From Candidatus Saccharimonadota bacterium (GTDB lineage: Bacteria; Patescibacteriota; Patescibacteriia; 2-12-FULL-60-25): DNA of 32,000 bases. This document shows positions 1 to 32,000 of the stretch, piece after piece. The stretch lies in the NCBI GenBank assembly GCA_023898425.1, contig CP060222.1:690001-722000 (forward strand), read 5' to 3'. Every line of letters begins with the position of its first letter. The stretch's first letter is position 1. The position numbers were made by a program, and so were the translations under genes. The notes under the pieces are model-generated. The model searched no databases and was not told where the DNA came from. It saw only the letters and a program-made list of their open reading frames with translations.

Positions 1-119
1 TAACTCCAGAGGAGAAAGGAAAAAGGGTGCCGTATAGCGGGGTAGACGAGGGTTAATTAGTGCCAGAATCCTACCCAATATCCCCTTTTTTGGCAAGTCT
101 TAGACAAAAAACAAAAAAA

Positions 120-149
120 TAATAATAAAAAACGAGGATTACTCCTCGT
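120..149 (-). terminator. rho-independent terminator of prfA with the stop codon in the loop
   Basis: Minus-strand transcript reads acgagga-gtaa-tcctcgt (7-bp stem, 132-138 pairing with 143-149) followed by tttttattatt. Confidence 0.6.
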
Positions 150-1209
150 CTTCGTTGCCTTGTTTGCCTGATTTTACCGCTAGTACGATTTGCTCCATAT
201 CCCCATCCATAATCAATGGTAAGTTATGCCATGATTTTTTGATGCGATGATCAGTGATACGATCTTGCGGATAGTTGTAGGTACGAATCTTTTCTGAACG
301 ATCACCTGTACCGATTTGAGAACGACGATCCGCATCGAGTTCGGCGTGACGTTTTGCTTCTTCCATCTCCCAAAGACGAGATCTAAGCACCGTCATAGCA
401 CGTTCTTTGTTTTGGAGCTGTGAACGCTCATCCTGACAAGATACCGACAACCCCGAAGGAAGATGTGTAATACGTACGGCAGATTTAGTTGTATTCACCG
501 ATTGTCCACCTTTACCACCAGCACAAAATGTATCAATACGTAGATCTTTTGCTTCGATGACTACCTCGGTTTCTTCGAGCTCAGGCATAACTGCAACAGA
601 AGCCGTCGAGGTATGAATACGCCCTTGCTTTTCAGTGCTCGGCACACGCTGAACGCGATGCACACCAGACTCGAACTTATACCAACCATAGGCTCCCGTG
701 CCTTGAATTCCCAAGATAACTTCTTTGTAACCGCCGGTTTCATTGGTGGATTCGGACAATAGATTGGACTTCCAACCACGACGCTCAGCAAAACGAAGAT
801 ACATTCGTAAAAGATCCCCCGCAAAAAGCCCCGCTTCATCGCCACCGGCACCGGCACGGATTTCCATAATAATGTCGTTTTGATCATGTGGATCAGGCGG
901 TACGAGAGCAATCTCAAATGCCTCTTCAGCAATAGCGAGCTCCGGCTGAATCCGAGCGAGCTCTTCGAGGCCCATTGCCTTCATTTCTTCATCCCCTGAG
1001 GCTATTGCCTCTTCGGCATCCTCAAGCGCTTGAGCCAATCCCAAATAACGATCAGCTACGTCGGCGAGCTGTCTTGCGTGGTTAAAAACCATGGACGCTT
1101 CTTTGATGAGCTTTTGGCTAGCAAGCGTTTCAGGGAGCGCTAGCTTTGCCTCTGCTGCTTGAACAGCTGTTTTTGCTTCTAACGCCTTTTGTTTAAGAGA
1201 ATGATTCAT
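139..1209 (-). CDS. prfA: peptide chain release factor 1
   Basis: 356-aa ORF with the GGQ motif ([11 protein letters not shown]) and the RF1-type tripeptide PST in [14 protein letters not shown] (RF2 would have SPF). Length is typical of RF1. Confidence 0.95.
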
Positions 1210-1232
1210 ATTATTTTATAAGTTTTATGATA

Positions 1233-1301
1233 GCAAAAACCCCTGTCTCATAACACTTATTGCGACAAAACGTCGCAAAAAATGCTGAAAACAGGGGTTT
1301 T
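1233..1301 (-). terminator. nested-hairpin terminator downstream of rpmE
   Basis: Outer stem aaaacccctgt (1236-1246) pairs with acaggggtttt (1291-1301). It encloses an inner 7-bp hairpin ttgcgac/gtcgcaa (1260-1278). On the minus strand the outer stem is followed by ttttt. Confidence 0.45.
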
Positions 1302-1305
1302 CTAG

Positions 1306-1605
1306 CTAAGCACCGATTTCAACTGTAGCGTTTGCGTTGCGTTTTTCTGCTTTAACCGCTGCGCGTTTTGCGTTTTTTGCCTTCTTGCCTGAAGCGTCTT
1401 CTTGCTTAAGAGAAGCAAGACGAGCAAATTTATCAATACGACCTGCTGCATCGATAAGATTTTGCTTACCAGTGTAGAAAGGATGGCATTGATTACAAAG
1501 TTCAACGCTAATTTCAGGAAGTGTTGAACCTACTTTTACGGTGTTTCCACAAGAGCACGTAATGACGGAATCTTTGTGGTATGTTGGGTGAATGGCTGCC
1601 TTCAT
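1306..1605 (-). CDS. rpmE: 50S ribosomal protein L31 (zinc-binding type) with a Lys/Ala-rich C-terminal tail
   Basis: MKAAIHPTYH... with a CxC...CxxC cysteine set and HPFYTGKQ. The start is moved to the ATG at 1605 (MKAAIHP) rather than the ORF-track start at 1656. Confidence 0.9.
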   Translation of the reverse strand: MKAAIHPTYHKDSVITCSCGNTVKVGSTLPEISVELCNQCHPFYTGKQNLIDAAGRIDKFARLASLKQEDASGKKAKNAKRAAVKAEKRNANATVEIGA

Positions 1606-1749
1606 ATGGGTATTTGAGAATGCGCAGATACTAGCAGAACCTTCGAAAATACGCAAGACAAAGGCTTCGTTATCACCTTTTAGCAGTATTGACGGGCTAT
1701 GTTAGTAGCCTTAGGGTTTAAATGACTCGTACCGGAGGAGATGCCCGTC

Positions 1750-2256
1750 ATGCCATCTAAAAAAGCAGAGCCTTATATCCGTGAAGATTTTGAGCTAGAG
1801 AAAACCCATCTATTTATCGATGCTGAAAATGACACGACCGTTCATTCTAAGCTCGCTCTCGTGTGGGTACGGTATATTAAAGTTACTAGCTCAAGATTTG
1901 GGACTAACGATGGAGTGGAGCTTCACATTGCTTATCAAGCTCCTGGACAAGAGGATGCTATCGAGGGGATGGTAAGCCCTGAGGACTTTGAACGTCTTGG
2001 CGAGGCTGCGGGAGACGCCAAAAAAGAGCACGCTCTTAAATTTCTCCCTTTTGCTGAAGCGCTGTCATCAGAGCCAAGCTTTCAAACGATTATCATTCCG
2101 CTCTTAGGACCGTACGGATTTCAAAAACTCGTGCACCGATTTGCCTTTATGCTTGAAGCCCTTGTGTCTGACAAGCTTGATCGCGAAGCGGGCGACTATG
2201 TCACCCACATCGATTTAGGTGAATCAAAAAAGGATCAGCGCCGTCTACTATCCTAG
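1750..2256 (+). CDS. hypothetical protein (168 aa; alternative start 1741)
   Basis: Long ORF with no competing ORF. A strong SD, GGAGGAG at 1734-1740, lies 9 nt upstream of the ATG at 1750. No motif I recognise. Confidence 0.5.
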   Translation: MPSKKAEPYIREDFELEKTHLFIDAENDTTVHSKLALVWVRYIKVTSSRFGTNDGVELHIAYQAPGQEDAIEGMVSPEDFERLGEAAGDAKKEHALKFLPFAEALSSEPSFQTIIIPLLGPYGFQKLVHRFAFMLEALVSDKLDREAGDYVTHIDLGESKKDQRRLLS

Positions 2257-2296
2257 CCTATGCTGCAGATCGATCGTCTCAATAAGGAGAATGCCA

Positions 2297-2767
2297 ATGA
2301 GTAAAGAAACAGCTTATCTCACACTAGGCGAAACAAGTCTTGTGCGAAGGGTGTACATTGAGACGCTAGAATATAATTACTTCTTTGTCTTTGGACTCTT
2401 TCTCCTTGTTGACGAAGAAGGTATAGCTACCTACGAACTTCTCTACGAAGTAACCGCTATTGAGAATACGATCTCCGTCAAAATTCGAACACCTATCTCT
2501 GCAAGTGAGATACACCGTCTATACGATATCGCTGAGACGAATGCGACTCATGTAAAAACAGATGTCTCATGCCGACGAACAGAGCATCTTGTGCGTGATT
2601 TCTTCGTCATCCCCGAGCCAATTTCGCTCTATCTGCCACTTAGTGGTGAAGCGAGCGTAAGAAGCTTGATTATCGGATTTTACAACCAGCACATCGCAAA
2701 TAAGCTTCCAGCGATTATGGAGTATAATTCTGGAATCGGAAGTAAAGGATCTACGGACATCAACTAA
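2297..2767 (+). CDS. hypothetical protein (156 aa)
   Basis: ORF in the frame of track ORF 2219..2767. SD AAGGAGA at 2284-2290 precedes the ATG at 2297 (ATG at 2291 also possible). A terminator follows. No motif I recognise. Confidence 0.5.
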   Translation: MSKETAYLTLGETSLVRRVYIETLEYNYFFVFGLFLLVDEEGIATYELLYEVTAIENTISVKIRTPISASEIHRLYDIAETNATHVKTDVSCRRTEHLVRDFFVIPEPISLYLPLSGEASVRSLIIGFYNQHIANKLPAIMEYNSGIGSKGSTDIN

Positions 2768-2806
2768 AAACAAACCCCGCTTGAGCGCTGCTCGCGGGGT
2801 ATTTTA
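2766..2806. terminator. bidirectional terminator hairpin between convergent genes
   Basis: ccccgc-tt-gagc gct gctc-gcgggg hairpin (2775-2800), flanked by an A-run on the left and tatttta on the right. It sits between convergent stops at 2767 and 2804. Confidence 0.7.
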
Positions 2807-3928
2807 TGACATAAGTTTTCTTACCACCCACCAATAGCCTTTCATGAGTGGGTTGCCGATATTCTCAAGAAAAGTGCTCTTGGCGCTATCATGTTGAAAA
2901 AGAATTTCTGCAACAAAGTATTTGGTAAATTCACGATCATTTATTTTTCGTCTTTTTTGAATCACTTGTCTACGCTCACGAACCCAGTTCTGATACGACG
3001 CTGATCCAAGCTCTTTGTAGACCTTCTTTTTTTCTGGCCACCAACCACGCGCAAGAGCAAATAACACTAATGCTACTTCCATGGCTACTAATAACGGCAT
3101 GATAAGAAAAAGCGTCCAAGGCTTGAGGTACATAAACAATACCGCATAGCGATTGCGCTCCATCCAATAAAACTTGGTGATGGATTTTGAGAACTCATAC
3201 CAATGATAAATCACCGACTCCGGAACCACGACGACCTTATAGCCACGAAGTCGCATCATAAAAGAAGTGTCGGTGTCTTCGTGATATAAGAAAAATGGTT
3301 CATGAAATAGCTCTTCGTCTTGCAAAGCCGAAACACGCACCATCATCCCCGCTCCCGAAGCATAGGCAATTTCTAAATCAGGATTTGTCTTACGTTCATT
3401 GGCAAAATGCGTTTGCGCTTGTTCTATCGTCCACTTATATCCACGAGAATACCCAAAGCCCAAAAAGTGATAGGCATTACCAACCGTATTTACACGATCA
3501 CGTTCTTCACCAAGCAAAATCAATGATTGCGCGATACCAATATTTTTATCACTCTCCATTTTTGTGATAATCGGCTCTAAAAATCCTGGGTCAACATCCG
3601 CATCTTCATTGAGTAGGTAAACATAGTCGCATCCCAACTCCTTTGCCTTGGCGATTCCACGATTATTGTTTGCAGCAAAACCTAATGACTCATTCGTATA
3701 ATCAAGATATGTTATGTGCGGTAAACTCGCACCAGATTTTGGCATCCATTCTTTTTCGAACCAAGACTTTACTGCTTCGCGATTGGATTTTGATTCAACA
3801 CAAATAAGTTCAATACGCTCTTTTGGATAAGTAATTTTTTCGAGCGAAGTCATCGCATTCACAATATCGCGCTCCCATTTTTCGGTAGCGTAAGTGAGAT
3901 AGATGATTCCAATTTTTGGTAGACTCAT
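2804..3928 (-). CDS. family 2 glycosyltransferase (rhamnosyltransferase-like) with C-terminal membrane segment
   Basis: 374 aa. GT2-type N-terminal layout, LLNEDADV (DxD-like), FFLYHEDTDTSFMMRLRG (the ED-x-D/E...R block typical of WbbL-like GT2). Hydrophobic stretch LKPWTLFLIMPLLVAMEVALVLFALA. Confidence 0.8.
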   Translation of the reverse strand: MSLPKIGIIYLTYATEKWERDIVNAMTSLEKITYPKERIELICVESKSNREAVKSWFEKEWMPKSGASLPHITYLDYTNESLGFAANNNRGIAKAKELGCDYVYLLNEDADVDPGFLEPIITKMESDKNIGIAQSLILLGEERDRVNTVGNAYHFLGFGYSRGYKWTIEQAQTHFANERKTNPDLEIAYASGAGMMVRVSALQDEELFHEPFFLYHEDTDTSFMMRLRGYKVVVVPESVIYHWYEFSKSITKFYWMERNRYAVLFMYLKPWTLFLIMPLLVAMEVALVLFALARGWWPEKKKVYKELGSASYQNWVRERRQVIQKRRKINDREFTKYFVAEILFQHDSAKSTFLENIGNPLMKGYWWVVRKLMS

Positions 3929-3977
3929 ACGATAGACAATACGAATAACAATGTGCGACCAAACTCGTATTTGATCG

Positions 3978-4772
3978 TCATGATTTTATCTTTGAACGAA
4001 ATGTCGTTCCAATGCATGCGATAGATTCTCCATTGATTTTTTTATAGGCAGTTATACGCAAATGTTTTGGACGCTTTCTTTCAGCTTTAATACGTGCCCA
4101 AAAACCACGCTCTTCTCGAATGGAGCGGATATGAAAGGCTTTTGTCTCGCTCACGCAAATAGACGTAAAACCTGCATGATGCAAACGAAAAGCGAGCTCC
4201 ACATCTTCTTTGTACATAAAGAATCGCGGATCAAAAAGATTGCGATCATCACGTACGTGCTCGATGGATGAACGTCGATATAGTGCTACCGCTCCTGAAA
4301 CTCCCCATACAGGATTTGAGGTAATACGCTTAAGATCGCTTACCATTCCTAAACAAAGATATTCTAAACCGGCAGAATCAATATCATCGGTTGGCTTTTC
4401 GTCCCAGCGCATGACAAGCGGTGTTGCTGATGCAATATTTTTATCATTGTCGAGTGCTTGCACCATCTTTTCTAAACAATCATCAGCAAGATACGCGTCT
4501 TGATTTAGTACAAAGACATAAGGTGACACTGTTTTTTGGTAAAGAATATTATGTGCGCTAAAACCAAGATTTTTTTCGCCAATATCTAGACGATAATGAC
4601 AAGTAAAATTTGCGAGATGTACACGGACTCGTGCGAGCTCGGTTTCATCAACGGAGTTTTCGTAAAAGAGCACTTCGAAGTCTGTGAATGTTTGACGCTC
4701 GAGCGAACGCAAAAGCGCATGGAGATATTGACTCCCATGAAAAAGCACTACTTGAATGACGAGTTTTTTCAT
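3978..4772 (-). CDS. family 2 glycosyltransferase (rhamnosyltransferase-like)
   Basis: Start taken at MKKLVIQVV (ATG 4772), 5 nt after the upstream stop. Motifs VLNQDAYL and FFMYKEDVELAFRLHHAG. Confidence 0.8.
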   Translation of the reverse strand: MKKLVIQVVLFHGSQYLHALLRSLERQTFTDFEVLFYENSVDETELARVRVHLANFTCHYRLDIGEKNLGFSAHNILYQKTVSPYVFVLNQDAYLADDCLEKMVQALDNDKNIASATPLVMRWDEKPTDDIDSAGLEYLCLGMVSDLKRITSNPVWGVSGAVALYRRSSIEHVRDDRNLFDPRFFMYKEDVELAFRLHHAGFTSICVSETKAFHIRSIREERGFWARIKAERKRPKHLRITAYKKINGESIACIGTTFRSKIKS

Positions 4773-4776
4773 ACAG

Positions 4777-5676
4777 CTATCTTTTTGTAGCACTAAACAT
4801 CTTTGTTATTACAAATGATAAACGCGCCGCATTTTTGATAAAAGACACTTGCCAAGCTGGATGCCATTTATCAAAATACGCAATCATCGACGCTGAAAAC
4901 ACTTTGTTCTTCCAGAGACTATCGCGTTGAGCAAAGCTCGGACTCGTGAGAAAATCATACGCTTTGATTGATGGATCATAAACAACCCGTAATCCATGCT
5001 CTTTAGCAGATCGGCAATAATCTACTTCTTCAAACCATAAAAAATATCGCTCATCTAACATGCCCAATGTCTTTTTTGCTGTTTCGCTTATCGCAAAAAA
5101 GGCACCACGAATAGAGTCGCAATCTTGAGTTTTAGCAAGATCAAGATCTTTGCCCATATAACGCGAAATCGTAAACGGAAAAATCGCCGCGATTTTAAGC
5201 AAGACACACAACTGACTCAATAGCGTTGGAAAGCGTCGAAGCTGTGGTACGGGCTGACCATTTCGCATTACCAACATACCTCCCAATACACCAATCGTAT
5301 GATCACCATCAAGAATCTTCACGACTTTTTCTAATGCATCCGTTTCAACGGTCGTATCTGGATTTAACAAAAGTAGATGTCGGCCTTGAGCATTTTCCCA
5401 TGCTTGATTATTGGCTTTTGCAAAACCGGCATTCTCGCTATTGGTAATGATATGCGCCCAAGGAAATAACTGCCGTACCAACGCTACCGAATCATCTGTA
5501 GAAGCATTGTCGACGATATACCATTCGGCTTTTAGAGCGCCTTCGCTTTTTTGCAATGAATCTCCAAGTGATTGTAATTGCGCTACCGAATTCCAGGTAA
5601 CCGTAATAACCGTAAGGTCTATGCCATCGTTTTGTTGGACTGAGATCCATTGTATTTTATTATCCTGGCTATCCAT
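4777..5676 (-). CDS. family 2 glycosyltransferase (rhamnosyltransferase-like)
   Basis: 299 aa. DNASTDDS, NAGFAKANN, LLLNPDT, FFLWFEEVDYCRSAKEHG. This is the canonical GT2 WbbL-like motif order. Confidence 0.85.
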   Translation of the reverse strand: MDSQDNKIQWISVQQNDGIDLTVITVTWNSVAQLQSLGDSLQKSEGALKAEWYIVDNASTDDSVALVRQLFPWAHIITNSENAGFAKANNQAWENAQGRHLLLLNPDTTVETDALEKVVKILDGDHTIGVLGGMLVMRNGQPVPQLRRFPTLLSQLCVLLKIAAIFPFTISRYMGKDLDLAKTQDCDSIRGAFFAISETAKKTLGMLDERYFLWFEEVDYCRSAKEHGLRVVYDPSIKAYDFLTSPSFAQRDSLWKNKVFSASMIAYFDKWHPAWQVSFIKNAARLSFVITKMFSATKR

Positions 5677-5726
5677 ATCACTTTGGTGAATTGCTTTGAC
5701 AGTACACGTTTGCTAACGTTTAGACC

Positions 5727-6701
5727 ATGTCTCACCTACTTGTCACGGGCGGCGCTGGCTTTATTGGCGCAAATTTTGTGCGTTATTGGAGTCAAAACCA
5801 TCCTGAGGATAAAATACGTGTTTTGGATGCGCTTACCTATGCAGGCAACCTTCAAAATCTCGACGGTATCGATTGCGAGTTTATTCATGGTGATATTTGT
5901 GATCCAGAAATCGTGCATAAGGCATTTGAAGATATCGATATCGTTGTGCATTTTGCCGCAGAGACTCATGTTGATCGCTCGATTACCGGGAGCTTGCCAT
6001 TTGTACAAACAAACCTCATTGGCACACTTACCCTGCTAGAAGAAACGAAAAAACGCGGTGATCAAATCAAACGCTTTCATCATATTTCAACCGATGAAGT
6101 TTTTGGTGCGCTCGAACTTGATACAAAAACACTTTTTTCTGAAACAACGCCTTATGACCCACGTAGTCCGTATAGCGCGTCAAAAGCTGGTGCAGATCAC
6201 TTAGTGCGCTCGTATTACCATACACATCACCTACCGATTACGATCAGTAATTGCTCAAATAACTACGGACCTTATCACTTTCCTGAAAAACTCATTCCGT
6301 TGATGATTATCCAAGCGATTCATGATGAGCCACTACCTGTGTATGGAGATGGATTAAATGTTCGTGATTGGATTCACGTCGAAGATCATTGTCGTGGCAT
6401 TGAGGCTATTTTAGAAAAAGGTGTCATTGGAGAAACCTACTGTCTCGGCGGTAATGCTGAGCGTCCTAATATCGAGGTCGTTAAGCTCGTATTACAATAT
6501 CTCAATAAACCCGAATCACTCATCGCCTATGTTGAGGACCGTAAGGGTCATGACCGTCGCTATGCTATTGACTCAAGCAAAGCAAAACGCGAACTAGACT
6601 GGGAACCAAATAAGACATTTGAAGAAGGACTAAAAGAAACCGTGCAATGGTATTTAAATCACAAAGATTGGTGGGAGCCTCTCTTGACAAAAGCCTCGTA
6701 A
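5727..6701 (+). CDS. rfbB: dTDP-glucose 4,6-dehydratase
   Basis: 324 aa. TGGAGFIGANFV Rossmann motif, catalytic YSASKAGADHLV, DALTYAGNLQNL. Typical RmlB length. Confidence 0.93.
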   Translation: MSHLLVTGGAGFIGANFVRYWSQNHPEDKIRVLDALTYAGNLQNLDGIDCEFIHGDICDPEIVHKAFEDIDIVVHFAAETHVDRSITGSLPFVQTNLIGTLTLLEETKKRGDQIKRFHHISTDEVFGALELDTKTLFSETTPYDPRSPYSASKAGADHLVRSYYHTHHLPITISNCSNNYGPYHFPEKLIPLMIIQAIHDEPLPVYGDGLNVRDWIHVEDHCRGIEAILEKGVIGETYCLGGNAERPNIEVVKLVLQYLNKPESLIAYVEDRKGHDRRYAIDSSKAKRELDWEPNKTFEEGLKETVQWYLNHKDWWEPLLTKAS

Positions 6702-6716
6702 TTTCGAGGCTTTTCT
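6688..6716 (+). terminator. terminator/attenuator hairpin overlapping the rfbB stop codon
   Basis: aaaagcctcg (6688-6697) pairs perfectly with cgaggctttt (6704-6713). The loop taattt contains the TAA stop, and the T-run continues as ttttct. Confidence 0.5.
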
Positions 6717-6732
6717 GTTAAAAAGACCCTAT

Positions 6733-8388
6733 ATGAAGATACTTGTTATTGGTGCAAATGGCTTTGTCGCACAGCGATTTCATGATGCATATCCAAGCGA
6801 AACAATCGCTTTTACCGGACGCGTGACGGACAAAGCTTCTTTTCTTGAAGTGCTCGACCAACATCAGCCTGATGCTGTCGTGAATGCTGCTGGTCGTACC
6901 GGTAGACCAAATGTCGACTGGTGTGAGTCACATCAAGTAGAGACGTACGAAGGCAATGTCATTATGCCACTTGTTTTGGCAAGCGCCTGCCAAGAACGAA
7001 GCGTTTATCTTTTACATCTAGCATCAGGCTGTATTTTTTATGGCGACTCCCCTGATCCACGTGGCTGGAGAGAAAATGACTTTGCAAATCCAACATCATT
7101 CTATTCACGTACAAAATACTCAGCAGATCTTGTTTTGTCGCATTTACCAAATGTTGGTATCGCTCGTTTGCGCATGCCGATTGATAGCAGACCCCATCAA
7201 CGCAATCTCATTGATAAACTCGCAACGTACAAACAAATCGTTGATGTAGAAAATAGTGCAACCGTTATCGAAGATCTTGTGCGTGTTATTTTTGAGCTTT
7301 GTCAGAAAAAAGGTGAAGGCGTTTTTCATGTTGTGAACCCTGGGACACTTAGACACCGTGATCTTATCAATCTCTATCAAGAACTTGTTGATGCATCCGT
7401 TCAACCTGAGTGGATTAATGCTGATGATCTCGTTGCCCGTGGACTCGCTGTCAAAGGACGCTCAAATTGCATTCTCCAGTCTACGCGCTTACAAGAGCTT
7501 GGTATTTCGATGCGCCCGATTGATGTAGCACTGCGCGATACCATGATGAAGTACGCTGTCTATAAACTCGCGCAACAGCCTCGCCAACAACAGCAACCAT
7601 CAACATCTTTTTTACGTGGCCCTGTTCCGATGCAAAATACGGAGCCTTTGATGCAAACTCCCTCACAACCCCCAAAAATGAAGGGCGCTATTTTAGCCGG
7701 TGGTCGTGGTACACGTTTGGCGCCACTTACGAACGTAACAAATAAACATCTTTTACCGATTAATAATAAGCAAATGGTGCTTTATCCTTTGCAAACATTA
7801 TTAAACGCTGGTATTCGTGACATTATTATTGTGACGGGACCCGACTATGCTGGCCACTTTATGAATCTCTTGGGTTCTGGTAAGCAGTTTGGTTGTAATA
7901 TCACCTACCGTATTCAGGATGAATCAGCTGGCATCGCCCACGCGCTCGCACTCTGTGAAGAATTTGTTGGCAATGACTATGTAACGGTTATTCTTGGAGA
8001 TAATATTTTTGAAGATCAATTTCATACGGCTATCTCCAGCTTTCAGGGTGGCGCGATGGGATTTTATAAACCCGTTCATGATCCAGAGCGCTTTGGTGTA
8101 ATGGAAATTGATAGCACCGGACGTGTACTGACTATCGAAGAAAAACCTCAGCAACCACGTTCAAACTTCGCGCAAGTAGGGCTCTACGTGTATGATAAGC
8201 ATGTCTTTGATATTGTAAGAACCCTCAAACCATCGGCACGTGGCGAACTAGAAATCACCGATGTAAATAATGTGTACCTACAACAAGGGCAACTCTCCGC
8301 ACGTCCTGTTCGTGGCTTTTGGACAGATGCAGGGACTTTTGACAGCTTAAAGAAAGCCTCGGACTTTGCCGCAGAACGCGGTCTCTAA
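6733..8388 (+). CDS. fusion protein: NRS/ER-type 4-keto-6-deoxyglucose 3,5-epimerase/4-reductase-like domain, Q/P-rich linker, glucose-1-phosphate thymidylyltransferase (short RmlA type)
   Basis: Single 551-aa frame with no internal stop. The N-terminal ~280 aa carry AAGRTGRPNVDWCESHQVET, ASGCIF, SFYSRTKYSAD (YxxxK), RLRMPIDS and NLIDKLATYKQIVDVENS. These match my recollection of plant NRS/ER rather than bacterial RmlD. Linker QQPRQQQQPSTS...PSQPPK. The C-terminal domain begins MKGAILAGGRGTRLAPLTNVTNKHLLPI. Confidence 0.85.
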   Translation: MKILVIGANGFVAQRFHDAYPSETIAFTGRVTDKASFLEVLDQHQPDAVVNAAGRTGRPNVDWCESHQVETYEGNVIMPLVLASACQERSVYLLHLASGCIFYGDSPDPRGWRENDFANPTSFYSRTKYSADLVLSHLPNVGIARLRMPIDSRPHQRNLIDKLATYKQIVDVENSATVIEDLVRVIFELCQKKGEGVFHVVNPGTLRHRDLINLYQELVDASVQPEWINADDLVARGLAVKGRSNCILQSTRLQELGISMRPIDVALRDTMMKYAVYKLAQQPRQQQQPSTSFLRGPVPMQNTEPLMQTPSQPPKMKGAILAGGRGTRLAPLTNVTNKHLLPINNKQMVLYPLQTLLNAGIRDIIIVTGPDYAGHFMNLLGSGKQFGCNITYRIQDESAGIAHALALCEEFVGNDYVTVILGDNIFEDQFHTAISSFQGGAMGFYKPVHDPERFGVMEIDSTGRVLTIEEKPQQPRSNFAQVGLYVYDKHVFDIVRTLKPSARGELEITDVNNVYLQQGQLSARPVRGFWTDAGTFDSLKKASDFAAERGL

Positions 8389-8390
8389 CA

Positions 8391-9536
8391 ATGAAACACT
8401 ATCTTGTACTCGGTGGAGGGTTTGCAGGAATCTCAGCCATTCGTGAATTACGCAAACAATCAAACATCACCATTACGCTCATTGATCAAAGTGAGCGTTT
8501 TGTCTTTACCCCATGGCTTATTGATGCCCTCGCCGATGAGCGTACGCTTTTAGACATTTCTGCTGACTACGAATCTCTTTCAAAAAAACTTGGATTTACC
8601 TTTGTTCGCGGCACCGTAGAACAACTCGAGCGCGAAGACCGTCAAGTTACGGTTACGCTTACTTCTGGTCAAAAACAAACTCTTTCGTTTGACGAAGCTA
8701 TTCTTACTTTGGGAGCAAAGACTTGCTACTACGGCATACAAGGAGCGACAGCAAATACCCTTCCGCTCAAAAACCTACAGGATGTTGAGCATATTCATAC
8801 CCATGTACGAAATGCTATAAAAAAAGCTCTTTCTGCATCAGACACCCGCACAAAACAAGAGCTTTTAAGTTTCGTTATGGTTGGCGCTGGCCCAACCGGC
8901 GTTGAAAGTGCTTTTGCACTAAAGAAATTCGTGATGCAAACACTTGGTGATCAGTGGCAAAGACTTGCTGCTTATACACATTTTTACATCGTCCAAGGTG
9001 CACCAACGATTTTACCAGGCTTTAATAGCCATGCGATCAATCTCGCAACAGATGAGCTAAGAAAACAAGGGTTTGAACTCATCTTAGGCGAGCCAGTAGA
9101 AACACTAGAAGAAAATACGCTTCACACTACCAAAGGTACAACTATTCACGCTGCGACCATTCTTTGGTGTGCTGGCGTGGAGCCAAACTTTATTACCGTA
9201 GAGCCTGAACTCCCTAAAGAGCGTGGTGGCTGGATTAGTCCGAATGATCTTTTACTCGATGATACGATCGCTGGAGCAGGTGACAATATTCGTATCATGC
9301 TCGGAACATTGCCCGCTCCAAAAACAGCACAGATCGCTATGCCGATGGGTAAGGCTGCCGCACAAAGAATTATCACCAAACAAAAGAAGCCTTTTACTTA
9401 TGTGAGCAAAGGTGCTGTTCTTACGCTTGGAGAAACAGGCTTATTCGACTTTGGTTTTCTTAAAGTAAAAACCCCGCTCGCAAAGACCGTTCGCTCAATG
9501 CTCTATCGCTTGCGCTTTAACGAGCTCACAAAATAG
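8391..9536 (+). CDS. ndh: type II NADH dehydrogenase-like FAD-dependent pyridine nucleotide-disulfide oxidoreductase
   Basis: 381 aa. Two dinucleotide-binding motifs (LGGGFAGISA and VGAGPTGVE). The start lies 2 nt after the upstream stop. Confidence 0.75.
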   Translation: MKHYLVLGGGFAGISAIRELRKQSNITITLIDQSERFVFTPWLIDALADERTLLDISADYESLSKKLGFTFVRGTVEQLEREDRQVTVTLTSGQKQTLSFDEAILTLGAKTCYYGIQGATANTLPLKNLQDVEHIHTHVRNAIKKALSASDTRTKQELLSFVMVGAGPTGVESAFALKKFVMQTLGDQWQRLAAYTHFYIVQGAPTILPGFNSHAINLATDELRKQGFELILGEPVETLEENTLHTTKGTTIHAATILWCAGVEPNFITVEPELPKERGGWISPNDLLLDDTIAGAGDNIRIMLGTLPAPKTAQIAMPMGKAAAQRIITKQKKPFTYVSKGAVLTLGETGLFDFGFLKVKTPLAKTVRSMLYRLRFNELTK

Positions 9537-9537
9537 T

Positions 9538-9999
9538 ATGGACCTTTTTCGTAAACACGGGATTGATTACTCACAGATTACTGAACAGATTTTTATTTGT
9601 ACGAATGCCTGCTGCCTTACGCATTATGAGCTGTCTTTAACACAACAAGGTATCACATCAGATATTAGTCTCGAACAAGAGCACCTTGATGGCGCTCAAG
9701 GAGCAGAGACCTTTCTCTGGCTTCCGACACTTGACCATACACCGGTCTCTCAAGAACATTTATTTCTTGGTGCTAACGTACTCAATTTCTTGATCAAACA
9801 AGATAAGAAAATCTATGTTCATTGCAAAAACGGTCATGGCCGCTCTCCGATGCTTGTTGCCGCTTACTTTATCTTATACCAAGGCATGACAGTAGACGAA
9901 GCCATAAATACTATTCGCGCAAAAAGACCTACGATCCATCTTGATCCTGATCAATATGAAGCCTTGCAGAAATGCTCCCAAACAAAAATCCCTCAGTAA
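9538..9999 (+). CDS. dual-specificity (CX5R) phosphatase family protein
   Basis: 153 aa with the active-site signature VHCKNGHGRSP (HCxxGxxRS). The start lies 1 nt after the ndh stop. Confidence 0.7.
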   Translation: MDLFRKHGIDYSQITEQIFICTNACCLTHYELSLTQQGITSDISLEQEHLDGAQGAETFLWLPTLDHTPVSQEHLFLGANVLNFLIKQDKKIYVHCKNGHGRSPMLVAAYFILYQGMTVDEAINTIRAKRPTIHLDPDQYEALQKCSQTKIPQ

Positions 10000-10020
10000 C
10001 TGAGGGATTTTTGTTTTTTA
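9988..10020. terminator. bidirectional rho-independent terminator
   Basis: atccctcag (9988-9996), loop taa (the stop codon), ctgagggat (10000-10008), then tttttgtttttt. An A-rich run on the other side serves the convergent minus-strand gene. Confidence 0.75.
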
Positions 10021-10024
10021 TGAC

Positions 10025-10414
10025 TTACAAGTTAAAACTACCACGTAACTTACCGATATAAGGGATTTCCCAAAACTCACCTTGGAGACATTTGACGAGA
10101 GCGATAATATCCACAACAAAGAGCAAGATTGCTAATGCCCAGCCAACAAGTGGAATCCAGAAAACAAACGAACCAACAAGTCCAGCAATAAATACCATGA
10201 GACCTTGTTTTGCGTGCTCATAGGCATACTTAGAGTCCTTTTTGAGCAAAAGCGGCACAAAGACTAGGATGCCGACATAAGATAATGCCGCAACAAGCTT
10301 ATTGTCCTCAATATCTTTTGAATCAAAGTGCATAACAGGGGTAGCCATCTTTGGTGGCTCGGTGTGACCTTGAGAATGTTGTTGGTTCTCGGTGTTTTGG
10401 GTATTTTGTTCCAT
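10025..10414 (-). CDS. small integral membrane protein (DUF4870/Tic20-like pattern)
   Basis: 129 aa. Polar N-terminus then hydrophobic helices. LVAALSYVGILVFVPLLLKKDSKYAYEHAKQGLMVF resembles the DUF4870 signature as I recall it. Confidence 0.5.
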   Translation of the reverse strand: MEQNTQNTENQQHSQGHTEPPKMATPVMHFDSKDIEDNKLVAALSYVGILVFVPLLLKKDSKYAYEHAKQGLMVFIAGLVGSFVFWIPLVGWALAILLFVVDIIALVKCLQGEFWEIPYIGKLRGSFNL

Positions 10415-10451
10415 ATAGCTATAGCATTACTGATAAATGATCTTTTGACAA

Positions 10452-12343
<1,892 letters not shown>

Positions 12344-12366
<23 letters not shown>

Positions 12367-13594
12367 AGGTAAATACAACGATAAGACTCAATAAAGCGAA
12401 CCCTGGCCAATAGCTCCAGAGATAGTGATCTAATACCACAATCGGACATAGCGCAACTATCAGACTCATAACTGCTGGTCGTGTTGTTGGATAGCGTTTT
12501 ATCTTATCAAGTAACATCGACAACCACTGAACGAATACGTAGAGCAGGGTGATAAAACCAACAATTCCTGTCTCTATGAGTATTACAATTGGCACAATAT
12601 GCGGAATAACTGGCTTTAGCTCTTGCTCGATAAGCGCAGGTAAAAGCGCCCCTTGTCCCGTACCAAGTAATGGCCGTTGTTTAATCATAGGCCAGGCCTG
12701 TTTTAGCGCAAGGACACGTTCGCTAACAGATTTTTGCTCCGCAAACTGACCACTCCCTGAAGAAATTGGTCGCACAAGCAATGGAAAAATGGCCAGTGTC
12801 AGGATAAATGGAATAAGTATCCAATGAGCATGAAAATGATCAGTTGAGTGTTTACGCAAGCGATCTTTTCGTAAAAGCACTTCATGGGCTAGTAACCCGC
12901 CAAATAAAGACAACCATGCAGAACGTGAAGCGGTAAACCCAAGCGCAATGACTAATAGTGGCACAACATAAAAGAGCACTTTTTGCATTCTTCTGTTGTA
13001 GGAACCCCATGCTATCGCAACAAATAATAAACTTACGGCAAGATACCCACCAAATATATTTGGGTGGGGAAATCCGCCATATATTCTTAAATAACGTATC
13101 CCCTCACTTAAGATAACCGCCGTCCCTTGTGACTGCGGATTTAATAACGCTAATCCCAGCCACTTACTTGGTAGGCTCCATTGAAAAATCCATTGTGCTA
13201 ACCCAATAAGTGCATGCGGAACAAGCGCTATCGCAAACCAAAATGACATTTTTTCAATAGCGATCTGTTCGCGTCTCAATACCCAAATACTTAACGCGGC
13301 AATTGCAAATATCCATAACCAGGCGATACTCGCACGTTGAGAGAATGAAAAAAGCGCTGGTAATACTATCCCTATAATAACCAATAATTCAGTTTTTTTG
13401 GGTACTCTCAATGTTAGTGGTTTTTGCTTTATTGAAAGAAAGGTTAAAAGCACGATCAAAAACCAGGATGCATAGACAGAAAACCTTCCTTGCTCCCAAG
13501 GATACCCCGCCAAAGCACCCGCATCATAAAACCATCTCGTCTGCCAAGGTAAGGCGAGAAAATAGCCAATAATTACCCATTCTTTAAACCTCAT
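12344..13594 (-). CDS. O-antigen ligase/polymerase-like (Wzy_C-type) polytopic membrane protein
   Basis: About 10 or more hydrophobic helices, a large loop, and the block RSAWLSLFGGLLA...LLGTGQGAL...IETGIVGF, reminiscent of the O-antigen ligase family. Start ambiguous (13594 or 13645). The 3' end overlaps the groES start by 23 nt. Confidence 0.55.
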
Positions 13595-14477
13595 AGCGTT
13601 TGCAAAGCTGTCGATATCGATCACGAAATTCTGCGCGACGATCATCTACATGAAATTTTAGTATGTGATCATTCGCAACAACTGCCGTACCCTGCCCAAG
13701 TTGAGAACGGATTTCTTTGGCAAACTTCCACTCTGAAAGCCTGCGTGAAAGCGACTCAATAAAGCGAAATGTCGGTAGACGAAATATAGACATGCTGTTT
13801 TTCTGCCCAGCTAAAAGCATCCAGGGTTGTGCAAGTGGATATCTCGTACGTAGTTTAGCGTTTTGATTCCAGAGCTCTACACCTATCCCGTCATCAAGTA
13901 GTGGTAGCAATGACAAAAACCAATGCTGCAAATAGACATCCTGCTCTATGCTAAGTGACGAGAGGTCGAGAGCACGCTCATCAACAAAAAACGTTAAACA
14001 AACTGGGTCATGTTTTGCCGTCTCAACACGCCAACGTAATACCATCAAAAACACCGTTGCAAAAAAACGTGTCTGCCAAGCGGTATGTTGTTTACATACA
14101 ATAAAAAGATCGATATCACTTTCTTCGGTTGTGTGCGCGAGAGCAAGCGTATTACAAACGTAAACGCCTTTTACCCCAGCTAAATGATAAAGCAGCTTGG
14201 TAAATCGTTTTGCTCGACGAATTTTACGTGGGAACAATGCTTCTCGTTGTCGATGCTCTTCTATCAAGCTTTCTGAACCAGGAAAAACAAAACGACCTTT
14301 TTGATAGAGAATGACGCCTTCTGCCACAAGAGCGTCTATCGCATGTTCTGTATCTTCGTGTAGCAATGTTCTATCGCTTGTTTCTGCATGCGTAACAAGT
14401 TCAAATTTTGTTGCAGGATACGCAAGAGAAGCAAAAAAACACTGAGCACGAAGGATAGCAGCTCGTGCTTCTTGCAT
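13584..14477 (-). CDS. hypothetical protein, possible Pol-beta-superfamily nucleotidyltransferase fold
   Basis: Start taken at MQEARAAIL (ATG 14477), 1 nt after the dnaX stop. The segment VYVCNTLALAHTTEESDIDLFIV resembles a G/S...DxD NTase motif. This assignment is weak. Confidence 0.4.
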   Translation of the reverse strand: MQEARAAILRAQCFFASLAYPATKFELVTHAETSDRTLLHEDTEHAIDALVAEGVILYQKGRFVFPGSESLIEEHRQREALFPRKIRRAKRFTKLLYHLAGVKGVYVCNTLALAHTTEESDIDLFIVCKQHTAWQTRFFATVFLMVLRWRVETAKHDPVCLTFFVDERALDLSSLSIEQDVYLQHWFLSLLPLLDDGIGVELWNQNAKLRTRYPLAQPWMLLAGQKNSMSIFRLPTFRFIESLSRRLSEWKFAKEIRSQLGQGTAVVANDHILKFHVDDRRAEFRDRYRQLCKRYEV

Positions 14478-14478
14478 A

Positions 14479-16125
14479 CTAGGATTCGACAACAGAACCA
14501 CCAAAGGCCTGCAAAATATTCCCAACCATGTCTGGCGCACCGCCTTGAGCGGCTGCGACATCAGCGGCAACGATGCCTTCGATCATAAGTTGATCATTCT
14601 TTAAAACAGCGCGTGCTGCTTCTTGGATAATCCCACGGTTCTTTCCGTCACCGATTAAGCGGTCCATATGAAAAGGATATTGAAACTTAATAATCACGTT
14701 TAACCCTTCGACCGCATATGGTGAGGCTGTTTTTAAAATAAAAGGCAAAGAATGATTCTTTTCGTCTACAACACGGATAATCTCTAGCCATTGTGAACGC
14801 ACCATCGCCAATGAGACAGCAGGTGCTTCGCTTTCTGTTTGTACGCTTTTCTTCTCTTCTTGTTGTATAGGTTCTGAAATGGTTTCAATAGGCTCTGCAG
14901 ACTGCTCTACTACTTCTATAACCTTCTCTTCCGTACTAATAGGCTTTACCTCCTCTTGTGGCTTATCTTTCATGACTTTAGGAATAGGTGCCGTTTTTGT
15001 TGGTGCCTCTGGTGTTTTGGTGTTTTGCGGAGTTGTGTTTGTTGTTGGTGAGAGGAGACTCAATCCAACGAGTTGCACAGCAAAAACAGGATCCATGCCC
15101 ATTTTTACATCACGTCGACGCTCAAATAAGGATAAAGCGATATTATGCAATTCGCTCGGTGTAAAGCATTGCAAGCACTCCATAAGTAACTTTTCTGCGG
15201 CTGATCCAGATCTAAATTGCTCTGCTTTTGTTGGAAGTGCGTCCGCTGCTAATAAATCTTCGACACATTGGATAAGATCATCAAATAACGGCGTAAATGG
15301 CACGCCTTCATCTGCAAAGCGCTCTACAAGATTCCAGCTATCACCGAAGTGTCGCTTACCCCATGCGACCATAAGTTCTGCGGCTTTTTCTTGCTGACCC
15401 ACAGGTATAACCAATCCGACGGTTGCCTCGGTGATATGCGAATCACCTAAGCCACCCACTTGGCCAAGTAGCGTTTCCGCATCTCGGACACAGCCATCGG
15501 CTTTTTTGAGCAAGATACGTATTGCGCCGTCATCTATCGTCCAGTTTTCTGCCTTTGCTAAATCGAGTAAACGCGCTCGCATATTTTCATCATCAATACG
15601 ACGAAAAGCAAATTGTTGACTACGTGAGAGAATGGTAGCCGGGACCTTATGCCATTCTGTTGTTGCAAGAATAAAAAACGCGTATTCTGGAGGTTCTTCG
15701 AGCGTTTTTAATAAGGCATTCCAAGCTGCCGTAGAAAGCATGTGAGCCTCGTCTAAAATATAGACTTTTCTGTGCCCAGAGGCTGGAGCAAAACGTACGT
15801 GTTCGATAATGGCTTCACGAACAGCATCAACACCATTATTGGTAGCTGCATCCAACTCGATCGCATCAAAAGAGCGGTTATCTTGTGTATTTTTGCAGGA
15901 CTCACAAACCGTACAAGGCTCCCCTTCTGTCAGATTTTTGCAATTTAATGCCTTGGCTAAAATACGGGCTGTCGTTGTCTTACCAACACCACGCGGTCCA
16001 GAAAACAGAAAAACGTGGCCTAAACGCCCTGTAGCAAGCTCTTTTCGGAGCGTTTCTGTAATATGTTGTTGTCCGGTTACGTCCGCAAAACGCTGTGGTC
16101 GGTATATCTGGCTAAGTGACGGCAT
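14479..16125 (-). CDS. dnaX: DNA polymerase III subunit gamma/tau
   Basis: YRPQRFADVTGQQH, Walker A GPRGVGKTT, zinc module CxxC...CxxC (CKNLTEGEPCTVCESC), DEAHML, SRSQQF. Start taken at MPSLSQIY (16125); the TTG at 16155 is an alternative. Confidence 0.9.
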   Translation of the reverse strand: MPSLSQIYRPQRFADVTGQQHITETLRKELATGRLGHVFLFSGPRGVGKTTTARILAKALNCKNLTEGEPCTVCESCKNTQDNRSFDAIELDAATNNGVDAVREAIIEHVRFAPASGHRKVYILDEAHMLSTAAWNALLKTLEEPPEYAFFILATTEWHKVPATILSRSQQFAFRRIDDENMRARLLDLAKAENWTIDDGAIRILLKKADGCVRDAETLLGQVGGLGDSHITEATVGLVIPVGQQEKAAELMVAWGKRHFGDSWNLVERFADEGVPFTPLFDDLIQCVEDLLAADALPTKAEQFRSGSAAEKLLMECLQCFTPSELHNIALSLFERRRDVKMGMDPVFAVQLVGLSLLSPTTNTTPQNTKTPEAPTKTAPIPKVMKDKPQEEVKPISTEEKVIEVVEQSAEPIETISEPIQQEEKKSVQTESEAPAVSLAMVRSQWLEIIRVVDEKNHSLPFILKTASPYAVEGLNVIIKFQYPFHMDRLIGDGKNRGIIQEAARAVLKNDQLMIEGIVAADVAAAQGGAPDMVGNILQAFGGSVVES

Positions 16126-16191
16126 AGGCCTACATAATGCCCTCTCGGTACCCAACGAGCAAGCAAGCCCTCACCCTCCTGAATAACAGGT

Positions 16192-16848
16192 TTACTCCCA
16201 TGAAGTTTCTGCTTTTTTCATGATATGCTCAACTGCTGCCCACTTTGATGGAGCGTTTTTTGGCACAAGAATAACAACCTCATCGCCCGGTTTCGCCTTA
16301 TGAAAAGATACGGCCGCCGGAAGAATGCGATGTGTATGCCCGTCTGCGAGAACCTTATAATCTGTACTCATATCACCCATTACCAAGGTACCGATAATAC
16401 GACGTCTCTCAATCGGACCTCTTTGTTTAAAAATAAAGCGCCCAGAATCAGAAATTGTCACTCGCATCAAATCCCCTTCTACAAGCTTTGATTTAGACGC
16501 GTAATTTGGTGGTACCGGATATGGATTACCGTCTTCTCCCACCATATTTTCTCCATCAAAAACTCCATCAATCGACTTACCTTCAAAAGAGATTTCAAAT
16601 TCTTTGGCTTCTGCGAGGAGCTTTTCTACATCAGCTGCTTCGGCGCGACTTTCGAGCAATCGTTCGAGTGTATCGATCTGTTCTTTCACTGAACGAATGA
16701 CACGCTGTGCGAGAGCGAGCTTTGTTTCGATAGCTGACATACCTTTTGGTTCATCAGAAGATACCTCGGTATCAGAAAAAACGTCTTCTTGTTTTTCTTC
16801 TATTGATGTTGATTGTTCATCTTCGGGCAATTGAAATGGTGTTGGCAT
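16192..16848 (-). CDS. hypothetical protein: acidic N-terminus, coiled-coil middle, conserved-looking C-terminal domain
   Basis: 218-aa ORF between the ATPase gene and dnaX on the same strand. No motif I recognise. Confidence 0.55.
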   Translation of the reverse strand: MPTPFQLPEDEQSTSIEEKQEDVFSDTEVSSDEPKGMSAIETKLALAQRVIRSVKEQIDTLERLLESRAEAADVEKLLAEAKEFEISFEGKSIDGVFDGENMVGEDGNPYPVPPNYASKSKLVEGDLMRVTISDSGRFIFKQRGPIERRRIIGTLVMGDMSTDYKVLADGHTHRILPAAVSFHKAKPGDEVVILVPKNAPSKWAAVEHIMKKAETSWE

Positions 16849-16883
16849 ATTTTTATGGGTTATTATTCTTTGACAATAGTATA

Positions 16884-19451
16884 TCAGAGAAAGTTCTCGT
16901 CATCAGCAATAAGCGATAATTCGCGACGCTGGGCAATCTCTGCCTCAACAAGAGCACGCTTACGACCAAACTTATAACGTGACAGTTCTTTAATCATCTT
17001 CGCAAGCTCATCCGTCTTTGGTCGTGGCGCAAAAAGTGGTCCAAAATTAAATGGCTTAGACGCTTGGTTATTAATTAGAATCTTGGCATTAAATGTAAAG
17101 GCCTCAACATTGACCAAGTCGTATTCTGACAACGTTGGTGCAAATTCTTTTGCTAAGAATTCTGCATCTTCTACACCGACACGATTTACAAATATCGAAC
17201 CCACATTACCAAAAATAGCATCTCTAATTGAGTTATCTCCTTTATTTTCTAACTGACCAATAAATTGATGAGCAATAATGAGATCGAGACCATATTTACG
17301 AGCCTCAGAAAGGATGGCCGAAATTGAGTCAGTTAAGAAGTTTTGAAACTCATCGATATAGAGATAAAAATCATTGCGATCTTTTGCCTCCATATCAGCA
17401 CGTGCAAGAGCTGCCATCAAGATTTTACCAACGAGTACCATACCAATAAGATAGGCATTTAAATCACCAATCTTACCTTTTGATAACTTGAGCAAGAGAA
17501 TCTTTTTGCCATCCATGACTTCGCGAACATTAAAGGCGCTTTTTTGCTGACCAATAATAGGCCGCATATAATCGTTATAGATAAACGGCGTAAGCTTAGA
17601 AGTGATATATGGCACCATATTGGCCAACGATGCTTCTCCACCCGCTTTAAGCGCTTCTTTTGTCCAAAAATCTTTTACGTCCTGCGACTTACACTTAGAT
17701 AATTTGTAATTACGGTATTCTTCATCAGCAAGGACCTTTGGGATTTCCATCAAGGTAGAACCAGATTCTGGATCCTCCATTAAGAGTAGGATTGCATTAC
17801 GCATATAAAGCTCAAACATTGGACCACCCGTGGATTTAAGATCGTAGAGCTTATCAAAGATCTTTAACATTTCGTTGATCACAAAGGTTTTTTGCTCTGG
17901 TTTTGCTGGATCAAACTCCAACATATTAAGCCCCATTGGACGCTCAAAATCAGCAGGGTCAAAGAAAATAACATCTTCTGCGCGCTCTTTTGGTACAAAT
18001 TGCAAAGCATCATCTGCAAAATCACCATGCGGATCGATAACACAAACACCTCTGCCTTCTACGATATCTTGCTGCACCATCGCTTTCATCATTTCGGTTT
18101 TACCGGAACCAGACTTACCAATGATATACATGTGACGTCGACGATCTTCGTGTTTTACACGAATATCATAACGATGACCTCGGTATTCTGAATGACCCAT
18201 CAAGATTCCTTCGGTTGGTAGGTTAGATGGCGGTAAGGTCTTACGTGATAATAGCCAGTTGATTTTTGGCGTCTCCGTAGAAGCGAGTGGCAAATGAAAC
18301 ACTGTTGCCATCTCTTCGGTATTCATCACCATTCTAAAATTTTCTTCAAATGAACGATAGATAAAATCACGAATCACGCGCTGTTGGCGACTTGGCATTT
18401 GATGTTTAAAGCCATTTCCGTACTCATAGATATTAAATTGACCATATGATCCAAGAATATCGTTTAAATACCTCTGAGCTGACTCTGGTGTTTTTGCAGA
18501 GACAATAATACGGACATTTACATCTAAACCAGCTTTTGCGGCCTTTTCTTCTAGACCTTTGGCCATTTCTTGATCAAGTGCAGAGAGCTGATCACGAGGC
18601 TTTTCTTTATCATCTTTTGATTTTAATGATTTGCCTACCTCGCTACCGATCGAAGAAAAAAGACTTTTGTTTTGCAATTCACTCATCTTCTTGCCATTTT
18701 GCAAACCACGCGCAATGCGCAAACCCTCAGAACGCCAAAACTTTGGCGCACTCCGTACAATGTATTGAATAGCAGCGCCGTCGGTATCATCAATTTTAGA
18801 AAGCGAATTGGTTAATCCATTCATCGAATCAGAATCAAGCTTTCGATACGTTTTGATCGGAAAAAAGTTTTCACGACGAAAGGCAAGATAACTCCCTAAA
18901 ATAACACCTCGCGGAGAGAAAAGGTTGTAGTCAGGGACTTCGTCAACCTGTGCGTTTGGGTATTGTGCAAGAATTTGTTGCTCAACAAATGTTACTTGAG
19001 AGGCTGGCGCTGTTACGTAAAAAGAGATTTTTGCTTGATGCGCGACAATCTCAAATGAGAACACATCGTCTCTTCCAAAGAGCCACGCTTTAAAGCCTTT
19101 TTGTGCCTTTAATGCACCAATGGTGGCAAAAACGGTCTCCATCGCACCAATCGATTCTTGGATCTGCGATTGAGATGCGTCTTGTTTTGAATCATCTGCG
19201 CTTAAGTTTTTTGGTACACGCACCATGAGTACCTTGGTGTTAAAAGCGCTTTCTGCCGCCTTGCTATTACGTAAAAATAATCGAGCGATGTTTAAACCAA
19301 TAATAACAAATAAAATTAACCCTAAAACACCAATAACAAGCCAAGTGATAGGACTGCTGATAACGGTAGAAATATCAAAAACCTGCAAAGCCGAATTCGC
19401 AGGCACTGACGTGTCTTCTATGGTAATTTGAAACAAAGAGAGAAAGAGCAT
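16884..19451 (-). CDS. membrane-anchored P-loop ATPase, TraD/TraG/VirD4 (type IV coupling protein)- or HerA/FtsK-like
   Basis: 855 aa. One N-terminal TM helix (ITWLVIGVLGLILFVIIGLNI). Walker A IIGKSGSGKT. Walker B YLYIDEFQNF. IIAHQFIGQL block as in TraD/TraG C-terminal domains. The ~400-aa N-terminal domain is unassigned. Confidence 0.6.
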   Translation of the reverse strand: MLFLSLFQITIEDTSVPANSALQVFDISTVISSPITWLVIGVLGLILFVIIGLNIARLFLRNSKAAESAFNTKVLMVRVPKNLSADDSKQDASQSQIQESIGAMETVFATIGALKAQKGFKAWLFGRDDVFSFEIVAHQAKISFYVTAPASQVTFVEQQILAQYPNAQVDEVPDYNLFSPRGVILGSYLAFRRENFFPIKTYRKLDSDSMNGLTNSLSKIDDTDGAAIQYIVRSAPKFWRSEGLRIARGLQNGKKMSELQNKSLFSSIGSEVGKSLKSKDDKEKPRDQLSALDQEMAKGLEEKAAKAGLDVNVRIIVSAKTPESAQRYLNDILGSYGQFNIYEYGNGFKHQMPSRQQRVIRDFIYRSFEENFRMVMNTEEMATVFHLPLASTETPKINWLLSRKTLPPSNLPTEGILMGHSEYRGHRYDIRVKHEDRRRHMYIIGKSGSGKTEMMKAMVQQDIVEGRGVCVIDPHGDFADDALQFVPKERAEDVIFFDPADFERPMGLNMLEFDPAKPEQKTFVINEMLKIFDKLYDLKSTGGPMFELYMRNAILLLMEDPESGSTLMEIPKVLADEEYRNYKLSKCKSQDVKDFWTKEALKAGGEASLANMVPYITSKLTPFIYNDYMRPIIGQQKSAFNVREVMDGKKILLLKLSKGKIGDLNAYLIGMVLVGKILMAALARADMEAKDRNDFYLYIDEFQNFLTDSISAILSEARKYGLDLIIAHQFIGQLENKGDNSIRDAIFGNVGSIFVNRVGVEDAEFLAKEFAPTLSEYDLVNVEAFTFNAKILINNQASKPFNFGPLFAPRPKTDELAKMIKELSRYKFGRKRALVEAEIAQRRELSLIADDENFL

Positions 19452-19463
19452 GGGTATTAGTTG

Positions 19464-20144
19464 TTAAAGCTTTGGTGCGGCGTCCTCACGACGCACACGA
19501 TCTAGCTCGGTGATACGATCTGTTTTGATTTTTACTTCTTGTTCGAGGAAAAATTTATTCACTCCCGGTATCGTGAGCAACCATTCTTTCAAAAGACGAA
19601 AAACGTCTTTTGTTTTTACGTGCATGTGACGGACCATATTTGCAATGATCGTTGTTACTTCGCGACCCTTTTTTACAAAACGATCTTTTGCTTTAGGTTC
19701 CATTGTTTCAACAAAAGGACCAAGTCCATCTTCGAGGATCTTTTCTACCTCTATATAGACCTCGTCTTTTACCATTTCCGTCTCAACTTGCTCAGTGGTT
19801 GATTCTGACACCACAGTTGCCGTGCCGGCATCATCTGAAGTTGAATGATCTTCTGCGTGTGTAACCACCTCCTGTTCTGCCGTATTTTCTAAAAATTCAT
19901 CTTTTTTGAGTTGTTCGATTGCTAGGCGATCTGCTTGACCGGGAGTCATTGTTTCACCATCTTCAAATGAATACCCATGATCAAGGGTAGGCGCTTCTGC
20001 AGGGGTCTCGGATACAAATACTGGTGCCGGTGATTCTGGCACTGGCATTGCTGTGGACTCAACGACTGGTTGCTCTGGTGAGGTAGCTTCGCTTACGACG
20101 TCCTTACCTCCTTCAAAACCATCTAAAAAGCCTCCGTTTGACAT
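19464..20144 (-). CDS. hypothetical acidic protein (226 aa from ATG 20144; TTG at 20165 alternative)
   Basis: ORF with an E/T/D-rich disordered N-terminal half and a basic, helical C-terminal ~90 aa. Its stop lies 12 nt upstream of the ATPase gene start. Confidence 0.55.
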   Translation of the reverse strand: MSNGGFLDGFEGGKDVVSEATSPEQPVVESTAMPVPESPAPVFVSETPAEAPTLDHGYSFEDGETMTPGQADRLAIEQLKKDEFLENTAEQEVVTHAEDHSTSDDAGTATVVSESTTEQVETEMVKDEVYIEVEKILEDGLGPFVETMEPKAKDRFVKKGREVTTIIANMVRHMHVKTKDVFRLLKEWLLTIPGVNKFFLEQEVKIKTDRITELDRVRREDAAPKL

Positions 20145-20159
20145 AGCAACAGTATACCA
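20145..20159 (-). promoter_or_regulatory. candidate extended -10 promoter (TGgTATACT) giving a leaderless transcript
   Basis: Minus strand reads tggTATACTgttgctATG. The -10 hexamer is at 20151-20156, TG lies one base upstream, and the ATG A is the 7th nt after the hexamer. It lies immediately downstream of the cysS terminator. No -35 match. Confidence 0.4.
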
Positions 20160-20161
20160 CG

Positions 20162-20194
20162 ACAAACAAAATCCCCCGATATCTCACGGGGGAT
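20162..20194 (-). terminator. rho-independent terminator of cysS
   Basis: atcccccg (20171-20178) pairs with cgggggat (20187-20194) around an 8-nt loop. The minus-strand transcript continues tttgtttg. Confidence 0.7.
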
Positions 20195-20198
20195 GCTT

Positions 20199-21572
20199 TT
20201 ATAACCGCTCTAACTCATACCCATCTTTGCCATCATTCATCTTCCAGCCTGCCTCGGCGAGGGTGTCGCGGAGCTCATCTGCCTTGGCAAAGTCCTTATC
20301 AAGCTTTGCTTGCCAGCGTTGATCTGCGATCTGTATGACTTCTTTAGGTGTTTCTTCCGTTTTACCGATCCAGTCGGCAAGGCCTAGGCCAAAAACTTCA
20401 TCCATCTCAATAATCGTTGCCCCTTTATTTACTGGTGAGAGATCAGAGCGTAAAACTTCGTGTAATACAGCGAGAGCCTTTGGGATATTTAAATCTGCTT
20501 CAAGAGCAATTTTCATATCTACAAGATACCCTTGGTTAGCCTTACCATCGCGTGCAAGCCACTTCATTTCCTGACGGAGTTTTTTTAGCGTATTTTGCGC
20601 TGAGGTAAGCGCATCCCACGAAAAGTTTAGTTTTTGACGATAATTCGCGCTCAAGAAATAGAGTCTTAGGGCAAGCGGATCAAAACCACGTTCGATAACT
20701 TCAGGCAAAACATAAAGATTTCCGAGCGACTTGGACATCTTTTGATTATCCATCAATAAAAATTCTCCATGCATCCAGTAATTGGCTAGAGGCTCATGAT
20801 ACGCGGCTTCACTTTGCGCGATTTCATTTTCATGATGAACGGCGATATGATCAACGCCACCACAATGAATATCAAAGGGCTGCCCTAGATAAGCGCGCGC
20901 CATCGCAGAACACTCTAAATGCCAGCCCGGAAAGCCTGTTCCCCATGGACTCTCCCACTCCATCTGACGCTTATGATCAACTGGCGAAAACTTCCATAAC
21001 GCAAAATCTGCTGGGTGATGTTTTTCTGTATTTTCTTCGACGCGAGCACCGGCGAGCTTATCTTTGAGAGACTGTCCCGATAATTTGCCGTAGGCGGCAA
21101 ATTTTTCGACATCAAAATAAATACCATCGGTTATTTGATAGGTAAAACCTTGTTCTTCGAGCTTTTGCACAAGTTCTATTTGCTCTTTAATATGCTCCGT
21201 GGCGCGAGGCATAAAATCTGGTGAGAGAATATTCATCTTGGCAATATCCTCAACAAACATCGCTTCGTAGTCTTTGGCGATATCCCAAGCGGTACGTCCA
21301 AGACGTGCTGCCGCGCCTTCAACCTTATCTTCTCCCGCGTCACCGTCGCCAACAAGATGACCTACATCGGTAATATTCATCACGTGCTTTACCTTATAGC
21401 CAAGCATCGTAAGCGAACGTTTTAACACGTCCTCAAAAACATACATACGTAAATTACCCACGTGTGCACGACCATAAACCGTCGGTCCACACGTATACAA
21501 ACCCACCTCCCCTGGTTTTATTGGAGTAAAGTCCTGCTCGCTATGGGTCAGGGTATTATAGATACGCAACAT
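20199..21572 (-). CDS. cysS: cysteine--tRNA ligase
   Basis: 457 aa. HIGH-class motif HVGNLRMY, KMSKS present, CGPTVY and WHLECS zinc/cysteine-binding blocks. Confidence 0.95.
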   Translation of the reverse strand: MLRIYNTLTHSEQDFTPIKPGEVGLYTCGPTVYGRAHVGNLRMYVFEDVLKRSLTMLGYKVKHVMNITDVGHLVGDGDAGEDKVEGAAARLGRTAWDIAKDYEAMFVEDIAKMNILSPDFMPRATEHIKEQIELVQKLEEQGFTYQITDGIYFDVEKFAAYGKLSGQSLKDKLAGARVEENTEKHHPADFALWKFSPVDHKRQMEWESPWGTGFPGWHLECSAMARAYLGQPFDIHCGGVDHIAVHHENEIAQSEAAYHEPLANYWMHGEFLLMDNQKMSKSLGNLYVLPEVIERGFDPLALRLYFLSANYRQKLNFSWDALTSAQNTLKKLRQEMKWLARDGKANQGYLVDMKIALEADLNIPKALAVLHEVLRSDLSPVNKGATIIEMDEVFGLGLADWIGKTEETPKEVIQIADQRWQAKLDKDFAKADELRDTLAEAGWKMNDGKDGYELERL

Positions 21573-21599
21573 GCCGATACCTTAGCGAATCTTCTGCCG

Positions 21600-22160
21600 T
21601 TAGTCCAAGTCTTCGTAATCATCCCCACCCGAACCACCTAAAATCGCCAAAAAAACCAAGGGAGCTAATAACCAAAATGATCGACCTGTCTCGTCCGTAA
21701 ATGTCTGAACCGTTACAAAAGATAATGCATTAAGCATTTCTGGAGGGATAAGATAAAGCCCGATGCTCAAAAAAAGCCCAGACTGCAAAACACTAAAGAT
21801 TAAAATCTCCCACCATTTACCTCGACTATTAGCTAACGATCTGAGTAGTGCGCTTCTCCACAAAATCAAAAAAACAATGAAAAAAATACCGAGAAACCAT
21901 AAGAGCGTATACCAAGGATTTTTGCTTACTCCAAGTGATACATTTAAACGTCCGATGATTGGTGCATTTGTTACAATAGCTAGTGACACATAGGATGCTA
22001 ACAATACGGTGACCGCTCGATCACGACCAACGATAAAACCATAAATAATCCCCGCCAATAAAAAACCACCTAAAAGAATAACCTCCCAGGTAACCGCGAT
22101 GCCGGCAACAACAAAAGCAACGGTTGGATTCATAGTGGCATGATACCAAAATCCTCCCAT
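21600..22160 (-). CDS. hypothetical integral membrane protein (~5 TM)
   Basis: 186-aa strongly hydrophobic ORF with an acidic C-terminus (GGDDYEDLD). Start uncertain (22160 or 22133). Confidence 0.55.
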   Translation of the reverse strand: MGGFWYHATMNPTVAFVVAGIAVTWEVILLGGFLLAGIIYGFIVGRDRAVTVLLASYVSLAIVTNAPIIGRLNVSLGVSKNPWYTLLWFLGIFFIVFLILWRSALLRSLANSRGKWWEILIFSVLQSGLFLSIGLYLIPPEMLNALSFVTVQTFTDETGRSFWLLAPLVFLAILGGSGGDDYEDLD

Positions 22161-22177
22161 TTGAGGGAGGATACGGT

Positions 22178-23266
22178 TTAAAGCCCGAGTGACTTTAGTT
22201 GCTCAAGGAGTGCTTTTTGTTCTTTATTTAGCTTATCAGGAATATCTGCTTCAAGCTTTACTACATGGTCTCCACGACGTCCTGAGCGTCCTGGTATGCC
22301 CTTGCCATGCAAGACAAGATCTTCGCCTGAACCTGTACCAGCGCTAAGCGTTTGCGTTTCTGCACCATCGACCGTTTCTACTTGGATTTTGCCTCCAAGG
22401 GCCAAGGTCGAGATCGGAACATACATCGTTGAGAAGATCGTTTGTCCTTCGCGCTGAAAACGCGCGTCTTGCTTTACGCGAATACGTAAGAAGAGATCCC
22501 CTGCCTGACCACCGTGATCCGGTACTTCGCCTTCGCCTTGTACTTGTAACATTGCACCATTTTCGATACCCGCAGGGATACCAACCGTTACACTCACGTT
22601 ACGTTTTTCTGCGCCATAACCCTTACATTGTTTGCAAGGAGTCTTAGGTTTTTTGCCCTTTCCGTGACAGGTCGCACAAGCAACAACCGTTTGCATCGTG
22701 CCAAACATGGTCCGCGTCGCTTGGCGCACACGACCCTCGCCTTTACAGTCGCTACAGGTTTCGAATTCTGAACCTGGTTCTGCACCATCACCCTTACAGA
22801 CAGAACAAGCGCTTGTGCGATAGAGGTTTACGGTTTTTGTAGCACCAAACACAGACTCTTTAAACGTTAGTTCGACTTCAGTTTCGATATCACGACCGCG
22901 ATTGCGCTTTGAACCACCGCCACCAAAACCAAACATTTCACCTAAGACATCACCAAGGTCACCGAATTGATTTGGATCAAACCCAGCTCCACCAAAATCA
23001 AAGCCACCAAATCCGCCACCAAAACCTCCCGGACCACCTGGACCTCCACCACCGTTTTCAAAGGCAGCAGAACCAAACTGATCATAGGTAGCACGTTTCT
23101 TTTTATCCCCTAGGATCTGGTAAGCCTCGTTTACATCTTTGAATTTCGAAGCATCACCGCCTTTGTCGGGGTGATGTTCATGCGCGGCTCGACGAAAAGC
23201 TTTTTTGATTTCGTCTTCACTCGCACTCTTCGAAACGCCTAATATTGCGTAATAATCTTTAGCCAT
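22178..23266 (-). CDS. dnaJ: molecular chaperone DnaJ
   Basis: J-domain with HPD (HEHHPDKGG), G/F-rich region, four CxxCxGxG zinc-finger repeats, C-terminal substrate-binding domains. Confidence 0.95.
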
Positions 23267-23268
23267 GC

Positions 23269-25176
23269 TTATTCAGCTTTTGGTTCTTCTGGTTCGGTTT
23301 TTGCAGATTCTGTTTGTTCTCCTTCGCTAGTTGGAGGAACTTCTGCTTCTGGACGGTCTTGATAGAGCGCAGCACCGACTTTTTGGGCTTCGGTGGCGAG
23401 TTCGTCAGCGGCTTTTTTTGATCGCTTCGATATCGTCGCCGTCTTTAATTGCTTTTAATGCCTCCATCTTTTCTTCAACAACTTTTTTGTCTTCTTCTTT
23501 GGCTTTGTCACCTGCATCTTTCAACATTTTTTCTGTTGTATAGATCATGGTTTCTGCCATGTTTTTTACTTCTACCGATTCGCGACGTTTTTGTCTTCTT
23601 CGGCATGCGCTTCGGCGTCTTTCTTCATGCGTTCGACTTCTTCTTTATCAAGGTTTGTCGAAGCGGTGATGGTGATTGCCTGTTCTTTGTTTGTGCCTTT
23701 GTCTTTGGCTTTAACATTTAAGATACCGTTCGCATCAATATCAAAGGTCACTTCGATTTGAGGAACACCACGTGGTGCTGGTGGGATATCCGAAAGCGTA
23801 AAGCGACCGAGGATTTATTATCAGCTGCCATATCGCGCTCACCCTGAAGTACATGGATTTCTACTGATGGCTGGCTGATTATCAGCGGCCGTTGAGAAGG
23901 TTTGTGATTTTGACGTTGGAATCGTTGTGTTACGTTCAATCACTTTTGTCATCACGCTCCCCATGGTTTCGATACCAAGCGAAAGTGGTGCTACATCAAG
24001 CAAAAGAACTTCTCCCTTAATATCACCCTGCATATTACCGGCCTGAATCGCAGCACCAACAGCAACAACCTCATCTGGGTTTACCGTAGCGTTTGGTTTT
24101 TTGCCAAAGAATTTTTCTACGGATTGTTGCACAAGTGGCATACGCGTCATACCACCAACAAGAATCACTTCGTTGATATCGGATGCGCTAAGACCTGCGT
24201 CTGCAAGCGCTTTCTTACAAGGGATAAGAGATTTTTCGACAAGATCACCAACGATTTGCTCAAGTTTTGAGCGTGATAGCTTAATCATCAAGTGCTTTGG
24301 TACACCATTGTCACTTGTGATAAATGGTTGATTGATTTCTGTCTCCATTGAGCTTGAGAGCTCGATTTTTGCTTTTTCTGCCGCATCTTTAATACGTTGT
24401 AAAGCGAGATTGTCTTTACCCAAATCAATACCTTCGGATTTTTTAAATTCATCAACAATCCACTCAATAATGCGTTGATCAAAGTCATCACCACCAAGAT
24501 GTGTGTCACCATTGGTTGCACGAACTTCGATGGTGTTTTGTTCTGTCGAAGCATCATAGGCAACCTCGAGAACGGAGACATCAAAGGTACCACCACCGAG
24601 ATCGTAGACAACGATCTTTTCGTCTTTTTTGCGATCAAAACCGTATGCAAGAGCGGCGGCTGTTGGCTCGTTGATAATACGACGTACATTTAAGCCAGCG
24701 ATTTCACCAGCGATTTTTGTTGCTTGGCGTTGTGAGTCATCAAAATATGCCGGTACGGTAATGACCGCTTCGGTGATCTTTTCGCCAATACGTGCTTCTG
24801 CATCCGCTTTGAGTTTTTGTAAAACCATGGCCGAGATTTCTTCTGGCGCATAGTCTTTATCACCCATGGTAATACGTGGGCTATCGTCTTTTTTAGTGAC
24901 TTTAAACGGAAACCATTTGAGATCACGTTGTACGGCCTCATCATCATATCGTCGACCAATCAAGCGCTTCGCAGAAAAAATCGTGTTTTCTGGATTTACG
25001 ACACCCTGGCGTTTTGCTACCTGACCAACCAAGCGTTCGCCGCCTTTTGTGACAGCAACAACGGATGGTGTAGTGCGTGCGCCTTCGGCGTTTTCGAGTA
25101 CTTTTGGTTGACCGCCTTCGATAACCACCATACAGGAGTTGGTAGTACCGAGATCAATTCCGAGAATTTTTGACAT
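23269..25176 (-). pseudogene. dnaK: dnaK (Hsp70) interrupted by four indels; intact frame only to codon 445
   Basis: The N-terminal 445 aa are canonical DnaK ([27 protein letters not shown]). The rest of the protein ([78 protein letters not shown]) is recovered only by switching frames at about 23869-23876, 23809-23813, 23588-23592 and 23413-23419. The total span is 1908 nt, ending at TAA 23269-23271. Confidence 0.88.
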
Positions 25177-25196
25177 AGGTTTGAATAGTTATGAAA

Positions 25197-25625
25197 TTAG
25201 TTTTTCTTTACATCAATTTTTATTGACTTGGATTCTTGTAGAAGTTTTGGAACCGTTACCTTGAGAATACCGTTTTCAAAGCTTGCTTCGGCATTTTCAT
25301 GTTGTGCTTGTGCCGGAAGGGCGATTTGCCGAAACACCATCCCTTGGCGCACTTCTTTGCGATAGTAGTTTTTGTCTTCGACTTCGGTTTTGCGTTCGGT
25401 TGTTCCTTTGATCGTGAGGATGCCGTTGTCGACCGTCACCTCAATCTTGCCTGGATCAACACCAGGAACTGGTGTTTCTACGACAATGGTATGTTCTGTT
25501 TCGTACATATCAACAGGAGGAACAATGCCGACTCCCTGAGCTGTTTGTAATGAGCGCATCTCATCGAGGGCTTTATCCATACCCTCAAATGGCTCAAAAA
25601 ATGGGGACCATTTGATTAATGACAT
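25197..25625 (-). CDS. Hsp20/alpha-crystallin family small heat-shock protein
   Basis: 142 aa. Alpha-crystallin domain pattern (PPVDMYETEHTIVVETPVPGVDPGKIEVTVDNGILTIKG ... ASFENGILKVTVPK). Confidence 0.9.
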   Translation of the reverse strand: MSLIKWSPFFEPFEGMDKALDEMRSLQTAQGVGIVPPVDMYETEHTIVVETPVPGVDPGKIEVTVDNGILTIKGTTERKTEVEDKNYYRKEVRQGMVFRQIALPAQAQHENAEASFENGILKVTVPKLLQESKSIKIDVKKN

Positions 25626-25627
25626 AG

Positions 25628-26170
25628 TTATTTTGCGATAATGACCTTAGCAGGACGTAGAACTTTACCATTCAACATCCAACCATCTTGAGTAATGCGG
25701 ATGATTTCGCCAGAAGCGACATCTTTGCTTTCTTCGGTACCTACAGCTTCGTGGCGCTGAGGATCAAAGACTTTGTCCGCTTCAATGAGTGAAAGACCCG
25801 TTGATTGCATGACATGCTCCCAATTGGTCCAAACGGCTTTTACACCAATCAACCAATTTTCCCATTGCTTTTTCTGTTCATCGTCAAGCGATTCAGTAGA
25901 AGGTTGATATTTAAGAACCATAGCGTACTGATCGATAGCTGGAAGCAATTCTTCGAGCAAGCGTTCATTGGCGTATTTTACAAATTGACCTTTTTCTTTG
26001 TCTGCTTCACGTTTTAAATTTTGATAATCTGCTTGAGCACGTTTCCATCCATCGAGATATTCTTCACATTTTTCACACTTAGCTTCGTCTGTCATCCCGA
26101 CCGACGACGCAGGAGGAGTGAAGGGATCAATTTCTGGATCTTGTGGGTGTTCGTTTTGTTGTTCTTCCAT
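25628..26170 (-). CDS. grpE: nucleotide exchange factor GrpE
   Basis: 180 aa. WKRAQADYQNLKRE coiled-coil segment, FDPQRHEAV and LNGKVLRPAKVIIAK C-terminal beta domain. Confidence 0.9.
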   Translation of the reverse strand: MEEQQNEHPQDPEIDPFTPPASSVGMTDEAKCEKCEEYLDGWKRAQADYQNLKREADKEKGQFVKYANERLLEELLPAIDQYAMVLKYQPSTESLDDEQKKQWENWLIGVKAVWTNWEHVMQSTGLSLIEADKVFDPQRHEAVGTEESKDVASGEIIRITQDGWMLNGKVLRPAKVIIAK

Positions 26171-26178
26171 AGTGGTTA

Positions 26179-26850
26179 TTAAGATAAGGCTTCTATAGCG
26201 GCGATCATATGTGAGAGTGCTTCTTGATAGTCCATACGTAATGGACCAAGAATACCGATAAGTCCTTGCGGACTGCTGGCAACGACGACACTAGAAGCGG
26301 GACCAAATGGACAATCTTTTCCGATAAACCATTGTGGTTGCTCAAAGGTGGTACGTCGTAGAGATCCGAGTGTCTGATCAAGATGATCAAGTAACTCCGT
26401 CATCGAAACAACGCGTTGCCAATGGCGAAATTCTGGTTGTGCAAAAAGCTGTGATAGACCGGTGTAATACGTATCAGCTTCGTGAAGCGCGACAATCGAG
26501 GCAAGCCCCAGACTATCCGCCACCTCTCGAGCGACAAGCTTTATGCGCCGATCTTCATCTAGTGACGCTGCCTGCGATAAGCGATCGCGTGTTTTTTTGC
26601 TTGCAGATTTTGGGGTAATAAATTGTTCGACATAGAGTCGAAAACCATCTTCGGTTGGGATACGTCCACCTGAGGTATGAGGCTGCTGAAGCAATCCTGC
26701 CTCCTCAAGGAGAGCGAACCAGTTACGAATCGTTGCAGAACTTACGCCCAAGTTATGACGCTCAACAAGCGCCTGAGACCCAACGGGTTCAGCGCTTGCA
26801 ATATATTCTTCCGTCACGAGCTTGAGGAGCTGTAAGAGCTTAGCGTCCAT
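26179..26850 (-). CDS. hrcA: heat-inducible transcription repressor HrcA (short, 223 aa)
   Basis: N-terminal winged-helix block EPVGSQALV...VSSATIRNWFALLEEAGLLQQPHTSGGRIPTEDGFRLYV. It sits first in the grpE-dnaK-dnaJ operon behind a CIRCE operator. About a third shorter than the ~340-aa HrcA of Bacillus. Confidence 0.85.
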   Translation of the reverse strand: MDAKLLQLLKLVTEEYIASAEPVGSQALVERHNLGVSSATIRNWFALLEEAGLLQQPHTSGGRIPTEDGFRLYVEQFITPKSASKKTRDRLSQAASLDEDRRIKLVAREVADSLGLASIVALHEADTYYTGLSQLFAQPEFRHWQRVVSMTELLDHLDQTLGSLRRTTFEQPQWFIGKDCPFGPASSVVVASSPQGLIGILGPLRMDYQEALSHMIAAIEALS

Positions 26851-26859
26851 TGTAATGAA

Positions 26860-26886
26860 GTAGCACTCTCAAGTGCTGAGTGCTAA
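26860..26886 (-). promoter_or_regulatory. CIRCE operator (HrcA binding site)
   Basis: In gene orientation TTAGCACTC-agcacttga-GAGTGCTAc. This matches the consensus TTAGCACTC-N9-GAGTGCTAA at 17 of 18 positions. It ends 9 nt upstream of the hrcA ATG. Confidence 0.88.
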
Positions 26887-26890
26887 TGCA

Positions 26891-26919
26891 ACTATAGACG
26901 TTCTCAAAAAGGGCGTCAA
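26891..26919 (-). promoter_or_regulatory. sigma-70-type promoter of the hrcA operon
   Basis: In gene orientation TTGACG (26914-26919), 17-nt spacer, TATAGT (26891-26896), then 4 nt to CIRCE. This is the classical promoter-CIRCE arrangement. Confidence 0.65.
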
Positions 26920-27002
26920 GAAGAAGCTCTTTGTAAGATTGACACAAGCATTACTGATCCTGCACAGTGACTATAGATCCGTTCTTTACAGGAGAAAACA
27001 GC

Positions 27003-27647
27003 ATGCCCGCCGGTTCCCACGTTCTAACGACTACCGTTAGCGCTTCTGAATTTCTTCAGCTCGTACTGAAGGATATCGGTAATCACCAACAGGATACTTA
27101 TGAAGACGAGTTCGTACTTCGAGAGCCTACCAATCTTGGAGGCGAGCGGGGTGACCGGTTTCGTCATCGTGTTACCTTGAAAGGCTCGTGGCAGTACAAG
27201 AAGTATCGAATCGCATTCATCACCGAAGAAGTGAAGCATAATCATCGATCCGAGGAATGGAGACCCTGTTACAAGGTCTCCGCGTTGCTCTTCGAGATGC
27301 CTCGCGATACCGGACTCAACGGATCGCTTTTTACTCAGGCGATCGTCTATCCCAAGGAGGACTGGCGCAAAGATCAGCCCTGTTCTTGGGAGAACGAGCT
27401 ATTTCACATCACTCATGACAAAAACGGCGTCATCACTTGCAACAAGGGTAGTGAGCACCCTTTGTTCTACGAAGCCGTTCGGGATTGTTTGCATCCTCGT
27501 GACAGCATGGATTTCAGCCCTCTTCGCTACGAAGCTGACAAGACTCGCCTATTCGTCGACGCACTTAAAGCTCTTGCGAAAGACCGTATCAAGCAAGTCA
27601 CCGCCACACCACCAGTGAGCGCCCAACCTGTTTCAGTCAACAACTGA
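27003..27647 (+). CDS. hypothetical protein (214 aa; track start GTG 26967 alternative)
   Basis: SD AGGAGA at 26990-26995 lies 7 nt before the ATG at 27003. Hand-counted GC is about 50 percent, against the low-to-mid 40s nearby. Terminator hairpins follow. No motif I recognise. Confidence 0.55.
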   Translation: MPAGSHVLTTTVSASEFLQLVLKDIGNHQQDTYEDEFVLREPTNLGGERGDRFRHRVTLKGSWQYKKYRIAFITEEVKHNHRSEEWRPCYKVSALLFEMPRDTGLNGSLFTQAIVYPKEDWRKDQPCSWENELFHITHDKNGVITCNKGSEHPLFYEAVRDCLHPRDSMDFSPLRYEADKTRLFVDALKALAKDRIKQVTATPPVSAQPVSVNN

Positions 27648-27660
27648 TGCTCAACTCTAA

Positions 27661-27696
27661 AAACCCGCCAAGAACACACAGTTCATGGCGGGTTTT
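27661..27696. terminator. terminator hairpin after the orphan ORF
   Basis: aaacccgcca (27661-27670) pairs with tggcgggttt (27686-27695) around a 15-nt loop, followed by a short T-run. Confidence 0.5.
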
Positions 27697-27702
27697 CTGA
27701 TT

Positions 27703-27742
27703 GGCGTGGCAGCGAACCCACCGCCCGCATTTTGTTTTTTTT
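27703..27742 (+). terminator. second candidate terminator (bulged GC hairpin plus long T-run)
   Basis: ggcgtgg (27703-27709) pairs with ccaccgcc (27717-27724) with a 1-nt bulge, followed by attttgtttttttt (27729-27742). Confidence 0.4.
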
Positions 27743-27751
27743 GGATGGGCA

Positions 27752-27772
27752 CCTCCCTTGTTCCAAGGGAGG
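27752..27772. repeat. hairpin H1, related to the DUF559-flanking repeat stem
   Basis: cctcccttg-ttc-caagggagg. It shares the CTCCCTTG/CAAGGGAG stem core with the two flanking repeat copies. Confidence 0.7.
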
Positions 27773-27788
27773 GCTGAAACTAAAGTGG

Positions 27789-27856
27789 TCTCCCTTGAAT
27801 ACAAGGGAGATGCCTAACCATGTCTCGGTAAATAAATGTAGGCAGAGGGTTCGCAG
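27789..27856 (+). repeat. hairpin-plus-box direct repeat, copy 1 (upstream of the DUF559 gene)
   Basis: tctcccttg-aata-caagggaga-tgcctaaccat, then a 21-nt divergent spacer, then cagagggttcgc. The hairpin start to box start distance (54 nt) is the same as in copy 2. Confidence 0.8.
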
Positions 27857-27898
27857 TCTTGACACCCTATCTCGTTTCATGGAACGGGGTATCTAGCT

Positions 27899-28339
27899 AT
27901 GCAATACAAAATTACGGATCGCCGACTCAAAGAACGCCGGCGCGAGTTAAGAAAAAATGCCACCAACGAAGAGCGTGACCTTTGGCACTATCTGCGTGGG
28001 CGAAAGCTGGGTGGCTACAAATTTCTTCGCCAATTTAGCATCAATCGATTTATCGTAGACTTCTACTGCGCACAATATCGTGTTGCTATCGAAATAGATG
28101 GATCACAGCATGCTAGTGATCAAGGCGCCACCTACGACGTAGAACGAACAGCCATCCTCTCTGAATTTGGCGTTACGACTATTCGCTTTACCAATAACGA
28201 TATCAATAAACGCATCGGATACGTAATAAAAACTATTACCGATACCATCACCGAGGCCGCGAACTCATCCTCCAGCTCCTTCTCTTCTTCGAGAGAAGGA
28301 GAGCGACTGATTGAAGCCTCAGCATCAGTTCTCCCTTGA
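27899..28339 (+). CDS. DUF559 (Vsr-like PD-(D/E)XK) endonuclease domain protein
   Basis: LRKNATNEERDLWHYLRGRKLGGYKFLRQFSINRFIVDFYC...AIEIDGSQH...YDVERTAILSEFGVTTIRFTNNDI is the typical DUF559 pattern. The Ser-rich C-terminal tail runs into the hairpins and is probably not conserved. Confidence 0.85.
   Translation: MQYKITDRRLKERRRELRKNATNEERDLWHYLRGRKLGGYKFLRQFSINRFIVDFYCAQYRVAIEIDGSQHASDQGATYDVERTAILSEFGVTTIRFTNNDINKRIGYVIKTITDTITEAANSSSSSFSSSREGERLIEASASVLP
28276..28301. repeat. hairpin H4 inside the 3' tail of the DUF559 ORF
   Basis: ctccttctc (28276-28284) pairs with gagaaggag (28293-28301) around an 8-nt loop. The pyrimidine arm comes first, as in H1-H3. Confidence 0.55.
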
Positions 28340-28397
28340 ATACAAGGGAGATGTCTATCCATAAAAAATCAAAATGAGCTAGACAGAGGGTTCGCGG
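28330..28397 (+). repeat. hairpin-plus-box direct repeat, copy 2 (downstream of the DUF559 gene)
   Basis: tctcccttg-aata-caagggaga-tgtctatccat, then a 21-nt spacer, then cagagggttcgc. The first 33 nt differ from copy 1 at 2 positions and the 12-nt box is identical. The box overlaps the last codons of the methyltransferase gene. Confidence 0.8.
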
Positions 28398-28912
28398 AGA
28401 TATTTCTTCGCAATCCCCTTTTGCCCCACCTCTTGAAATCCAGGCAATGTAAAAGCGAATGAAATAATCTCAATGTCTTTCATCGCTTTTTCTTTTAGCA
28501 TTTTTGAAACGTCGTGCATGATGGGGTCGAGTCCAAAAATAAAGACCTTTGTAACACCAGCAAAATCAGCTGTAAACAAGTTCTTCCAATAGACTTTGGC
28601 TTTTGGATGCTTGCGTAGGCGCCATTTGGTAATCAGAACCAGGACCGGATTCAGCTCGTAACCAATAACCGTCGCGCCACGCTTGGCACAAGCGAGGAGA
28701 ATCTTTCCGTCACCAGAGCCTAGATCGATTATTGTGTCTTTATCTGTAATATCAACAAGGGTAAATGCATCATCGATATCGCGTTTGCGCACCGGAAAAT
28801 ACGGAGCACCAACGCCCACGCCTGCGACATAACGCAAGACAAGATAAAAAAACCACAATGATAAAATAAGTTTTAACCAGGTCCAGAGATAAAAGAGCGC
28901 TTGTTGTGACAT
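28379..28912 (-). CDS. membrane-anchored class I SAM-dependent methyltransferase
   Basis: Start taken at MSQQALFYLWTW (ATG 28912), 1 nt after the upstream stop. N-terminal TM helix. Motif I IIDLGSGDGKILLACAKRGATVIGYELNP. Confidence 0.75.
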   Translation of the reverse strand: MSQQALFYLWTWLKLILSLWFFYLVLRYVAGVGVGAPYFPVRKRDIDDAFTLVDITDKDTIIDLGSGDGKILLACAKRGATVIGYELNPVLVLITKWRLRKHPKAKVYWKNLFTADFAGVTKVFIFGLDPIMHDVSKMLKEKAMKDIEIISFAFTLPGFQEVGQKGIAKKYLREPSV

Positions 28913-28940
28913 ATTATTTGTGAAGATATTGATCTCTCCA
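28887..28940. repeat. 54-bp gene-junction repeat, copy 1
   Basis: agataaaagagCgcttgttgtgacatattatttgtgaagatattgatctctcca. It spans the last 8 codons plus stop of paralog B (WRDQYLHK*) and the first 9 codons of the methyltransferase (MSQQALFYL). Confidence 0.9.
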
Positions 28941-29453
28941 ATTTCTAATAATGGATCTAAAGAAGAGACCACCGAAAGCCAGGGTAAAATTGAAGCCATA
29001 AAAAGCAGCTCTCATATCACCGGTTAAAACAGCCTCAATAGTTCCGTATACGAACATAAGAACGATGGCTGCCGCAAAACTGTTACCAATAAACAAAAGG
29101 GACTTCTCAATTTTTTTAAACTCTGTGGATTCTTTACGGTCTTTATCAAAGACAACGAAGGGCAAAGGCATCAAAACTTGTAGCAATAGAAAAATAAGTC
29201 CATAGATTGAATAATTAATGACTGGTATCGAGGACTTAATCAATGGCAAAAAGTACAATAAGACAATTAGCATCAATGGCAAATAACCGTTCAACAGCAC
29301 ATAAGACATCAACCAGGCAAAACCCTTCATGCGCCATGGCTTTAACAACCAATTAAGTCTTACAAACAGCCCTGTATAGCCCACAGCGAAAGCGAATAGT
29401 AGAATGTTCGCAAGAGCCGTAAGATCAAGATAAAAGAGTGCTTGTTGTGACAT
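28914..29453 (-). CDS. small polytopic membrane protein, tandem paralog B (179 aa)
   Basis: Shares RLNW-LKPWRM, FAW, YGL, PLPF, D-DRKE-TEFK and the terminal WRDQYLHK with paralog A. Start MSQQALFYL at ATG 29453. Confidence 0.6.
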   Translation of the reverse strand: MSQQALFYLDLTALANILLFAFAVGYTGLFVRLNWLLKPWRMKGFAWLMSYVLLNGYLPLMLIVLLYFLPLIKSSIPVINYSIYGLIFLLLQVLMPLPFVVFDKDRKESTEFKKIEKSLLFIGNSFAAAIVLMFVYGTIEAVLTGDMRAAFYGFNFTLAFGGLFFRSIIRNWRDQYLHK

Positions 29454-29481
29454 ATTATTTGTGAAGATATTGATCTCTCCA
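29428..29481. repeat. 54-bp gene-junction repeat, copy 2
   Basis: Identical to 28887-28940 except one base (t at 29439 versus c at 28898, synonymous Ala codon). It spans the paralog A C-terminus and the paralog B start. Confidence 0.9.
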
Positions 29482-29961
29482 GCCTTTGATGAGCTTTCCA
29501 AAGAACAATAAGGCAATAACAAGAGCAAGCTTAAAAGCAAACCGAGCTGTTTCATTTTCTCCAGATATACTTGCCGTGATACTAGAGTATCCAAATAAAA
29601 GGATAAGCCCTATGGCAACAACATCACCAATGTCTTTTAGAAGCTTTTCTACGGTTTTAAACTCAGTAGGTTCTTTGCGATCCTCATCTAGAAGAATAAA
29701 TGGAAGAGGTATGAAAAACTGTACCAAAAGCACTAAAAGCCCGTATAACGAATAATCACGATACGTGATAGATGCTTTAAACGTAGCTGACAGTAATAAC
29801 GACAACATTAATGCCAAAGGGATCAAGCCACTCACCAGTACATAAAATACCGTCCAAGCAAAATGATGCATGCGCCATGGTTTAAGTACCCAGTTCAATC
29901 TTGCAGACAATAAAGAATACCCAATAACCAATGCTAGGGGTAAGTAGAGCTCATTATTCAT
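29455..29961 (-). CDS. small polytopic membrane protein, tandem paralog A (168 aa)
   Basis: Start at MNNELYL (ATG 29961), overlapping the upstream permease stop by 8 nt (ATGAATAA). Four to five hydrophobic helices and a charged loop DEDRKEPTEFK. Confidence 0.6.
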   Translation of the reverse strand: MNNELYLPLALVIGYSLLSARLNWVLKPWRMHHFAWTVFYVLVSGLIPLALMLSLLLSATFKASITYRDYSLYGLLVLLVQFFIPLPFILLDEDRKEPTEFKTVEKLLKDIGDVVAIGLILLFGYSSITASISGENETARFAFKLALVIALLFFGKLIKGWRDQYLHK

Positions 29962-31186
29962 AACGCAATGCCTCAATAGGACTTAATTTTGCTGCGCGAC
30001 GTGCAGGAAAAAAACCAAAGACGACACCAATAATTGTCGACACGCTAAATGAGAGAATGATGGCATCTGTTGGAAAAGCAAAGCTCCAACCAGCCTGATA
30101 GTTACCAAGTGCCGTAAGACCTAAGTAAGATAGACCTACCCCAATAACAATACCAATCAATCCACCAAGACCTGTTACAACAATAGCCTCAGCAAGAAAT
30201 TGATTTAAGATATCTTTTGGCTTTGCTCCGATAGCTTTGCGTAAACCAATTTCGCTTGTACGCTCCGTAACCGTCACATACATGATGTTCATAATACCAA
30301 TACCACCAACAAGTAGCGAGATCGCTGCAATAGAGCCAAGCAATACCTGTAAGATCAAACCAATTTGCCCAGCATTTTTTGCTGCATCTTCTTGCGCGCC
30401 TAAGCGAAAATCATCTTTTGCGAGATCATCTTCATAATTATCTATATTGTGATTTTCTCGTAAAACTTCGCGAATACGATCCTTTGTTTGGTTGATCCCT
30501 AAGCCAGTTTTCATGGCGATAAAGTCTACATTTTTACGATTATAGGCATCCATCGCTGTAGAAACCGGGATATATACTTGATCATCAACATTTGTAAAAA
30601 AACGAGTACCACCCTTCTCCATAACACCAACAACACGATAACTTCTTTTGCCAATTTTTACTGTCTTGCCTATAGGCTCACTATTTGCGAATAAATCCAA
30701 AGCAACCGCACGTCCTAAAACGATAACACGCGCTCGTCCATCTACGTCACTCTCTTCGATAAATCGCCCTGTCTCCGGCCGATCTGGATACACATCAAGC
30801 GATGCTTGCGTAACACCGTTAAGCGATACACGTCTTGAACGTCCTTCGAACGTTGCGAGATCAGACTGAATGATAAATGGCTCAACAACATTAAGCCAAG
30901 AAACTTTTCTTAATGAATCAACGTCTTTATCTGTTAGGGATTTTTTCTGTGTAGGACTTGGAGGTCCGCCTCTTTCCGCACCGCGACCATTTTGAGCAAA
31001 AATAAGATCTGAGCTAAATGAACTTGCAATCTGACTCAATAAAAAACGCTCAGCCGCTTGCCCGATCGAAAGCATGAGAATGACGGACATGATACCAATC
31101 ACAAGACCCAACATGGTTAATGCTGTTCTACTTTTGTTGCGCGTTAAACTTGAAAACGCTACTGGGATAATATCTCGGATCTTCAT
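29954..31186 (-). CDS. ABC transporter permease, MacB/FtsX family
   Basis: 410 aa. N-terminal TM, large extracytoplasmic MacB-type domain, C-terminal FtsX module (GIMNIMYVTVTERTSEIGLRKAIGAK ... FGFFPARRAAKLSPIEALRYE). Confidence 0.85.
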   Translation of the reverse strand: MKIRDIIPVAFSSLTRNKSRTALTMLGLVIGIMSVILMLSIGQAAERFLLSQIASSFSSDLIFAQNGRGAERGGPPSPTQKKSLTDKDVDSLRKVSWLNVVEPFIIQSDLATFEGRSRRVSLNGVTQASLDVYPDRPETGRFIEESDVDGRARVIVLGRAVALDLFANSEPIGKTVKIGKRSYRVVGVMEKGGTRFFTNVDDQVYIPVSTAMDAYNRKNVDFIAMKTGLGINQTKDRIREVLRENHNIDNYEDDLAKDDFRLGAQEDAAKNAGQIGLILQVLLGSIAAISLLVGGIGIMNIMYVTVTERTSEIGLRKAIGAKPKDILNQFLAEAIVVTGLGGLIGIVIGVGLSYLGLTALGNYQAGWSFAFPTDAIILSFSVSTIIGVVFGFFPARRAAKLSPIEALRYE

Positions 31187-31187
31187 A

Positions 31188-32000
31188 CTAATCTTTTCTT
31201 AATGCCTCAATTGGTCGTAGTTTTGATGCTTGTTTCGCTGGCGCATATCCAAATAAAATTCCAACTCCGGCAGAGACAAAGAAACCAAGCAAAATACCAT
31301 TGGTAGATACGCTAAACGTCCAACCGTCTTGTACGTTTGAGATGCCCTTTATCGCAAGCCATGTAGCACCAATACCCAAAACGACACCTACGATACCACT
31401 TAATGCCGTTAGCACGACGGCTTCCATCAGGAATTGTCCCAATACGTCTCGATTCTTCGCTCCCAATGCCTTTCTCAAGCCGATTTCACGGGTACGCTCA
31501 GTTACACTGACGTACATAATATTCATAATCCCAATACCACCAACAAGTAATGAGATTGCAGCCACAGAAGAGAGAAAAATACTTAAGATATCCGTAATCT
31601 GCGAAACAGATTGCACGGATTCATCCATTGTCTCCATAAAGAAATCATCATTATCACCTTCTCTTAAGCGATGTGTTTCTCTCATTAGTTCTGTTACACG
31701 ATATACCGTCTCATTTTGAGAAATACCATTTGGTTGAACAATGATATAGGTCATGTATTTTTGACCATACAAATCGAGCGCTGAGGTAACCGGAACATAC
31801 ACAGACTTATCAAGGTTTGTGAAAGCGCGTGATCCAGACTCAACAACAACACCAATAACACGATAGTTTTGATTATTGATCTTTACTGAATTACCTACTG
31901 CCTGTTCATCACCAAAAATCGTTTTTGCTACTTCATGTCCTAGGACAACAACACGACTTCTCCCTTCAACATCAGAAACATCAAAAAAACCACCTTCTTT
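31188..32000 (-). CDS. ABC transporter permease, MacB/FtsX family (paralog; 5' end outside window)
   Basis: The frame is open and homologous to the neighbouring permease all the way to base 32000 (KEGGFFDVSDVEGRSRVVVLGHEV...). The track ATG at 31802 is therefore internal. The stop lies 1 nt before the next gene start. Confidence 0.8.
   Translation of the reverse strand, partial: KEGGFFDVSDVEGRSRVVVLGHEVAKTIFGDEQAVGNSVKINNQNYRVIGVVVESGSRAFTNLDKSVYVPVTSALDLYGQKYMTYIIVQPNGISQNETVYRVTELMRETHRLREGDNDDFFMETMDESVQSVSQITDILSIFLSSVAAISLLVGGIGIMNIMYVSVTERTREIGLRKALGAKNRDVLGQFLMEAVVLTALSGIVGVVLGIGATWLAIKGISNVQDGWTFSVSTNGILLGFFVSAGVGILFGYAPAKQASKLRPIEALRKD

Follow-up and report, generated by a model that had tools for sequence, protein, structure and literature searches.

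The window analysed here, i.e. the whole 32-kb stretch of DNA, carries on its forward strand a gene (6733..8388) that is translated as a single open frame of 551 codons plus stop and encodes an ER domain, a linker and an RmlA domain. Pfam assigned RmlD_sub_bind to aa 1-260 and NTP_transferase to aa 317-547 of the protein. Translation and Pfam thereby agree with an earlier reading of the locus from the sequence only (the sequence-only reading), which had described one 551-aa ORF with two enzymes joined by a Q/P-rich linker and no stop codon between them. The linker (aa 282-315; 7576..7677, forward strand; QQPRQQQQPSTSF...PSQPPK) is hypervariable in length and sequence in an alignment of 27 homologues, with the reading frame kept throughout, and its residues 283-310 have pLDDT values below 50 in the AlphaFold model and are predicted to be disordered. 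The model of the full-length protein reached a mean pLDDT of 86 and a pTM of 0.53, indicating two rigid domains on a floppy linker. An internal ATG is found at 7678, at the beginning of the RmlA domain. No GGAGG-like Shine-Dalgarno sequence precedes it (upstream bases ...ccctcacaacccccaaaaATG), as the earlier reading had also stated, and 4 of the 27 homologues have Ile or Leu instead of the corresponding Met; therefore, this ATG is not a conserved start codon.

Directly upstream of the fusion gene and separated from it by a 31-nt gap lies rmlB, encoding an NDP-glucose 4,6-dehydratase of 324 aa (5727..6701, forward strand). Between the two genes, RNA folding detected a hairpin (6684..6721, forward strand) that overlaps the rmlB stop codon and has a T-rich tail (dG -17.7 kcal/mol; z-score -6.4; none of 200 shuffled sequences was as stable). 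It may terminate or attenuate transcription before the fusion gene is reached. The hairpin was not picked up by a simple terminator scan, and in a promoter/terminator scan of the region 5500-10100 the matches were at or near shuffle expectation. Transcribed divergently from rmlB, on the reverse strand, are three genes assigned by Pfam to family-2 glycosyltransferases (GT2; 2804..3928, 3978..4793 and 4777..5676). Their proteins weakly match the rhamnosyltransferase model TIGR01556 (~30 bits), and the trio recurs beside ER-type genes in eight further loci (L003, L008, L010, L013, L014, L082-L084). The three GT2 proteins are likely the users of NDP-rhamnose. Downstream, 2 nt after the stop codon of the fusion gene, begins a gene for an NDH-2-like flavoprotein with a Pyr_redox_2 domain (8391..9536, forward strand), whose best PDB match is S. 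aureus NDH-2 (5na1, E 6e-27). This linkage is conserved: in L002, L003 and L082/L083 a flavoprotein gene likewise follows the fusion gene, in L003 with one extra gene in between. Elsewhere in the window the assembly has indel errors, dnaK being multiply frameshifted.

The N-terminal domain (aa 1-281; 6733..7575, forward strand) has the SDR fold, and aa 7-13 form its GxxGxxG motif. Its sequence, its predicted fold and a neighbor-joining (NJ) tree all group it as NRS/ER-type, i.e. with the 3,5-epimerase/4-reductases, and not as an ordinary RmlD. In a sequence search of the PDB, Arabidopsis NRS/ER (4qqr) scored 168 bits (E 2.7e-48) and Mimivirus L780 (7jid) 109 bits (E 1.8e-30), whereas the top bacterial RmlD scored 45 bits (E 9e-11). 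The domain matches PF04321 (RmlD_sub_bind) with 82 bits, but remains below the cut-off of the RmlD equivalog TIGR01214 (91.2 vs 224.05 bits). Identity over aligned columns is 36% to NRS/ER, 28% to L780 and ~22% to E. coli RmlD. The sequence-only reading had likened several motif blocks to plant NRS/ER, and the alignment to the Arabidopsis protein confirmed this, the counterparts there being AAGVTGRPNVDWCESHKVET, ATGCIF, SFYSKTK, RVRMPISS, NFITKIARYEKVVDIPNS and FTNPG. For the comparison of folds, the domain was modelled alone (pLDDT 92, pTM 0.90), since the full-length model had given only RmlA structures among the best 50 matches of Foldseek. With the N-domain model, 7jid was found first (E 6e-25, TM 0.89) and 4qqr second (E 9.5e-25; TM range of both 0.84-0.89), the top RmlD having an E-value of 4e-18. 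In the NJ tree, 128 ER-type and 26 canonical RmlD sequences were split in 200 of 200 bootstraps. The window domain, like Arabidopsis NRS/ER and Mimivirus L780, is on the ER side of this split and not among the canonical RmlDs. NJ was the sole method of tree building, and support for the deep internal nodes is poor (6-11%). The suggestion made from the sequence that the domain differs from ordinary RmlD thus held in the search against RmlD, NRS/ER and L780 as well as in the phylogeny.

The catalytic residues point in the same direction. A Ser98-Tyr124-Lys128 triad is encoded at 7024-7116, and a key catalytic pair, as judged by alignment, is formed by Cys100 (7030-7032) and Lys162 (7216-7218). 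These two residues align with Cys108 and Lys175 of L780, whose key catalytic role was confirmed by mutagenesis (PMC9614988). The Cys column contains Cys in 125 of 128 ER-type sequences, but Tyr or Phe in all 26 RmlD sequences; in the Lys column, 126 of the 128 ER-type sequences have Lys, whereas RmlD has Thr (19/26) or, in 5/26, Lys. Both residues are invariant across the 27 fusion homologues. Gly7, Gly10, Ser98, Tyr124 and Lys128 are conserved in these homologues and in the ER-type/RmlD residue comparison.

The C-terminal domain (aa 316-551; 7678..8385, forward strand) is a short-form glucose-1-phosphate thymidylyltransferase (RmlA) according to PF00483 (203 bits), its PDB matches and its motifs. 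RmlA of B. anthracis is the best match in the PDB sequence search (3hl3/4ecm, E 5e-75) and superimposes in Foldseek with a TM score of 0.91 at 51% identity (4ecm). The motifs GGxGTRL, LGDN, EEKP and WxDxGT are invariant in the 27 homologues. With 264 vs 360.65 bits (TIGR01207) and 209 vs 320.25 bits (TIGR01208), the domain stays under the NCBIfam equivalog cut-offs because it is a short form without C-terminal extension, its match spanning positions 1-236 of the 286 model positions. For RmlB, the equivalog TIGR01181 was passed with 473 bits (cut-off 365.1). Its best PDB matches are bacterial dTDP-glucose dehydratases (6bi4, 375 bits), Mimivirus R141 following with 216 bits. In the thymine-stacking column (E. 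coli Tyr224) it has Tyr, while plant RHM has His there; the Tyr/His rule was taken from PMC9741107. As RmlB and RmlA are both of the bacterial dTDP type, the likely product is dTDP-L-rhamnose, and enzymes of the NRS/ER family accept dTDP substrates (PMC6556577, PMC9614988). UTP may be tolerated by the RmlA domain. The choice between dTDP- and UDP-rhamnose, left open when only the sequence had been read, is thus narrowed toward dTDP by the type of RmlA and RmlB and by the thymine-stacking Tyr.

Taken together, we consider it probable that the fusion protein and RmlB constitute a hybrid three-domain route to NDP-L-rhamnose which works without RmlC or RmlD. The C-terminal RmlA domain would convert glucose-1-phosphate and dTTP to dTDP-glucose, and the separate, upstream-encoded RmlB would convert this to dTDP-4-keto-6-deoxyglucose. 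The N-terminal ER domain would then perform 3,5-epimerisation and NADPH-dependent 4-reduction in one active site, with Cys100 and Lys162 as acid/base of the epimerisation and the Ser98/Tyr124/Lys128 triad responsible for the reduction. The end product would be dTDP-beta-L-rhamnose, to be spent by the GT2 trio on a surface glycan. The dual activity of the ER domain is a prediction from its homology with NRS/ER and L780, the reference being two or three characterised eukaryotic/viral homologues with 28-36% identity. By this route, an ultra-small, Magasanikbacteria-like bacterium (Patescibacteria) appears to make rhamnose, a sugar of the cell surface, with two genes and not four. The channelling of first and last steps that was proposed earlier as a consequence of the fusion would not link consecutive reactions, as the RmlB step falls between those of the two fused domains. 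The purpose of the fusion is most likely a fixed stoichiometry and the co-expression of the already adjacent genes rmlB, ER and rmlA.

Sequence does not fix the stereochemistry at C4 (rhamnose or 6-deoxytalose), and among SDR 4-reductases, enzymes with opposite stereospecificity are closely related. The pathway could therefore end in dTDP-6-deoxy-L-talose, in a D-configured 6-deoxyhexose or, considering that L780 prefers UDP substrates (PMC9614988), in UDP-linked rhamnose, the domain being either bi- or monofunctional. A related giant-virus protein, Mg535, catalyzes 3-epimerisation and reduction on a HexNAc substrate (PMC9614988). We regard another product as unlikely nevertheless: the partner enzyme, an RmlB equivalog carrying the thymine-stacking Tyr, is of the retaining type and not of the inverting FnlA/CapE type, L-rhamnose is what both of the nearest characterised homologues produce, and the GT2 neighbors match, albeit weakly, a model for rhamnosyltransferases.

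In the 32-kb window, tblastn with E. coli RfbC detected no rmlC (best E 0.68), an RmlC profile HMM gave no match even at E<=10, and Pfam scans of 29 ORFs revealed neither rmlC nor a second rmlD. The absence of both genes from the cluster, noted before from the sequence, is thereby confirmed for these 32 kb. In other loci, profile HMM searches within +-10 kb found rmlC at 0 of 17 ER-type loci and at 23 of 31 canonical-RmlD loci (Fisher p = 3e-7), a comparison to be read with the fact that the loci are phylogenetically related and that both sets were picked by similarity to two queries. An RmlC domain was also absent from the long ER-type proteins P0124, P0156 and P0171. This distribution, together with the Cys and Lys columns described above and the dual function of every one of the closest characterised proteins, speaks against an N-terminal domain that is only a 4-ketoreductase, i.e. 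a divergent RmlD, with the epimerase (rmlC or an unrecognised cupin) encoded elsewhere. Such an arrangement would be in line with the weak matches to the RmlD models (PF04321, TIGR01214), with the coverage of rmlC absence, which is 32 kb of the genome, with the canonical rmlC and rmlD of other Patescibacteria (L019, L039; PMC5220378) and with algal RmlC-NRS/ER fusions of unknown function (PMC6556577); we give it only a small chance.

The ER-RmlA fusion is shared by more than 100 independent Patescibacteria homologues. At least 120 clusters (90% identity) from NCBI, JGI, ENA and Logan assemblies match both domains over the full length at 55-99% identity, two of them slightly truncated; a search for an identical copy of the window protein gave no entry, and the nearest cluster (P0001, 99% identical) is labelled Candidatus Magasanikbacteria. 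An assembly or annotation artefact, in which two adjacent genes had been joined by a frameshift or by loss of a stop codon, might be suspected from the frameshifted dnaK and from relatives with separate but adjacent ER and rmlA genes (L005), but is practically dismissed by these clusters from several assembly sources, by the linker staying in frame despite its variable length, by the non-conserved internal Met and by a triple fusion (P0067) present on 6 contigs. The fusion is hence not due to a missed stop or frameshift, and the sequence-only reading, which had named a split ORF as a possible objection, was right in taking it as genuine.

In about 15 relatives, RmlB is fused as well, resulting in RmlB-ER-RmlA proteins of ~930 aa (877-955 aa), e.g. 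P0067, P0097 and P0051. P0067 has 933 aa, and its locus is syntenic with the window. The order rmlB-ER-rmlA is spread over three genes in L005 and over two in the window and L003, and is contained in a single gene in P0067. Only in these triple fusions are all steps on one chain, and such a protein would lead from glucose-1-phosphate to NDP-rhamnose on one polypeptide. A single origin of the ER-RmlA fusion found no support: the fused proteins were monophyletic in 0 of 200 bootstraps, with stand-alone ER genes interspersed among them. Owing to this non-monophyly and a clade support of 6-11%, we make no claim on the number of fusion events. A genome scan also gave seemingly full-length matches outside the Patescibacteria (Methanolobus, Balneola, Rhodohalobacter, planctomycetes and others), but there a canonical rmlD gene simply lies next to rmlA, mostly with rmlC as well, and no ER fusion is present.

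Prokaryotic members of the ER-type family number in the thousands and are mostly from Patescibacteria, an assignment that for the larger part of the family rests on few named matches. Named stand-alone entries comprise one Daviesbacteria, one plant RHM, one 'bacterium' and one JGI '3,5-epimerase/4-reductase'. In the NJ tree, eukaryote and virus sequences nest inside the prokaryotic family. The label 'eukaryote/virus-type', under which the domain had been described at first, is therefore misleading. It is conceivable, and we put this forward tentatively, that ER, seen as the hallmark of the 'UDP-rhamnose pathway' in eukaryotes and giant viruses, is an ancient, mainly Patescibacterial family from which eukaryotic NRS/ER and RHM descended, and that the single-chain RmlB-ER-RmlA proteins were built independently.

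According to the literature, bacteria rely on RmlB, RmlC and RmlD, whereas a bifunctional ER is the enzyme of eukaryotes and giant viruses (PMC6556577, PMC9741107, PMC9415975), and the UDP pathway has been stated to be absent from prokaryotes (bioRxiv 10.1101/854612). Yin et al. 2011 (PMC3220709) listed only four bacterial ER homologues and called the origin of ER unknown; they postulated a prokaryotic donor fragment with rmlB beside an integrated ER and rmlA, of which none was found. Patescibacteria keep exactly this gene arrangement. Neither an ER-type enzyme from bacteria, Patescibacteria included, nor an ER-RmlA fusion was found described in the open-access literature. The locus would break the textbook dichotomy between bacteria (RmlB/C/D) and eukaryotes or giant viruses (ER) and bears on the open question of the evolutionary origin of ER. 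Also, metabolic reconstructions of Patescibacteria that seek rmlC and rmlD would wrongly call the rhamnose pathway incomplete. Routes from glucose-1-phosphate to NDP-rhamnose requiring two genes or one are of practical interest for making rhamnose donors enzymatically.

Compared with known systems, the RmlA domain resembles the short-form RmlA of B. anthracis (3HL3/4ECM): both have ~240 aa and lack the ~50-aa C-terminal extension of the E. coli and Pseudomonas enzymes. B. anthracis RmlA, however, is a stand-alone protein, and its organism has a canonical RmlD (PDB 3SC6). RmlC and RmlD of E. coli (rfbC, rfbD) perform overall the chemistry predicted for the ER domain, from NDP-4-keto-6-deoxyglucose to NDP-L-rhamnose; the SDR fold is common to RmlD and the ER domain of the window, and the neighbors rmlA and rmlB are the same. 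That route requires two proteins, RmlC being a cupin epimerase, whereas the 32-kb window is without a cupin. Other rml fusions are known, namely RmlC-RmlD in Prymnesium parvum and in about 1% of surveyed bacterial genomes, RmlA-RmlC in Desulfurivibrio and Rhodococcus, which also joins non-consecutive steps, and RmlC-NRS/ER in Rhizaria. None of these joins an NRS/ER-type domain to RmlA, and none spares a bacterium a cupin epimerase.

Arabidopsis NRS/ER (UER1; 4QQR) and Mimivirus L780 (a UDP-L-rhamnose synthase; 7JID) are single-domain SDR enzymes with epimerisation and reduction in one site, and the ER domain of the window shares with them the fold, the Cys/Lys pair and the Ser/Thr-Tyr-Lys triad. 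Both are stand-alone, eukaryotic or viral proteins working with a UDP-glucose dehydratase, whereas the domain described here is bacterial, fused to RmlA and paired with a dTDP-type RmlB. The plant proteins RHM1-3, rhamnose synthases with several activities, are fusions of a UDP-glucose 4,6-dehydratase and ER, a domain order that recurs in P0067 and other relatives. RHM has no RmlA; in the window, RmlB is encoded by a gene of its own, separate from the fusion gene, and RmlA is the fusion partner. The RHM/NRS-ER clade is far removed in the tree from the ER domains of the fused Patescibacterial proteins, so that the plant and the Patescibacterial fusions look independent.

The open reading frame at 6733..8388 (+) is uninterrupted over 551 codons and encodes an ER-linker-RmlA protein, in which a Q/P-rich stretch separates an RmlD_sub_bind/Epimerase SDR domain (Pfam; aa 1-260) from an NTP_transferase domain (aa 317-547). 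Translation and Pfam thereby agree with the sequence-only reading, which had described one continuous 551-aa frame joining two enzymes through such a linker. It had also reported no Shine-Dalgarno sequence ahead of an internal start, and none was seen upstream of the internal ATG at 7678.

For the N-terminal domain, the top match among all PDB sequences was Arabidopsis NRS/ER (4qqr; E 2.7e-48, 168 bits), followed by the Mimivirus UDP-L-rhamnose synthase L780 (7jid; E 1.8e-30), while the highest-ranked bacterial RmlD, 1vl0, reached just E 9e-11. The domain scored far below the RmlD equivalog cut-off (91 vs 224 bits). An AlphaFold model of aa 1-281 alone (pLDDT 92, pTM 0.90) matched 7jid (E 6e-25, TM 0.89) and 4qqr (E 9.5e-25, TM 0.84-0.86), with all RmlD structures ranking behind at 4e-18 or worse. 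For phylogeny, 154 sequences were aligned, comprising the window domain, 4qqr, 7jid, representatives of 50%-identity clusters, E. coli RfbD, 1vl0, and ER-type as well as RmlD-type ORFs from related loci. Neighbor-joining (NJ) trees split 26 canonical RmlDs from 128 ER-type sequences in 200/200 bootstraps, the window domain lying on the ER side. The domain is thus unlike ordinary RmlD and close to NRS/ER and L780, as had been proposed from motifs resembling those of NRS/ER, each of which was found in the alignment with 4qqr.

Cys108 and Lys175 of L780 are reported as key catalytic residues confirmed by mutagenesis (PMC9614988, a review of giant-virus glycobiology), and the window protein has Cys100 and Lys162 at the aligned positions. 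The Cys100 column holds Cys in 125/128 ER-type sequences and Tyr or Phe in all 26 RmlDs, and the Lys162 column holds Lys in 126/128 and Thr in 19/26, respectively. The Ser/Thr-Tyr-Lys reduction triad is common to both groups. A domain acting as reductase alone, with rmlC encoded far away, is less likely given these two columns and the distribution of rmlC in the window and around the loci compared. In the 32-kb window, tblastn with E. coli RfbC found no rmlC (best E 0.68), and an RmlC profile HMM built from 18 sequences matched none of the ORFs of at least 50 aa even at E ≤ 10, so the earlier statement that the cluster lacks rmlC holds within the window. From 185,579 species-representative genomes, 80 loci were retrieved and sorted by blastp. 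RmlC occurred within ±10 kb of an ER-type gene in 0/17 loci and near canonical RmlD in 23/31 (Fisher p = 3e-7, for loci that are phylogenetically non-independent and classes set by query similarity).

The fusion is therefore read as an enzyme of NDP-L-rhamnose synthesis that would, quite probably, cover steps 1, 3 and 4: its RmlA domain would catalyze step 1, the separate RmlB step 2, and the ER domain steps 3 and 4 in place of RmlC and RmlD. The suggestion that the fusion channels the first and last steps was not borne out; no direct channelling is implied because the fused activities are non-consecutive. Fixed stoichiometry and co-expression of genes already adjacent are the simplest rationale.

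Whether dTDP- or UDP-rhamnose is made had been left open. The RmlA domain is closest to thymidylyltransferases (short-form RmlA of B. anthracis, 51% identity, TM 0.91). RmlB, encoded directly upstream at 5727..6701, passed the NCBIfam equivalog for dTDP-glucose 4,6-dehydratase (473 vs 365 bits) and scored 375-325 bits against bacterial dTDP-glucose dehydratases vs 216 bits against the Mimivirus dehydratase R141. In prokaryotic dehydratases the thymine ring stacks on Tyr, the eukaryotic and Mimivirus enzymes having His and Gln, respectively (PMC9741107); in our alignment this column is Tyr in the window RmlB and in the triple fusions described below, and His in plant RHM. Together, these findings narrow the choice, and dTDP-L-rhamnose is the favoured product. 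The UDP form may still be made. L780 is reported to accept both UDP- and dTDP-linked substrates (PMC9614988). A pathway yielding a different sugar is less likely.

Searching 5.8 billion proteins with the fusion gave 864 matches. The best 120, from NCBI, JGI, ENA and Logan assemblies, all cover both domains (two slightly truncated; coverage mostly 99-100%) at 55-99% identity, and those with an organism name belong to Magasanikbacteria, Uhrbacteria or 'Patescibacteria group'. When 27 of these homologues were aligned, both domains proved strongly conserved, whereas columns of about 280-345 vary greatly in both length and sequence with the frame always kept; Met316, the 'internal start', is Ile or Leu in 4/27. 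AlphaFold predicted two confident domains for the full protein (mean pLDDT 86; pTM 0.53), connected by a disordered segment (residues 283-310). In the genome scan, matches outside Patescibacteria that seemed to span both domains (Methanolobus, Balneola, Rhodohalobacter, planctomycetes) were rejected as ER fusions, since they consist of a canonical rmlD beside rmlA, in most cases accompanied by rmlC. The assembly can contain frameshift errors, as seen from dnaK (23270..25176, -), but the breadth of independent homologues rules out an artefact, and the fusion is real. The dnaK ORF itself stops after 445 aa, corresponding to HSP70 positions 1-431 of 599, and the remaining sequence runs on in other frames, switching at least three or four times, reflecting either assembly indels or a pseudogene.

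The order rmlB-ER-rmlA occurs as three genes in L005 (Nomurabacteria), as rmlB plus ER-RmlA in the window and locus L003, and as one RmlB-ER-RmlA protein of 877-955 aa in about 15 of the best 120 matches (P0051, P0067, P0078, P0079, P0084, P0086, P0088, P0089, P0091, P0096-P0098, P0102, P0103, P0114; locus L082, 10001..12802), all encoded by Patescibacterial relatives. Such a single chain would, from its domain content, cover the full route from glucose-1-phosphate to NDP-rhamnose. L082 is syntenic with the window; in the P0067 locus (GCA_018061755.1) the order shared with the window is RF1, L31, a GT2 trio on the other strand, the rhamnose gene and finally a Pyr_redox_2 gene. In the window, an RNA hairpin at 6684..6721 (+; 15-bp stem, dG -17.7 kcal/mol, z -6.4) overlaps the rmlB stop, with a T-rich tail after it. 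By its predicted fold it resembles a terminator or attenuator separating the two genes and might modulate the ratio of rmlB to fusion; triple-fusion relatives have a protein linker in place of this spacer.

The GT2 glycosyltransferase trio (2804..5676, -) lies beside ER-type genes in at least eight Patescibacterial loci (L003, L008, L010, L013, L014, L082-L084), which indicates a conserved glycan cassette. An NDH-2-like (type-II NADH dehydrogenase-like) flavoprotein gene (8391..9536, +) begins 2 nt past the fusion stop and is likewise downstream in L002, L003 (with one gene between), L082 and L083. Adjoining groES, a gene for a membrane protein of Wzy_C type (O-antigen ligase/polymerase-like; 12344..13645, -) may form part of one surface-glycan system with the rhamnose cassette. 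Two overlapping ORFs of 171 and 182 aa (1741..2256 and 2219..2767, +) lack both a Pfam match and an equivalent in L082, where L31 directly abuts the GT2 genes, and may be an insertion or non-coding. A DUF559/REase_MTES_1575 endonuclease-like gene (27899..28339, +) lies amid housekeeping genes. Composition (GC about 0.43), housekeeping neighbours (RF1, L31, GroES/EL, DnaX, CysRS, DnaJ/K, GrpE, HrcA) and a 99%-identical relative of the fusion labelled Candidatus Magasanikbacteria place the window in Patescibacteria/CPR.

The N-terminal domain as sole query matched 6,571 cluster representatives at E ≤ 1e-3, of which 272 reached E ≤ 1e-30; the majority are stand-alone proteins 270-300 aa long. A profile built from 34 diverse ER-type members of this stand-alone kind retrieved 3,207 proteins at E ≤ 1e-10, those named being all Patescibacterial (Uhr-, Nomura-, Peregrini-, Peri-, Gracilibacteria) or 'bacterium'. 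They are annotated as 'sugar nucleotide-binding protein' by NCBI and as 'dTDP-4-dehydrorhamnose reductase' or '3,5-epimerase/4-reductase' by JGI. Arabidopsis NRS/ER, an RHM-like protein and L780 formed a small NJ clade (68% bootstrap) that was basal to the other ER-type sequences in 0/200 bootstraps, deeper nodes being without resolution. P0250 (651 aa), an ER-RmlB fusion of reversed order with Gln at the thymine-stacking position like R141, and P0255 (763 aa), an RHM-like dehydratase-ER fusion, adjoin this clade. The label 'eukaryote/virus-type' used in the sequence-only reading thus fits the grouping with NRS/ER and L780, but not the thousands of prokaryotic members.

No description of an ER-RmlA fusion was found in the open-access papers searched, and Patescibacterial genome papers give dTDP-rhamnose synthesis solely as rmlABCD or a KEGG module. 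Yin et al. 2011 (PMC3220709) found only four bacterial ER homologues, all from Verrucomicrobia, and regarded the origin of the enzyme as unknown; a 2019 HMM survey placed the udp pathway in eukaryotes and Mimivirus only, mutually exclusive with rml, and the division into bacterial vs eukaryotic/viral routes is restated in subsequent papers and reviews (including PMC9741107). The enzymes themselves are of known kinds and do not constitute a new kind of system; new here are the ER-RmlA fusion architecture and the large, unrecognised prokaryotic home of the NRS/ER family.
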